DNA of 64,000 nucleotides from an uncultured Acidobacteriota bacterium (GCA_963810355.1 CAWENU010000032.1:15641-79640); one strand, 5' to 3'. Counted from the first letter of the stretch, positions 1 to 64,000 are shown. Program-made: numbers and translations. The notes: a model not told the origin generated them from the sequence alone.

Positions 1-1
1 A

Positions 2-199
2 TCGCAGAGCGAGCTACCAGTCACTTTCGGTCTAGGCAAACCGGAAGACGGCAAGACCGCGACTCTCGAAATCCTCTGGCCCAGCGGCCAGAAAGATTCC
101 ATCCCCAACATCAAGCCCAATCAATTCATCACCATCAAAGAGGGCAAAGGCATAGTCACCGCCAAGCCCATCTCTCTTACAAAAGGCCCAGGGCACTAG
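2..199 (+). CDS. C-terminal end of an ASPIC/UnbV (CRTAC1-like) domain protein, truncated by the window start
   Basis: Frame 2 reads SQSELPVTFGLG...LEILWPSG...QFITIKEG, with TAG at 197-199; matches the ASPIC/UnbV SQS..FGLG..WPSG pattern. Confidence 0.75.
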   Translation, partial: SQSELPVTFGLGKPEDGKTATLEILWPSGQKDSIPNIKPNQFITIKEGKGIVTAKPISLTKGPGH

Positions 200-235
200 T
201 CACCGCAAGTAACCACAAAAGTGAGTCACCGGCCT

Positions 236-260
236 GTAGGCGCTGGGCTTTAGCCCGGCG
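236..260 (+). repeat. GTAG-type REP-like hairpin
   Basis: GTAGGCGCTGGGCTTTAGCCCGGCG; near-identical inverted copies at 41350-41374 and 44598-44622. Confidence 0.75.
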
Positions 261-288
261 TCATGCCGCGTCCTACGGCGTCGGGCCT

Positions 289-428
289 CAAGCCTGCGCA
301 AAAATCCGTTTCTTTAGGCCTGTTCTTTAGGGTGTCGGAGCTTTAGCTCCGACATAAAGTGCTCGCTCTCAAACGGGCTTCAGCCCCTGAAGAAAGCTCT
401 TTCATCGCATTTTTCCGCGACCTGCTCA
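289..428. repeat. Double-hairpin repeat (core shared with the MITEs at 4264 and 12468)
   Basis: TGTCGGAGCTTTAGCTCCGACA and CGGGCTTCAGCCCCTGA core at 333-395; flanks differ from the other two copies. Confidence 0.75.
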
Positions 429-474
429 GCCATGCCGATCCTTAGCCTCTCAGGGCTTGCCTCACAAATTGCCC

Positions 475-1095
475 CTAAAGCAAATTCAGATTGGACCGGT
501 TCTTCATCCAATCCGCATAGGGTCGCATCGCCAGAAGTGCGGCTCTTCCGCGAAGTTGCCGGAGGAATGCGCGTTCTTCTCGGGCGTCGGACGCCGACTG
601 CAGGTCACTCGCGTGTTCCCCCCGGCGGGCCAACTGAATGCCCACGTCCGCAGCCTGAACTCTGGCGCGATCTTTAACCAGGAAATCCCCGAAGGCCACT
701 GCTCCACTGATCTTGAAACCGGACTTTGCGTCTTTGTTGGCCTCCTTGATCCGCTCTCGCAGCGAACCGAGCGCCCGCTCGACGCTTTCCCGATCAAAAC
801 GAGGCGGCTTGGCGCCCGATACCGTCTCCCCGGACGGAGTCGTTATCCATTCGCCGTTTGCGTGCGCCGCCTGGACATATCCCTGCGCCTGCAGCAGGGC
901 AATCACCCGATCGGCCTCCGTGCGGTTGATCTTGAGGGTGTTCGCCAGTTCCAAAACGGTCCACGTTACCGCGCCCTTGGTGTCTTTCAGGAAACTGAGC
1001 GCAGCCTCAGCCGGAATCGATTGCGGGGCAGGTCGGCGTGCTACCGCCGGTTCTTTCGGTGATACGCAGGGCGCGCGAGGCTGTTTCCTGGCCAT
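475..1095 (-). CDS. Winged-HTH plus nucleotidyltransferase-like domain hypothetical protein
   Basis: HTH-like WTVLELANTLKINRTEADRVIALLQAQGYV; C-terminal AVAFGDFL...ADVGIQL resembles a degenerate pol-beta NTase motif; ATG at 1095 preferred as start. Confidence 0.6.
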   Translation of the reverse strand: MARKQPRAPCVSPKEPAVARRPAPQSIPAEAALSFLKDTKGAVTWTVLELANTLKINRTEADRVIALLQAQGYVQAAHANGEWITTPSGETVSGAKPPRFDRESVERALGSLRERIKEANKDAKSGFKISGAVAFGDFLVKDRARVQAADVGIQLARRGEHASDLQSASDAREERAFLRQLRGRAALLAMRPYADWMKNRSNLNLL

Positions 1096-1272
1096 CGTCA
1101 ATCGGAGACCATGAAGAATATCACGTGGTCCGCCAGCGCGCGCTCCGTTTCCGATTTCCAAATTCTCGATCCCCTGAGCCTGGAGCGGCCAACAATACTC
1201 CAACTAAATTTGCGACGCTTCCACGCCCGTAGTGGCCGATCTTTAGATCGGTCAGCGTTGGAATCCCCGAAT

Positions 1273-1313
1273 CTACAGTCATCGACACTTACAAGAAAAC
1301 GCGGGAGGGGGAT
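1273..1313 (+). repeat. Partial inverted copy of the AT-rich TAAGT..ACTTA repeat family
   Basis: ACACTTACAAGAAAACGCGGGAGGGGG matches the reverse complement of the ends at 11049-11075 and 62128-62155. Confidence 0.6.
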
Positions 1314-1394
1314 AACTCCTTGTAAATAAGCCGCGCTCCTTCCGAAGACGCCTTTTGCCGGTTCCCGCCCGCGCCTTCAGCTTCTTTCAGAGCA

Positions 1395-1423
1395 TTGTCT
1401 TGATTGAGTACTTAAGTTATACT
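1395..1423 (+). promoter_or_regulatory. Sigma70-like promoter for the ORF at 1491
   Basis: TTGTCT-N17-TATACT. Confidence 0.5.
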
Positions 1424-1490
1424 ATACATTCGTATAACGCCCGGACCGTAGTGCACCTTCTAAGCGAAACGCAGCGAAAGAGACGAACAT

Positions 1491-1967
1491 ATGAATTCCC
1501 TAACGCTTACGCAATCAGACGACAAAAGCAGGCCAACTCCCCTGACGGCAATCGCATCTAACGTCAGAGTCCTGCATCAAGTGGCCCGTCACGTGCTCCA
1601 GAGATTGCGTGGCGCCCGCAGACTCCCTCCAGCCCCACAAACATTGATCATCTTCAGCTCAGGCGATCAAGGCAAGGCTATGGACAAATTCACCCAAGAC
1701 GAGCTCGATCATCTATTCGTAGCGATGCTTCTGCACACGAAGACAACCCGCGAGGAGCAGGCTGCCTGGGTGTCGGAACGCGCTGAGATCTGGCGGAAGA
1801 TCGTCGCGGCTTCCGATAGTCCAGCGTCCGACCAGACCATCTACCGCACCAATCTCTTTAACTGTCCCGAACAGTTTCGGCGATTTTGGAAATCCCCCGA
1901 CGAGATTGAAAAGGCTTTCACCTGGCCGGTAAATACAAAGGCGAAGACCAAGAGGGCCGGACGATAA
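1491..1967 (+). CDS. Hypothetical protein (158 aa)
   Basis: ATG ORF filling the gap, preceded by a promoter-like sequence; no recognised motif. Confidence 0.5.
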   Translation: MNSLTLTQSDDKSRPTPLTAIASNVRVLHQVARHVLQRLRGARRLPPAPQTLIIFSSGDQGKAMDKFTQDELDHLFVAMLLHTKTTREEQAAWVSERAEIWRKIVAASDSPASDQTIYRTNLFNCPEQFRRFWKSPDEIEKAFTWPVNTKAKTKRAGR

Positions 1968-1998
1968 CGCGCGGGAGCAGTGCGAGACGACATCTCGC

Positions 1999-2955
1999 CT
2001 ATCCCTTTGGCGCGTAATACCCTTTCCGCGCTAAAACCTTGTAATCGTGGTTCGCCATGTCCACCTTAATCTTCCGGAACTTCCCGTCATGCGTCGCATT
2101 CGTTGGGTAGTAGCCCAGCGTGTACTGGCTCCGCAGTTCTTCCGAGATCTGGTCAAACGCCTCGGCCAAATGCTTCTCCGAGTTCGCCACGATCATGCGC
2201 CCGCCGGTCTCGTCGGTCATCTTTCTCGCGGCGCCTTGGTTCCCGCCGAAATGGGGATCCGCTACCAGCAAAATGTGGATCACGGTATCCGTCCGCTGCG
2301 CCGCCTCGATGGCTTCCTCGATACGCACCTTGCTTCCCTCGTCTTGCGCGTCAGTAACCACCACAATGGCCTTGCGGCCCGCTTCGGTATTCAGCTTCTC
2401 GTTGCAAGCCAGATAAACCGCGTCGTAGAACGCCGTTCCGGTCACATGACTCGAGGGCACCGGCCCCGGATTGATCATCCCGCCCCCCATCGGTGCGTTA
2501 ATCCGCGTCTTGCGGATCGCCCGGTCCAACTGTCCGCGATCGTCCGTAAAGTCCGACAGCAAGTCCACATCCGTGTCGAACGACATCACCAGCGCCTCAT
2601 CGCCCTTGCGCAGCACGCGGTCCAGGAATCGCCCGCCCATCTCCTGAATCGCCCCCAGCATGAATTGCTCGCTTCCCGAAGTATCCAGAAGCAGCGCCAG
2701 CGTGATCGGCATCGTCACTTCTCTAGAAAAGAACGCGATCTGCTGATCTTGCCCGTCTTCTTCTATCTTGAAGTCGGTCTGCTTCAGGTCCGTCACGATT
2801 CGCTTGTTCTTATCGCGCACCGTTGCAAACACGTTCACCAGGTTGACCTGCGTGCGGATCACCGGGCCCTGTGATTGCTGCTCCTGCGGCCACGCCGGCG
2901 CCGCCACCAACACCGCCATGACGCTAGCCGCCAGCAGCTTCTTCACTGAACGCAT
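1999..2955 (-). CDS. Secreted VWA domain protein (Acidobacterial VWFA-related type)
   Basis: Signal peptide, VNLVNVFATVRD, MIDAS DTSGS, SQYTLGYYP, RKGYYAP end. Confidence 0.9.
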   Translation of the reverse strand: MRSVKKLLAASVMAVLVAAPAWPQEQQSQGPVIRTQVNLVNVFATVRDKNKRIVTDLKQTDFKIEEDGQDQQIAFFSREVTMPITLALLLDTSGSEQFMLGAIQEMGGRFLDRVLRKGDEALVMSFDTDVDLLSDFTDDRGQLDRAIRKTRINAPMGGGMINPGPVPSSHVTGTAFYDAVYLACNEKLNTEAGRKAIVVVTDAQDEGSKVRIEEAIEAAQRTDTVIHILLVADPHFGGNQGAARKMTDETGGRMIVANSEKHLAEAFDQISEELRSQYTLGYYPTNATHDGKFRKIKVDMANHDYKVLARKGYYAPKG

Positions 2956-3136
2956 GTATACTTTCCTTGATCAGAGATGCCCGGCACGAAGTCGCTCGCT
3001 GCTGGGATGCTTCCGCTAGCGTAGGATGCCGCCAAGCGGCGCGGGGGATGTGTTTCATCCACTCGGCTGCATAGTTTGTGTTGCATTGTTTGCCCGCTAG
3101 GCTGCATCAAATCAAGTGAAGTTTGGCCTGAGGACC

Positions 3137-4267
3137 ATGAAAAGTCTACGAAAAATCGCTATCGGAACCGGTGTCGCGCTCATCCTGGCGCCTCTGGTCT
3201 TTGTTGCTGCGCAACCTCCGCAATCACCCGCGCCACTCCCGACGTCGTCCTCGCAAACCGCTCGCCCACCCGCCGCGGCCTCGCTGAGCGACGCCCAGGC
3301 CCGCATCACCGTTAATTCTAACCTCGTGGTGCTCCCCGTCACCGTCAAGGACCGTTCTGGCGAACTCGTCCCGGACCTCCGCCGCGACGAGTTCCGCGTC
3401 TTCGAGGATAACGTCGAGCAGAAAATTGACGTCTTCACCGCGGAAGCCTTTCCTCTCTCGATGGTCATTTTGATCGACAACGACTTGAAGGACAAAGACG
3501 CCGAAAAGGTGCAAGCCAGCCTGGAATCCATCATCGGCGGCATGAGCACCGAAGACGAGGCCTTTGTCTGCCGCTTCGACCAATTTTTCCACCCCGGCAA
3601 GGGTTTCACCAGCGACCAGGACAAGCTCGTGAAAGAGCTCAAGCGCACTAGTCTCGATACCGAGCCAGACGGCGCGCCTCCGGGCGCTCCCTTCGGCGGA
3701 GCCACCATCAACAATCATTCCGCGATGGATGACTCCGCGATCGACAAAGGCGAGCGCGCCATCAAGGGCCAGCCCACCAAGGCCCTCGACGACGCGGTCT
3801 TTGCGGCCGCCCAGCTCCTGCACGATCGGCCACGCAGCCGCCGCCGCGTCATCGTGCTGATCTCCGACGGGATCAACGGCGGCAAGAAGTTCAACAAAGT
3901 CAGTTCCGACGACGTCATCAAGGCGCTGCTCCACGAAAACATTTCCGTCTACAGCATCGCCGTCCCCACCGCCTACTTCGAGCGCAAGGTCTCTCCCATC
4001 GACCGCCAGCGATCGCCTCTGATTCGCTATGCGGACCATTCCGGTGGTGAGGTCTATCACGCCACGAAAGAGCAGAGTTTTGCTGAGTTTTACGCCCGTC
4101 TGACCGAGGAAGCCCGAAATCAGTACACCCTGGCCTACGTCCCGCGCGGTACCGACCCCGCCGCCGAATACCACACCATCGAAGTGCGCGTGAAGCGCGA
4201 AGGCCTCGACATCAAAACCCGCGAAGGCTACTACGCCGGCCAGGTTCCCGCCGCGCAAATCCCCTAG
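3137..4267 (+). CDS. Secreted VWA domain protein, degenerate MIDAS
   Basis: Signal peptide, NLVVLPVTVKD, DNDLK in place of DxSxS, NQYTLAYVP, REGYYA. Confidence 0.88.
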   Translation: MKSLRKIAIGTGVALILAPLVFVAAQPPQSPAPLPTSSSQTARPPAAASLSDAQARITVNSNLVVLPVTVKDRSGELVPDLRRDEFRVFEDNVEQKIDVFTAEAFPLSMVILIDNDLKDKDAEKVQASLESIIGGMSTEDEAFVCRFDQFFHPGKGFTSDQDKLVKELKRTSLDTEPDGAPPGAPFGGATINNHSAMDDSAIDKGERAIKGQPTKALDDAVFAAAQLLHDRPRSRRRVIVLISDGINGGKKFNKVSSDDVIKALLHENISVYSIAVPTAYFERKVSPIDRQRSPLIRYADHSGGEVYHATKEQSFAEFYARLTEEARNQYTLAYVPRGTDPAAEYHTIEVRVKREGLDIKTREGYYAGQVPAAQIP

Positions 4268-4417
4268 AAGTCATCTCGTTAATGCATCTCATTGGTCATC
4301 GATGCATCTCAGGGGGTCGGAGCTTTAGCTCCGACATTTAAAGCCACGCAAGATCGGGCTTCAGCCCCTGAGGAAATTCTTCTCTTTCTGTCTCGGCCAT
4401 TTATGAGAAGCCCCTAG
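4264..4417 (+). mobile_element. MITE-like element with CTAG ends
   Basis: Starts CTAGAAGTCATCTC and ends CATTTATGAGAAGCCCCTAG; closely matches the reverse complement of 12468-12600; left end overlaps the VWA stop codon. Confidence 0.75.
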
Positions 4418-4476
4418 CCGATTTCCGGTCGCCTTGTTTTTACCGCCGGTTATTTTCGAGCTCCTGCGGATTGTTC

Positions 4477-4505
4477 TTGACAGCCGCGCTCGTCGCTCGT
4501 ATACG
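4477..4505 (+). promoter_or_regulatory. Sigma70-like promoter of the sORF
   Basis: TTGACA-N17-TATACG. Confidence 0.55.
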
Positions 4506-4570
4506 AAGCGAAGAGGGTTGCTTGCGGCGACGCCAGCTCCCTCCAGAACGACAGCAGAGGGAGACTCGCG

Positions 4571-4621
4571 ATGAAGAAAAAGGCCAAGAAGGACGAGAAG
4601 GCCCCCAAAAAGGGCAAGTAG
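4571..4621 (+). CDS. 16-aa lysine-rich small protein MKKKAKKDEKAPKKGK
   Basis: AGAGGGAG RBS before the ATG, TAG at 4619-4621, promoter upstream and terminator downstream. Confidence 0.6.
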   Translation: MKKKAKKDEKAPKKGK

Positions 4622-4644
4622 TATCTGCAGCTTTCAATAGAAGT

Positions 4645-4675
4645 GGGCGCTGCGATACCCGCAGCGCCCCTTTTT
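4645..4675 (+). terminator. Intrinsic terminator
   Basis: GGGCGCTGCG-ATACC-CGCAGCGCCC 10-bp stem followed by CTTTTT. Confidence 0.75.
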
Positions 4676-4793
4676 CAGCCGTCCATCCCACTAGCAAACC
4701 GGCCTGCTCTACGCAAGATGCTCCGCGCCCTCTGTGCTCCGAACTTCGTGCCCTCTGTGTTAAATTCCGGCCCCGGCCTTTACCCCCACGCGG

Positions 4794-7769
4794 TCAAACC
4801 GAAACCTCTTCCTCATGCGCAGGACAGATCGCCTCATAAGCGCAAGTCCGGCAAGCATACCCCGGCTTAGCCGAGAACGATCCAGCCCGAATATCCGCCG
4901 CCACCTCCTGAATCACTTTCTGCGCCTCATCGAGCTGTTTGGCATTCCGTGTCGTCACCTGCGTCTGGTTGTTCTGCAAATAATGAAACACCAGCCGCAC
5001 CGGATTCAGCTCCAGAATCTCTTTCGCCGCAATCGCGTAGATGCTCAGTTGCAGGTCCCGCCGCGCATCCGCCTCTTTCCGCGACTTTCCGGTCTTGTAA
5101 TCCACAATTTCCACATCGTTCCGCCCCAGTGAGTTGATCTGATCGATTCGTCCGTTGATGATCACATTGTTCTCCAACGGCAACTCGAAGGCCTTCTCCT
5201 GCTCCAAAATCTCCGGCGGGTTCTCCAGCAAAGCCGTATGGAACGCGCGCAACTGCTCGATTCCATCCTTCTTGTACTCGCCTTCCTGGTAGTCGTCCTC
5301 AAATCCCGCGGAAGTCCATTCCGTCTCGAAAATGCGCGCCACCTCGTCAAACGGCAGCTTCACGCCCTTCCGCAGCTGATCCACAATTCGTTTGATAGTC
5401 GTATGCATCACGCTTCCATAGGTAAGCGTCGCCTGCGGCCCCTCCTTAAGGGACCACATCCGGCTAAACAGAAATTGCTGCGGGCACTTCCGGTAGTTGT
5501 CCACCGCCGATGCGCTCAATTTCAAAGGCTCCGGCGAAGGCGGATGAAACGTCTCCGCCCAATCTGCAATCTTCGAAAAGATACGCGGCCGCTGCGATAG
5601 GGAAGGGAACAGACGCCCTCCACTATTGGCTCCGTTCGCGGTACTCGCGGTTTCATCCCGTGGCCGCACTTTAGGCGCAATTTGCAACACGTCGCGGCGT
5701 TTCACCGAGGGTTCCATCAGGATATCTTCGATGAACGTGGGCACCTTGCCCTTCTTCTCCGTAAGCGTGGTAATCGTCAGCTTTCGTTCCGCGCGCGTCA
5801 GCGCCACGTAAAACAACCGCCGCTCCTCCTGGATATGAAACTGCCCGGCCGGCAACTCCTCCTTCATCAGCTTTACCGGGAATTCGAACAGCGGCAAGCG
5901 CTCCCGCGGAGGAAAAGCGCCATGATTCACGCGCAGCAAAAATACGTGCGGAAACTCAAGTCCCTTCGCTCCGTGCACGGTCATCAACTGGACGGCATCG
6001 CCCGGAGCGTCCTCGTCCAGACAAATCACACCGCCGGCCTGTTCGAAATAATCGAGGTATTCCAGAAATTCCGGGAGCGAGCGGGTATCGCTTTTCGGCT
6101 CCCAGTCCTCCAGGAACTGCGCGAGTTGGGTAACGTACCGGCGGTCCCGCAGGCCGGCCAGTTGCGGAATTTCCAGCCACTCGATGAGCGCACCCAGTAT
6201 TTCTCGCGCCGACCGCCGCTTAAGGTTTTTCCGCTGCGCCGAAGCAAACTCCAGCAATTCACTCAGCGTCGCAGCCGACGGGTTAAATGGCAATTCGGAT
6301 TGCGGCGATTGCAACGCGTCGTAAAGAGACGTCCCGCGCTTCTTCCGCGTGCGCTCTGCCAACCGCACCAGGTCCACAGGTTCCAGATGCCACGCCGGAG
6401 CGGCCAGCACCCGCGCGCAAGCAATGTCGTCGTAGGGTTTGGCAATGAGGCGCAAATATGCCAGCACATCGCGCACCAGCGGATGCTCCAGAATCGACAG
6501 CCTGGTAATGACAAACGGAATCTTCCGCCGCGAAAGCTCTTCCACCAGGCGATCGCGATGCGCATGCTGGCGGTAGAGCACGCCAAAATCGCGCCTGGGG
6601 TTTCCGGCGCGGTGTAAACGCTCCAGTTCATTGGCCACCCACATAGCTTCCTCATCCTCGGTCGCCAACTCCACCACGCGGATGCGTTCGCCTTCGGGGT
6701 GCGTCGGAGACAGCACCTTATTCGGGAAGTCCGAGCTGACTTCGTTTTGCGCGATCACCTGCGTTGCCACGCGCAGGATGTTCGGGGTGGAACGGTAGTT
6801 TTCCGTCAGCGTCACCCGATACGGCGTCAAATCCTGCCCGGTCTTCCAACCCGCAAAGCGCTCCAGGAAAAGTTTGAAGCTCCCGAACGAAGCCCCGCGA
6901 AACCGGTAAATCGCCTGATCGTTGTCACCCACCACGACGATATTTCGAGGCTCCGGGGAAAGCAGTTGCAACAATTCCAGTTGCGCGATGTTGGTGTCCT
7001 GAAACTCGTCCACCAGAATGTGTTTGTACCGCTGCTGAAAGCGCTCGCGAATTGTCCCATCCTTGCGCAGCAGCGCGACCGTCCAGGTAATCAGCGATCC
7101 AAATGAGAAATATTTCTTCTCGTTGAGCAGCTCTTCACTGGCTTTGTAAGCCCGCGCAATCTCCTTCTGCAGCGCGACGTTTTCAGCGCGCTCGGCGTAG
7201 GTATCCTCGTCCAACTGTGTTCGCTCCGCGCGCAAGTCCTCTTCGAGTTCGTCGGCGTAACGTTGAAAATCTTCGCTGGAAACCAGTTCATCCTGGCAGC
7301 GCGAGAAGAACCGCAGGAAGTCCCCCAGGAATTGCCCGGGCTCCGCCAGCCGCCGATATCTTTCCAGTTGCAGGCGCGCCATATTACGGCGCAGCAAGAT
7401 CCAGTGGTCCACATCCTCGAGCACCGTGACTTTAGGGTCGATTTCCTTCAACAACGTTTCGCAGAACGCGTGAAACGTAGCCATGGTCACGTTTCTACCG
7501 CGCTCCCCGCACGTCCTCACCACCCGCGACTTCATCTCCCCTGCAGCCTTTTTTGTATAGGTAAGCCCGAGAATGTTTTCGCCGCCCAGCGAAGGATCAG
7601 CCTCCAACAAATGGCGGATCCGCTCGGTGATGACCCGCGTCTTGCCGGTTCCGGCGCCGGCAATCACCAACAACGGCCCTTGCCCATGCGTAATGGCGCG
7701 CCGCTGCGCCTCATTCATCTGCAGCGCGCTGTCCAGCGGCTGATTAAGATCAAACAGTGTGAGATTCAC
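4794..7769 (-). CDS. UvrD/PcrA-family helicase fused to a C-terminal PD-(D/E)XK (RecB/AddB-like) nuclease
   Basis: AGAGTGKT, DEFQD, TVHGAKGLEF, EERRLFYVALTRA; nuclease GRID...VDYKTG; Cys in KCPQQF and CRTCAYEAIC. Confidence 0.92.
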   Translation of the reverse strand: MNLTLFDLNQPLDSALQMNEAQRRAITHGQGPLLVIAGAGTGKTRVITERIRHLLEADPSLGGENILGLTYTKKAAGEMKSRVVRTCGERGRNVTMATFHAFCETLLKEIDPKVTVLEDVDHWILLRRNMARLQLERYRRLAEPGQFLGDFLRFFSRCQDELVSSEDFQRYADELEEDLRAERTQLDEDTYAERAENVALQKEIARAYKASEELLNEKKYFSFGSLITWTVALLRKDGTIRERFQQRYKHILVDEFQDTNIAQLELLQLLSPEPRNIVVVGDNDQAIYRFRGASFGSFKLFLERFAGWKTGQDLTPYRVTLTENYRSTPNILRVATQVIAQNEVSSDFPNKVLSPTHPEGERIRVVELATEDEEAMWVANELERLHRAGNPRRDFGVLYRQHAHRDRLVEELSRRKIPFVITRLSILEHPLVRDVLAYLRLIAKPYDDIACARVLAAPAWHLEPVDLVRLAERTRKKRGTSLYDALQSPQSELPFNPSAATLSELLEFASAQRKNLKRRSAREILGALIEWLEIPQLAGLRDRRYVTQLAQFLEDWEPKSDTRSLPEFLEYLDYFEQAGGVICLDEDAPGDAVQLMTVHGAKGLEFPHVFLLRVNHGAFPPRERLPLFEFPVKLMKEELPAGQFHIQEERRLFYVALTRAERKLTITTLTEKKGKVPTFIEDILMEPSVKRRDVLQIAPKVRPRDETASTANGANSGGRLFPSLSQRPRIFSKIADWAETFHPPSPEPLKLSASAVDNYRKCPQQFLFSRMWSLKEGPQATLTYGSVMHTTIKRIVDQLRKGVKLPFDEVARIFETEWTSAGFEDDYQEGEYKKDGIEQLRAFHTALLENPPEILEQEKAFELPLENNVIINGRIDQINSLGRNDVEIVDYKTGKSRKEADARRDLQLSIYAIAAKEILELNPVRLVFHYLQNNQTQVTTRNAKQLDEAQKVIQEVAADIRAGSFSAKPGYACRTCAYEAICPAHEEEVSV

Positions 7770-7791
7770 ATCATCAGACTAACGGAATTCA

Positions 7792-7810
7792 AGGCGAAGA
7801 GGAAGCGAAC
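7792..7810 (-). promoter_or_regulatory. Putative LexA box upstream of the helicase-nuclease
   Basis: Minus strand GTTCGC-TTCCT-CTTCGCCT, 22 nt before the GTG start. Confidence 0.7.
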
Positions 7811-7858
7811 CCCGCCGAGATGGAAAAGTTCACTCCCAATCGCCTCGCGCGAAACGCG

Positions 7859-9037
7859 CTAACGAGTGGGGCGTGGTTTGGTGGCGTCGGATGGGGATGC
7901 GGACGCAGTTGCGGCGGCAGCCTTTACGGGTGGTTTTTCGGATTGGGCAAGTTTTTCTGGTTGCGCTGGCGCGGCGGTGTGGCCGTTGGGGCCGTGGGTT
8001 GGGGCACCGGTGGTGCCGGCTCCTGCGCTGGCGCTGCTGTCGGCTGAGGGGATGCCCAGCTTCTTGCGGAGTGCGCCTTCCAGCTTCTCGCGGATGTCTT
8101 TGTTCTCCTTGAGGAAGACGCGGGCGTTTTCGCGGCCTTGGCCCATGCGTTCGCCGCCGAAGCTGATCCACGTGCCGGATTTCTCGAGGATGCCCTTGTC
8201 GACGCCGAGATCGATGAGATCGCCTTCGCGGGAAATGCCTTCGCCGTAGAGGATGTCGAATTCGGCCTCGCGGAATGGCGCGGCTACCTTGTTCTTCACG
8301 ACTTTGCCGCGGGTGCGCGAGCCGACGACCCGATCGCCTTCTTTGATGGCCTGGATGCGGCGAATGTCGAGACGGATCGACGCGTAAAACTTCAGGGCGC
8401 GGCCGCCGGTGGTGGTTTCCGGGTTGCCGAACATCACGCCGATCTTTTCGCGGATCTGGTTGATGAAGATCAGGCAGGTGCGCGATTTCGCCACGATGCC
8501 GGTGAGTTTGCGGAGCGCCTGCGACATCAGGCGGGCTTGCAGACCCATCGATGGGTCGCCCATGTCGCCTTCGAGTTCGGCCTTGGGTACGAGCGCGGCC
8601 ACGGAATCGACTACCACGACGTCCACGCTGTTGGAGCGGATCAAGGTCTGCGCGATTTCCAAGGCCTGCTCGCCGTTATCGGGCTGCGAAACCAAAAGAT
8701 TGTCGACATCCACGCCAAGCTTACGGGCGTAGATCGGATCAAGTGCGTGCTCCGCGTCGATAAACGCGGCGATGCCACCAAGCCGTTGGGCTTCGGCGAT
8801 GACGTGCAGCGTCATGGTGGTCTTACCGCCAGATTCAGGCCCATACACTTCGACGACGCGCCCTCGTGGGAATCCGCCAACGCCCAGAGCGAGATCGAGT
8901 GAGAGGCAACCGGTGGGTATCACGCTGACGGGAACCAGCACGTCGCGGTTGCCCAGGCGCATGATCGAGCCCTTGCCGTAGTCCTTTTCAATTTGCGATA
9001 TCGCCGCTTCAATCAGCTTTGCTTTTTCGTCTGCCAT
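7859..9037 (-). CDS. recA: Recombinase A
   Basis: [48 protein letters not shown]. Confidence 0.99.
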
Positions 9038-9218
9038 TTCACACCTCAGTAGAGGAAAGTTTTACTGCCGAGTCCGACCTGCGCCGGGAAAGCACATTTT
9101 TGGCTCTTGGTGCGTTCACTCGTATATTACTGGCGGTATAGATTACCATTCAGTTCACTGTGGCGCTATCATTTATTTGTGCCACTTCCGCTGGTTCGTC
9201 CTGCTCGCATCCAGCGCT

Positions 9219-9260
9219 GAGATCCTTCGCGTATCCTCATCGGATACGCTCAGGATGACA
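9219..9260. repeat. Structured hairpin repeat in the recA leader (same family as 62047 and 62408)
   Basis: GAGATCCTTCGCGTATCCTCATCGGATACGCTCAGGATGACA. Confidence 0.75.
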
Positions 9261-9330
9261 GGTTTTGCTGGGCGGGCAAGTGGTCACGATCAGCTCCTGT
9301 TGAAAACGCCGAAAGCGAAGATAACAGAGT

Positions 9331-9373
9331 AGGCGAACAAAAAGCAAACATTTATTTCGCCCAGTGTTCGCCT
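9331..9373. promoter_or_regulatory. Two oppositely oriented putative LexA boxes overlapping the recA promoter
   Basis: Minus GTTTGC-TTTTT-GTTCGCCT (9331-9349) and plus TTTCGC-CCAGT-GTTCGCCT (9355-9373); TTGCTT...TGTTATCTT promoter-like sequence on minus. Confidence 0.75.
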
Positions 9374-9403
9374 CCAGCAAGACTCAGCTTGGTCAGTGTC
9401 AGT

Positions 9404-10288
9404 CTAGCCGCCATAGGTGTAGAAGCCGCGGTTGGCTTTGCGGCCCAGGTAGCCGGCGGCTACGTACTTTTTGAGCAGGGGGCAGGCGCGGTACTTGGGG
9501 TCGCCGAGGCCTTCGTGGAGGACGTGCATGATGTCGACGCAGACGTCGAGGCCGATGAAGTCGGCTAGTTCGAGCGGGCCCATAGGGTGGTTCATGCCGA
9601 GCTTCATCACCGTGTCGACGGCTTCGGGGGTGGCAACGCCTTCCATCACGCAATAGGCAGCTTCATTGATCAGCGGCATGAGCACTCGGTTGGAGACGAA
9701 TCCTGGAGCGTCGTTGACCGCGACTGGTGTCTTGCCGAGTCTCTTCGCGAGGTCCATCGTCGCCGCGAATGTGGCATCGCTGGTTTGCAGTGCGCGGATC
9801 ACTTCCACCAGCGTCATCACCGGCACGGGATTCATGAAGTGCATGCCCACGAAACGGTCGGGGCGCTTGGTGAGCGCGGCGAGTGTGGTCATCGCGATCG
9901 ACGAGGTATTGCTGGCGATGATCACGCCGGGACGCAGCAAATGGTCGGCCTCGGTAAGGACGTGGCGCTTGATTTCGAGTTTTTCAGGCACCGCTTCCAC
10001 GAGGAAGTCCGCGTTGGCTACAGCCGAAATGTCGGTCACGGGCACAAGCCGGCCAAGCACGGTTTCCTTCTCCGCTTCCGCCAGCTTACCCTTCTTGATT
10101 TCGCGATCAAGATTCCTGGCAATCGTGTCCATGCCGCGATCAAGATAGCGCTGCTCCACATCGCGCAAAATCACCTTGTACCCAGCGCGTGCAAACACAT
10201 GCGCGATGCCGTTGCCCATGGTGCCAGCGCCAAGCACCGCGACGGTCTTGATGTGATCAGCCGACACGTAGGTTCCTCTGAGTTGCAT
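9404..10288 (-). CDS. hbd: 3-hydroxybutyryl-CoA dehydrogenase
   Basis: GAGTMGNGIA, EAVPE, SNTSS, GMHFMNP, PGFVSNR, HPMGP; the true start may be a GTG near 10267. Confidence 0.93.
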   Translation of the reverse strand: MQLRGTYVSADHIKTVAVLGAGTMGNGIAHVFARAGYKVILRDVEQRYLDRGMDTIARNLDREIKKGKLAEAEKETVLGRLVPVTDISAVANADFLVEAVPEKLEIKRHVLTEADHLLRPGVIIASNTSSIAMTTLAALTKRPDRFVGMHFMNPVPVMTLVEVIRALQTSDATFAATMDLAKRLGKTPVAVNDAPGFVSNRVLMPLINEAAYCVMEGVATPEAVDTVMKLGMNHPMGPLELADFIGLDVCVDIMHVLHEGLGDPKYRACPLLKKYVAAGYLGRKANRGFYTYGG

Positions 10289-10396
10289 GCGACGTTGCGT
10301 CGAACGGCGGGTCGCTGTCAGCGCAAAGGCGCCCGCCTCGGAAGGCGGCCGCTACAACGGCAGGCTGCGTTTGCGGCGTCGCGAAAATAGACGAGC

Positions 10397-10939
10397 TCAT
10401 TTTGGCGGGGCGGCTTCGGTGATTTCGCGGACGATTTCGCGGGCGCGGGATTCGTTGGCGGCGGAGACGTAGATGTGGGTCTGGCCCTCGGGGGTTTCCA
10501 GGTGTATGGGGATTTCGTTTTCTTGCAGGGCGGCGGTCAGAAATTCGGCGAGTTTGTCGTCGGCTCCCGTCCACACTTCAACGGTGGGATGGGTTTCGGT
10601 GGAATTCGTCAGCGGCAGTTCCTTCTCGGGGGCCAGGGGTTGCTCGGGAATCTCGAGGTCTTCGGGCTCCTGGGCCAGGAGCTTTTCCAGGATTTGCTGA
10701 GCGGCGGTGAGATCGTGGGAAGGCACGGCAATCTCGAAGCCGAAGCGGGGCTTCCAGTCGATGGGGAGGGGGTCGGCGTCCGGCTTGATCTCATCGCCGC
10801 CGATCGCCATGTTCTTGCAGGGGATGCCGGCAGCATTGAGAGCTTCCATCAGCGAGGCGTAGAGAGCGGGATCTTCACCGGCCCAGAGCAGGATTAGAGA
10901 AGAGAGGGGGCCAGGGCTTGACGACATGTGTTCCTCCAT
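10397..10939 (-). CDS. Tandem DUF2007-like (PII-like) domain protein
   Basis: Two repeats of W.G.D....L..AL....I; paralog of 13378-14007. Confidence 0.7.
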   Translation of the reverse strand: MEEHMSSSPGPLSSLILLWAGEDPALYASLMEALNAAGIPCKNMAIGGDEIKPDADPLPIDWKPRFGFEIAVPSHDLTAAQQILEKLLAQEPEDLEIPEQPLAPEKELPLTNSTETHPTVEVWTGADDKLAEFLTAALQENEIPIHLETPEGQTHIYVSAANESRAREIVREITEAAPPK

Positions 10940-11048
10940 TGCGAACGATCGAGCGGTGAGAGTCTACTACGTTGGATTTGAGGTGCCATGTATTTGACTG
11001 CGTGGCCCGCCGTCGAGCCATTGGGTTGCGAACGTGCGACTGGGTGGG

Positions 11049-11145
11049 ACCCCTCCCCCTGGTTTTTTGTAAGTATTCATTCTAAAGGCAGTTAAAGTCC
11101 CTTGTTTTGATAAACTTTTGCAAGTGTTCATTCCAGGGCACTTAC
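11049..11145. repeat. AT-rich ~97-bp dispersed repeat with tandem TAAGT..ATTCTAAAG..GTTA units
   Basis: Aligns along its length with 62128-62222. Confidence 0.85.
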
Positions 11146-11186
11146 GGACCGTGCCTGGAGCTACAATTTCCTCCCAAACTGGAAGT

Positions 11187-11215
11187 AGCCTACCGAAGCT
11201 TAATTGCTGCGTCAA
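11187..11215 (-). promoter_or_regulatory. Sigma70-like promoter associated with the repeat
   Basis: Minus TTGACG-N17-TAGGCT-ACTTCCAGTT; counterpart of 62308-62336. Confidence 0.65.
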
Positions 11216-11399
11216 GATGACCGTTGGTGTAATGGGTGGACAGGACCTGGTCCCGATCTGCGGGTTGCGTCTTTTTGCCTGAGTGGGGCGTATACCTACT
11301 AGAATGAGCGCTACCTATATATGGGCGAGTTCGGGACGGATGGGGTCGGCGGCGGGGCTGGCTGCTGGCTGGCCGGGATCTTACCTTTTTTCCACGTTG

Positions 11400-11963
11400 A
11401 TGGCTGACGACAAGAAGATCTTGGTGGAGGGGTTGCGGAAGCGCGATCCCGAGGTGCTCGATCGGCTGATCGAGGAGTATCAGTATCGATTGTTCCGGTA
11501 TTTGTTGTACATCACCGGGAACCATGAGCGCGCGGAGGATTTTTTTCAGGAAGTGTGGATTCGCGTATTGGAACGCGGGCATCAGTATGATGGCAAGTTC
11601 AAGTTTGAGGCTTGGCTGTTTACCATCGCGCGGAACCTGGTGATTGATTGGCAGCGGCAGAAGAAAGCGGTGAGCCTGGACTCCATGACCGATCCGGAAG
11701 AAGGCAAAGGCTTCGAGATCGTAGACGAGAAGGCGGAGTCGCCGCTGCACCTGTTTTTGCAGGCAGAATCGCAGGAGCGCGTGCAAGCTTCGCTGGAGCA
11801 ACTGCCGGCGGCTTACCGCGAAGTGCTGCTGCTGCGGTTTCAGGAAGAGATGCAATTGGACGAGATTGCGAAAATTCAGGCCACACCGATTTCGACGGTG
11901 AAGTCGCGGCTATATCGCGGGCTGGATGCGTTGAAGGGATTGCTGGCGGGAGGCGCGGCGTGA
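11400..11963 (+). CDS. ECF RNA polymerase sigma factor (SigW/RpoE-like)
   Basis: AEDFFQEVW, FEAWLFTIARN, LP..YREVLLLR, STVKSRLYRG; start uncertain (11304 or 11400). Confidence 0.93.
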   Translation: MADDKKILVEGLRKRDPEVLDRLIEEYQYRLFRYLLYITGNHERAEDFFQEVWIRVLERGHQYDGKFKFEAWLFTIARNLVIDWQRQKKAVSLDSMTDPEEGKGFEIVDEKAESPLHLFLQAESQERVQASLEQLPAAYREVLLLRFQEEMQLDEIAKIQATPISTVKSRLYRGLDALKGLLAGGAA

Positions 11964-12442
11964 GCAACGAACTACATGCACGCGCGGAAGGATTGATCGC
12001 GAAAGAGCGCGTGGAAGGGATTTCGGCTGCGGAGCAGGAGTGGCTGGGCCAGCATCTGCGGGAGTGTGCGCAGTGCGCGGAGAGCGCGAACGCGATGCAG
12101 CAGGCATTGCGTTCGTTGAGGGCAGTCAGCATTTCAATGCCACGGGAACTTGCGGCGCGGACGCAGTTTCGGTTGCGACTGCGCGCGCGGGAATTGCAAG
12201 CGCGCGAGCCGCGGTGGCGGCTGATCTGGGCCATGTGCGGGGCGTCGTGGGTGGCGGGTGCGGCGACGGCGCCATACGTGTGGCGCGGGCTGGAATGGAT
12301 CGGGCACCGCGCGGGGTTGCCGGACCTGGTGTGGAAGATGGGATTTGGAGTCTGGTGGGCGCTTCCGGCGATTGTGGCGGCCGCGATTTTGTTGGTGGAA
12401 GGCGGGGAGCGGAGAACGAGAGGCGTGGGCGGCACGGCGTGA
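11960..12442 (+). CDS. Zinc-binding anti-sigma factor (ZAS), membrane anchored
   Basis: GTGA overlap with the sigma stop; HLRECAQC HxxxCxxC motif; two hydrophobic helices. Confidence 0.85.
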   Translation: MSNELHARAEGLIAKERVEGISAAEQEWLGQHLRECAQCAESANAMQQALRSLRAVSISMPRELAARTQFRLRLRARELQAREPRWRLIWAMCGASWVAGAATAPYVWRGLEWIGHRAGLPDLVWKMGFGVWWALPAIVAAAILLVEGGERRTRGVGGTA

Positions 12443-12467
12443 TCGTCCCGCGGGTGCGATTACAAGT

Positions 12468-12600
12468 TTAGATGCCATCTCATAAATGGCCGAGACAGAA
12501 AGAGAAGAATTTCCTCAGGGGCTGAAGCCCGATTTCGCGTGTCTTTAATGTCGGAGCTAAAGCTCCGACCCCTGAGATGCATTTATGAGATGACTTCTAG
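12468..12600 (-). mobile_element. MITE-like element, second copy, inside the ECF cassette
   Basis: TIRs TAGATGCCATCTCATAAATG / CATTTATGAGATGACTTCTA (18 of 20 match) around the double-hairpin core. Confidence 0.8.
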
Positions 12601-12640
12601 AGAAGCAGAGCGAGCGGCAGAATGGGAGCGAGGAAAGAAG

Positions 12641-13282
12641 ATGGCGGAGTATCCACAAGGCGTCAATAGTTCCTGGAGCGAACGGAAGCGGCTGATCCGT
12701 TTCCGGCGGAAGAAGGAGCGGGGCCTGCGGTTCTGGCAGGAGTTTAAGCTCGTGCCGCGATGGTTGATTGGGACCGTGGTGGTGTTGTGGCTGATTGCTG
12801 TGGCGATCGCGGTAACCGTGAACTTGAACCCCGAGCTGCATGACGGTGCGATGTTCCCGCCGGAACTGCAGGGGCATCCGGTGGAGCAATCGTTCGCGCT
12901 GGCGGGGATCGTGACCGCCATGTCGCTGTTTCTCGCGATTTTTATTTTTTTGGTCGCGTATGTGAACCGCGACGCGAAACGCCGGGGGATGAGTTCTGGG
13001 TTATGGACGTTTCTGGTGATCGTACTTTGGCCGGCTTATTTTGCGATTGGCTTCATCATTTATTTCTTGATGCGCCAGCCTTTGCCGTATAACTGCCCGC
13101 AGTGCGCGGCGACCGTGGATGCGCGGTACAATTTTTGCCCGAATTGTAAGTGCAATTTGCATCCGTCTTGCCCGCAGTGCAAGCAGGAAGTGGTGGAGAC
13201 GGATAAATATTGCCCGTATTGCGCGTGTGAACTGCGAGGAACGACGCCTGTTGATCCTGGGGTGCCGGCGCTAGGGAACTAA
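12641..13282 (+). CDS. Membrane protein with C-terminal double zinc ribbon
   Basis: Three TM segments, DAKRRGM motif, CPQC..CPNC..CPQC..CPYC. Confidence 0.85.
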   Translation: MAEYPQGVNSSWSERKRLIRFRRKKERGLRFWQEFKLVPRWLIGTVVVLWLIAVAIAVTVNLNPELHDGAMFPPELQGHPVEQSFALAGIVTAMSLFLAIFIFLVAYVNRDAKRRGMSSGLWTFLVIVLWPAYFAIGFIIYFLMRQPLPYNCPQCAATVDARYNFCPNCKCNLHPSCPQCKQEVVETDKYCPYCACELRGTTPVDPGVPALGN

Positions 13283-13326
13283 GACCGGGTGTCCAATCAC
13301 GAAGGACGTCAGCTGAAATCGTAAAA

Positions 13327-13361
13327 CCCGCACCCTTAAAAACCAAGGGTGCGGCACCCGA
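13327..13361. repeat. Palindromic hairpin between convergent genes (REP-like or terminator)
   Basis: CCGCACCCTT-AAAAACC-AAGGGTGCGG-CACCC. Confidence 0.55.
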
Positions 13362-13377
13362 TGGGAGTCTCGCATGC

Positions 13378-14007
13378 CTACAATGGTGGGGTGGCTTCGC
13401 GGACTTCGCGGATGATTTCGCGGGCGGCGGGTTCGTCGGCCGGCATGATCAGGAGACGGAAGCGGCTGGACTTCGCGCCTTCGCGGCGGACTCCGATGCG
13501 GTTTTCGCGCAGGCAGGCTTCGAGTAGTTCGGCGAGGGCGCTGTCTTCGCCGGTCCAGATTTCGATGTTGGCTGCGGCGGGATTCCAATCGTGCTCCGGC
13601 GTGGAGACTGGCGATGCCCGCCTTCCGGTTTCATTCTCGAGATCGTCGGTTTGGTCGAGCGCGAACGGCGGGCTTTCGCGAATGTCCGAGAGCAGTTCTT
13701 TGGCCTTGGCGGCGTCGGAAGAGAAAACACGCACGGCGTATTTGGGGCGTGGCATTCCGAGCTCGAAGACCATGTGCTCATTGGTGGGCTGGACATGATG
13801 GCGAATGCCCGCATCGCGCAACGCGCTGATGACTTCGCTGACGGCGAGCGGGTCGCCGCCGCGCCAGATGACCACGATTTTTTCGTTGCGCTGTTGTTCA
13901 TCGAGCGGACGCCCGCGCAGCTCTTCGGGAACGAGATCCACACCGCAAACGCTGCACTGTTCGTGGCCGTGGCCGTACTCCGCGTCGCATAAAGGGCAAT
14001 ATTTCAT
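13378..14007 (-). CDS. Zn-ribbon plus tandem DUF2007-like domain protein
   Basis: MKYCPLC..CSVCGVDLV, then two DUF2007-like repeats; paralog of 10397-10939. Confidence 0.75.
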   Translation of the reverse strand: MKYCPLCDAEYGHGHEQCSVCGVDLVPEELRGRPLDEQQRNEKIVVIWRGGDPLAVSEVISALRDAGIRHHVQPTNEHMVFELGMPRPKYAVRVFSSDAAKAKELLSDIRESPPFALDQTDDLENETGRRASPVSTPEHDWNPAAANIEIWTGEDSALAELLEACLRENRIGVRREGAKSSRFRLLIMPADEPAAREIIREVREATPPL

Positions 14008-14061
14008 ATCAATATTTCGTATCAACATGTCAGATCAATGATTCCTGCCGCGCGCGCCCTA

Positions 14062-15246
14062 TCACATGCGCTCAACGGCGAGGGCTACGGCGTTGCCGCC
14101 GCCGAGGCAAAGGGCGGCGATGCCGCGCTTCAGGTTGCGGCGTTGCAATTCGTACAGCAGGGTGACCAGGATGCGGGCGCCGCTCGCGCCGATAGGGTGG
14201 CCGATGGCGACGGCGCCGCCGTTCACGTTGACCTTGTCGGGATTGAGTTTGAGCTGGCGGGTTACGGCGATGGCGGCGACCGCGAAGGCTTCGTTCAGCT
14301 CGATCAAGTCAACATCTTTGTCGCGGTCCCAGCCGGTTTTGGCGAGGAGTTTTTCTACGGCTTCGACGGGGGCCATCATGACCCATTTGGGTTCGATGCC
14401 GCTGACGGCTTGGGCGACGATGCGGGCGATGGGCTGCTTGCCGAGGCGTTGCGCGTTGCGCTCGCTGGTGACGATGAGGGCGGCTGCGCCGTCGTTGGTG
14501 CCGGGAGCGTTGCCTGCGGTGACCGTGCCGTCTTTTTTGAAGGCGGGCTTCAGTTTGGCCAACAGCTCCATCGAAGTGTCTTCGCGGGGAGATTCGTCGT
14601 ACCTGATGACGATGGGGTCGCCCTTTTTCTGGGGGACTTCGATGGGGAGGATTTGCGCTTCGAAGAAACAGGACTTGCGGGCGCGAATGGCTTTCTGGTG
14701 GCTTTCAATGGCGAAGCGGTCTTGCTCTTCGCGGGTGATGCCGTATTTTTCGGCTACCAGTTCGCCGGTCACGCCCATGTGAAAGTCTTCGTAGGAATCC
14801 CAGAGACCATCGTGAATCATGGAGTCGATCAGCTTCCCGTCACCGAGGCGATAGCCTGCGCGGGCTTGGGGCAACAGATATGGGGCGTTGGTCATGGATT
14901 CCATGCCGCCGGCTACAACGATTTCGGATTCGCCGAGTTGCACGGCTTGCGCGGCTAAGGCCACGGCTTTGAGGCCGGAGCCGCAAACTTTGTTGATCGT
15001 CATGGCGGCGACGCGGGGGTCGCAGCCTCCTTTGAGGGCCGCCTGGCGAGCGGGATTTTGCCCTAGCCCGGCTTGGATCACGTTGCCGAGGATGGCTTCG
15101 TCGATTTGCCGGGGGTCGAGAGCGGCGCGGCGGGCGGCTTCGGCTACTACTTTGGCGCCGAGTTCGGGGGCGGAAAAGCTTGAGAGCCCGCCTTGAAACT
15201 TGCCGACGGGGGTGCGAACGGCGGAGAGAATTACCGGTGTTTCCAT
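14062..15246 (-). CDS. Acetyl-CoA C-acetyltransferase (thiolase)
   Basis: [27 protein letters not shown]. Confidence 0.96.
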
Positions 15247-15401
15247 GGAAAGGCCTCCGGAAGTCTATTATACGGAAAGGCAGGAGATAACGCAGAGACG
15301 CAGAGAGGCCTGAGAAGCGCAGAGATGAAGGCACGGACGTAGCGTGCCTTCCGGGGCAATCTTCGGCATCACGTCACAAACGTTTACAAAGACGATCCGC
15401 T

Positions 15402-15923
15402 TTAGGCTGAGGCGGCGGTCTGTTGTTCGTCGGCGCTGGGGCCGTAGAGGCCGGGCACTGGGACGCCGAGCAGACGGTAGTAAACGGTGAGCTGCGCGCG
15501 ATGGTGGATCAGGTGATTCATCACCATGCTGCGAATACAAGCAACACGCGGCATGGTGAAAATCTCCTGGCCGCCGGCCTTGAGCGTCCAGCCCTTCATG
15601 AGATCCTCGTCACTGACGGACGCAAGCGCGGCCCGGGCTTCCGCGGACTCTTTGTCAAAGACCGCCAGAAGATCCTTTTGATTTTCGATCTTCGGGGGTG
15701 TATACGAGGGCCCGTCGACCGGCGCGTAGTCCAATTCCTCGGTGTTAATGGTCATCGTGATCCATCCAGGAATAGTGCCAATGTGGCAGGCAAGCCAGCC
15801 GACGGTGCCGGACTTGTCGTGGGGCTTCCAGTTCCACTTTTCATCGGGCACGCGCTCGAGAACTTTGCGGGTGCTCTGCATTTCTTGATCAAACTCAGGC
15901 AGCAATGATTGGCCGATGGTCAT
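15402..15923 (-). CDS. DinB family protein
   Basis: EFDQEMQSTRKVLERVP, WKPHDKS, LACH, NHLIHHRAQL; GAAGGAG RBS before ATG 15923. Confidence 0.88.
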   Translation of the reverse strand: MTIGQSLLPEFDQEMQSTRKVLERVPDEKWNWKPHDKSGTVGWLACHIGTIPGWITMTINTEELDYAPVDGPSYTPPKIENQKDLLAVFDKESAEARAALASVSDEDLMKGWTLKAGGQEIFTMPRVACIRSMVMNHLIHHRAQLTVYYRLLGVPVPGLYGPSADEQQTAASA

Positions 15924-15968
15924 CGTTTCTCTCCTTCGAGTGGGAAAGTATGGACTAACGCGGCGGGA

Positions 15969-15998
15969 ATCATAGGCGAATAAAAGGCGAAATGTCAA
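15969..15998 (-). promoter_or_regulatory. Sigma70 promoter with a putative LexA box in the spacer
   Basis: Minus TTGACA-TTTCGCCTTTTATTCGCC-TATGAT. Confidence 0.8.
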
Positions 15999-16112
15999 GT
16001 ACTTTTTCTCGCCGCCATCCCACGTACATCGACGGGCGCGAGGCCTGACGGTAAGCAGTTGTCCTACCGGACATCTTGCGAGACGAGGGCCGGCGGGAGC
16101 AAAATTTCCAGC

Positions 16113-16671
16113 ATGCCTCACCAATTTACGACGTCCTACTTGCAGGACTCCCTTAGTCTTTTCCGTTACTACAAAAAACTGGCCGAGCGCGCGATGGAGC
16201 AGTGCCCGGACGAGGGCTTGTTCGCGAAACTCGATCCGGAATCGAACTCTATTGCGATCATCGTGAAACACATGGTCGGGAATATGAGGTCACGCTGGCA
16301 GAAATTTTCTGACCACCGATGGGGAAAAACCCGATCGCAACCGCGACACCGAATTCGAAGATCCACCGACATCGCGGGCCGAGTTAATGGCCATGTGGGG
16401 AGCGGGATGGAAGTACGTCTTTGACGCGCTGGAGCCACTGACGGACGCGGACTTGGGACGCACGGTTACGATTCGCACCGAACCACACTCGGTGATGCAG
16501 GCAATCAACCGGCAACTCGGGCACTATCCGCATCACATCGGGCAAATCCTGTTTGCCGCCAAACACTTCACGACCGCGAAGAACGGAAAATGGGAATCGC
16601 TGAGCGTCCCGCGCGGGCAATCGGCGCAGTTCGCGGCCGACGTCGCGGCGGGGAAGAAATCGCAGCGCTGA
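16113..16671 (+). pseudogene. DUF1572/DinB-like protein with a +1 frameshift (error or pseudogene)
   Basis: SNSIAIIVKHM.GNMRSRW, then FLTTDGEKPDRNRDTEF...HYPHHIGQI in another frame; shift near 16300. Confidence 0.75.
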
Positions 16672-16738
16672 GGTGTGGCTCGACAACGAGCGAAGCCACC
16701 TCGGAAGTCCGATCCTTATTTAGGATTTAGGCGCCGGT

Positions 16739-18946
16739 CTAGTCTTTGGAGTTGCCGGGCTCCGGCGGCAAGCTCTTCTCCCGAATGATCGAGTCGTCCG
16801 GGGCTTGAGTCTGGGGCGCGGTTGGTTTCGGCGACGGGTCCCGCTCAAGCAATCGCAGATATTGCGGGCGTGAATGGAGATAGTGATCACGGGACACTTT
16901 GCCTGTGAGCCACGAAAGGTCCATGGGGTAAACCACGGGGTCGAAGATGACCAGGTAGAGGTGCCAAAGCAGGATGGAGAATGCAGCAAGCAGAGCTTCG
17001 TACCAATGCAAGGCCGTTGCGGCGTCGGCAACCCACTTCGGAAAATGGCGCAGCGTGAAATTATTGAACCAGAGCAGGAATCCGGAAATCGTCATGACGA
17101 TGGTGCCCCACAGGAAAGCCCAATATTCGAGTTTTTCGGCATAGCTGAATTTGCCGAACTGCGGCCGTTGATTTTTCAGGCCGAGATTGTAGAGAAACAC
17201 TCCACCGAGGTCGGAGACGTCTTTCCACCTGGGCAGCACCGCCCGGAGCAGCCCGCGATCGCGGCGGTTCACCGCCAGATGGACGAAGTGATACAGCATC
17301 GAGGCGATCAGCGCGATGGCCGCGAGACGATGCAGGCTTCCGCGAAACGAGACGTGCTCCTCCCATTGCAGCAATGGCCTGGCCCACCATTGTTCGGGAT
17401 ATTTCAGCGCGAATCCGGTGTAGACGAGCGTAGGAAAGCTGAGCATCACGCCCCAATGCGCGATGCGAAACCAAAGATTCATCCGCTCGACCTGTTTGCT
17501 CCGGTCGATTTGGGGTGTGCCGCGCCTCAAGTGACCGATCAAATCGAGCAAATTGTGGAGCAGCATGAAGCCGAGGGTCAGGGGAATTACGACCCAATAG
17601 ATCCAGCGAATCCACTTCACCACCGGGTGCGCGGGCCCGGTGGACGTCCGCACGTGCACCGGACCGATCGCGAGGACGGCATTCACGCCATCGTGGCATT
17701 TCCCGCAAGTCGAGGGGAGATTCGCGGCGTTCACGGTGGAACGCGGATCGCTGGAGCGGAAAATATTGTGCACGCCGTGGCAGGATGCGCAGTTCGCCGC
17801 GCGCAGCGATCCTTCGCGAATGGCCAGGCCGTGATAGCTGTCTGCGAAAGATGGCACGCGGTCTGCAGGCAAGTCCTGGCGTTGCGCAATCCGCGCATCG
17901 CCATGGCAGCGCCCGCAGGTTTCCGTGGAGACATTCGCGAGGCTCACCGGCGACGCGGGGTTCTTCGGCCGCAAAATCAAATGTTCGCCGTGGCAATCGG
18001 TGCAGACCGGAGCGTCGCGCACGCTGGCTTTCATGGCCTGGCCGTGCACACTTTCCAGGTAGGTCTTGGCGATTTCCTGATGACAAGTCCCGCAAGTTTC
18101 CGCGACGCGCCAGTGGTTCACTTTGGAGTTTGCGTCGCGCGAAGGAAGAATCCCGTGGGTCCCGTGACAATCGGAACAGCTGGCTGCATTCTTTCCCTGC
18201 GCGAGGGCCTGCCCGTGAACGCTGTTGATGTATTGCTCCACAGGATGGGCGATGGGCATCTTGTGTCGCGCAAGAAAATCGGCGTTTCCGTGGCATCGGG
18301 CGCAGGTTGCCGCGAGTTGCTGCTTCGCGACCGGCGCGCCTGCTTCCGCCGAACTGCGGAGGGCGTGCACCGGCCCGTGGCAGGATGAGCACGTTGGCGC
18401 GTCCGGATCGCCGGCTTTGGCGGCGCGGCCATGGGCACTTGCGGCAAATTCCGCGACTTCGGACGGATGGCAGCCGGCGCATTTTGCAGGCATCACTTTT
18501 TCGGCCGACGCTACTTCGTGCACGTTGCCGTGACACGAAGCGCAGGCTTGTTCGCGTGCAGCAGCGTGAATACTCTTGGGTACCGCGGCGGATTCCTCGG
18601 CGTGGCAGGTAGCGCACTGCACTTTCGCGATTTTGGCCGGGTGAGGAAAATCGGAGATCGAAGCGTGGCAATCCTTGCAGCCGAGAATCCCATGTGCGCT
18701 GGCCGCGTGTTCCGCCGGACGAATGGAAATATCCCTGCCCTTGTCCGACTTCATCCCAGGTTGCCCGTGACACGCAAGGCAGGCCTCATCCTGCTTTAAA
18801 GGCGCCGTGGAAGGCTGTTGGGCGGCGGCGGGCAGGGAGTACAAGCTCGAAGCTAACGACAGAAGTATCCAAGAAAACGATCGCACGGCGAAACGCGGCG
18901 GAAGGTTTGCGACCAGCGTTAACACGTTGAAGGCTCGCAGATGCAC
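16739..18946 (-). CDS. 13-heme cytochrome c fused to a cytochrome b (FdnI/HydC-like) membrane domain; CbcL-like
   Basis: 13 CxxCH counted; RIAHW, SLHRLAA, KFSYAEKLEYWA, ALHWYEA, LWHLY heme-b histidines. Confidence 0.9.
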   Translation of the reverse strand: MHLRAFNVLTLVANLPPRFAVRSFSWILLSLASSLYSLPAAAQQPSTAPLKQDEACLACHGQPGMKSDKGRDISIRPAEHAASAHGILGCKDCHASISDFPHPAKIAKVQCATCHAEESAAVPKSIHAAAREQACASCHGNVHEVASAEKVMPAKCAGCHPSEVAEFAASAHGRAAKAGDPDAPTCSSCHGPVHALRSSAEAGAPVAKQQLAATCARCHGNADFLARHKMPIAHPVEQYINSVHGQALAQGKNAASCSDCHGTHGILPSRDANSKVNHWRVAETCGTCHQEIAKTYLESVHGQAMKASVRDAPVCTDCHGEHLILRPKNPASPVSLANVSTETCGRCHGDARIAQRQDLPADRVPSFADSYHGLAIREGSLRAANCASCHGVHNIFRSSDPRSTVNAANLPSTCGKCHDGVNAVLAIGPVHVRTSTGPAHPVVKWIRWIYWVVIPLTLGFMLLHNLLDLIGHLRRGTPQIDRSKQVERMNLWFRIAHWGVMLSFPTLVYTGFALKYPEQWWARPLLQWEEHVSFRGSLHRLAAIALIASMLYHFVHLAVNRRDRGLLRAVLPRWKDVSDLGGVFLYNLGLKNQRPQFGKFSYAEKLEYWAFLWGTIVMTISGFLLWFNNFTLRHFPKWVADAATALHWYEALLAAFSILLWHLYLVIFDPVVYPMDLSWLTGKVSRDHYLHSRPQYLRLLERDPSPKPTAPQTQAPDDSIIREKSLPPEPGNSKD

Positions 18947-18967
18947 TGCGGCAAGGAAGTCACCGCT

Positions 18968-20416
18968 TCATTTCAGGCCCAGATCCGTCAGGATTTTTGG
19001 ATTTTCTTCATCCACCGCCAGCAGGTTGTGGCAGGTGGAGCAGTCGTTGGGGATGGTCTGGCCATCCGCGCTGGTATGGCTCCCGTCATGGCAGCGAAAG
19101 CACCCGGGAGAATCGTTGTGTCCAAGATTGTTTGCGTGGACGCCCCAGGTCACGTTCATGTCCGGAAAGATGTTGCGCAAGTAAATGTCCGAGACACTTT
19201 CCGCGGATTGCTGGACCAGGGCGCGCCGCGAATTATAAACGTCCGCGTAGTTCGAGCGATAAAATTTGATCAGCGCGTCGGTAATCTGGGTCTTGGCGGC
19301 GTCACGGCCGGCATACTGCACCTTCAATACCTCGACTGCCTTCTTTCGGATGAAGGGCAGCTCCGGACTGATGTGCCCCGAGGCCATGCGCTCGTTCACG
19401 GCAGCTTCTGGAAGCTCGAAGGCGTGCGTAGGCCGATTGTGGCAATCCACGCAATCCATCACGCGGTGTTCGCCGGCGCTAAGCTGCTGCTGCGTGGCTT
19501 TGATATCGGTGGAGACGAATTCGACGGTCTTGCCCTGAGGATCGGTGTAGGAAACAACCGGGATCACTTGCCGCTGGTCGTCAATCGAGGTGTAGCGAAT
19601 CTGCGAACCATCGGCAAGATGACGCCCGTGAATCCCGACGGAGCCCTGCCAGGTGCGCCCGCCGATTTTCATTACCACCGCGGTGGTTAAAGGAGTATTT
19701 TTCTCGTCGTCCTTGTAGCTCGTCGTGACCAGAAACTTGTCGCCGGTAAACCGCTGGGGCCAGTGGCAATGCTCGCAGGTTTCACGCGCGGGACGCAGGA
19801 ATTTGACCGGAGCATGAATGGGTCGCGAGTAGGTATGAAAGGTAACGGCAAATACCTGGCGCACGCCGGACAGCTTCGAGCGCACAAACCATCCGGCACC
19901 CGGGCCGATATGACACTCCACACAGCCGACGTGCGAGTGCGGCGAACCCTGGTAAGCGGTAAATTCCGGCTCCATCACGGTGTGGCAGGTCTGCCCGCAA
20001 AACTGCGTGCTATCCATGTAGGCCACGCCTTGATACGAAGCAAACCCGAAGATCATGACATTCACGAACGTGGCGACTCCGACGGCGATCAATCCGTGCC
20101 GGATGATCGGCATTCGCAGATCAATTTCGGGATAAACCTCGCGCAGTTCGCCTGCTTTGCGTAGTGCCAGCCGCCGAAACGCGATGCCGATGGGCATCAG
20201 CACCAACCCCAGCAAGAAAATTCCCGGCAAGACCAGGAAAATCAGAATGCCGATATACGGATGGGATGGTCCCGGCAGGAGGAAATCGTAAAGCCAAAAG
20301 GCGATGAGCGTGAGGGCGCTGCTGGTGGTGAGGACGGCGCCGGTCAACGTCGTGAAATTTTGCCCGAAGAAGTAAAGAAAGCGCGTCTTTGAGGTGATGG
20401 TCTCGCGAAGTGTCAT
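18968..20416 (-). CDS. NapC/NirT-family membrane-anchored multiheme cytochrome c
   Basis: Three N-terminal TM helices; FCGQTCH plus five CxxCH; SKLSG.RQ motif. Confidence 0.88.
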   Translation of the reverse strand: MTLRETITSKTRFLYFFGQNFTTLTGAVLTTSSALTLIAFWLYDFLLPGPSHPYIGILIFLVLPGIFLLGLVLMPIGIAFRRLALRKAGELREVYPEIDLRMPIIRHGLIAVGVATFVNVMIFGFASYQGVAYMDSTQFCGQTCHTVMEPEFTAYQGSPHSHVGCVECHIGPGAGWFVRSKLSGVRQVFAVTFHTYSRPIHAPVKFLRPARETCEHCHWPQRFTGDKFLVTTSYKDDEKNTPLTTAVVMKIGGRTWQGSVGIHGRHLADGSQIRYTSIDDQRQVIPVVSYTDPQGKTVEFVSTDIKATQQQLSAGEHRVMDCVDCHNRPTHAFELPEAAVNERMASGHISPELPFIRKKAVEVLKVQYAGRDAAKTQITDALIKFYRSNYADVYNSRRALVQQSAESVSDIYLRNIFPDMNVTWGVHANNLGHNDSPGCFRCHDGSHTSADGQTIPNDCSTCHNLLAVDEENPKILTDLGLK

Positions 20417-20455
20417 TAATCCTCGGAGCGCCCCAGCGCTGATTCTGGAAGGATT

Positions 20456-20587
20456 TTACTCGCTGCTCAGCACCCGGCGGATGTGCGCGACTAGATCCTT
20501 TACGTGCTCCGGCGTCAGCGTTTTGAAAGCGGGCAATTTGCCCTTGCCGCCGAAAATGCTGGCGCTGAGGTCGGCATCCGTTTGTTT
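20456..20587 (-). pseudogene. C-terminal remnant of a class I (c6-like) cytochrome c
   Basis: In frame after the porin TAG: KQTDADLSASIFGGKGKLPAFKTLTPEHVKDLVAHIRRVLSSE*; no CxxCH, no start codon. Confidence 0.7.
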
Positions 20588-23026
20588 CTAGAACGCATAT
20601 CGCAGCGAAAGCGTCACCAGGTTGGCGCGGAAGTTTCGTGGCGCGAAAATATCCTGGACGACGTTGCTTTCGTCTTCGTGGTAGCCGTAATAGCCCCAAT
20701 AGACCCTGCCGGTTAAACCCTTCATGACGCGATAGTCAAGCCCACCAAAAGGCTGATAGTAGGCCGAGTCGAGCGGGCCGGACGGTGCGTTCGGCGAAAT
20801 GATCAGCACCGAGCCCGACGTCCCCGTCAGGTTCGCGCCCACTCGCGCGGTCAGGCGGCGAAAGGGCGTCCAGGAGGCGTCGAAATATCCGAAATTGGAT
20901 TTGTTCGTGTAGACCGAAAGTTGCTGGAGCAGGCCAGGTAGCCCGGCGCACCCGACGGTGTTGGGGCCGGCGGGCACTGCGCTGCTCGTGAAGCAGACCA
21001 GGATTTGAGAAAAGACATCGTTATAGTCGTATCCTAACTCGAGACTGACTTTTTCATTCGGCTGAAAGCCGGCGGAAAATGCATAGACCCGATTGTGCTG
21101 GAGATTGTTCACCTCGAACACGTTGTTCCGGCCTTCCCAGATGGTGATCGAGCCGCCCAAGTTCAGCCATTCCACCGGTTTGTAGGTTGTGCGCAGGCGG
21201 TATTCCTGAGTCTGGCGCGGGCTAATGCGCGTGTACGAGTTGTCGGCACTCATCAATTCGGTGTCGAAGCTGACTTTCAGATGGTTCACCGGCCGCGCCC
21301 AAATGCCGAACAGCCCCGAGTATTCGTTGATCAGCGTCTCGCTCGGACTAGCGGTTGGACCCGGCGTTGCAAACGCGAAAACGCCGCCGCCGAGCGCGGT
21401 GCAACCATCCGGGAGTGCCCCAGCCGCGAGAGCACAATCGCCTCGGTTTGCGTTGCTTGGGAAAAATATCTCGTTGATGGTCTCGAAATCGTTGTCATCG
21501 ATGGAGCGATGGCGGTAGCGGAAACCGCCTCGCACGCCCAGCTTGGATGAAAATTGGTATTCGAGTTCCGCCAGATTGGTTTTCTCATCTTGTTTCAGGA
21601 AGCGGCTCGACACTGCAAAGGACATATCGGCTGCGGACGAGGAGTTGTGCACCGGCGTTCCGGCAAGGCTGTTTGCGGGAGGGGTACACGCGATCGTCAG
21701 GGGGAGCCCGGTGGGAACGGCAAAGGCGTGTGGAGCGGCCAACAGGCTAGGAGAGAAATACGAACAGCTCGAATTGTCAAATTCGGCGGGGTTATGCCAA
21801 TTGGCAAAATGGAACGAGTCCACGAAGCTTAGCTTTTCAGTAATGTGCCAGGTCGCGCCAAAGTCCGCATCGGCCGCCACATGGCGCCCGAAGACGGGTC
21901 CGCTGTTGGTCTGATTGTATAGGTCGGTGCGCGCTTCGCGGCCAGTCAGAGTCTCCATCCAGTCATGTACCTTCATGTCTCCGGCGGTGTAGCTGACCTT
22001 CGCCGACAAGTCCCAGCTTTTGAAGTAATTGGACTGCATGGTCAGCTGTTCGGTCGGGGAGTTGGTTCGCGTACGTCCATGCCGCAGATAGTTGATGTAC
22101 GCGCTGCAGGTGGGATTCACCACTCCGCCGGCAAGAAATGTGCCGCCGCAAGGTTGGCTAGCGGTGGAGTTGAACGATACGCCCAGGTCCACAGGTGTTC
22201 CATTGGCGAGGAGAAAGTTCTGATTGTTGTCGAGCTGCCCGGTATCTCCTTTGTAGTAGCTCAGGATCTCGTCGAAGCTGATGTTGGTTCGCGGCAGCAA
22301 CTTGAAATCGACGCCGATGCGGTAGGCGTTGACGGTGTCCTTGTTGTCCTGCAAGAGCAACTGCTCCGTGCCCTGATGGATCGTGGTGAAGGACGGTGCT
22401 TCGTTGACGTTCCGCGAGTATCCCAAACGGAAGCGAATTCGAGACTGCGGCAATAACAGCAGGTTGTAATCGCCCATTTTGCGTCGGGTATTGTACAGGT
22501 GCGGCGAATTGCCAAGCACGCAACTGGTGCACAGAGGTGGGCCGTATCCCGCGGGTCCGTTCGCAAACGGCGCCGTGGGATTCAGAGGATTGGCCAGCAG
22601 CGAATAGTTCCAGGTGTTCTCGTCGCGCCGGAACAACGCGTCGAAGTCGTACCACTGGTTCTTGCTGATGCGCAGACGCGAAACGTTGTTGGGATCGCCG
22701 CCGTAGCCGAAATTGTCGAAGTACAAGCGGTCAAACGGCGCACCGTGGTGATTCAGCGAGTTCATCTCGGTTGTAAATCCCAGCAATCGCGCGCCCTCTT
22801 GGAGATTTACGAACGTGTCGTACGTTGGCACATCCCCGCCGATGCTGGTGAATCGGCCGCCGAATTCAATCGACTGCTTGATGTTGTAGTTGCCCTGGTC
22901 GATGCCTTTTTGTTCGTCTTCCTGGGCCCTGGCCAGCGATCCAGATAAGAGCATCACCGCGAGAAAACACGCCGTAGTGATGGAAGGAAGCAGGATTCTC
23001 ATTCGTGCGTTTTTCAGGTCTCGCAT
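20588..23026 (-). CDS. MtrB/PioB-like outer-membrane beta-barrel
   Basis: GAAGGAGG RBS, signal peptide, about 810 aa of amphipathic strands, C-terminal LSLRYAF; directly follows the decaheme gene. Confidence 0.82.
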   Translation of the reverse strand: MRDLKNARMRILLPSITTACFLAVMLLSGSLARAQEDEQKGIDQGNYNIKQSIEFGGRFTSIGGDVPTYDTFVNLQEGARLLGFTTEMNSLNHHGAPFDRLYFDNFGYGGDPNNVSRLRISKNQWYDFDALFRRDENTWNYSLLANPLNPTAPFANGPAGYGPPLCTSCVLGNSPHLYNTRRKMGDYNLLLLPQSRIRFRLGYSRNVNEAPSFTTIHQGTEQLLLQDNKDTVNAYRIGVDFKLLPRTNISFDEILSYYKGDTGQLDNNQNFLLANGTPVDLGVSFNSTASQPCGGTFLAGGVVNPTCSAYINYLRHGRTRTNSPTEQLTMQSNYFKSWDLSAKVSYTAGDMKVHDWMETLTGREARTDLYNQTNSGPVFGRHVAADADFGATWHITEKLSFVDSFHFANWHNPAEFDNSSCSYFSPSLLAAPHAFAVPTGLPLTIACTPPANSLAGTPVHNSSSAADMSFAVSSRFLKQDEKTNLAELEYQFSSKLGVRGGFRYRHRSIDDNDFETINEIFFPSNANRGDCALAAGALPDGCTALGGGVFAFATPGPTASPSETLINEYSGLFGIWARPVNHLKVSFDTELMSADNSYTRISPRQTQEYRLRTTYKPVEWLNLGGSITIWEGRNNVFEVNNLQHNRVYAFSAGFQPNEKVSLELGYDYNDVFSQILVCFTSSAVPAGPNTVGCAGLPGLLQQLSVYTNKSNFGYFDASWTPFRRLTARVGANLTGTSGSVLIISPNAPSGPLDSAYYQPFGGLDYRVMKGLTGRVYWGYYGYHEDESNVVQDIFAPRNFRANLVTLSLRYAF

Positions 23027-23037
23027 CGCGCCTCCTT

Positions 23038-24045
23038 CTACTTGAAGAAAAACTGGTTGAAGTTGGATCCGTGGATGGCCACGTGGCACAGCGTGCAGGA
23101 CTGATACTTTTGCGCCTGGTTATGGAACGTCGGGGTGGATGGCGCGCCCGAATCGACGTTGAAGGAATGGCATTCCAGACACAACAGGTTGATCTGACTG
23201 CGCTTGAGCAGCCGCGGATTCGAGGAACCATGGGGCGTGTGGCAGGAGGCGCAGCCCTCGATCTTCACTGCCGGGTGTTCGTACACAAATGGCCCGGCCT
23301 TCTCGGTGTGGCATTTGAAGCAAACCGCATCCTGTGAGGCGGTAGCGCGCAGCTGGCGGCTGAGGAAGCCGCCATGAGGGTTATGGCAGTCGCTGCACTG
23401 CACCAGCCCTTCGTTCACACGATGATGAAACGTGCGATTGAATTGCTGCTTGGTCTCCAGGTGGCAGCCGTAGCAGAGTAGCGGCTGCTTCTCCTTCATC
23501 AAAAACTGGGCTTCCTTGGCGTGATGCGGATCGTGGCAATCCGTGCAACCCACGTTGTTTTGCAGGTGCGCGGACCGGCCGAAGTTGGCGTGCTCCTCGC
23601 CATACTGGTGGCAGTCCAGGCATCTCGCGCTGATCTCCTGCGCCGAGGCGTTCTTGAACGTGAAGATCTTGGTCTTGTCTCCGCCGCCGTCAACGTGCGC
23701 TTTGCCCGGGCCATGGCAGGCTTCGCATCCGTGCCACTCCGGACCCTTCTTGGTGTCCAGTGTGGTGGCGTAATGAGGCGACGACTCGTAGTTCTTGAAA
23801 AAATCCTTGGTGGGCATATCTTCGTGGCACGTTTTGCAGGTCTCGGAGCCCACGTAGAGGGAAGGGTCGGTAGGGCGCTCGTATTTCACGCCTTGGTTGG
23901 CCTGGTTCTTACCTGCCTTCGGGGAGTCGGGCCTGGCTGCGGGTGGATGAGCCCTGGACAGGACGATACCGGAGGGCAGCAGCAATAGTCCCGCCAGAAT
24001 CGAGGTCATAATGAGGGATAATCTGTAGGTGGCCGACCGAGGCAT
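23038..24045 (-). CDS. Decaheme c-type cytochrome, DmsE/MtrA family
   Basis: Signal peptide, YVGSETCKTCH, exactly 10 CxxCH, GPFVYEH, HGSN end. Confidence 0.93.
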   Translation of the reverse strand: MPRSATYRLSLIMTSILAGLLLLPSGIVLSRAHPPAARPDSPKAGKNQANQGVKYERPTDPSLYVGSETCKTCHEDMPTKDFFKNYESSPHYATTLDTKKGPEWHGCEACHGPGKAHVDGGGDKTKIFTFKNASAQEISARCLDCHQYGEEHANFGRSAHLQNNVGCTDCHDPHHAKEAQFLMKEKQPLLCYGCHLETKQQFNRTFHHRVNEGLVQCSDCHNPHGGFLSRQLRATASQDAVCFKCHTEKAGPFVYEHPAVKIEGCASCHTPHGSSNPRLLKRSQINLLCLECHSFNVDSGAPSTPTFHNQAQKYQSCTLCHVAIHGSNFNQFFFK

Positions 24046-24160
24046 TCAGCCCCCTTCTCCGATTTATGCTTCACGCCAATCGGAATGCGAGTGTGCGCTA
24101 CCGTACTCTACCAAGCGCCAAAATACTACAACTATTTCTCACACAGGAACATTACGCGTA

Positions 24161-24176
24161 TGTGACGAGCATCACA
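24161..24176. promoter_or_regulatory. CRP-family binding site upstream of the cytochrome operon
   Basis: TGTGA-CGAGCA-TCACA perfect consensus; extended -10 TGG-TAGAGT on minus at 24105-24113. Confidence 0.7.
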
Positions 24177-24486
24177 GCGATGATCCCTTTTGCTCAAGGC
24201 ACCAGCTCGCATCCGCCAAGGTGCAATCTGGTTCTCCATTGATCCTTTACCGGCTCAAGGCGCGGAGCAGAAACGGGGATCGTCCGGCGGAAAGTAGTGG
24301 AAGTCTGCCGCCGCAGCAACTGTCGATGTTGACAGTCACTGCGTATACGGTGGCCGACAGGGGCGACCCGCCAATAGTCACCTGAAATCGCGGGCCAGCC
24401 GAGACAGTCGAGAATGTCCTAATGAAATCTGATACTTACGCGGGAGCTAACAGGGGCGGGGAACCGGTGCGTTGGATCTGGCAGAC

Positions 24487-25666
24487 CTATTTCGCGGCTA
24501 CATTGTAAGGCGTGAATTGCTCCCATTCAATCGGCGTGAAGGTGTTTCTTTGCAAGGTCTCCAGCAATTCCTTGTAAATGCCTTCGCCATTCGAGCTGTT
24601 GGTCATGATCACAATCCCCATCTTCTTCTCGTCACACCGTGTAATTTCTCCAGCCGTCGTCATGACCTTCCTTGAAGAAAGCCTTTCCATAAGGCGTCCA
24701 ATACAAACCCCAGCCCAACCCATAACTTAACTGAATGGCGTCGTTCTGGCTCGTCGTCTCTGTTGCCAGAGTGGGGAATCCATGCAGCGAGGAAATTCGC
24801 ACCTGCGGGCTCAGCATCAACTCTCGGGTCTCGCGCCGCAATCCGGTTCCATTCAGTACTGCTTGCATAAATTTCGCAAAATCGTTCACCGTCGTCAGCA
24901 TCGACCCTGCGGCACCCGCTTTCGTGCGCCTTTGCGAGCCGAGCGATTTACGCTGCTTGTCATACCCGTTCGCGTAATTTTCGTCGAAGCGGGGTTCCCA
25001 AACCATGCTGGTGCGGCTCATCCCCAATGGTCTGAACACGCGATCATCCATCAACTCCTTTAGACCTCGCTTCGTCACGCTCTCCACCACCAATTGCAGC
25101 AGAGCAATGCCTTCGCCGGAATACGCGAACCGCGAACCCGGCTCGAAATAAATCCGCAGGCTCTTCTCGTCGGTAAACCATCGCCAATTCGGCAGGCCGC
25201 TGGTATGACTGAGCAGCATGCGCGCGGTGATTTTTTTGTACCGCGCGTCTCCCGCCAGATCCTTGTAGTTATCGTACTCCGGCAGCGGTTTCGGCAAGTA
25301 CTGATACACGGGCTTGTCGAGGTTCAGGGAACCGTCCTCCACCAGCTGCATCACCAGATACGCAAACGCCACCTTGGTGAACGACGCCGCACTCATCACC
25401 GAATCGGTCGTCAGCGGCAAATCCTTCTCTTTGTCGCGAATGCCGTACGCTTTCCGATACACGATCGTGCCGTCCGTCAAAATCGCGAGCCCCAAGCCGG
25501 TGACTCTCCCCGCGGTCATCAATCGGGGGACCGTGGCATCGATTCTGGCCGGCGTGATCGTGGTGTCATCCAGCCTTCGCACGCTGGCAGTTGTCGACGC
25601 GCGGTTCGCTGAAGCGACTGCTGCGCGCAGAGTCACGATTTCGGCGAAAACAACGGCGACAATCAC
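24487..25666 (-). pseudogene. Beta-lactamase class C-like serine hydrolase, frameshifted near the 3' end
   Basis: SFTK, LLSHTSGL, YSGEG; after RNYTV the DEKKMGIVIMTNS continuation is out of frame (about 24635). Confidence 0.8.
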
Positions 25667-25941
25667 GCCCGGACGGCTGCGAGAGGAGGCGCATTTTTGT
25701 TCATATTTATAAGTTCTAATGAAAACTACGTTCGCACTACAGACGCTCGCATGCCCGGATAGTTACAACCTACCTACAGTTCCACCTTGGAACAGCGCTA
25801 AAACGCCGGAACCAACTCGCAACGGAGGCTCCTGTCCTGCTAATTTCCCACGGCACGACGTCCAGTTAACCAGAAAGCGCTGTCCTGCGGGTCAGACGTT
25901 CATAACAAAGCACATATTTTCGTACCAGACCTGCTAGGCTA

Positions 25942-25970
25942 TTGCCTGTATATTAGGTTGCGCCTACAAT
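25942..25970 (+). promoter_or_regulatory. Sigma70-like promoter giving a ~255-nt leader to the PBP gene
   Basis: TTGCCT-N17-TACAAT. Confidence 0.55.
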
Positions 25971-26229
25971 TTGGTTCACCTGAGAGCTTGGTTGTTTCGC
26001 TTAGGTACAGCCGCAGGCGCTGGTATTCCGTTAACTCGCGTGGAATGAGTGGTTTAATGCTTGGCCCCTGGAATGCAAAGTAGTGCGATGTAGGAACGAT
26101 GCAAGAGCCTGATCCTCGGGGGAACCTGGTACGAGGGAACTGACATCTAAGAGGTTGACCTAAGGCATTTCTTAGGGTAAAAACAACGCCTCCTTAAATG
26201 ATCGGCGATCGGGTTACAGCAGCATTGAG

Positions 26230-27336
26230 GTGCCGACGTTGAAGCAATTTGGAAGAGTGATCCTGGCCGCAGTAGTCGCCACGTCGGTGGCAATGCCGAT
26301 GCCCGCTGCTCCAGCGGCGGGAAATCCCGCGCTGCACAAGAGTGTCTCGCATTTTCGCGGCGTTCCTACCTTTGCCAATTCGACGCTCGCTGACATTGGG
26401 ACCTTTGATGATCCCATCGTCCGCGAAGCTGCTGTCGAAGGGTTAGGCCGCTTTAACGGCGCGGTAGTGGCCGTCGATCCCAACACCGGCCGCATCCTCA
26501 CCATCGTGAACCAAAAGATCGCTTTCGGCGACGGCTACATTCCTTGCTCTACGATCAAGCCGACCGTCGCGCTCGCGGCCCTCGAAGAAAATGTCATTAC
26601 TCGGGACACCATGCTCCGCGTGCACGGCCGCAAGTACATGAACCTGACCGAAGCGCTCGCGCATTCCAATAACGAATTTTTCGAGCAGCTCGGCGTGCGT
26701 ATGGGGTTTGACACCGTATCGAAGTACGCCCGCCTTCTGGGCTTGGGCGAACTGGCCGGGTATAACTTGCCGGAAGAGCATCCGGGTTCGTTCCCGATGG
26801 CGCCGCCGGTGCATGGCGGAGTCGCGCGCATGTCCAGCTTCGGCGAAGGAATTCAGATCACGCCGCTGCAGTTGGTTTCGCTGGCCGCCGCGTTTGCCAA
26901 TGGCGGCACGCTCTACTACCTGCAGTATCCGCGCACTCCCGACGAGATCCAGGGTTTTGCTCCGCGCGTGAAGCGCGATTTGAATATCGCCTCGGTGCTT
27001 CCGGAGATTCGCGAAGGCATGCTCGCCGCCGTCCTTTACGGCACCGCGAAGCGCAGCTTTGACAGCGGTGGAGACGAAACCCCGCTCGGCAAGACCGGTA
27101 CGTGCAACGACCCAACGTCGAAAGTAGGGTGGTTCGTCACCTACGCCGACGAAGCGCACCCGAAAATCGCGCTCGCCGTTCTTCTCCGCGGCAGCTCACG
27201 CCAGGTGATTGGGCCGACCGCGGCGCAAGTCGCCGGCCGCATCTACCGCCGGCTCCGCGAACAAAATTACTTTGCAACCTCGACGGCTCCGAGCGACACC
27301 GTAAAACCAGTCACCGTAGTCAACTCCGGTAACTAA
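26230..27336 (+). CDS. Penicillin-binding transpeptidase domain protein
   Basis: Signal peptide, STIK (SxxK), SNN (SxN), KTG. Confidence 0.88.
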   Translation: MPTLKQFGRVILAAVVATSVAMPMPAAPAAGNPALHKSVSHFRGVPTFANSTLADIGTFDDPIVREAAVEGLGRFNGAVVAVDPNTGRILTIVNQKIAFGDGYIPCSTIKPTVALAALEENVITRDTMLRVHGRKYMNLTEALAHSNNEFFEQLGVRMGFDTVSKYARLLGLGELAGYNLPEEHPGSFPMAPPVHGGVARMSSFGEGIQITPLQLVSLAAAFANGGTLYYLQYPRTPDEIQGFAPRVKRDLNIASVLPEIREGMLAAVLYGTAKRSFDSGGDETPLGKTGTCNDPTSKVGWFVTYADEAHPKIALAVLLRGSSRQVIGPTAAQVAGRIYRRLREQNYFATSTAPSDTVKPVTVVNSGN

Positions 27337-27342
27337 TCTTAA

Positions 27343-27366
27343 GTAGCACAGACACTCCTGTCTGTG
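27343..27366 (+). repeat. GTAG-type REP-like hairpin
   Basis: GTAG-CACAGACA-CTCC-TGTCTGTG. Confidence 0.6.
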
Positions 27367-27798
27367 TTCGCGTAATCATCGGCACGGCGTACCGAAAAAA
27401 GCCAGATCGCCCGGGTCGAGCCCAAGCACAAAAAGCGGGAGCGCGTTAAATCGAAAACCGGCGAGCCCCATCCCGCTTTCTCTTCTAAGTGACCTCTCTT
27501 CTCCGCGACCTCTGTGCTAATTCTTGCTCTGGTTTTTCGACCGCCCATCGCGCAACCGCCTTGAGCGCGGCCGAGACCGTAGCCGTCCCGTAACCTTCTC
27601 GTGCTTCTCAGCGATTCCCGGCGCCCTCAGCGTCTCTGAGTTATCGGTTTCAAAGTGATGCCACATCGTCGGGAAATTTTCACCGCAATAGCGGGTCGGC
27701 CCAAAAAGACTGTTGTAGAATCTAGACCGCAGACATGAACATTATTTCGTCTTAGACGTCTAAATGGAGCGGCTTTGGGTGAGTGTCCTGGGGGAAGC

Positions 27799-29118
27799 GT
27801 GAATCGGCGTTCGATCATCATTCTTGCGTCGGTATTAGCGGCAACTGCGGCGATTGCCGCCGAGGTTGTTCATAGGCGGTCGGTGGATGCTGCCGTGCAG
27901 CACGAGGAAGAGTTGCTGCGCGCCGAAGCTGCGCATGAGCAACAAGTGCAACAACCGCAAGACCCGCCACCCACGGAATCCAAAGTGGGGCGCAGTGAGA
28001 ATTTTGCGGCAGCGCTTCAGCACGCTGGATTGAGCGGGGAAGAGGCAGCAAACGCAACCGCGGCGGCCCAGCGCGTTTTTAACCTCCGGCAAGTACGGGC
28101 GGGGAATTCCATCACCGTAAATCGTTCCGCCGCGGGCGAACTGCGTGAGATCGATTACCGCATCGACTCCGACCGCATGCTGCAGATCGTGCCTGACGAT
28201 GACAATGCCTTCGTCGCCGAAGTGAAGGCGATCCCGTCCAGGACCGAAGTCGCCGCGGTGGGCGGGCAAATCAACGACTCATTGTTCAGGGCGGTGGCGC
28301 AGATTGGAGAATCGCCGGAGCTGGCCATGCGGCTCGCGCAGATCTTCGGCTATGACCTGGATTTCTACAACGATCCGCGCAAGGGCGACACCTTCCGGGT
28401 AGTGATCGAGAAAAAGAAATACGCGAATGGCCAGACCGCGTCCTACGGGAAAATTCTCGCCGCCGAATACGACAATGGCGGCAAGAAATATCAGGCGCTG
28501 CTGTTTCACGACGAAACCGGGCATCCCGGCTACTATTCCGCCGATGGGAAGGCTCTGCAGAAGACCTTCCTGCATTCCCCGCTGAAGTTTTCCGCGACCA
28601 TCACTTCGCACTTCAGCAAGTCGCGCTACCATCCGATTCTAAAGCTCTTCCGGCCGCACATGGGCACGGACTTCGGCGCGCCGGTGGGCACCCCGGTGCA
28701 GACCATCGGCAGCGGTCGCGTGGAGTTCGCCGGGCGCAAAGGCGGCGAAGGCAACATGATTCAGATTGCGCATTCCGATGGATACCAAACCATGTACCTG
28801 CATTTGTCGCGCATGTTTGTGCATCAAGGCGAGCGTGTTGAAATCGGCAAAACGATAGGGCTGGTCGGAAGCACCGGGCTTTCCACCGGACCGCATCTCG
28901 ATTTCCGGATATTGCAGCGCGGGCAGTACAAGAATTTCGAGAAGTTGGGTTTACCGCCATCCGATCCGGTCGCCAGGAAATATTGGCCTGAGTTCGTGCT
29001 GGTCCGGCAACAGTGGTTGCCACTGTTGGAAGGGCGCGAAGTCGCCCAGACGAATGGTGCGGCTCCCGCCACCTCCGCGTCCACAACGGCCGCTCCCGCT
29101 TCTTCGGGCTCTCGCTAG
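27799..29118 (+). CDS. M23 family peptidoglycan DD-endopeptidase (MepM-like)
   Basis: HMGTD, YLHLS, STGPHLDF; N-terminal membrane anchor. Confidence 0.92.
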   Translation: MNRRSIIILASVLAATAAIAAEVVHRRSVDAAVQHEEELLRAEAAHEQQVQQPQDPPPTESKVGRSENFAAALQHAGLSGEEAANATAAAQRVFNLRQVRAGNSITVNRSAAGELREIDYRIDSDRMLQIVPDDDNAFVAEVKAIPSRTEVAAVGGQINDSLFRAVAQIGESPELAMRLAQIFGYDLDFYNDPRKGDTFRVVIEKKKYANGQTASYGKILAAEYDNGGKKYQALLFHDETGHPGYYSADGKALQKTFLHSPLKFSATITSHFSKSRYHPILKLFRPHMGTDFGAPVGTPVQTIGSGRVEFAGRKGGEGNMIQIAHSDGYQTMYLHLSRMFVHQGERVEIGKTIGLVGSTGLSTGPHLDFRILQRGQYKNFEKLGLPPSDPVARKYWPEFVLVRQQWLPLLEGREVAQTNGAAPATSASTTAAPASSGSR

Positions 29119-29244
29119 TTGGGACTTTCCAATCGCATCGATTAGGTATTTGACGCCTGGGCGCTTGGGGCGCAGGGATCCTGCGCCCCTGCAATTGATT
29201 TCGCTCCACGCTTGCGGCGTCGAAGTTCGTCTGATGAGCGCAGG

Positions 29245-30613
29245 TCAGTAGATGATCGGCAGCTTGGAGAAGTCGGAAGTATCGTGGTCGGTTACACGCA
29301 GGACCAGGAGGGTGCGGTCGTCGGAGGGGATGACGCCGGCGCCGCTGTAGTCGTCGGTGGCAGCGAGAATGAGGGCCGCGATGGCTTCCGCGGATTGGTC
29401 GGGTGAAACGCTCGACAGTACGGCGTCGAGCCGGTCGGGGCCGAACTCCTCCAAATCCGCATTGAAGGCCTCGAGAATGCCGTCAGAGGCGAATAGCACG
29501 GTGTCACCCGGGACCAGTTCGAGGGTGACTTCATCGTATTTCGTGTCCGGAAACAAGCCCAGTGGAATGCCCGCGACGCGCACGGATTGCACCGCGCCGT
29601 CACGAACGAGAAGAGGATACGGCCCACCGCCATTGGAAATCGTGAGGCGGCGGGTGCTGGCGTCATATACCGAGAAAAGCGTGGCGATGAAGCGGCTATC
29701 GAAATGTACGGAGTACAGGCGGGTGTTGAGCATCGCCAGCATCTCCGCCGGCGGGCAGGGATGCTCGACGATATGTTCGCGAACGATGCCGATGGCGAGC
29801 GAAGCGAATAGCGCCGCGGCTGTACCTTTGCCGGAAACGTCGCCCAGGACCATGGCGAGCCGGCCCTGACCATAGGGAAGAAAATCGTAGAAGTCGCCGC
29901 CGAGTTCCCGCGCCGGCACATAGGCAGCGGCGAGTTCCAGGCCGGGGACTTCGCGCGCGCCCGTGGGCAAAAGACCGCGCTGGATACTCGCGAGCAGTGG
30001 CGAGATCGGTTTGCAGGCGGCGCTCGGACACGCGGGCTTCTTCATACAGGCGCGCGTTCTCCAGTGCAATGGCGATGTAGGAGCCAAGGGTGGCGAGCAT
30101 GCGCTCATGCTCGGCCGTGAACGCATTGGGATTGGTACTCTCCAGATCGAGGACGCCGATGAGCCGATCCTGCAAGAGCAGCGGCACCACGAGTTCGGAG
30201 CGCACGACCACACCGGCTTCGCACTGGATGTAGCGAGGATCGTCGAGCGTGTCGGCAACGCGGATGGTGCGTCGCTCGCCTGCCGAAGTTCCGGTGATGC
30301 CCTGATGAAGCGGCAGAGTGAACCGCGAAGGGATGGCATCGCCGTAGCGCATGCCGAAAACGCTCTCGAGGAGCTGGGTGTTTTCGTTCCACAGCATCAC
30401 GCTGAAGACGTGGTAGTTGACCAGCTTTTTAACCCGATGGGCCACGCGCCGCAGCAGCTCCTCGCGATCGAGAATCGAAGTAATTTCGCGGCTGACTTCG
30501 TAGAGCAAGCTAAGTGTGCTGGCTTGTTCGGGATAGGAGGCGAGCAGACCTGCCGGGACGGGGTCGGGGTCGCCGACGAGTGGAAATGGAGCGAGCTTGG
30601 ATTGTTCGTCCAT
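29245..30613 (-). CDS. GAF plus PP2C/SpoIIE phosphatase (RsbU-like) with one +1 frameshift
   Basis: GAF (RSELVVPL..IGVLDLES) in one frame; GGDFYD, GDVSGKG, SDG, DDRT in another; extra base near 29986 in ARE/IQR. Confidence 0.85.
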
Positions 30614-30753
30614 ATAACAAGTATACGGCCGGATCCTGAACCGATATCAATTGGATGTTGGAGATTCACGAGCGTTGCGTGGCCAAGACCGGCGTCGATT
30701 CGAACCTGGCGTCTGGCGTGCGACGTGGATCGGGGCTCTAAGTTCGCCGAGAT

Positions 30754-32784
30754 CTAGGGCTTAGAGGCGCGGGCGGACGGTGGGTGGATGTCGATTTCGA
30801 TTTTGGCCTGGGTTTCGGCGGGCTTGTTGTCGACGTAGGTTGGTTCGTAGCGCCACTCGCGAATGGCTCTCGCCACATTCGGCAGCAATGCGTAGGAGCC
30901 GTAAAGAGGCTGAAGGTTGGTGACGTAGCCGCCTTTATCGATGGTGGCTTGCACGGTGATGGAGCCGTAGGGAACGGGAAGCTGCGAGACTTGCGGATCG
31001 ACGCGTGAGGTGAGCTCGCCGACGCTGACTTTCCGGCGTCCGCGCCATATGAACCTTTCACCGGGAATTCGTTCGCCGGGGATCCGAACGGACCGCTGGA
31101 TGTGGATCGTCATGGAGCCCGATCGAAGGACGCGCTCGCCTGGCAAATTGACAAAGGATGCGGCCAGACTTCTTGGCGCGGTCACCTCAACTACGGGAGT
31201 TTCCGGGGCGTCCATTTGTATCGCGGAGGAATTGGGCTGTATCGCGGGGGAATTGGTCACGTTGGACCCGCGTGCGACAAACGAATTGCTGGAGGTGCCG
31301 GCCCTTGACGATGAGGGCAACGACGATGACGGCAAGACGGACGGGCGTGCCGGAACCGCGGGGGCGCCTGATGGCTGGCCACGAGAAGGATCGGTGGAAC
31401 TATCGGGCTCGTAGATGGAGCCGGCGATGGCCGACTTGCGTGGAGGTGTGTTCGAGGCAGGGACCTTTGCGAGGAATTGATCGGACGATGGCGCGACGGA
31501 ACGATCGGCGGCAGGGACGTTGGCTGAAGGCTGGTTTTTCGCCGGGGCTGGCGCTGAATTTGCCGTAGTTGGGGCCACGGCTGGGGGAGTTTGCACAGTG
31601 GCCACGGGCGCCGGAGCCGGTTGCGAAACTGGGGCCGGCGCTGGGATCGCATCATTTTTCGCGATCAAGGCTGGAGGCGTCGGCGCTGCGGCCGGAGCGG
31701 AATCCGCGACGTAGGAACGTGGGGGCTCGGGGGCTACGGGCTCGGCGAAGCGCTTTCGCGGAGCGTCCATGTCCAGCCTGGAGGCGGCCAAATTGGGTTC
31801 CCTATGCTTGGGCGTCGCGACCGCTGGTGCGCCGACAGCCGGCGTCGCGGTCGGAGCGGGAGAAGGAACCGGCGACGGCGTTGGCGCGGCCGCATCGTGG
31901 TCCGCGCCGGTACTTTCCGCAGGGTTAGACGGAGCCCCAGTGGAAGGGGTCTCGGCGGAAGAGGCCACGACTACAGGTTGATCGGGAACAGCCGAAGAGG
32001 AATTTTGGTCGACCGACGGAGCGCTTTCCGTCGCGGCTAGAAAGGCGGACCGGTGCAGTTTGTCCGCGAGTTGATGCCGAAACGACCATCCTGCTGCCAA
32101 ACAGATGGCGGCCATGGACGCGGTCCAGAGGAGCGCGACCGTCATGGATAATCGTGACTTTGGGCGAGGCGCGCTATGGCGGCGGCCAACGGGAAGAATC
32201 TCCGGCTTCGGCCTGGGAGGCGGCTCATAGGTGAACTCGCCGTGAATTGGTAAAGGCATGGGAACAAACACAGGCTTCGATTGCGACTTGGGAGTCTCTG
32301 GCGGGGGAAGCTCAGCGTCCTGGTGTGCTAATTCGCCTTCCTGGGCAGGAGGAATAGAAATCGCGGCGCGTTGTATTGAAGCTGGGGAGGACTCCGCTTT
32401 TTTGGGCGAAAACCAGCCGTCCAAGGTCTCGTTTCGAGAGGTTTGCAGCGCCACCCATTTGCGGATTTGTTCGCGGTCCTGCTCGGAAAGGTCCAATAGC
32501 TGGATGCCGGAGCTATTTTGCGGTTGAGCGGTCCAGACGGTACGAACGCTGACGGTAATGGCGTGGGGGAGCCCATCCAGAGACAGGAATACGCGATAAA
32601 CCGAATTGAGGTCGAGCGGATTCGGGGTGCCTACCGAGAAGCCATTCTCGCTGACGTTCAGAAGGGTCCCCAGGTTGTTCGATCCAAAAGCGACATAGAT
32701 CGGTGCTGACGGGGTGACGCGCGGATAAAAGCGCCGCTCGATGGGCGCGTTCATAGCAGCGAAGTGATCGGTCGACGTGGACAT
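30754..32784 (-). CDS. PilZ domain - TM - Pro-rich linker - TonB C-terminal-like domain protein
   Basis: RRFYPR and NVSENG PilZ motifs; TM helix; GSITVQATIDKGG...AIREWRYEP. Confidence 0.82.
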   Translation of the reverse strand: MSTSTDHFAAMNAPIERRFYPRVTPSAPIYVAFGSNNLGTLLNVSENGFSVGTPNPLDLNSVYRVFLSLDGLPHAITVSVRTVWTAQPQNSSGIQLLDLSEQDREQIRKWVALQTSRNETLDGWFSPKKAESSPASIQRAAISIPPAQEGELAHQDAELPPPETPKSQSKPVFVPMPLPIHGEFTYEPPPRPKPEILPVGRRHSAPRPKSRLSMTVALLWTASMAAICLAAGWSFRHQLADKLHRSAFLAATESAPSVDQNSSSAVPDQPVVVASSAETPSTGAPSNPAESTGADHDAAAPTPSPVPSPAPTATPAVGAPAVATPKHREPNLAASRLDMDAPRKRFAEPVAPEPPRSYVADSAPAAAPTPPALIAKNDAIPAPAPVSQPAPAPVATVQTPPAVAPTTANSAPAPAKNQPSANVPAADRSVAPSSDQFLAKVPASNTPPRKSAIAGSIYEPDSSTDPSRGQPSGAPAVPARPSVLPSSSLPSSSRAGTSSNSFVARGSNVTNSPAIQPNSSAIQMDAPETPVVEVTAPRSLAASFVNLPGERVLRSGSMTIHIQRSVRIPGERIPGERFIWRGRRKVSVGELTSRVDPQVSQLPVPYGSITVQATIDKGGYVTNLQPLYGSYALLPNVARAIREWRYEPTYVDNKPAETQAKIEIDIHPPSARASKP

Positions 32785-33050
32785 TAGTCTCCCTTACTTG
32801 CGATTCGCATCACCGGCGGGTCGGAATGCGAGTGAATGTGACAGCTGGGAGGCCGAGTTGAGCGTACCTCATATTATATGAGATGACGCCGCTCGTGCGC
32901 GTCCGGAAAAGCCAGTACAAGGGCCGAGGACGTTCACGAGTCGGAATACGGTCCTTAACCCCTCCAAGGGCGAAAAGTTCCGCAATTGGAAAATTGTCAG
33001 CCGAATTGCAGGTTGGCGAGGACGTAGGAAGAGATGGTCGAGGACTAGTA

Positions 33051-33938
33051 CTACATTCCCGCACGACTCGAATCGGAAGACGCACGGATGGTGTTGAGGA
33101 AGTCTTGGAGGGCGGCGCGATACTTTGCCGGGGCGATCAGGGAGGATTCCTCATGGCACAGACCGTCGATTCGCAGGAACCGCTTGGGAGATGGAGCGGA
33201 GTTGTAGACGGCTTGGCCGAATGGGAAGGGGATGACACGATCGTCGGTGCAGTGGACGATCAGGATGGGCACGGAGGTTTCGTTGAGGCGCGAGGCCGTA
33301 TTGAGCTGGCCGCGAACAAGGAGCTCAATTCCCGGAAAGAACCAGAACAGCTTGCGGGCCAGGACCGAAGCGGAAGGGAACGGCGCTTCCAGGACTACCG
33401 CGCCGACTTGCCGGTGCGCGGCCAGGTCTGCGGCCACGGCCGTTCCGAGCGATTGCCCGAAGGAGACGATCGACTTCGGAGCGATCGCTTTCGTATTCAC
33501 GAGATATTGATAGGCAGCGTCAGCGTCACGGTAGATGCCGGCTTCGCTGGGTTTGCCTTCGCTATGGCCGTAGCCGCGGTATTCCAGAGCAAATACGTTG
33601 GCCGGCGTGTCGCGGAGAAACTCGTAGACTTCCGCGCGGTTGGCAATGTTGGAGGCGTTGCCGTGGAACGCCAGGAAGGTGAACTTGGCGTGGTCGTTGG
33701 GAATCCACCAGGCGTGAAGTCTTGTGCCGTCCGAACTGTTCAGCCAGACGTCCTGGACCGGAAGATTGCGCGGATGCCAATCGCCTTCAAGGCGGCCCGG
33801 ATAGTTCGGGAAGAAGATGAGGTGCGATTCGAACAGGCGAATCGCTACGAGCGCCAAGAGGTAAGCGATGACGAGGGTAACCAGCAGATTCACGAGGCGA
33901 GCGCCGAGAGATTTGTTTTGCTCACGCGGGACTTCCAT
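33051..33938 (-). CDS. Alpha/beta hydrolase (BEM46/ABHD13-like)
   Basis: FHGNA, EYRGYG.S.G.PSE.G, GQSLG. Confidence 0.9.
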   Translation of the reverse strand: MEVPREQNKSLGARLVNLLVTLVIAYLLALVAIRLFESHLIFFPNYPGRLEGDWHPRNLPVQDVWLNSSDGTRLHAWWIPNDHAKFTFLAFHGNASNIANRAEVYEFLRDTPANVFALEYRGYGHSEGKPSEAGIYRDADAAYQYLVNTKAIAPKSIVSFGQSLGTAVAADLAAHRQVGAVVLEAPFPSASVLARKLFWFFPGIELLVRGQLNTASRLNETSVPILIVHCTDDRVIPFPFGQAVYNSAPSPKRFLRIDGLCHEESSLIAPAKYRAALQDFLNTIRASSDSSRAGM

Positions 33939-34021
33939 TTGGCCGAAAGGTAGTTTAGCGGAAAGTCCCACCGTATACTTGTGCGCGCTTCCCTAACGCG
34001 GGACGTCGAGTCGTTTCTTCC

Positions 34022-34714
34022 GTGCCATCCCTTGTTCTCATTCCCGGATTGCTTTGCGATCAGATGCTCTGGGACGCGCAGATTCGGGATCTCCAGGACT
34101 CCGCTGAGACTGTAGTGGCGGATATTACGCGGGGGCTCACCTTGCCGGAGATGGCCGCGGCGGTCCTCGAAATAGCGCCTGAGCACTTCTCGCTGGCGGG
34201 TTTTTCTCTGGGCAGCCAGGTGGCGCTGGAAATCATGCGTACCGCAGACAGGCGGGTCGACCGGCTTGCGCTCCTGAGCGCTACGCGCGGGGGCTTGCTT
34301 CCTCCCGTGGAAATCGCGATTCGCAACGCGATTGCGACCATCGAGCGCGGTGGATTCGACGAGTATCTGGAAGCGGCTTACCTCACGTATTTCGCCCCGA
34401 GGCGGGCTGCCGATCTGGCTTTGAAGCGGATTTTTATCGAAATGGCGCATCGTGTCGGTCGCGACGCAGGATTGCGGCAGATGCGGGCTCTTCTAGGGAT
34501 TACCGCTGGCTTCACGAATCTTGGGAACATTCGGTGCCCTACCGTGATCGTGGGCGGGCGCGAGGACCGTCGCACCACGCCTGCCGCCCACGAGGCCCTG
34601 GCACTGGAGATCCCTGGGTCCGAGCTGGTGATGATCGACGATGCCGCCCACTTTTCGCCCCTCGAACGCCCTGACGTTGTGACTGCGGCGTTGCGGCGTT
34701 GGATGGCTGGTTAA
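34022..34714 (+). CDS. Alpha/beta hydrolase
   Basis: LIPGLLCD, GFSLG, AAHFSPLE. Confidence 0.88.
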   Translation: MPSLVLIPGLLCDQMLWDAQIRDLQDSAETVVADITRGLTLPEMAAAVLEIAPEHFSLAGFSLGSQVALEIMRTADRRVDRLALLSATRGGLLPPVEIAIRNAIATIERGGFDEYLEAAYLTYFAPRRAADLALKRIFIEMAHRVGRDAGLRQMRALLGITAGFTNLGNIRCPTVIVGGREDRRTTPAAHEALALEIPGSELVMIDDAAHFSPLERPDVVTAALRRWMAG

Positions 34715-34931
34715 GCGGGGTTGCGGGGAGGCCGCAGGGGGGGCCTCAACTCGGTCACGAACGGGCGTTGCTTCTGCAGGGTTAACGATTATGGGAGGCC
34801 TGACCCTGCGGGCTATTGCTGGGTAAATTGCCGCTGCGTAGAGTTATTTCGAGTGGGTTTGCAGGGCCCTCGATTCCGCAGTAGGAACGAACGCTGCGGC
34901 GGCGACCCGAAGATTGCCTGGTGCTCTCGCG

Positions 34932-35786
34932 ATGAATCCCAAACGTGTCGCTTATCTGGCCGTAGTTGCCTGGGTGGTCTGCGGCGTTGCGGCTGGGCGA
35001 ATAAGAGTCGTTGCCGCGGAGACGGTCCCGAGTGACGCAGGTTTCGCCAGCGCGATTTGTCCGATCGTTTATCCCGTGGATGAGATGCCCGCCGAGCGAG
35101 GGTATCAGTATGCGTTTTATGGGAACGCGTTTTTTATCAGCCGCGAGGGTTATTTGCTGACCGCGGCGCATGTTTTGCATTCCTTTCGCAACGGAGGAGA
35201 GCCGCATATTTTGGTGCAACGCAACGATGCGCCTCCGGTGATGCTGCGGGCCGAGGTCGTGGCCGTGGACAAGGAGCACGACGTCGCGGTGCTGCGGGCA
35301 ACGACGAATCCATTTAAGGGAAATTATCGGGTCGGGATTCTTCCTCTTGGAGAGGAAACTCCCGCGCGCGGCGACGGCGTCGTCGTGGCGGCACTGCGCC
35401 CTTCGCGGCGTCGGCCCCACAGTTTCGAGACCGAGTTGCAGGACCGCTCGGCGGCCCGAGTGGTGGATTATCAATCGAGCCAGTTGGAGAAAGGCCTGGG
35501 CGATACCGAATTGTTGCTGTTCAATCACGAAGTGATTTTGGGCCAGAGCGGCGCCCCGGTTTTGTCGGCAGACGCCCACGATGTCGTGGGATTTATTGAG
35601 GGCCAGTGGCTGCGTCCCGCGGCTGGGCTCGCGGCGCAGATGGAGCAGGGGGCGGCGTCCATAGGGGCGGCGGTGCCGATTCGCTACGCCATCGCGGTGT
35701 TGAAGGAGAAGGGAATTTCCTGGCGCGCCGATACGGAGAAGTCGGCCGAGGTCCCGGGACGTGGCAAGGAAGCGGAGAAGTTTTAG
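34932..35786 (+). CDS. Secreted trypsin-like serine protease
   Basis: LTAAHV, DVAVL, GQSGAP. Confidence 0.85.
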   Translation: MNPKRVAYLAVVAWVVCGVAAGRIRVVAAETVPSDAGFASAICPIVYPVDEMPAERGYQYAFYGNAFFISREGYLLTAAHVLHSFRNGGEPHILVQRNDAPPVMLRAEVVAVDKEHDVAVLRATTNPFKGNYRVGILPLGEETPARGDGVVVAALRPSRRRPHSFETELQDRSAARVVDYQSSQLEKGLGDTELLLFNHEVILGQSGAPVLSADAHDVVGFIEGQWLRPAAGLAAQMEQGAASIGAAVPIRYAIAVLKEKGISWRADTEKSAEVPGRGKEAEKF

Positions 35787-35993
35787 GCCGAGTCTGTCGA
35801 TCGTCGGCGTGACTCGCCGGCGGGTGGTGGGTCCGTCTCCGGTTGCGGCGTTTATCGAGACTTAGCATTCGACCGACGTGACAGAACCCGGCCTCAAGAT
35901 AGCTTCCGTGCAGCCAACCTGAAGTTATCCGCCGACGATTCGAACTGTGATCCGCAAGCCCACAGATGCGACTCTCTGATAGACTCTGCGCCC

Positions 35994-36875
35994 ATGAACA
36001 CCTTCCTCATTCGTACCCTTTGCTTACTCGTGTTTCTCGCGCCCCTCGGAGCCGCGCAGGATGTCATTCCTCTCTACCCCGGCTCTGCGCCTGGCTCGAC
36101 ACAAGAGAACTATCCTGAGAAGGAATACTTCTCGAAATACTGGAACACAGAAGTCGTCGCTAATGTGACCAAGCCAACGCTGACCGTATTCAAACCCTCT
36201 CCGGAGTTGAAAAACGGCACCGCCGTGGTGATCTGCCCGGGCGGCGGGTTTATGGCCCTGTCCATCAACAGCGAAGGCAACGATGTAGCCAAGTACCTGG
36301 TTGCGCGGGGCGTGACCGCCTTTGTCTTGAAGTACCGCCTCGCACACACCGGCGAGGACGCTACGCAGGAATTTACGGCGCTGTTTGCGGACAGGCAGAA
36401 ATTTCGAGAGATCGTAGACAAGGTCATTCCCCTGTCAATCGCCGATGGGTTGGCGGCGGTCACCTACGTTCGCCAGCACGCGACCCAATGGGGAGTTTCC
36501 CCGGATCGCGTCGGCATTATCGGATTCTCCGCTGGCGGGACAGTCTCTGCCGGAGTTGCCTTAGGTTACGCGCCGGATGGCAGGCCCGCCTTCGCAGCCC
36601 TGATCTATGCCGCCGGGAGCAGGTTTAAGGATTCTCCCGTTCCGACGGACGCGCCGCCTGTGTTTGTCGCGGCGGCCACCGATGACAACCTCGGACTCGC
36701 GCCGGATAGCATCGCTTTGTACGAAAAATGGACCAGCGCACACAAACCCGCCGAACTGCACATGTACGAGAAGGGTGGCCATGGCTTCGGGATGCGAAAG
36801 CAAAACCTTCCTACGGATCATTGGATCGACAGGTTTGCAGATTGGCTGGAGCTATTAGGTTGGCTAAAGAAGTGA
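35994..36875 (+). CDS. Secreted alpha/beta hydrolase (carbohydrate esterase-like)
   Basis: CPGGGF, GFSAGG, GGHGFG. Confidence 0.88.
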   Translation: MNTFLIRTLCLLVFLAPLGAAQDVIPLYPGSAPGSTQENYPEKEYFSKYWNTEVVANVTKPTLTVFKPSPELKNGTAVVICPGGGFMALSINSEGNDVAKYLVARGVTAFVLKYRLAHTGEDATQEFTALFADRQKFREIVDKVIPLSIADGLAAVTYVRQHATQWGVSPDRVGIIGFSAGGTVSAGVALGYAPDGRPAFAALIYAAGSRFKDSPVPTDAPPVFVAAATDDNLGLAPDSIALYEKWTSAHKPAELHMYEKGGHGFGMRKQNLPTDHWIDRFADWLELLGWLKK

Positions 36876-36958
36876 CTACCGAGACTTGGTCGCGACCGCG
36901 GCGGCGCAACTCTTGGTAAGTCGGAAACCGGACGTCTTGATCGGTTAGCAATGCGCGT

Positions 36959-37666
36959 TTACCAACCCATTTGGCGCATTCGCTCCAGGATTAGTCCGCT
37001 ATAGCGATTCATGCGCTCGGGGCGTCGCTTCAGGGGCAACGGCAGAATGGCGGCGAGCCGGGCCGCTTGTTCCCGGTCGATACTCCGAGCCGAGGTTCGG
37101 TAGTAGTAATGGCTCGCCGACTCCGCACCATAAACTCCAGGGCCCCATTCGACTACGTTGAGATAGAGTTCCAGAATGCGGTGCTTGCCGAGGACCAATT
37201 CGGCCACGGGGACAAGCGTGAACTCGGCGCCCTTGCGGAGGATGGAGCGGCCGGTTCCGAAGAAGAGATTTTTTACCAGTTGCTGGGTGAGGGTGGACCC
37301 TCCACGAATGCGACCGCCTTCCATATCGTCTTCCGCGGCGATTTGCATGGCGTGCCAATCAAATCCATGATGCTGGTAGAAGCGAGCGTCTTCCGCGGCG
37401 ATGACCGCATGCTGGAAATCGGGCGAGATCTGGCTCAGCGCAACGAATTCGTATCGTTCATGATACGGCGTGTGGTGAATCAACGCCTGCAAACGGCGCT
37501 CCATGTGCACCGCAGTGGTTGGTGGATCGATCCACCGGGCAGCCGCAAGAATGAGCACCGCAAGCGACCAAAGAAGCGCCGCTCCGATGAGAAACCATCG
37601 AACGAAGGATCGGAGAGAGAGTCTCCGAGGCAGGGTCTTGGGGGGAATGCCTGGATTTTCAGTCAC
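36959..37666 (-). CDS. mtgA: Monofunctional biosynthetic peptidoglycan transglycosylase
   Basis: AAEDARFYQHHGFD, RGGSTLTQQLVKNLF, RKGAE, ELYLNVVEWG. Confidence 0.92.
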   Translation of the reverse strand: MTENPGIPPKTLPRRLSLRSFVRWFLIGAALLWSLAVLILAAARWIDPPTTAVHMERRLQALIHHTPYHERYEFVALSQISPDFQHAVIAAEDARFYQHHGFDWHAMQIAAEDDMEGGRIRGGSTLTQQLVKNLFFGTGRSILRKGAEFTLVPVAELVLGKHRILELYLNVVEWGPGVYGAESASHYYYRTSARSIDREQAARLAAILPLPLKRRPERMNRYSGLILERMRQMGW

Positions 37667-37708
37667 ACTTCAGAATAATCGTTTGGGATGGAAACGTGGG
37701 GAAACGTT

Positions 37709-37773
37709 GGGACAGGCGCAACGTCTTTCTCGTATCTGGTCCTGTCGAACTGTAAAACGTCCCGTCTGTCCCC
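37709..37773. repeat. GGGACAG...CTGTCCCC inverted repeat
   Basis: GGGACAGGCGCAACGT pairs with ACGTCCCGTCTGTCCC. Confidence 0.55.
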
Positions 37774-37874
37774 GAATTCCCTCCCTCGCGAAGCGGCGAT
37801 GCGAATTAATTCTTCGGTTCCACCTGATCTTCGGTACAGTTTCCTTCCGCATCACGTCTTCCTAAGATTCACTC

Positions 37875-39023
37875 ATGAAACCCCGAACAACGTTGAAATG
37901 CGTTTTCTTATCGCAAATTCTTGGTTCTCTTGGACTCCTCCTCGTCGCTTGGGCTTGCGTTTCATGTGGCCGAAGCGAAGCTGTCGTCGCCTCCAGTCAG
38001 GGCGCCACAATGCAGGCCATTCGCGAATACGGCCGCGGACAACAGAAAACGCCGCCGGTATTCTCGAATTCACCTGTCAGCAAAACGCCTGTAAATGATC
38101 TGGAGGGGGCTGCGGTTTACATGGTCCGAATTTCCCAGTTGCTGGAGAGTGGAGCCTACGGTCAGCTCGACTCGGAGGGTCAACAAGTCCGCGCGGGGAA
38201 GGACAGACTAGCCGGTGGAGGCTGGAAACTCAATACTTTCTATGCGGCTGTATCCGCACCCTCCAATGGGTCGGACACAGAGGGAGGCGATTGGCAAGCG
38301 CATATCCAGAAGCTAAAGAAGTGGGTGGCAAAGGGTCCGGAGTCCGCTGCAGCTCGAGTGGCACTGGCTAACTCCTATATAGGCTGGGCTTGGGAAGCCC
38401 GCGGCTCCGGTTACGCCGATACCGTCTCGCAAGAAGGCTGGGATTTGTTTAAGAAGCGCGTCGGGATGGCCAAGGCGACTCTCGTCGAAGCCGCACGGCT
38501 CAAAGAGAAATGCCCCGGCTGGTTCTTCGCAATGCAGAACATCTCTCGGGCAGAGGCGTGGAGCAAGTCAGACGAAAAAGAGCTCTTCGATCAAGCAATC
38601 TCCTTCGAGCCCGGATTTTATTACTTCTACCAGAACCATGCACGGTTTCTGTTGCCAAAATGGTATGGTGCCGAAGGCGAAACGCAAGCCTTTATAAATG
38701 ACGTGACCTCCGGTGTTCCCGAGCCCGACGGTTCGATGCTTTATTTTGAACTCACGGACTCCGTAGCCTGTCAATGCGACCCCGACCGCGACACTCTGAA
38801 AGACATTTCGTGGTCAAAGGTTAAGGAAGGTTACGCCAATCTGGAGCGGCTCTACGGAACGGTGAACCTCAAAAACAATCGTTATGCCTATATGGCTTAC
38901 ATGGCGCGGGACAAAGCCGCCGCGGAGCACGCGTTTGCCCTGATCGGCGACAATCCGGATCATGGTGTCTGGCATGACCAGGATGCATTCGACGCCGCCA
39001 AAGGCTGGGCGGCAGCGCCATAA
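37875..39023 (+). CDS. DUF4034-like exported protein
   Basis: WAWEARGSGYADTVS.EGW..F..R and LLPKWYG motifs. Confidence 0.75.
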   Translation: MKPRTTLKCVFLSQILGSLGLLLVAWACVSCGRSEAVVASSQGATMQAIREYGRGQQKTPPVFSNSPVSKTPVNDLEGAAVYMVRISQLLESGAYGQLDSEGQQVRAGKDRLAGGGWKLNTFYAAVSAPSNGSDTEGGDWQAHIQKLKKWVAKGPESAAARVALANSYIGWAWEARGSGYADTVSQEGWDLFKKRVGMAKATLVEAARLKEKCPGWFFAMQNISRAEAWSKSDEKELFDQAISFEPGFYYFYQNHARFLLPKWYGAEGETQAFINDVTSGVPEPDGSMLYFELTDSVACQCDPDRDTLKDISWSKVKEGYANLERLYGTVNLKNNRYAYMAYMARDKAAAEHAFALIGDNPDHGVWHDQDAFDAAKGWAAAP

Positions 39024-39273
39024 TCATTTTGGGCCAATTTCACCTGTCCGGTTTCCTCGTCAATCGCGGCTCAGGCTGCCCCTCGCTACTGTCCCAAACC
39101 GCACAGTGGTATCACTTCACTTCATGACACCATAGGTGCCCGGGTTGCTTTTGGCTTACCGAATAGAATAAAGGCGCTGATTCGGCGGACGGGTCAGCGT
39201 TCCGTGTTGACAGGGAAGGCGTGAAACAGTTGGGCTCTGGTCCGCGTATACAGTTCAGAGAAAGATGTGCCCC

Positions 39274-40020
39274 GTGTCTTATTCGCCCATACTGGTCCTT
39301 CATATTTGTGCTGGAACCGTTGGATTGTTGTCCGACGCTGCCGCAATGTTTTTCCGCAAAGGCTCTCCCCGCCATGTGCAGGCCGGAAAGGTGTTTGTCG
39401 GATCGATGCTGATCATGGCGGTCGGCGCGGTGTACTTAGGAATTGTGAAGAATCAACCCGGCAACATCGGCGGTGGAATTATCACCTTCTACCTGGTTGG
39501 AACCGGGTGGCTGACCGCCAGGCGCAGGGAGGGTGAAACGAGCCGTATGGACTGGGTTGCGCTGCTGATTCCGCTAACGCTCGGTACCTTCATCTGGGTG
39601 AATGGTATTGAAGTGCTTCACAGCGGAGCGACTTCACAAAACGGGGTTCCGGTTGGAATGAGTTTTTTCATGGGTTCGATCTGCCTGCTTGCGGCCGCGG
39701 GCGACGTTCGCATGCTGCTGCGCGGTGGCGTTTCTGGAGTGAAGCGCCTCGCCCGGCATCTCTGGCGGATGTGCTTTGGTCTGTTCATCGCAGCAGGGTC
39801 ATTTTTCATGGGACCCTCGAACCGCCCGCTGAGATTGCTTTTGGCAGTGGGCATCGGGCAACACCTTCCCTCGACGGTATTCAGCACCGGCCTGTATTTA
39901 TTTCTCAGCATCCTTCCACTGGCTCTGCTGATTTTCTGGCTAATTCGAGTGCGCTTCACAAACGCATTCAAGGGAAAGCCGATGCCGGGCAGCGGCGAAG
40001 TTTACTCACTGCCGACCTAG
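39274..40020 (+). CDS. Multi-pass membrane protein (DUF2306-like)
   Basis: LHICAG, RKGSPRH..AGK, RHLWRMC; about seven TM helices. Confidence 0.72.
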   Translation: MSYSPILVLHICAGTVGLLSDAAAMFFRKGSPRHVQAGKVFVGSMLIMAVGAVYLGIVKNQPGNIGGGIITFYLVGTGWLTARRREGETSRMDWVALLIPLTLGTFIWVNGIEVLHSGATSQNGVPVGMSFFMGSICLLAAAGDVRMLLRGGVSGVKRLARHLWRMCFGLFIAAGSFFMGPSNRPLRLLLAVGIGQHLPSTVFSTGLYLFLSILPLALLIFWLIRVRFTNAFKGKPMPGSGEVYSLPT

Positions 40021-40207
40021 CTGTCGACAGGTGGAAGTGCGTATGCACTTTTTCCGCCGTCGAACCCCGTGTGTCCTACGCTTCTCGTAATCAAATCGTC
40101 ACAGGTACTATTGGCGCCCAATCATGCCTAAGCGACGATGGCTCGTAGCTCAAATCCAAAGACGCTGGGCGGCCACATGCCGTTTGGACCCAGCTATGGG
40201 GACTGGA

Positions 40208-41278
40208 ATGAAGGCTCGAATCTGGGTGTTGGTTCTGGCGATGATGGCGGGAACGTTCGTGGGAGCTGCGGCGACGCCCGCGGCCACCATAGGCTACGTG
40301 TATTGCGGGACTTATGGCTCCTACGTGCTGCTCTATAAGTCCAACGACCAGTTTGAAGAGCTGGGCAAATTGCGCTGCGGCGAAAAAGTGGACGTCTTGA
40401 ATCGGTGGTTCGACTACGTGCAGGTGCGCGCGCTGGACGGCCGTGTCGGGTGGGTACACAACGCCGAAGTTTCGAACGCACCGATGGAGGCGCCGACCAA
40501 GAACCTCGGGTTGACTGATCCCTCGGCGAAACCGCAGGGCGCGGGCGTGCCGCCGCTGAACAACGCGAGCATCGTAAAGATGCGCAACCTGCACTTAACC
40601 GCCGACGTGATGCTGGCGAAGATTCAGTCTTCGCCGTGCGATTTCGATACCACGCCTGCGGGCCTGCAGAAGCTCAAGCAGGCCGGCGTTCCCGACAAGG
40701 TGATCTTGGCCATGGTGATGGCGCCGTCGGCTTCCGCTCCTCCGCCTGCGCCGAAGGCCCCGGAAATTGTCGAGGTCAAGATCCCGGGCGGCACTCCCGT
40801 CGAACTCGCGCTGAGCTATGACGTTTCCTCTGACGATGCCGTGGAAGGCCGAGTTGTGCTATTGAAGGTGGCGCAAGACGTGGTCGTGGATGGCGTGACC
40901 GTGTTCCAGCAAGGCGCCGAGGCTCACGGCAGCGTTACCTCCGTTAAGCAGCCGGGATTCATGGGGAAGCCACCGGGGACGTTCAGCTGGACCATGGACT
41001 ACGTCACCGCGGTCAACGGCGATCACATTCCCGCCAACTTTTTCTCGAAGGATGCAGCGGCAAACCCCATGAGCAGCATCATGGGGGCCCCCGGCCCTTC
41101 CTGGGAATTCAAAAAGGGTAAGCCGGCGCTGGTGCCTGCAGGAACGAAATTTCAAACGGTGGTGAAGACGAGCGGCGCGGTTGTGAAAGTGACACGACCG
41201 CAAGGTACCACCGCCGCAGCCGATGCCGTGCAAGGTCAATCAGCGGCGCAAGCTGCGGGGCCGTCGGTGAAGCCCTAG
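40208..41278 (+). CDS. Secreted SH3-domain hypothetical protein
   Basis: Signal peptide, CGEKVDVL...DGRVGWV, LKQAGVPDKVI.AM, IPGGTPVEL. Confidence 0.72.
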   Translation: MKARIWVLVLAMMAGTFVGAAATPAATIGYVYCGTYGSYVLLYKSNDQFEELGKLRCGEKVDVLNRWFDYVQVRALDGRVGWVHNAEVSNAPMEAPTKNLGLTDPSAKPQGAGVPPLNNASIVKMRNLHLTADVMLAKIQSSPCDFDTTPAGLQKLKQAGVPDKVILAMVMAPSASAPPPAPKAPEIVEVKIPGGTPVELALSYDVSSDDAVEGRVVLLKVAQDVVVDGVTVFQQGAEAHGSVTSVKQPGFMGKPPGTFSWTMDYVTAVNGDHIPANFFSKDAAANPMSSIMGAPGPSWEFKKGKPALVPAGTKFQTVVKTSGAVVKVTRPQGTTAAADAVQGQSAAQAAGPSVKP

Positions 41279-41349
41279 TTTGGTCCTCTTCGTGTAGGTC
41301 CGTCCGGGTCAATGCGGGCACGCTAGCATTCGTGTCTGCCCATCGGATT

Positions 41350-41418
41350 CGCCGGGCTGAAGCCCGGCGCCTACACGGCACGAATATATTATGTAGCCGC
41401 TGGGCTTGAGCCCAGTGG
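41350..41418. repeat. Doublet of oppositely oriented GTAG REP-like hairpins
   Basis: CGCCGGGCTGAAGCCCGGCGCCTAC, 18-nt spacer, GTAGCCGCTGGGCTTGAGCCCAGTGG. Confidence 0.75.
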
Positions 41419-41570
41419 ACGCATTCTGCCGCCAATTGGATTTGGCCTTCTAAACCTTGCGAGCACCTGACCGTTTTGCTGAACGTCAGACCAGTAGTTT
41501 TTTGATGCACAGGCCGCGTAGTCTTGCTTGGAGCACGGGTCTCGATTTCCCGTAGCCTGGGAGAGCAATC

Positions 41571-42179
41571 GTGTTCTGCGAACGCTGCGGACTCAACTTC
41601 CTGCCGAGACAATCCGTGTGCACGCGGTGCAAGGTTTCCGCGACGCGCCATTGGTTTCAGTTAATGAGCCTGGTGACGTTGATGGTTGCGGTGGCGTGCA
41701 ACGCTGTCGTCGCACTGATCTTTTTGCCACGATTGGTTGCCGGTGCGCACGCGCGTGCGGTGTTCCGCGCGTGGCTATGGTTCGACTATAAATTTGCCAT
41801 GTATGGCTGGGTGCCGGTCGCCATCGCGCTGCTGGCCTGGGACTTTCTGGTCTGGAAAGAGGCGCGGCCCAGGGTCAAGGGATGGTTCACGCGCAAGCTG
41901 CTGACCTTCTCGCTGGCGGCGGGAGTGGCGCCGATGCTGCCCTGGTGGGTTCCCGCGGGTCAGCCGCCGGGCCAGTTTTTGGCCATGATCGGAAGATACC
42001 CCGGGGTGCCTGCGGCGCTGGCGTGGGCCGTGGTCCTGGTGGTCGTCGTGCTGCTGTGCAGCGATGCGGAATCGCGCGACTACCTGTTGGGACACGGAAA
42101 GGCCCTGAGCGTCGTCAGCGTCGGAGCGCTGCTGGCGGTGTTAGGTATGACCATTGTAGGGTGGTCGGTTACCTATTGA
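41571..42179 (+). CDS. Membrane protein with N-terminal zinc ribbon
   Basis: CERC..CTRC followed by about five TM helices. Confidence 0.7.
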   Translation: MFCERCGLNFLPRQSVCTRCKVSATRHWFQLMSLVTLMVAVACNAVVALIFLPRLVAGAHARAVFRAWLWFDYKFAMYGWVPVAIALLAWDFLVWKEARPRVKGWFTRKLLTFSLAAGVAPMLPWWVPAGQPPGQFLAMIGRYPGVPAALAWAVVLVVVVLLCSDAESRDYLLGHGKALSVVSVGALLAVLGMTIVGWSVTY

Positions 42180-42719
42180 TGCCGCGGCCGAAAAACTAAA
42201 TCAATCGCGTTTCGAAGCCGTCAGCGAATTGTTTGGCGAAGGAAAGAGGAAGTTCGCGCAAGCGCGGCCTTGCCAATCTTTCAAGAGAGTCGGGGCTCGC
42301 TCTTTTCCGTCGCTTGCGCGAGATCAGTTCCCGCAGTCAATGGTCGATTGCCAGAACGCCAATCCCCGAATCGATGGGCAAATCTTGAGGATTTTCTCAG
42401 GCGCCGCGAGGCCGGGCGCGTTGCTCCGCACCCTTCCGCGTCGCCGGTGTCCATAGGGTTTTTGCTGTAGGTTCACTCGCAAAAATTCAAGCACATAAGC
42501 GGATTTTTTCGCGACTCGCGCGGTCGTGCGCGGAATCAATCGTGGATAATAAGCGCTTTGTTTTGCCTTACGTTTGGCGTGTGTGAATCGCAATGGCCGC
42601 CATGGGCCAGACGCCGCGATTCACACGACGCAGGTGCCTTTGTGCCGGCTCGTGAGAGAGTTTCTCCGATCAGAAGCAGTGGTTCGGAGACTGGATTTGA
42701 AGGCGACCGAGGGTGTGGC

Positions 42720-44414
42720 ATGAAGAAGCGAACCAGGCGGCCGAGCAAGGTGAACGAACGGGAAGCGCTGCTCGCGCGCGTCGCCGAGTTGGAAGAGACG
42801 CTGCGCGCGATTCGCATCGGCGAAGTTCACGCAGGTGCCGCGAGCAGTCCCACCGGCGACCGGGTATTAACGCTGGACGGCGCGGAGCATCCTTACCGGA
42901 TCCTGGTGGAAACCATCGATGAAGGCGCCGCCACGCTTTCCGACAACGGAACCGTGTTGTACTCGAACAAGAGCTTCGCAGCCATCCTGGATGTCCCGCT
43001 GGAGAAGCTTATAGGCTCACCCGTCGAGAGTTTTGTGTCGGGCGAGGATCTGCAGGACCTCAGAACGCTCTTAGAGAGGGCCAGGAGCGGCAGTGCGCGC
43101 GGGGAAATCCGACTGCGGACCATGGATGGCAAGGCGCGGACGGTGCGCCTGACGCTCAGCATCAACCGGCAGTCTGGTGTGGAGACGATTTGCGCGGTGG
43201 CCACGGAATTAACCGAACTGGTGGAAACCAACGAAGCCCTGAGGGTGACGGAAACTTCCCTTCGCCAATTGTCGGCGCGCCTGTTGCAACTGCAGGACGA
43301 GGAGCGCCGCCGGATTGCGAGAGATCTCCACGACGTCACGGGACAAAAAATTGCGATTCTGTCGATGTCGCTCGACCGGCTGGGCCGCCTGCTGGAATCA
43401 AGGGGCGGCGAAGTTGCCGAGACTTTGGACGAAAGCCGCGAAGTCGTGCGGAAAATCGGCGAAGAGATTCGCGTCTTGTCGTATCTGTTGCACCCGCCCC
43501 TGCTGGACGAGTCGGGGCTAGCTTCGGCCGTGCGCTGGTACGCGGAAGGCTTTCAGAAACGGAGCGGAATATACCTGACCGTGGACATTCCGCCAGGCTT
43601 GGGCAGGCTCGCCACGGAAGTGGAGACGGCACTGTTTCGCGTGGTGCAAGAGAGCCTGACCAACGTGCATCGCTATTCCGGAAGTCCGAACGCGGAAATC
43701 AAGATTTTCGCGGAGGACGGCCAGGTTCACCTGGAAGTCGTCGACCACGGAAGGGGTATTGAGGCAGGTGTTGCTCCGGTAATGATCGATGGCATAGCTT
43801 CGCTGGGCGTCGGCATTCCCGGGATGCGGGAAAGACTGCGTCAGTTGGGCGGGCAATTGGAAGTGGATTTTGGCCGGAATGGAACTCGTGTGGTTGCCAT
43901 CGTCCCGCTGAAAAAGCCGGAGGCCGCGAGCGTGGAGGCGACGGAATACGCGGCAGCGGAAGGAGCTGGCATTCAACCGGGATTGGATTCCGGTGCGACT
44001 ACGCGCAGCGATGCGCGGCGGCGCATCTTGATCGCGGACGATCACGAGGTGATGCGGCGCGGTGTGCGCGGCCTGCTGGAAAGCCATAGTGAATGGGCCG
44101 TCTGTGGAGAGGCGTTCGAAGGCAAAGAGGCGGTCGTGAAGTCGCGCGAATTGCGGCCGGATCTGATCATCATGGATATCAATATGCCCGGCTTGACGGG
44201 AATTGCGGCGGCGCAGCAGATCCGCCGGGAGAACCCGTCAGCGAAGATTCTGTTCTTTTCGGTGCATGAATCGGCGCAAACCGTGCGCGAAGTCATAAAC
44301 GCCGGGGCGCAGGGATATGTGGCGAAGTCGCGTGCGGGGCGCGATTTGGTTGACGCGGTACGCAACATTCTCGACGGCGGTACGTTTTTCCCGACGCTGG
44401 CGCACTCGGCTTAG
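42720..44414 (+). CDS. Hybrid sensor kinase PAS-HisKA_3-HATPase-REC
   Basis: ERRRIARDLHD, QESLTNV, DHGRG, GMRER; REC ILIADDH..MDINMP..K. Confidence 0.9.
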   Translation: MKKRTRRPSKVNEREALLARVAELEETLRAIRIGEVHAGAASSPTGDRVLTLDGAEHPYRILVETIDEGAATLSDNGTVLYSNKSFAAILDVPLEKLIGSPVESFVSGEDLQDLRTLLERARSGSARGEIRLRTMDGKARTVRLTLSINRQSGVETICAVATELTELVETNEALRVTETSLRQLSARLLQLQDEERRRIARDLHDVTGQKIAILSMSLDRLGRLLESRGGEVAETLDESREVVRKIGEEIRVLSYLLHPPLLDESGLASAVRWYAEGFQKRSGIYLTVDIPPGLGRLATEVETALFRVVQESLTNVHRYSGSPNAEIKIFAEDGQVHLEVVDHGRGIEAGVAPVMIDGIASLGVGIPGMRERLRQLGGQLEVDFGRNGTRVVAIVPLKKPEAASVEATEYAAAEGAGIQPGLDSGATTRSDARRRILIADDHEVMRRGVRGLLESHSEWAVCGEAFEGKEAVVKSRELRPDLIIMDINMPGLTGIAAAQQIRRENPSAKILFFSVHESAQTVREVINAGAQGYVAKSRAGRDLVDAVRNILDGGTFFPTLAHSA

Positions 44415-44597
44415 CGCGCGCGGCATAGTCCTCTTCTCGCTTTATCGTCCACCACGCTATCGTCCATTTGCAATGTTCCGTTTAGATTTTCGGCAGAAAT
44501 TGCGTCGGCAAAAGGTAAGGGCAAAAGCATTAACACAGAGGCGCAGAGGCCACGGAGAATCGGGACGTCGCCGTGATCTGTGGCGCGGGTTGCGGTT

Positions 44598-44622
44598 CGC
44601 CGGGCTGAAGCCCGGCGCCTAC
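44598..44622 (-). repeat. GTAG REP-like hairpin overlapping the otsB stop codon
   Basis: Identical to 41350-41374; the TAG of GTAG is the otsB stop. Confidence 0.75.
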
Positions 44623-45407
44623 ATTTCGGAGAGAGTTGCTTCCAGCTTCGCTAGCGCGGCGGCGACTTCTGCGGGGTTGCGAAGGGAATAGCGCGCGCTC
44701 GTTGGGCGCGGGCGACCTACCAGCACCGATACGCCCCGGCGGACCGCTGCGAAGCCGGACTCGTCGGAGAAATCGTCGCCGAAGTAGAAAGGGAGGGACT
44801 TGCGGTGACCGGGCTGCGCAAGGAAACGCCGGACGGCCATACCTTTGCCGGGAATGGACCGCGGCAAGATCTCCACGTCGCGGATATTTCCTACCGCGTG
44901 CAACGTCTTCAGAAAGGGCAGGAGGCTGGTACGAAGCTCGCGCCGAACCCGCGGTTGCAGCGTAGGAGGAACATCCAGGAGATGAACGGACAGGCTGCTG
45001 CGTTTGTTTTCGATCCAGACATCGGGATATGCGCCGAGGAGTGGTTTCAGGCGAGCACGAGCCCTGCGCAGGGTTGTCCGGACGCTAGCGGGAAGCGAAG
45101 AATTGACGTTGCTCTCCCAGCCATAGAGGCCAAAATAGTGGATGCCAGGAACGCCGATGTATTTGAGGAGTTGAGCGCGGCGGCGACCACTAACTACGAC
45201 AAGGGTTGCGTTTGGATGCCGCGCGAGACGCCTTAGAATTTTCCGCGCTATGGAGGTGAGGCGCACCAGTTCCGGGCGCGGGGCAATGTCTACCAGCGTC
45301 CCGTCGAAATCGAGGAAAACGGTGACGCGCCCGTTCCCACGAACCTTCTTTTCGATGCCATCCCAATCTTTCAGAAGGTCCGGAATTTTGCGAACCCGCT
45401 GCTTCAT
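44619..45407 (-). CDS. otsB: Trehalose-6-phosphate phosphatase
   Basis: FLDFDGTL, VVSGR, KG, GDDFSDE; ATGA overlap with otsA. Confidence 0.93.
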   Translation of the reverse strand: MKQRVRKIPDLLKDWDGIEKKVRGNGRVTVFLDFDGTLVDIAPRPELVRLTSIARKILRRLARHPNATLVVVSGRRRAQLLKYIGVPGIHYFGLYGWESNVNSSLPASVRTTLRRARARLKPLLGAYPDVWIENKRSSLSVHLLDVPPTLQPRVRRELRTSLLPFLKTLHAVGNIRDVEILPRSIPGKGMAVRRFLAQPGHRKSLPFYFGDDFSDESGFAAVRRGVSVLVGRPRPTSARYSLRNPAEVAAALAKLEATLSEM

Positions 45408-47728
45408 TTCACGGCAGCAGCGGCTGCTGCCGGCGGCGCTGCAGCAGCCGGTTCGATGCGATCCGGGGCATCGATGCGGATGTCGGTGAGGTCGGAAAGC
45501 AAATTGGCGGCCCAGCGGTAGATATTGTTCTCGCGGACAATGGCGCGCATATGCTGCATGCGGGTGGCTTGCTCTTCGCTGGTCATTTCCACTGCGCGGA
45601 GAATGGCTCCGGCGACCTGCTGGACGTCGTAGGGATTGACGAGCAGGGAATCGCTGAGTTCGAGCGCAGCGCCGGCGAAGGTGCTGAGAATCAGGACGCC
45701 GCGGTGATCGTCGCGCGCGGAGACGAATTCCTTTGCGACGAGATTCATGCCGTCATGCAGCGCGGTGACCAGGCACACCGAGGCGGCCTTGTAAAAACGT
45801 GCAATTTCTTCATGCGAGTGATGTTTCTTCAGCAGGACGATGGGCATCCACCGGCCGGCCTGAAAGCGCGCATTGATGCGCGCGGCTTCGGCGGTGACTT
45901 CCTCGAGAAGCTTCTGGTAACGATCGATGGCCGTGCGGCTCGGCGCGGCGATCTGGATGAACGTGAAGCGGCGCTGGTACGCGGGATTCAGTTCCAGGAA
46001 GCGTTCGATTCCGCGGAAGCGTTCCAGAATGCCCTTGGTGTAGTCCACGCGATCGACGCCTACGCCGAGGATGCTTGCGTGAATGTTCAGGTCGCTGCAG
46101 ATCGCGGAAACCTGCTCGCCCACACTTTTGTGAAATTCCTCGGTGTGGCCATTTTCCTGGAACGAGACGCTGATGGGATAGGGCCGCACGCGGGTCAGGT
46201 GGCCCTGGCGATTGACCTCGAAGCGATCCCAGGCAGTGAGCGCTTCGACGGAACGGTCCACGCACGAGAGAAAATTGTTGCAATGCGACTGAATGTGGAA
46301 CCCGATCAGGTCGGCACCCAGCAGCCCGTCGATCAAATCGCGGGCCCACGGGCAGATGCCGAAGACTTCCGGATTCGGCCAGGGGATGTGCCAGAAGATC
46401 GCGACGCGCGCGTCGGGCCGAGCTTCCTTGACCATGCGCGGAAGCAGCGCAAAGTGATAGTCCTGCGCGAGAACGATCGGCGATTCGACGCCCTCCATTT
46501 CCTCCAGCAGCGCGTCGGCGAAGCGGCGGTTGACTTCCTGATAGCAGAGCCAATCGTCAGGGCGGAAGATCGGCCGAGTGTGCGCGATGTGGCATAGCGG
46601 CCAGAGACCCTCGTTGGCGAAGCCCTCGTAGTAGCCTTTTTCTTCTTCGGCGTTGAGCCAGACGCGGCGCAACGTATAAGCCGGGTGGTCGGGCGGGACG
46701 CGCAGACGATCGCGGGAGTCCACGACGTCACGATCGGCGTTTCCTGATCCGTTGGCGACCCAGGTGCCATTGGAGGCGAGCAGCACGGGTTCCAGCGCCG
46801 TGACGAGTCCGCTGGCTGGAACGATCACCTGAATCGTGCTGCTGTTTCCGTTGGCGTATTGGTGCATGTACGGTTCGCGGTTAGAGACGACGAAAAGGGG
46901 CTTGTTCTGGAGCTTCACGCTCAGGCTGACGCGGAGGCGTTCCGCCGTCCACAGCGAAACATTGGATTCGCGGAGGCGCGCTTCTTCCTCAGCGGTAGCG
47001 CGGGCGGCGTTCAGGTCGCGAGCGAGGTGCGTGACCTCACGGTGAATCTGATCGAAAAGCTGGCCTTCGGGTAGCTCCGGCAGTGTAGTGGCATTGCCGG
47101 ACTGACCGGTGCGCAATCCACGGAGCCATTTTGCGGTGCGCGTCAAAGGTCCCGTGAGCGTCCAGCGGACCAGGATCAAGGCGAGGCCGGTGATGAACAG
47201 CGTTTGCACCAGCGCGCTGACCAGCGAGTCGCGAAGGGTATGCGAGACCTGTGTGTCGATGTACGAGGTGTCGTGAACGAGAACCAGCGTTCCGACAGCC
47301 TGTCCATTGCGGTGCAGTGGCAAGGCGAAAACGTGCAATGCGAACTTGTCGATGGTGACAAATTCACCCAGGCCCGCGTCGCGCAGCGCCGCGTGCGTCG
47401 CGGTGGGCGGCCGGGATTGGAAGATCTGCGGCAAGCCGGGCGTCAAAGCCACCGCGGCTCCTGCCGCGTTATAGACGGCGATGCCCTTGAGACGTTCGCG
47501 CTGCCCGAAGCGGTCAACGATACGTTGCAGGCTTTTTTCGGGCGAGGGCTTGTCGAATAGCGGCTCGACCGTTTCCTGGAGGCTTTCCCCGAGAGTCTCC
47601 GCGCGGTGCGTAAGGTCGTTCCGCAGCATGCGCTTTTCCGTGCGCACCTGGTACCCGGCGAAAAACAGGGACACCACCACGACGCTGATGATCAACGGCA
47701 GAACGATTTTCAGGGTCGTGCGCATCAA
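45404..47728 (-). CDS. otsA: Trehalose-6-phosphate synthase with an N-terminal TM-sensor-TM-HAMP-like extension
   Basis: VVSNREP, QDYH, FWHIPWP, DRVDYTKG, DGMNLVAKE; about 270 extra N-terminal residues with two TM helices. Confidence 0.92.
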   Translation of the reverse strand: MMRTTLKIVLPLIISVVVVSLFFAGYQVRTEKRMLRNDLTHRAETLGESLQETVEPLFDKPSPEKSLQRIVDRFGQRERLKGIAVYNAAGAAVALTPGLPQIFQSRPPTATHAALRDAGLGEFVTIDKFALHVFALPLHRNGQAVGTLVLVHDTSYIDTQVSHTLRDSLVSALVQTLFITGLALILVRWTLTGPLTRTAKWLRGLRTGQSGNATTLPELPEGQLFDQIHREVTHLARDLNAARATAEEEARLRESNVSLWTAERLRVSLSVKLQNKPLFVVSNREPYMHQYANGNSSTIQVIVPASGLVTALEPVLLASNGTWVANGSGNADRDVVDSRDRLRVPPDHPAYTLRRVWLNAEEEKGYYEGFANEGLWPLCHIAHTRPIFRPDDWLCYQEVNRRFADALLEEMEGVESPIVLAQDYHFALLPRMVKEARPDARVAIFWHIPWPNPEVFGICPWARDLIDGLLGADLIGFHIQSHCNNFLSCVDRSVEALTAWDRFEVNRQGHLTRVRPYPISVSFQENGHTEEFHKSVGEQVSAICSDLNIHASILGVGVDRVDYTKGILERFRGIERFLELNPAYQRRFTFIQIAAPSRTAIDRYQKLLEEVTAEAARINARFQAGRWMPIVLLKKHHSHEEIARFYKAASVCLVTALHDGMNLVAKEFVSARDDHRGVLILSTFAGAALELSDSLLVNPYDVQQVAGAILRAVEMTSEEQATRMQHMRAIVRENNIYRWAANLLSDLTDIRIDAPDRIEPAAAAPPAAAAAAVK

Positions 47729-48441
47729 TACTTCCTTACTTACCTTTTCGCAAAAGTGAACTCATAGCTTAGCAAGGGACTTCCCTTGGACAAAATTGAG
47801 AATAGGAAACACCGGAACCCGAAAAAAATAGCTTCTTTGCACGCGTAACTTTCGCGATTGCTGGTTTTGCTGCGAATAACAGCCGCCGAGTGCACCATAA
47901 TGTGGACGGCGCATCCTGTCTTCGGTGCGTTAATCGACCGTGGCGGTGGCTCCCACGTTGAGTTTCCGTCGCTTTTGGTGTGGTCGCCCCTCAGGAACCT
48001 GAGTGTCACTGGCTCCTGACTCTATTGCACATCGACGGAGAAGGAAGCCTCTCCGGCGGCGGAAATCTTGCCGGAGACGGTTCCACTTTGCGTCGCCGGA
48101 AGGTAAGGACGGCTTGTTGGCCGGGGAGGTTCCGACCAGCCGGCGACGGCAAAAAACCCTGAGAGCAAAGTCGCCCGCGCAAGAATAATATGAAACCGCA
48201 TATTTGTCCCTCTCTAATTGTAGCGCAACGCCGCATCGCGGGTGACGCCTATAAGATGGTCTGAGTGGTCAGAAAGTCGCAACTGGAGGCGGAAAACTTT
48301 TGGTAAGGAGTTGAGAATAAATCAGATGCGACGGCAGGCGCAATTCGCACGCGTCACACGTGTCATTAGTCATCCAGCAAAGTTCTGCTTGTCTCCATAG
48401 AGCGGCACCCCGCGTCGCGCGCTTGCCAACTGGGTTTCTAG

Positions 48442-49479
<1,038 letters not shown>

Positions 49480-49483
49480 TGCA

Positions 49484-51352
49484 CTAGACTCCCAGCAATT
49501 CTTCGATTTTTTGTTCGAGCTCGGTTTGTTTGAACGGGCGGCCTTGGATTTTGTTCAGGCCGATGGCGTCGACTAAATACTTTGCACGCAGAACCCACAG
49601 GAGTTGGCCCATGTTGAGCTCGGGGACCAGCACCTGCTTGTAGCGCTTGATCACGTCGCCCAGATTCGCGGGCAGCGGGTTCAGATGGCGCAGATGGACG
49701 TGGCCGATTTTGCGCCCCGCGGCGCGTTGCGCGTTGACCGCCGCGGTGATGGCGCCATGCGTCGATCCCCACGCCACGATCAGCAAGTCGCCTTGGTCGT
49801 CGCCGGCGGGTACGATATCGGGGATGTCCTGCACGATCGCAGCAACCTTGGCGGCGCGGATGCGCACCATGTGTTCGTGGTTGAGCGGTTCATAGTTGAT
49901 GTTGCCGGTGACATCTTGTTTTTCAAGGCCGCCGATACGGTGCTCGAGGCCGGGCGTGCCGGGAACGGCCCACGGTCGGGCTAGCGTGTCCGGGTTGCGC
50001 TTGTAGGGCAGATAGGCGTTCGGAGAATTTTTTTCTGTCGCGAACTTCACCTTAAAATCCGGGATGTCCTCGATATTAGGAATCTTCCAGGGTTCCGCGC
50101 CATTGGCCAGGTAGCCGTCCGACAGAATGATTACTGGCACCATGTATTTCACGGCGATGCGGCAGGCTTCCAGAGCCGCCCAGAAGCAATCGCTGGGCGT
50201 GGCCGGAGCCACGATGGGAATGGGGGCTTCGGAGTTGCGGCCGTAGAGCGCTTGCAACAGGTCGGCTTGCTCGGTCTTGGTGGGCAGACCTGTGGACGGC
50301 CCTCCGCGCTGGATGTCGCAGATGATCAGCGGGATTTCCACGGCGACGGCCAAGCCGATGGCTTCGGTCTTCAGCGCCATGCCTGGGCCGGACGTGGTGG
50401 TGATGGCCAGCGCGCCGCCATAGGCTGCTCCAATCGCAGACGTGACCGCAGCGATTTCGTCTTCGGCCTGAAAGGTGATTACTCCGAAGTCCTTGTATTG
50501 CGACAGCTCGTGCAGAATATCGGACGCTGGCGTGATCGGGTAACTGCCCTGGAACAAGCGCAGCCCCGATTTCTGCGACGCGGTGACGAACCCCAGCGCC
50601 AGCGCCTGATTGCCGCTCAGATTGCGGTACATGCCGGGCGCGAGCTTCGCCGGCGGAATTTCGTAGCTGATCTGGAAGGCTTCGGTGGCTTCGCAGTAGG
50701 AATAACCGGCCTTCATGGCGAGCGCGTTGGCTTCCACGAGCAGTGGCTTGTTCTTGAACTTGTCCTCGATCCAGCGGACCGTAGAGCTCATCGAGCGGTT
50801 ATAAAGCCAGTAGCACATCCCCAGCGCAAAGAAATTCTTGCAGCGGTCCATGGACTTGGCGTCCAGGCCGAGATGCTCCAGCGACACGCGCGTCAGACGC
50901 TCGAGTTCCACCGAGAACAAGCGGTACTTGTCCAGCGAATGATCTTCCAACGGGTTGACGGTCATCTGCGCCTTGCGGAGGTCGTTTTCCTTGAAGCTGT
51001 CGGAATTGACGATCAGGATCCCATTGGCCTTCAAGTCCGCGATATTCACTTTCAGGGCGGCGGGATTCATGGCGATCAGCACATCGACCGAATCGCCGGG
51101 CGTGAAGACATCACTTGAGGCAAAGTGAAGCTGGTAGCCGCTGACGCCAGGCAGCGTGCCTGCAGGGGCGCGAATCTCGGCGGGAAAGTCCGGAAACGTG
51201 GCAATGTCGTTCCCGTACAGCGCGACCGTATTGGTGAACTGGCTGCCGGTGATCTGCATGCCGTCGCCAGAATCTCCGGCGAAGCGAATAACGGCCTGGT
51301 CGATCTTTTCGGGCTTGATGCGGGATAGCGGTGAATCAGTTACGGTCGACAT
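49484..51352 (-). CDS. korA: 2-oxoacid:acceptor oxidoreductase alpha subunit (gamma-alpha fusion)
   Basis: AGDSGDGMQ, YPITP, QAEDE, TSGPG, QRGGPSTG.PT; AGGAG RBS before ATG 51352. Confidence 0.95.
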   Translation of the reverse strand: MSTVTDSPLSRIKPEKIDQAVIRFAGDSGDGMQITGSQFTNTVALYGNDIATFPDFPAEIRAPAGTLPGVSGYQLHFASSDVFTPGDSVDVLIAMNPAALKVNIADLKANGILIVNSDSFKENDLRKAQMTVNPLEDHSLDKYRLFSVELERLTRVSLEHLGLDAKSMDRCKNFFALGMCYWLYNRSMSSTVRWIEDKFKNKPLLVEANALAMKAGYSYCEATEAFQISYEIPPAKLAPGMYRNLSGNQALALGFVTASQKSGLRLFQGSYPITPASDILHELSQYKDFGVITFQAEDEIAAVTSAIGAAYGGALAITTTSGPGMALKTEAIGLAVAVEIPLIICDIQRGGPSTGLPTKTEQADLLQALYGRNSEAPIPIVAPATPSDCFWAALEACRIAVKYMVPVIILSDGYLANGAEPWKIPNIEDIPDFKVKFATEKNSPNAYLPYKRNPDTLARPWAVPGTPGLEHRIGGLEKQDVTGNINYEPLNHEHMVRIRAAKVAAIVQDIPDIVPAGDDQGDLLIVAWGSTHGAITAAVNAQRAAGRKIGHVHLRHLNPLPANLGDVIKRYKQVLVPELNMGQLLWVLRAKYLVDAIGLNKIQGRPFKQTELEQKIEELLGV

Positions 51353-51637
51353 GGACTCCTGACCTATCTGGTTGAACTCCTTCGATTTCCCCCAAGGAGC
51401 GCGGCTCAATCGTCATGGATTTAGACGGTGCGGTGAGTTGACTGGATGCCAAGGCCGACCGCCAGAAGCCGACCAAAAAAGGATACCACACCGGCCCGTG
51501 CGCGGCGGGGAGAGAGTCCGCCGCGCGGCAATTGTGTTCTATTGGCAAAGACGTGCGAAGACGCCCGCAGGTTGCACTCGTTTTCGCGACCAGGCGGTTA
51601 ACCGCAAAACGAATTCATTCGCGATAACCCAACCCTT

Positions 51638-51665
51638 GTAGGGGCGGGGCTTGCCCGCCCGGCCG
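51638..51665 (+). repeat. GTAG REP-like hairpin
   Basis: GTAGGGGCGGGGCTTGCCCGCCCGGCCG; near-identical to 61887-61915. Confidence 0.75.
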
Positions 51666-51863
51666 ACTCGTCGGCGCCCAGCGAAGTGATTCGAAGCAAG
51701 TCCGACAATCTGAAAATTCGATTTGCCTGCGCCATAGAACGTGGAGCGGGCTGCTTACAATACGACCAGCAAAAACGATTCACAATTTTCCACAGTCAAA
51801 CCACTTACAAGCACAGCTTGCCATTTGTAGAATGACGTCGCCTTTACGTCCTCGGGGGTGATC

Positions 51864-52133
51864 ATGCTGTTTGCTACGGTAGTTCGCGGTAAAAAACTCG
51901 GAACACGTTTGATGCCGCATCGATTCAGCGACAATCGATACCACGTCCATCTTGGGAAGGAAGGTCCGTATATCCCGGTCACCGATTACCGTGATATTCC
52001 TTCTTACCTTGCGAACGGCTACTCCCTTCAGATGAGTGTCTCGGGAGAGAACCACACCCCCAGGTTGATTCGACCGGAATCCATCCGCGGATGGCGCACA
52101 AATCCCAGAGACCTCTCCAGTATCGCGCTCTGA
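51864..52133 (+). CDS. Small hypothetical protein (89 aa)
   Basis: GGGG RBS-like site, TAGAAT upstream, globular composition (PHRF..GYSLQMS..LIRP.SI). Confidence 0.55.
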   Translation: MLFATVVRGKKLGTRLMPHRFSDNRYHVHLGKEGPYIPVTDYRDIPSYLANGYSLQMSVSGENHTPRLIRPESIRGWRTNPRDLSSIAL

Positions 52134-52258
52134 TTCCCAATTCGGGAAGGATCAGGAAAGACGCGAATCCTGGGCCTTACTGTCCGCCGCACGGCGTCGC
52201 AGAGGCGGCCTTCCCAGCGAAGTCATCCGATGACGTTTGCGCGCCCGGTTCGCAGCAA

Positions 52259-54799
52259 CTACTTCAATTGCTCGAGTTCTTGTTTGGCTTGCCTGAGAAC
52301 AAGGATGTCGGGGTCGGCGTCTTTCCAGAGGGACAGGAAGTCCTGATAGGCGGCGCGGGATTTGATCGTGTCGCCTTCTAAAACATAGGCGCGGGCGATG
52401 CAGAGATGAGCCAGTGCGCCAATGGGCTCGTTTTGAACCATGCCGGGATGCTCGAGGATTTTCCCAAATTCGACCGCGGCTTCGCCGCCTCTGCGCGCAA
52501 CCAGCTGCGCCTCCCCGCGGACGTAGATAGGGTACAGCCCCCCCACGGTCGAAAACTCATAAGGTTCCGCGGTCTGAAGGATCTGGACGGCGCTCGAAAC
52601 ATCCTTGCGATTGAGTGCGAGCCGGGCGCGAATCGTCGGCAGGAAGACGAACTGAACCAAGGTGTCTTCGGGAAAGCGTCCAGCCAAATCGTCTGCCAGC
52701 GCGTTCGCCTTGGCTGATTCTCCTGCAATGGCAAGCGCCAGTGCGGCTCCGAATTGCTCTTCGCGCCCGGTTGAGGGACCCAGTGCGGCTGCGGCCCGTT
52801 GGCGAGCATGGTCCGCGTTACCAAAGAGCGCTTCTCGTAAGGCCGCGTCAGCTTCGTAGTTGGCAGCTGTCTCCTTCTCGCCCGCCGCCCCAGCGGAAGC
52901 CACTGCCCGGCGGGAAAACTCTCGCGCCTTACGGAGCTGGCCGAAATAGGCGGCGGTGTCGGCCTCGTAGCACAGCAGCACGTCTTCCACGCCCGGCTTT
53001 CCTGCTGCCCACTTCACCTGCTCAGCCATTCCTGCCGTATCGCGCTCTAAAAAGGCCAACAGATAAAGATAGCCGCGCAAGTCGGGAGAATCTAGATTCT
53101 TCGCCTGCGCCTCTCTAGCGATGGCCTTAGCCTCCGCGAGCTTGTTCAAATACAGATTGCCGTTGACGAGGTTGGCGTACGTCAGCGCTCTTGCGGGGTT
53201 TATGCGGAGGGCTTCATACATGCCGGCCAGACTCTTGTCATATTGTCCCCGACTACTGTAGATATTCCCCAAGTTCAAAAGCGGGCCGATGTCTCGCGGA
53301 TAGGTTTGCACCCACAGTTCATAGGTCTGACGCGCCTTTTCAAGATCTCCCACAGCAAACTCGTAGTAGTAGGACTCGATAGAGAGCCTCTCCCGCTCGC
53401 TGACCTGCCCGCGCAATTCGTAGGCTTTTCGTGTGTTCTTTTCGGCCTCTACTCCTTCCGAGAGATTGGAGTAGCTTGTTCCTAAAGCCGCATAGGCCAT
53501 GGCGAACTTTGGGTCCAGTTGGATGGCCCGCTGAAACAACGGTACGGCGGCGGAATCATCACCCTTCTCTGAGGCCGTTTTCACCGCCAGGCTGTAGGCC
53601 TTTAAGGCCTCGAGCGAAGAGGTCGTAGCTTGCGGCAGCGGCGTATCGAAGGCGTGAATCGTTTTCAAGGATTCACCCAGTTTGTTCCGGATATCCGAAG
53701 CGGCCTTTCCCAAAGCATCCAGGACGTGGTTCTTGTCAACGGCCTGACCTTCCGTGCTCGCAAGGGACTTGCCACTCCCACAGCTGACCGCCTTCAGAAT
53801 CAGGCTGTAGCGCGTTCCCACCTGTCCAATCGATCCGTTGAGGACAGCTGCGCTTCCCGTCCGCTGGCAAAGGTCGCTCGCAATCTGCGGAGTGAGTCGC
53901 GCATCGGGCGGCTGGCCCATCATGCGAAGAGTTTGCCGGATGCGCTCATCCGAGATAAGGCTGAGAAAGGGCGATTGTTCGAGTTGTACTGCCAATCCCT
54001 GCCGGAGTGTGTCATCGAAGACAGGGTCCTCTGTTTTATTGCTGAAATCGGCCAGAACAATTGTGTCGGTTTCGTTGAGGGCCTGCACGTTATGAGCATA
54101 GAAGAACCACACAACCAGAAACACTATGACGAGAGCCGCGACGCCGGTAGTTGGGATGGGCCACAGCTTCCTTCTTTTCGCAGCGGACGCCGCAACCGAC
54201 GACGCTGCCTGCTGCGCACCGATCTTCTCCGGTACCTTCGGATTCCCGACTTCGTCGCTGTAAAAGTTGTGGAGATGAATCCGGACTCCGTGCTTGACTT
54301 CGACTTCGCCGAGATCATGAATCATGGAGCACCAGGAGCTGACCTGATCCAGCACTTCCGCTTCTGTGTTCGACACAAGAATGTGTCCGGCATCTCCGCA
54401 GTCCATCACGCGCTGCGCGATGTTGATACCCCCTCCGGCCACGTTGCGATTGGCGTTGATGTCTGCCACGCGATAGACGGGACCGCTATGGATTCCCATG
54501 CGCAGCTTGATGTCCGGCTGGCTACGAAGAATCTTACCTAGCTCGAGCGCGCAGCGAACCGGCGCTTCCGGGTCCCCGAAAAAAACCAGCGCCATCCCAT
54601 CTCCGGTAGGCAAACGTATGAGCTGGTCGCTGGCTTGGGCGCGCGCAAACGCCGCCGTGCTGCGAACCGCCTCCTGCAAGTTCTGGAGCAACTGCTGCTG
54701 CTGGTCCATGCGCAGAGCGGAATACGCCACGATGTCCATGAATAGAACATGTGCAATCTCAAGCGGGGGAGTCGTGCCTGGGCCGGAGGTTTCTGTCAC
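52259..54799 (-). CDS. Class III nucleotide cyclase-like domain - TM - TPR protein
   Basis: VLFMDIV, TGDG, RMGIHSGPV, GINIAQRV; TM helix; LEQSPFL domain; TPR repeats. Confidence 0.88.
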   Translation of the reverse strand: MTETSGPGTTPPLEIAHVLFMDIVAYSALRMDQQQQLLQNLQEAVRSTAAFARAQASDQLIRLPTGDGMALVFFGDPEAPVRCALELGKILRSQPDIKLRMGIHSGPVYRVADINANRNVAGGGINIAQRVMDCGDAGHILVSNTEAEVLDQVSSWCSMIHDLGEVEVKHGVRIHLHNFYSDEVGNPKVPEKIGAQQAASSVAASAAKRRKLWPIPTTGVAALVIVFLVVWFFYAHNVQALNETDTIVLADFSNKTEDPVFDDTLRQGLAVQLEQSPFLSLISDERIRQTLRMMGQPPDARLTPQIASDLCQRTGSAAVLNGSIGQVGTRYSLILKAVSCGSGKSLASTEGQAVDKNHVLDALGKAASDIRNKLGESLKTIHAFDTPLPQATTSSLEALKAYSLAVKTASEKGDDSAAVPLFQRAIQLDPKFAMAYAALGTSYSNLSEGVEAEKNTRKAYELRGQVSERERLSIESYYYEFAVGDLEKARQTYELWVQTYPRDIGPLLNLGNIYSSRGQYDKSLAGMYEALRINPARALTYANLVNGNLYLNKLAEAKAIAREAQAKNLDSPDLRGYLYLLAFLERDTAGMAEQVKWAAGKPGVEDVLLCYEADTAAYFGQLRKAREFSRRAVASAGAAGEKETAANYEADAALREALFGNADHARQRAAAALGPSTGREEQFGAALALAIAGESAKANALADDLAGRFPEDTLVQFVFLPTIRARLALNRKDVSSAVQILQTAEPYEFSTVGGLYPIYVRGEAQLVARRGGEAAVEFGKILEHPGMVQNEPIGALAHLCIARAYVLEGDTIKSRAAYQDFLSLWKDADPDILVLRQAKQELEQLK

Positions 54800-55022
54800 T
54801 TACGCTCTCCGACAGATTCGCTGCAGACGTAATTCTCGCGCTCATCTTAGGGTGCGGCCTGCGGCAAGTCAACGAACCGTAGGCGACACGAAACTACCTG
54901 ACACGAGACTACCAAGCAGCGAGGCGAAAGCAGGGCCGCCCTTGAGATGAACGCGCCAGTTCGAAACGACTGCCCACGCAACCAATTTGTTCCGCACGCA
55001 TTCTGAGCACAAGTGAAGCAAC

Positions 55023-55057
55023 TTTCGCTTGACGTTCGCTTTCTTTTCGCCTAAGTT
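55023..55057 (+). promoter_or_regulatory. lexA promoter with three tandem TTCGC half-sites (putative LexA operator)
   Basis: TTTCGC-TTGAC-GTTCGC-TTTCT-TTTCGCCT with 11-bp period, overlapping TTGACG-N17-TAAGTT. Confidence 0.82.
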
Positions 55058-55111
55058 GATGGCACCGGTCTGCAGTGTCGGCGCAGCCGCAATTTGAAAA
55101 GCGAGGTCCCG

Positions 55112-55735
55112 ATGGCCCTGACCAAGCGACAGAAAGAAGTGCTCGACTACCTGGTGTCGTTCGAAACCAAGCACGGCTACGCGCCCAGCTTTGAAGAGAT
55201 CGGCAAGGGTTTGAAGCTGACTTCGCTCGCCACCGTGCACAAGCACATCACTACGCTGGAGAAAAAGGGATTTATTCGCCGCGGTTATAACCAGAGCCGG
55301 TCGATCGAAATTTTGCAATTGCCCAAATCCCCCAAGGAGCAAGTGATCGATCGGCGGGCGCAGGAGCTGCCTTTGGTTGGGCGCATCGCGGCGGGCCGGC
55401 CGCTGGAAGCGGTGGAGGAGCGCGAGACGCTGTCGCTGGGCGACTTTACGCACGGCGGAAACTCGTTCGCGTTGAAGGTGAAGGGCAGCTCGATGATCGA
55501 AGATCACATCATGGATGGCGACTTCGTGGTGTGCGAGCAGACGCAAGTGGCCAATCCCGGCGACATAGTCGTCGCGCTGGTGAGCGGCGACGAAGCCACG
55601 CTGAAGCGTTTCTATCGCGAAGGCCCGGGGAAGATTCGGCTGCAGCCCGCGAACTCCGAGATGGCGCCGATCATCGTTCCGGCGAACGATGTGAAGATTC
55701 AGGGACGCGTCATTGGAGTGCTCCGGAAATATTAG
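55112..55735 (+). CDS. lexA: SOS repressor LexA
   Basis: LTKRQ, APSFEEI, LEKKG.I.R, IAAG cleavage site, GSSM, ATLKR. Confidence 0.98.
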   Translation: MALTKRQKEVLDYLVSFETKHGYAPSFEEIGKGLKLTSLATVHKHITTLEKKGFIRRGYNQSRSIEILQLPKSPKEQVIDRRAQELPLVGRIAAGRPLEAVEERETLSLGDFTHGGNSFALKVKGSSMIEDHIMDGDFVVCEQTQVANPGDIVVALVSGDEATLKRFYREGPGKIRLQPANSEMAPIIVPANDVKIQGRVIGVLRKY

Positions 55736-55988
55736 CTCCCGCTTCGTGCTTCGCCAGCGTCGGCCAATCCCCAGGGCCAATCTCTTTAGGACATACCACA
55801 TTGGCGCGGGCCCGTTTCGGCTGGTGCTCGCGCGCAGTCCTTTCGACGCTCCACGCCATCCAATCTTCAGTCTGCTGTATGTGTACTCATTGCGCCGCTA
55901 CCGCCCTGGACCCGCGGCGTCGACATGTGGGCCTGCTAAACTGTGAGTGGGTATTGGACCCTGATCGAAGTATCGGAGCAGTGCAGCG

Positions 55989-57323
55989 ATGTCCATCGTC
56001 AAAAAAAGCCTGTTGCGCGTTAAGCAAAAACGGTCGCCGATTACGGCCTTCGGAGTTTCTTTCTGCCTGCTCTTGTGCCTGGTGTGCCCCAGCCCGTCCG
56101 GGGCCTACGCGATCATGGCCCACGAGGCCATCATCGACGCGGGTTGGGATATCAGCATCAAGCCGCTCTTGTTGCAGCGTTTCCCGCAGGCTACCCCGGA
56201 AGAGCTGAAACAGGCTCACGGTTTTGCGTATGGCGGCGCAATCATTCAGGACCTGGGCTATTACCCGCACGGAAGTCATTTCTTCAGCGATCTCACGCAC
56301 TACTGCCGGAGCGGCGATTTCATTCTAGCGCTGCTGCGCGATTCGCAGGACTTGAATGGGTACGCCTTCGCGCTGGGCGCGCTGTCGCACTATGCCGCCG
56401 ACAATGACGGGCACAAGATCGGCACGAATCCGTCGGTGCCGATCCTCTATCCGAAGCTAAAGAAGAAATACGGCAACGTGGTGACTTACGAACAGGACCC
56501 CCTGGCCCACGTCAAAACGGAATTTGGGTTCGATGTTTTGGAAGTCGCCAGGCAGCGTTACGCTCCCGACAGTTATCACGATTTCATCGGTTTCGAGGTT
56601 GACAAGCCTTTGCTCGAGCAGGCGTTTCGCGAAACGTATGGGCTCGAGCTGAAATCGGTGCTTACGGATGAGGATAAGGTTATCGGCTCGTACCGCCGCG
56701 CGGTCAGCAAGCAGATACCTCAGGCCACGCGCATCGCCTGGACTCTGAAGAAAGACGACATCCTGAAGGACCAGCCCAGCCTGACGAAGCGGAAATTCTT
56801 GTATAACCTTTCCCGTGCCAGCTACGAAAAGAATTGGGGCAAGGAGTATCAAAAGCCGACGGCTTTCGAACGGTTCCTTGCTTTCCTGGTTAAACTCTTT
56901 CCGAAGGTCGGACCGTTGAAGGTTCTGCAGCTGCGCACGCCAACGCCGGAAACGGAGCGCAAATTCGAAGCCAGTTTCAATGCTGCGCTGGACCGCTACA
57001 AGCTCTTGTTGACGCAGACGCGCACGGGAACTCCTGATATTCCCAACGACAACTTCGACACCGGCGGTGTGACCCCGCCGGGCGTCTATTTTATGAATGA
57101 CGACGTCCACGCCAAATTGATCGAAGAGCTTGCCAAGCAGAATTTCTCGGGAATCACCCCAGATCTTCGTGCCGAGCTCTTGCAATACTATTCCGATCCC
57201 AACGCGCCGTATGCCACCAAGCGTAAACCAAAAGATTGGACCAAGGTGCAAGTGGCACTGCAGCAGTTGAAGAATACTCAGCCGGCGCCGGTGTCTGCCG
57301 AGACTTTGTCTCCTTCTGAGTGA
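55989..57323 (+). CDS. Zinc-dependent phospholipase C family protein
   Basis: AHEAIID, QDLGYYP, SDLTHY, HYAADNDGH, HVKTEFGFD. Confidence 0.78.
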   Translation: MSIVKKSLLRVKQKRSPITAFGVSFCLLLCLVCPSPSGAYAIMAHEAIIDAGWDISIKPLLLQRFPQATPEELKQAHGFAYGGAIIQDLGYYPHGSHFFSDLTHYCRSGDFILALLRDSQDLNGYAFALGALSHYAADNDGHKIGTNPSVPILYPKLKKKYGNVVTYEQDPLAHVKTEFGFDVLEVARQRYAPDSYHDFIGFEVDKPLLEQAFRETYGLELKSVLTDEDKVIGSYRRAVSKQIPQATRIAWTLKKDDILKDQPSLTKRKFLYNLSRASYEKNWGKEYQKPTAFERFLAFLVKLFPKVGPLKVLQLRTPTPETERKFEASFNAALDRYKLLLTQTRTGTPDIPNDNFDTGGVTPPGVYFMNDDVHAKLIEELAKQNFSGITPDLRAELLQYYSDPNAPYATKRKPKDWTKVQVALQQLKNTQPAPVSAETLSPSE

Positions 57324-57545
57324 GCCGCGACCCACCCCCAAGCTATCTCCGATAGGAGACCTGGTTGGACTGCGGCGGCTCATCGCCGCCTTCACCCACG
57401 GTCCTTCCCTCGACGAATTCCCCACCGATCGCGAATGAGCTCGACGCGAATTTTGTTTTTCCGCCGAATCGAATAAACTGCTGCTGCGTTCTGTCGCGGA
57501 CGTGAAACAATACTGGGTTTCGCATCGCTCTTTGATCGCTCCGAA

Positions 57546-60500
57546 ATGAAGGAAACCAAACCGATTCAGAAACTCCTCGCCGCCAACCGCAGCGAAATTG
57601 CTATCCGCATCTTTCGCGCGGCCAACGAACTGGGACTGCGCACGGTCGGCATCTACTCGCAGGAAGACCGTCTCGGCCTGCACCGCTTCAAGGCGGATGA
57701 GGCGTATCAGATTGGCGAGGGTAAAGGGCCGGTCGAGGCTTATCTCGATATCGCCGGAATCGTTGCGCTCGCCAAGGAGAAAGGCGTCGACGCGATCCAT
57801 CCGGGTTACGGATTCCTCTCCGAGAATCCCGCCTTTGCGCGCGCTTGCGAGACGGCCGGGATCACCTTCGTCGGACCCACGCCGAGCTCTCCTGGAATTG
57901 CTTGGCGACAAGACTGCCGCGCGAAGGCTGGCGGCTTCCGCCGGCGTGCCCGTGCTGCCGGGCACCGAAGATCCGGTCGAGTCAGCCAGCGAAGCGCAAA
58001 GGATCGCGGCGGAGATCGGCTATCCCGTCATCGTGAAGGCCGCGATGGGCGGCGGCGGGCGCGGCATGCGCGTGGTGCGCGATCGCTTCGCAATTGGCGG
58101 CGTTGCTCGAAGAAGCGCAGGGCGAGGCGCGCGTCCGCGTTCGGCAACGCCAGCGTGTTCCTGGAGAAGTATTTGCCGCGCGCCCGCCACATCGAAGTGC
58201 AGATTCTGGGCGACCAGCACGGCAATTTGCTGCACTTCTACGAGCGCGATTGTTCCGTGCAGCGGCGCCATCAGAAAGTCGTCGAAGTCGCGCCCGGCGG
58301 CGAATCTCGCCGTCCAGCATTCGCAACGAGTTGTGCGAAGCCGCTGTCCGTCTCGCTCGCAAAGCCGACTACCGCAACGCCGGTACCGTTGAGTTCTTGT
58401 ACGACGTGGATGCGCAGCAAGTGGTACTTCATCGAAGTCAATCCGCGCATCCAGGTGGAACATACCGTCACCGAAATGGTCACCGGCATCGACCTCGTGC
58501 GCTCGCAGATTCTCGTCGCGCAAGGCCATTCGCTCCACGATCCGCCGATGTCGCTGCCGCGCCAGGAGAACATCCCGCTTTACGGCGCAGCGTTGCAGTG
58601 CCGCGTGACCACCGAAGATCCCGAGAAAAATTTCGCGCCCGACTACGGAAAGATTTCCACCTATCGCTCTCCCGCTGGCTTCGGCATCCGTCTCGATGGC
58701 GGCACGGCCTACGCCGGAGCGGTGCTCGCCGCGTACTACGATTCACTGCTGGTGAAGGTGACCGCCTGGGGCCAGCACCTCCCCGAAGCCTGCCACCGCA
58801 TGGACCGCGCCCTGCGCGAGTTCCGCATCCGCGGCGTGAAGACCAACATTCCCGTTCGTCGAAAACGTCGTCAATCACCCGAAATTTCGCGCCGGCGAAA
58901 TCACCACATCGTTTCTGGATGATTCGCCCGAATTGTTTCGCTTTCCGAGCCGCGGCGACCGCGCCACCAAGTTGCTCTCGTACCTCGGCGACGTGATCCT
59001 CAACGGCAATCCCGAAGTCAAAGGCAAGAAAGTACCCGAAGCGTTGGAAGCTGCCGTGCTCCCCTGCCACGCCGGGTATCGAACCGCCGCCGGGCACGCG
59101 CCAGCTGCTGCAAAGACTCGGCCCCGAAAAATTCGCCGCCTGGGCCCGCAAAGAAAAGCGCCTGCTGATCACCGACACCACCTTCCGCGACGCGCACCAA
59201 TCCTTGATGGCAACCCGCGTCCGCACCTACGACATGCTCGCCACCGCCAGCGCCGTCGCCCAGCGCCTGCCCAATCTCTTCAGCCTGGAAATGTGGGGCG
59301 GCGCAACCTTCGACACTGCCCTGCGCTTCCTGCACGAAGATCCCTGGCAGCGTCTCCGCGAACTGCGCGAGCGCGTTCCCAACATCTGTTTCCAGATGTT
59401 GCTCCGCGGCGCAAACGCCGTCGGCTACGCCTCCTATCCCGACAACGTCATCGAGGAATTCGTCCGCGAATCCCCCGCGCAGGGCATCGACATCTTTCGC
59501 ATCTTCGACTCCCTCAATTCCATTGCCAACATGCGCGTCTCCATCGACGCCGTGCTCGAAACCGGCGCGGTCTGCGAAGCCGCCATCTGCTACACCGGCG
59601 ACATGCTCGACGCGTCGCGCCCGAAATATTCCCTTCGAATACTACGTTTCGATGGCCAAGCAACTGGAAAGGCTGGGCGCGCATTTCCTCGCGATCAAAG
59701 ACATGGCCGGCCTCTGCAAGCCTTACGCCGCTCAGAAGCTCGTGAAGGCGCTGCGTGACGAGGTCGGGATTCCCATCCACTTCCACACCCACGATACCAG
59801 CGGCATCAACGCCGCCTCGCTGCTCAAAGCTTCCGATGCCGGCGTGGACGTCGCCGACGCCGCCATCGCCTCGATGAGCGGCGGCACCAGCCAGCCCAAT
59901 CTCAACTCCATCGTCGAAGCCCTGCGCCACACCCCGCGCGACACGCAGCTCGACATCGACGCGCTCAACGAATGCTCCGACTACTGGGAAGTTGTCCGCA
60001 CCTACTACTTGCCGTTCGATTCCGGCCCCAAAGCCGGCTCCGCGCGTCTCTACCAGCACGAAATTCCCGGCGGCCAATATACCAACCTGCGCGAGCAGGC
60101 CGCCGCCATGGGTCTCGGCCATCGCTGGCGTGAAGTGGAAACCACTTACGCCGAAGTGAACCAGCTGTTCGGCGACATCGTGAAAGTCACGCCGTCCAGC
60201 AAAGTTGTCGGTGACATGACGCTGTTCCTGATGGCGAAAGACATGCGCCCGCAAGATCTGCTGAAGCTCGACGAAAAACACGATCTCTCGTTACCCAACT
60301 CTGTCGTCGAAATGTTTTCCGGCGTCTTAGGCGTTCCGCCGGGCGGCTGGCCAAAAAAGCTGAAAAAAATAATCCTCCGCGGCGAAGATCCCATCAAAGG
60401 CCGTTCCAGCGCCAGCATGCCCGCGGCAGAATTCGACGACGAACAAGCCGCGCTCGAGAAAAAGCTCGGCCATAAAATCGAACGCGACGCGCTCCTCAGC

Positions 60501-61013
60501 TATCTTCTCTATCCCGACGTGTTTCTCAAGTACGACAAATTCCGCCAAACCTACTCCGACGTCAGCGTCCTCCCCACGCCCCCGTTCTTCTACGGCCTGA
60601 AATCCGGCCAGGAAATCACGGTAGATATCGAGCCCGGTAAAACGCTGATCGTCAAATTCCTGACCAGCAGCGACCCGCACCCCGACGGCACTCGCACGCT
60701 CTTCTTCGAACTGAACGGCCAGCCTCGCGAAGTCAACGTCCGCGACCGCGCCCTCCGCGTCGTCGAGCGCGCTCATCCCAAAGCCGACCCCGCCGAGCCC
60801 GGCCAGGTCGGCGCTCCCACCGCCGGCGTGGTCTCCGGCATCGCCGTCCAGCCCAATCAAACCATCGAGCGCGGCGCAAAACTTCTAACCCTCGAAGCCA
60901 TGAAAATGCAATCCAACATTTACGCCACCATTTCCGGCCGCGTCGCCAAACTCCTGGTCACTCACGGCCAGCACGTCGAGGCCAAGGATCTCCTGGTGAC
61001 CATCGTTCCGTGA
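57546..61013 (+). CDS. pyc: Pyruvate carboxylase with about eight or more frameshifts (probably sequencing errors)
   Basis: ANRSEIA, HPGYGFLSE, RDCSVQRRHQK, RDAHQSL, EMWGGATFD, IKDMAG, HTHDTSG, EAMKM spread over changing frames. Confidence 0.93.
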
Positions 61014-61023
61014 GCCTTTTCTC

Positions 61024-61806
61024 GTGAGTTCCGGCCAATTTCGCAAACACAGTCAATTCCGCTCGCGCTTCCTTCGCAACCAGCGCGATCTCATCATCTA
61101 TCTCCCACCGGGCTACGACGAGCAACCCTGGCGCAGTTTTCCGGTCCTCTATCTCCAGGATGGCCAGAATCTTTTCGACCGCGCCACTGCCTTTGCGGGC
61201 CAGGACTGGAACGTTCAAGGCGCCGCCGATTACCTCATCCAGGGCGGCGCCATCGAACACCTCATCATCGTCGGCATCTACAACACCGGCAAATCCCGCA
61301 TCCACGAATACACCCCCACAAAAGTTCCCAAGCTCGGCGGCGGCCGCGCCGACCGCTACGCCAAGTTTCTCCTGCAGGAAGTCATGCCCTTCGTGAACCA
61401 ACAATACCGCGCGCTCCCGGAGCCATCCCAAACCGGCATCGGCGGCTCCTCCTTAGGCGGACTGGTATCCTTATACTTCGGCCTCAAATATCCACAGACC
61501 TTCGGCAAAATTGCCGCGCTCTCCCCCTCGGTCTGGTGGAATCAACGCGCAATCCTGCGCTTCGCCGCGGAAGCCACCCCGCAACCCCGCCCTAGCATCT
61601 GGCTCGACATCGGCACCCGCGAAGGCCCCCGCATAGTCCAAGACGTAGAACAATTTCGCAACATCCTCCTGCAAAAAGGGTGGCGCGAAGGCGAGGACCT
61701 CCACTACGAACGCGTCGAAGGCGCCGAACACAACGAAGCCGCCTGGTCCCAACGCGTAGGCCCCTTCCTGCAATTCCTCTATCCAGCCGCCGCGACCAAA
61801 GCATAA
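61024..61806 (+). CDS. Putative esterase (alpha/beta hydrolase)
   Basis: YLPPGY, DGQNLF, GGSSLGG, HNEAAW. Confidence 0.9.
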   Translation: MSSGQFRKHSQFRSRFLRNQRDLIIYLPPGYDEQPWRSFPVLYLQDGQNLFDRATAFAGQDWNVQGAADYLIQGGAIEHLIIVGIYNTGKSRIHEYTPTKVPKLGGGRADRYAKFLLQEVMPFVNQQYRALPEPSQTGIGGSSLGGLVSLYFGLKYPQTFGKIAALSPSVWWNQRAILRFAAEATPQPRPSIWLDIGTREGPRIVQDVEQFRNILLQKGWREGEDLHYERVEGAEHNEAAWSQRVGPFLQFLYPAAATKA

Positions 61807-61886
61807 TCCGCCAGGTTCTCCGGACCCGCGAAGCCGCACCGTTGTCGCGAAGCCACGCCGTTATCGCGAACCCGCGCCGTCCCATC

Positions 61887-61981
61887 GTAGGGGCGGGGCT
61901 TGCCCCGCCCGGCCGTTGCGTCTTGACGCCAACCTTCCGATCGCCGCTCGATGTTGTAAGGGCGCAGCGCACTGCTGCGCC
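61887..61981 (+). repeat. Two REP-like hairpins
   Basis: GTAGGGGCGGGGCTTGCCCCGCCC and GTAAGGGCGCAGCGCACTGCTGCGCC. Confidence 0.7.
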
Positions 61982-62031
61982 GCAACTCGGCAAGATCGCT
62001 CCCTAAGACGCGACCAAGCGCATAAAAATGT

Positions 62032-62463
62032 GCTGAGTGTTGGTTTGAGGTCCTTCGGCTATCCTTGTCGGATAGCCTCAGGATGACGGCGTGTCGCCGG
62101 TTGAAATCGAAGCGTTACCATCAGGTTACCCCCCCCCTGCTTTTTTGTAAGTGTTCATTCTAAAGGGAGATAAAAGCCTTTGTTTTGATAGAGTTTTGCA
62201 AGTATTGATTTTAAATGAGTTAGGTGAATCGCTTCCTGGGACAATCTGGGCAAAAGAAAAGGCGGCTCTTGGCCGCCGCTGTTGTTGCGCACTTTTAACT
62301 GGTTAGTAGCTTACCTTAAAGTGATCTACTTGTCAAGGAATACTTACAAAAAAACAAGGGGGCGCGGTATCCTGATCGTAACGCTGCGATTCAAGCAGCA
62401 ACATGCTGTCATCCTGAGGCTATCCGACAAGGATAGCCGAAGGACCTCAAACCAATACTCAGC
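62032..62463. repeat. 432-bp element with ~125-bp imperfect inverted arms
   Basis: 62032-62156 is the reverse complement of 62338-62463; the outer 56 bp differ at one position. Confidence 0.9.
62252..62302 (-). ncRNA. Candidate ~50-nt small RNA inside the inverted-repeat element
   Basis: TTGACA-N17-TAAGCT at 62336-62308, then a GGCGGC-CAAGA-GCCGCC-TTTTCTTTT terminator; no ATG ORF. Confidence 0.55.
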
Positions 62464-62538
62464 GCGCAATCGTCCCTCATCGCCGCCCCCACTTTCCCTT
62501 GACCTCCCACTCCACCCTGCGGCATCGTGTCACCGCAC

Positions 62539-63745
62539 ATGTCGCAGCCTCGCCCCCAAACGATTCTCTGCGTGACCTCCTACGAAAAAGGCCAGGAATT
62601 CCTGCGCACCTGCAAAGCCCTGGGTTGCCGCGTGCTCCTCCTCACGGTGGAAAAGTTCCGCCACGGCGACTGGCCCCTCGACTCCATCGACGAAATGTTC
62701 TCCATGCCGGAAGAACTGCCCGCTCCGGCATCTGATCTACTCGGTCAGCTACATGGCGCGCTCCACCCATCGACCGCATCGTCGCCCTCGACGAATTCGA
62801 CATGGATAATGTCTCTGCCCTCCGCGAACATCTGCGCCTCCCCGGCATGGGCCTCACCACCGTGCGCTATTTCCGCGACAAACTAGCCATGCGCACCCGC
62901 GCCAGGAAGCAGGCATCCTCGTCCCGGAATTCGTCCACGTCCTCAATTACGACGATCTGCGCGGAATTCATGGCGCGCGTGAACCCGGCCCATGGCTCTA
63001 AAACCCCGCTCGCAAGCTTCCGGCATCGGCATGAAAAAGATTCACGACCCGTCCGAGAACTCTGGCCGCTGCTCGATCAACTCGGCGATCAGCAATCCTT
63101 CTATTTGCTCGAGCAATTCATCCCCGGCGCTGTATTCCACGTTGACAGCGTGGTCTCCGAGCGCGAGAGCGTTTTCGCCGAAGCCCACGCCTACGGCACC
63201 CCGCCGCTGGATGTCTCCCACCAGGGCGGCGTCTTCACCACGCGCACGCTGCCCCGCGAAGCCTCCGAAACAAAGCGCTGCATAGAAGCAATCGCCAATT
63301 AATCGAAGGCCTGGGCTCTGTCCGCGGCGTTACCCACGCCGAATTCCTGCGTTCCCACGCCGACGGCAAATTCTATTTCATAGAAATCGCCGCGCGCGTG
63401 GGCGGCGCGTACATCGCGGACGTCGTCGAAGCCGCCACGCGGAATCAATCTCTGGCGCGAGTGGGCTCGCCTGGAAGTGCGGTGCAGGGAACTCCATACA
63501 CTGCGCCAGCCAGCGCAACGATTATGCGGGCGTCATCCTGTCCTGGCCCGCCAGGAAAAACCCGACACCACCGCCTACAACGATCCCGAAATCGTCTATC
63601 GCGTCAACAAATACCACCACGCCGGCTTCGTCGTGAAGTCCCCAAGCGCGGAACGCATCGCAGGAATTGCTGCGACTCCTACGCCCAGCGCTTCCAAACC
63701 GATTTCCTGGCCACGCAACCAGTCCCAGAAAGACCCACCGCCTAA
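62539..63745 (+). CDS. ATP-grasp domain protein, multiply frameshifted
   Basis: CVTSYEKG, FRDKLAMR, LKPRSQASGIG, LEQFIPG, THAEF, F.EIAARVGGAYI across frames. Confidence 0.8.
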
Positions 63746-63754
63746 AGAAAAAGG

Positions 63755-63935
63755 ACGAAGCAACGAAGTAATGAAGTAAAGAAGTAATGACACAACGAAG
63801 TGCGGGGCGAGGCCCGCGCGGCGCCCGAAGCCGGCCGCTTTATCCGCGCACCACCTAACGCCTCGGCAACTCGCGATCTCTTTCGAGTGAGTTTTTTCGT
63901 TACTTCATTACGTTGTTACTTCATTACTTCTTTCT
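63755..63935. repeat. Inverted pair of 8-bp tandem repeats
   Basis: About six units like ATGAAGTA/ACGAAGTA at 63755-63802 and about five units like TACTTCAT at 63896-63935. Confidence 0.8.
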
Positions 63936-64000
63936 TTGTTCCGAATAGAAAGCGAAAGTCTGTCCCAAGGTCCAGTAACTTTCTCGCAACAGCCCCACAC

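Follow-up and report, generated by a model that had tools for sequence, protein, structure and literature searches.

A 432-bp inverted repeat in an uncultured Acidobacteriota bacterium is probably a rearranged copy of a dispersed, non-coding intergenic module

In the window, a stretch of 64,000 nucleotides from the genome of an uncultured Acidobacteriota bacterium, an esterase gene (PF00756) and an ATP-grasp-like gene flank an inverted repeat of 432 bp (62032-62463). The name of the second gene comes from sub-threshold ATP-grasp matches obtained via its orthologue in a related genome, G042, and its frame is broken in both genomes. The locus is an AT-rich island, with GC as low as 0.36, within DNA of 58% GC. 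Inverted arms of approximately 125 bp had been claimed here in the original prediction, and they are confirmed, as 62032-62160 and 62335-62463 are identical at 113 of 127 positions (89%). A repeat search recovers the arms in two pieces, namely 62032-62105 with 62390-62463 (74 nt, 92% complementary) and 62132-62159 with 62335-62362 (28 nt, 86%), which BLAST merges at 87% (E 3.4e-37) into arms of about 128-130 nt. Of the five ORFs (41-97 aa) that overlap the inverted repeat, none has a Pfam match, in keeping with the claim that it holds no credible ORF, and an Rfam scan of 61000-64000 returned a single match at chance level (E 0.57).

Each arm is assembled from the same kinds of parts. The left arm (62032-62160, strandless) comprises a REP-like hairpin, approximately 40 nt that belong to this locus only (62088-62128), and the C-run, T-run and last box of an AT-rich core, while the right arm (62335-62463, also strandless) consists of the last box, A-run and G-run of the core, then about 40 nt of locus-only sequence, and then the hairpin. 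The end of an AT-rich repeat, which the original prediction had seen in both arms, is present in both. The left arm enters a complete core of subfamily 1 at 62122-62223 on the minus strand (nhmmer E 2.3e-26, model positions 11-112), which reads CTAAC..TTTAAAATCAATACTTGCAAAA.., then ..TTTAGAATGAACACTTACAAAAAA, then the G-run; the core part of the right arm (62337-62376) spans model positions 7-46 only. When the pieces are compared with the 4.48-Mb assembly by BLAST, each arm yields about 30 matches, all via the 43-nt hairpin, and the AT-rich piece yields 61; the piece with the promoter and terminator (62226-62340) matches nothing but itself, and the approximately 40 nt between hairpin and core in each arm occur at no other place. 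The inverted repeat is a composite of two dispersed families and locus-only sequence, and not an element with terminal repeats.

The first of these families is the hairpin, hereafter H. Its left copy lies at 62045-62087 (strandless), with the stem TCCT..GGCTATCC / GGATAGCC..AGGA at 62051-62083, and the mirror stem lies in the right arm at 62407-62450. A covarying hairpin had been claimed for each arm; the hairpin is indeed found in both, but the two stems are identical, and the covariation lies instead across the 28 genomic copies, 25 of which are distinct. Their consensus is GTTGAGGTCCTTC-GGCTATCC-TTGTC-GGATAGCC-TCAGGATGACA, and in the interrupted stem of 12 pairs, changes on both sides occur in seven, with non-pairs in only 5 of 300 cells. 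Copies of H also form tandem arrays, such as one on contig C8, with three copies spaced 226 nt apart, and one on contig C4, where 900 nt contain five, and the copies in the arms match C8 array copies at 100% over 43-44 nt. H is a short extragenic palindrome in many copies with compensatory stem changes, and on these grounds it behaves like a REP element. Neither the GTAG nor the CGTC tag is present at its end; REPs so tagged are the subject of PMC3733652. No cognate RAYT gene flanked by H was detected among the four Y1_Tnp matches of the genome, the nearest copies of H being located 2-3 kb from one of them.

Between the arms, on the minus strand, lies a sigma-70-type promoter at 62308-62336, composed of TTGACA (62336-62331), a 17-nt spacer, and TAAGCT (62313-62308). 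The promoter claimed for the centre is thus present by reading, but it falls below the threshold of the promoter scan, which gave no promoter-like site in 61800-62600; the -10 hexamer TAAGCT matches at three of six positions only. Transcription is predicted to start near 62301 and would produce an RNA of about 50 nt as far as the terminator. The segment between predicted start and terminator (62278-62302, minus strand, 25 nt) varies between family copies and is conserved between orthologues, and it was rightly called unique, for 62302-62278 has a single site in the genome even with up to three mismatches allowed. It is followed by an intrinsic terminator hairpin at 62261-62277 (minus strand), GGCGGC-CAAGA-GCCGCC and then TTTTCTTTTG (62260-62251), which the terminator scan also recognizes, just as had been predicted. 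Promoter, predicted short non-coding transcript and intrinsic terminator, the features by which a small RNA gene was judged, are all present and are kept in three orthologues; the 58-nt predicted RNA folds no better than shuffles (z -0.77). Given that the terminator stands between promoter and core, the core at 62122-62223 may escape transcription altogether.

The promoter and start signature was said to recur, and it does. TTGAC-N17-19-TARGCTACT-N1-2-CCAGTT is found exactly twice in the 4.48-Mb assembly, with none for a reversed-pattern control, and both sites are on the minus strand of the window (62297-62336 and 11177-11215). The second (11177-11215) reads TTGACG, a 17-nt spacer, TAGGCT, and then ACTTCCAGTT, and belongs to a second family copy in the window, with an AT-rich core at 11042-11145 on the minus strand (nhmmer E 5.7e-27). 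A guide-like role of the 25-nt segment with a genomic or viral target was considered and rejected. The search for targets that had been suggested found no second site in the assembly at up to three mismatches, and a 21-nt part of the segment has no exact match in viral contigs. Likewise, the boxes of the core, searched with up to four mismatches, have no site outside family copies or more than 300 nt from them, and the 19-mer box has no exact match in viral contigs.

The history of the locus can be read from its relatives. Esterase and ATP-grasp-like gene are adjacent in 59 of 60 other genomes sampled, and the gap between them, measured at 18 syntenic loci, is at most 59 nt in 12 and 116-215 nt in 4; it reaches 488 nt in G059 and 693 nt in G042, the only two of the 18 in which the module is present, and 720 nt in the genome under study. 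A probe from the unique centre detected the unit in 4 of 260 genomes of the genus, that is, in the genome under study itself, G042 (92%), G261 (83%) and G059 (75%), with one additional match of 23 nt. G042 and G059 both carry, one after another, the flank, the promoter, a segment of about 25 nt, the terminator, the core with its G-run, some 40 nt and hairpin H, ahead of the upstream region of the ATP-grasp-like gene, towards which the unit points; the left arm is lacking. In G261, a matching unit with a truncated core and no inverted repeat follows the esterase gene in the same orientation. The centre of the genome under study has the opposite orientation to all three. Furthermore, a metagenome contig of an approximately 90% relative connects 62140 with 62406 in opposite strand orientation, as in the single-arm form, and several other metagenome contigs have an empty site. 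Among the sequencing runs searched for the stretch, none of RNA was listed, the best DNA run matched a share of 0.09 of the sampled words, and the contigs recovered came from relatives and repeats.

Relative to these genomes, the locus corresponds to the unit reverse-complemented over its full length, after which the last 128 nt of the unit appear again as a direct copy. Because the three sister genomes have a single unit without the left arm, the inverted repeat is best read as a lineage-specific inverted duplication, and the right arm would be the copy that sits in the ancestral position. The two arms are 89.0% identical to each other, and the left and right arms are 88.9% and 86.5% identical, respectively, to G042; since these values are similar, the duplication appears roughly as old as the split from G042, with the proviso that arm divergence alone cannot separate a duplication here from loss of an arm elsewhere, the order of events being given by parsimony from the three single-arm genomes. 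Across the four genomes, TTGACA is invariant, the -10 hexamer is TAAGCT, TAAGAT, TAAGAT or TAATGT, and the terminator stem is kept at 5-6 pairs, while the spacer varies at many positions. That hexamers and terminator are kept as the spacer drifts argues that the promoter and terminator of the locus are under constraint.

The same comparison bears on three other accounts of the inverted repeat. An active invertible promoter switch, in which recombination between the arms would turn the cassette of promoter and terminator to either the esterase or the ATP-grasp-like gene, would explain why a promoter is enclosed by inverted repeats and why the centre is reversed in G042, G059 and G261, and the shared hairpin segment of approximately 43 nt could support rare homologous inversion. 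However, the sister genomes lack the left arm and so do not represent the alternate state of this switch, the arms show 14 differences in 127 positions with no sign of homogenisation, and although the genome has 17 tyrosine-recombinase (PF00589) and 4 serine-recombinase (PF00239) matches, none is on the contig of the locus (C32); the neighbours, an esterase and an ATP-grasp-like gene, also speak against it. The invertible promoter, one of the readings first offered, therefore finds no support in arms that are 11% diverged, a contig without a recombinase and relatives without one arm, and we regard it as improbable.

Even less can be said for a classical MITE of the Correia kind, with terminal inverted repeats of about 125 bp and an outward or inward promoter. 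The long inverted ends, the length of 432 bp without an ORF, and the status of the locus as an insertion relative to most congeners would suit such an element, but neither the arms nor the centre have a second copy anywhere in the assembly, the flanks (AAAATGT on the left, GCGCAAT on the right) show no target duplication, the orthologues are single-armed, the other copies of the family are without inverted ends, and each arm is a mosaic of two independent repeat families. The non-autonomous element with ends of about 125 bp that had been proposed is consequently not upheld, its arms being present at one locus only and its orthologues lacking the left one, and a MITE is the least credible of the accounts weighed here. 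Nearly as implausible is an assembly artefact, in which a fold-back chimera would have given a false inverted duplication. The frames of at least two genes close by are broken, which does point to limited base-level quality of the assembly, but 14 substitutions or indels in 127 arm positions are far above consensus read error, 59 of the 60 other genomes of the genus are collinear with the locus on either side, and the repeat lies inside the contig and not at its end. The earlier argument from arm divergence against such an artefact accordingly holds.

The AT-rich core belongs to the second and larger family, with 91 nhmmer matches in the assembly, 81 of them near full length at E below 1e-5. 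Read opposite to the plus strand of the window, its consensus begins with CTAAG, passes through TTTAGAAT-SAACACTTGC-AAAAG, TCTATCAAAACAAAC and ACTTTAAC, and ends with TTTAGAATGAACACTTAC-AAAAAA, followed by the G-run (GGGGGAGGGG) and often by GTTAAC 5-10 nt further on. The core is A-rich and G-poor and consists of two to three tandem TTTAGAAT boxes, each made of the box, about 10 nt and an A-run. In subfamily 2, there are three boxes of the form TAACTCC-TTTAGAATCCGCACTTAC-AAAA with a period of 39-40 nt, and at one site a third box variant takes the place of the first. Up to approximately 5-6 boxes per copy are found in other genomes, where some copies, as do a few in the genome under study, have a box followed by its own inverted complement, giving a hairpin. 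The leader between promoter and core measures 40-190 nt, differs between copies and changes fast between species; in subfamily 1, both its sequence and its length vary from copy to copy.

With regard to distribution, 10 of the 24 other genomes searched in the genus carry the family and none of 16 from two other families of the order, so that it appears to be confined to part of one genus of uncultured soil Acidobacteriota. At least 115 stretches of public genomes contain an exact 19-mer of the box, most of them titled Acidobacteriota or Candidatus Acidoferrum / Acidiferrum and several titled otherwise. The 81 copies are situated in convergent (31), divergent (20) and co-directional (30) spacers, compared with a genome-wide share of convergent spacers of 18.6%. 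In terms of replication polarity, 39 of 59 copies have their transcribed strand opposite the G-rich one, a weak bias from which nothing is drawn. Literature search and Rfam scans retrieved no description of the AT-rich core family, which is apparently undescribed.

Several explanations of the core were tried and rejected. It does not code for protein, given that open frames are inconsistent in phase and extent between copies; the core columns have no 3-periodicity either (entropy by phase 0.64, 0.57 and 0.57). The G-run does not act as a Shine-Dalgarno site, for a start codon follows 3-14 nt later in 25 of 81 copies, compared with 37 of 81 at a control offset. The C-run and T-run do not make an intrinsic terminator on the opposite strand, since C-run pairing covers 5.2 of 14 nt against 6.1 in shuffles. 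Nor is the box array a CRISPR array, as the stretch between boxes is itself conserved between copies, with a period of 39-51 nt. RNAalifold predicted 0 pairs for 28 core copies and 0 pairs for the conserved leader of subfamily 2, and the best Rfam match of 18 subfamily-2 loci had an E of 0.042, below the gathering score.

The recurrence of near-consensus sigma-70 promoters in front of the core was scored in the 250 nt on its 5' side, with a maximum of 12.5 and thresholds of 9.5 and 10. A score of at least 9.5 is reached in 42 of 81 copies on the sense strand and in 9 of 81 on the antisense strand, as against 101 of 2138 control intergenic strands (4.7%), and at 10 or above, the corresponding values are 32/81, 1/81 and 1.9%. 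The -10 box lies at a median of 118.5 nt from the core. By subfamily, 17 of 44 copies in subfamily 1 and 25 of 37 in subfamily 2 have a promoter at the lower threshold; in subfamily 2, the conserved element includes the promoter, which in 19 copies keeps a fixed distance of 113-131 nt to the core. The non-coding arrangement originally proposed, with promoter, variable segment and conserved module and no protein gene, therefore does recur, with a promoter in 42 of 81 copies, but the exact signature is limited to two. Terminators follow another pattern. Terminator-like hairpins were counted in the leader of 13/81 copies on the sense strand versus 8/81 antisense, and after the core in 7/81 versus 13/81. 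Against these antisense controls, terminators are no general feature of the family, and without a consistent terminator after the core, a core-bearing RNA has no defined 3' end. The terminator at 62261-62277 is one of the clear ones among the family leaders.

Conservation was compared in the 15 best-matching pairs of copies between the genome under study and its nearest sampled relative, G042, of which at least one pair is perhaps non-orthologous. Identity is 92.1% in the core, 76.8% in the leader, 80.6% in the G-run region and 86.8% in the 70 nt beyond, with baselines at the same loci of 91.8% for coding sequence and 85.6% for intergenic sequence away from copies, the latter in alignable DNA only. 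If mutation runs preferentially from GC to AT, AT-richness may account for part of the extra conservation of the core. Within the genome, paralogues are approximately 75-87% alike, compared with 92% for orthologues, and because orthologues are closer than paralogues, homogenisation by conversion does not explain the conservation of the core.

The family could also be a selfish or neutral mosaic repeat, similar to BIMEs or BOX elements, that has no host function and carries promoters along or has them incidentally, in which case the locus would simply be a rearrangement hot spot. Such a repeat is a serious possibility, albeit not the one that we favor. It fits the restriction of the family to part of the genus, the enrichment in convergent spacers, the variation in unit number (two to three here, about 5-6 elsewhere), the palindromic box doublets of some copies, and the other REP families that share the same spacers in the genome. 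It also agrees with the 7 of 23 alignable G042 loci in which the alignment to the genome under study changes strand or contig or jumps kilobases beside the copy. However, a functionless repeat does not account for a core with coding-like identity between species next to less conserved non-coding DNA, for orthologues (92%) that are closer than paralogues (approximately 75-87%), or for promoters that are strand-specific and about tenfold over controls. Moreover, no transposase partner is found, as RAYT-like Y1 genes never flank copies. REPINs driven by a RAYT were rejected on the same ground, with four Y1 genes and none flanked by copies, and a RAYT partner was rejected after one Y1 gene was followed across the genus and occurred in 6 of 10 family-bearing genomes versus 5 of 14 family-free ones. 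In an assembly rated 60% complete, no gene is enclosed by an inverted pair of cores and the Y1 transposase genes are unflanked by copies.

Taken as a whole, the locus probably belongs, as a rearranged copy, to a large family of intergenic modules that do not code for protein; its arms would be a by-product and its box array a putative binding platform. The ancestral state would have been a single module downstream of the esterase gene, in the same direction, facing the ATP-grasp-like gene where that gene follows, and ordered as promoter, about 25 nt, intrinsic terminator, core, about 40 nt, and REP-like hairpin. In the genome under study, the whole module would then have been turned round, with a second copy of its distal 128 nt (the last box, the 40 nt and the hairpin) staying put, which gave rise to the inverted repeat. 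The arms, being the by-product of an inverted duplication, are not functional ends. The promoter would drive a terminated minus-strand RNA of about 50 nt, and transcripts reading through would include the box array. The array itself could be a platform for sequence-specific protein binding, and it is more likely read as RNA than as DNA because the promoters point into the core in a strand-specific manner. In our judgement, the centre most likely makes a short terminated RNA, and the box array most likely serves as a binding platform, RNA being likelier than DNA.

A bolder version of this proposal, which we consider rather doubtful, is that the roughly 80 loci constitute a new class of modular bacterial RNAs, each with its own sigma-70 promoter, a fast-evolving 5' segment that gives specificity, and a conserved, unstructured, A-rich 3' module of tandem boxes that recruits a sequence-specific protein. 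The 5' segment might then act as a guide, decoy or antisense RNA, and cassettes of leader plus core would be swapped behind a retained promoter, as observed at contig C11 between G042 and the genome under study, or re-oriented, as at 62032-62463. Returning to the preferred account of a rearranged module, its interest lies partly in the host, as uncultured Acidobacteriota abound in soil, with a non-coding repertoire that is almost unexplored, and partly in the family, which is unusual among intergenic repeats in combining coding-like conservation of the core, no predicted RNA fold, and a strong inward promoter in about half of the copies. If the boxes bind protein, as RNA or as DNA, they would represent a layer of regulation or chromosome organisation found in this group alone. 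For annotation, the lesson is that the inverted repeat at this locus is best taken as a local rearrangement of such a module, to be labelled neither a transposon nor a switch.

Among known systems, switches of the fimS type have a promoter between short exact inverted repeats, and the likeness consists of a promoter inside inverted repeats with the opposite orientation in related genomes; they differ in that here no recombinase is nearby, the arms are about 128 bp and 11% diverged, and relatives lack one arm. ToxI of type III toxin-antitoxin systems consists of a promoter and then tandem repeats of 36-51 nt, which is similar to the order of promoter, tandem AT-rich repeats and no ORF in the AT-rich core family. 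However, the family has no toxin gene 3' of the repeats, and the downstream genes vary. A ToxIN-like type III system was rejected because the copies are followed by different genes, which in 43 of 81 cases are convergent; a search with PF13958 (ToxN) gave no match, and neither did the control of that search.

In Correia elements (CREE) of Neisseria, every copy has defined terminal inverted repeats and a duplicated TA target. They share with the present family a small size, an intergenic location, and promoter elements able to alter the transcription of neighbours, whereas in the AT-rich core family inverted arms are present at one locus only and no duplication is found. BIMEs, REP clusters and REPINs of Proteobacteria are short extragenic palindromes in tens of copies that form mosaics in spacers. 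The copies of H with their compensatory changes, the mosaic spacers, the enrichment between convergent genes, and some inverted box doublets are alike in this respect; in contrast, the AT-rich core is mostly non-palindromic and has no predicted fold, about half of its copies bring a strong promoter, and H is without the GTAG or CGTC tag, with no flanking RAYT gene found. BOX of Streptococcus pneumoniae is built as boxA - boxB(n) - boxC, with ends that pair into a stable fold. It is modular, repeats its middle unit of about 40-50 nt in tandem a varying number of times, occurs in around a hundred copies and has no ORF, all of which applies to the AT-rich core family as well, but the latter shows no pairing of its ends, is unrelated in sequence, ends in a G-run, and frequently has promoters of its own.

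Finally, sibling small RNAs, such as the NsiR1 arrays and Yfr2 of cyanobacteria and Qrr of Vibrio, have 2-12 members with a terminator hairpin after the conserved part. The AT-rich core family differs from them in having about 80 copies and no consistent terminator after the conserved core, and resembles them, as predicted from sequence, in its many small units with their own promoter, a copy-specific part, and a conserved single-stranded motif. At 62032-62463, the likeness extends to a promoter, about 50 nt, and a terminator.

Some neighborhoods of the dispersed AT-rich core family appear to be rearranged between the source genome and its nearest sampled congener. When the congener loci were aligned to the source genome, the alignment broke within a few hundred nucleotides of a family copy in 7 of the 23 alignable loci (L182, L187, L190, L197, L199, L200, and L201), a break being a change of strand, a change of contig, or a kilobase-scale jump, and all 23 loci being centered on copies. 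One such break is a 1.27-kb inversion (C16:87487–88760), the ends of which carry no inverted repeats. Change is also seen at an orthologous site (C11:43291–43700 in the source genome vs L180:1331–1700 in the congener), where the two genomes share a homologous promoter and homologous flanks, but another box variant, CTTTAGAATCA[G/C]ATCGTTGC, takes the place of the leader (the stretch between promoter and core) and of the core; this variant occurs twice and is followed by an A-run and G-run. Judged from these sequences, the difference looks like a cassette-like swap in which the promoter is kept.

The conserved promoter of subfamily-2 copies, as exemplified by C11:71086–71174 with its upstream region, lies within a near-palindrome (GATTACCAA..TGTTATC / GTGTTATC..AGTAATTC) that takes in the −10 box as well as the predicted start and might serve as an operator. 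A further repeat type, made up of GGGTGSCCC, a hairpin whose loop is GGTTTTTG, and GGGTCTTGGGGTT in that order, adjoins some family copies; it is found at C16:87380–87440 and upstream of six subfamily-2 copies.

The spacer between the esterase and ATP-grasp-like genes holds other repeats in addition to the inverted-repeat element. Immediately 3′ of the esterase stop codon, at 61827–61883, is a tandem array of three 19-nt units (CGCGAAGCCGCACCGTTGT or variants of it, 74–100% mutual identity), and a GTAG-tagged REP-type palindrome (GTAGGGGCGGGGCTTGCCCCGCCC) lies at 61887–61910. On this palindrome soil-metagenome contigs pile up to a summed depth of ~1900 in two runs, and hairpins resembling it adjoin other family copies as well.

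Two nearby genes are split over overlapping frames, one pyruvate-carboxylase-like (59204–59758 and 59523–61013) and the other ATP-grasp-like (62527–63302), and the congener orthologue of the latter likewise loses its frame after ~230 aa. Both splits are probably assembly indels, which, if so, would account for the low completeness estimate too. Homopolymer counts in the inverted-repeat element (C-run, A-run) should be taken as approximate, not as exact to the single base.

Hairpin H, the REP-like hairpin present in each arm of the element, forms tandem arrays at two sites of the source genome, with three identical copies 226 nt apart at C8:17525–18020 and five copies in 900 nt, spaced by ~153 nt, at C4:481568–482465. 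Parts of the core also occur on their own, as solo fragments consisting of only the G-run/A-run end and one box (C27:60614–60666, C9:194350–194396, and C13:158787–158846), and this end may be a separable module or a frequent breakpoint. In composition, these fragments resemble the right arm of the element, which has the same G-run/A-run end and one box.
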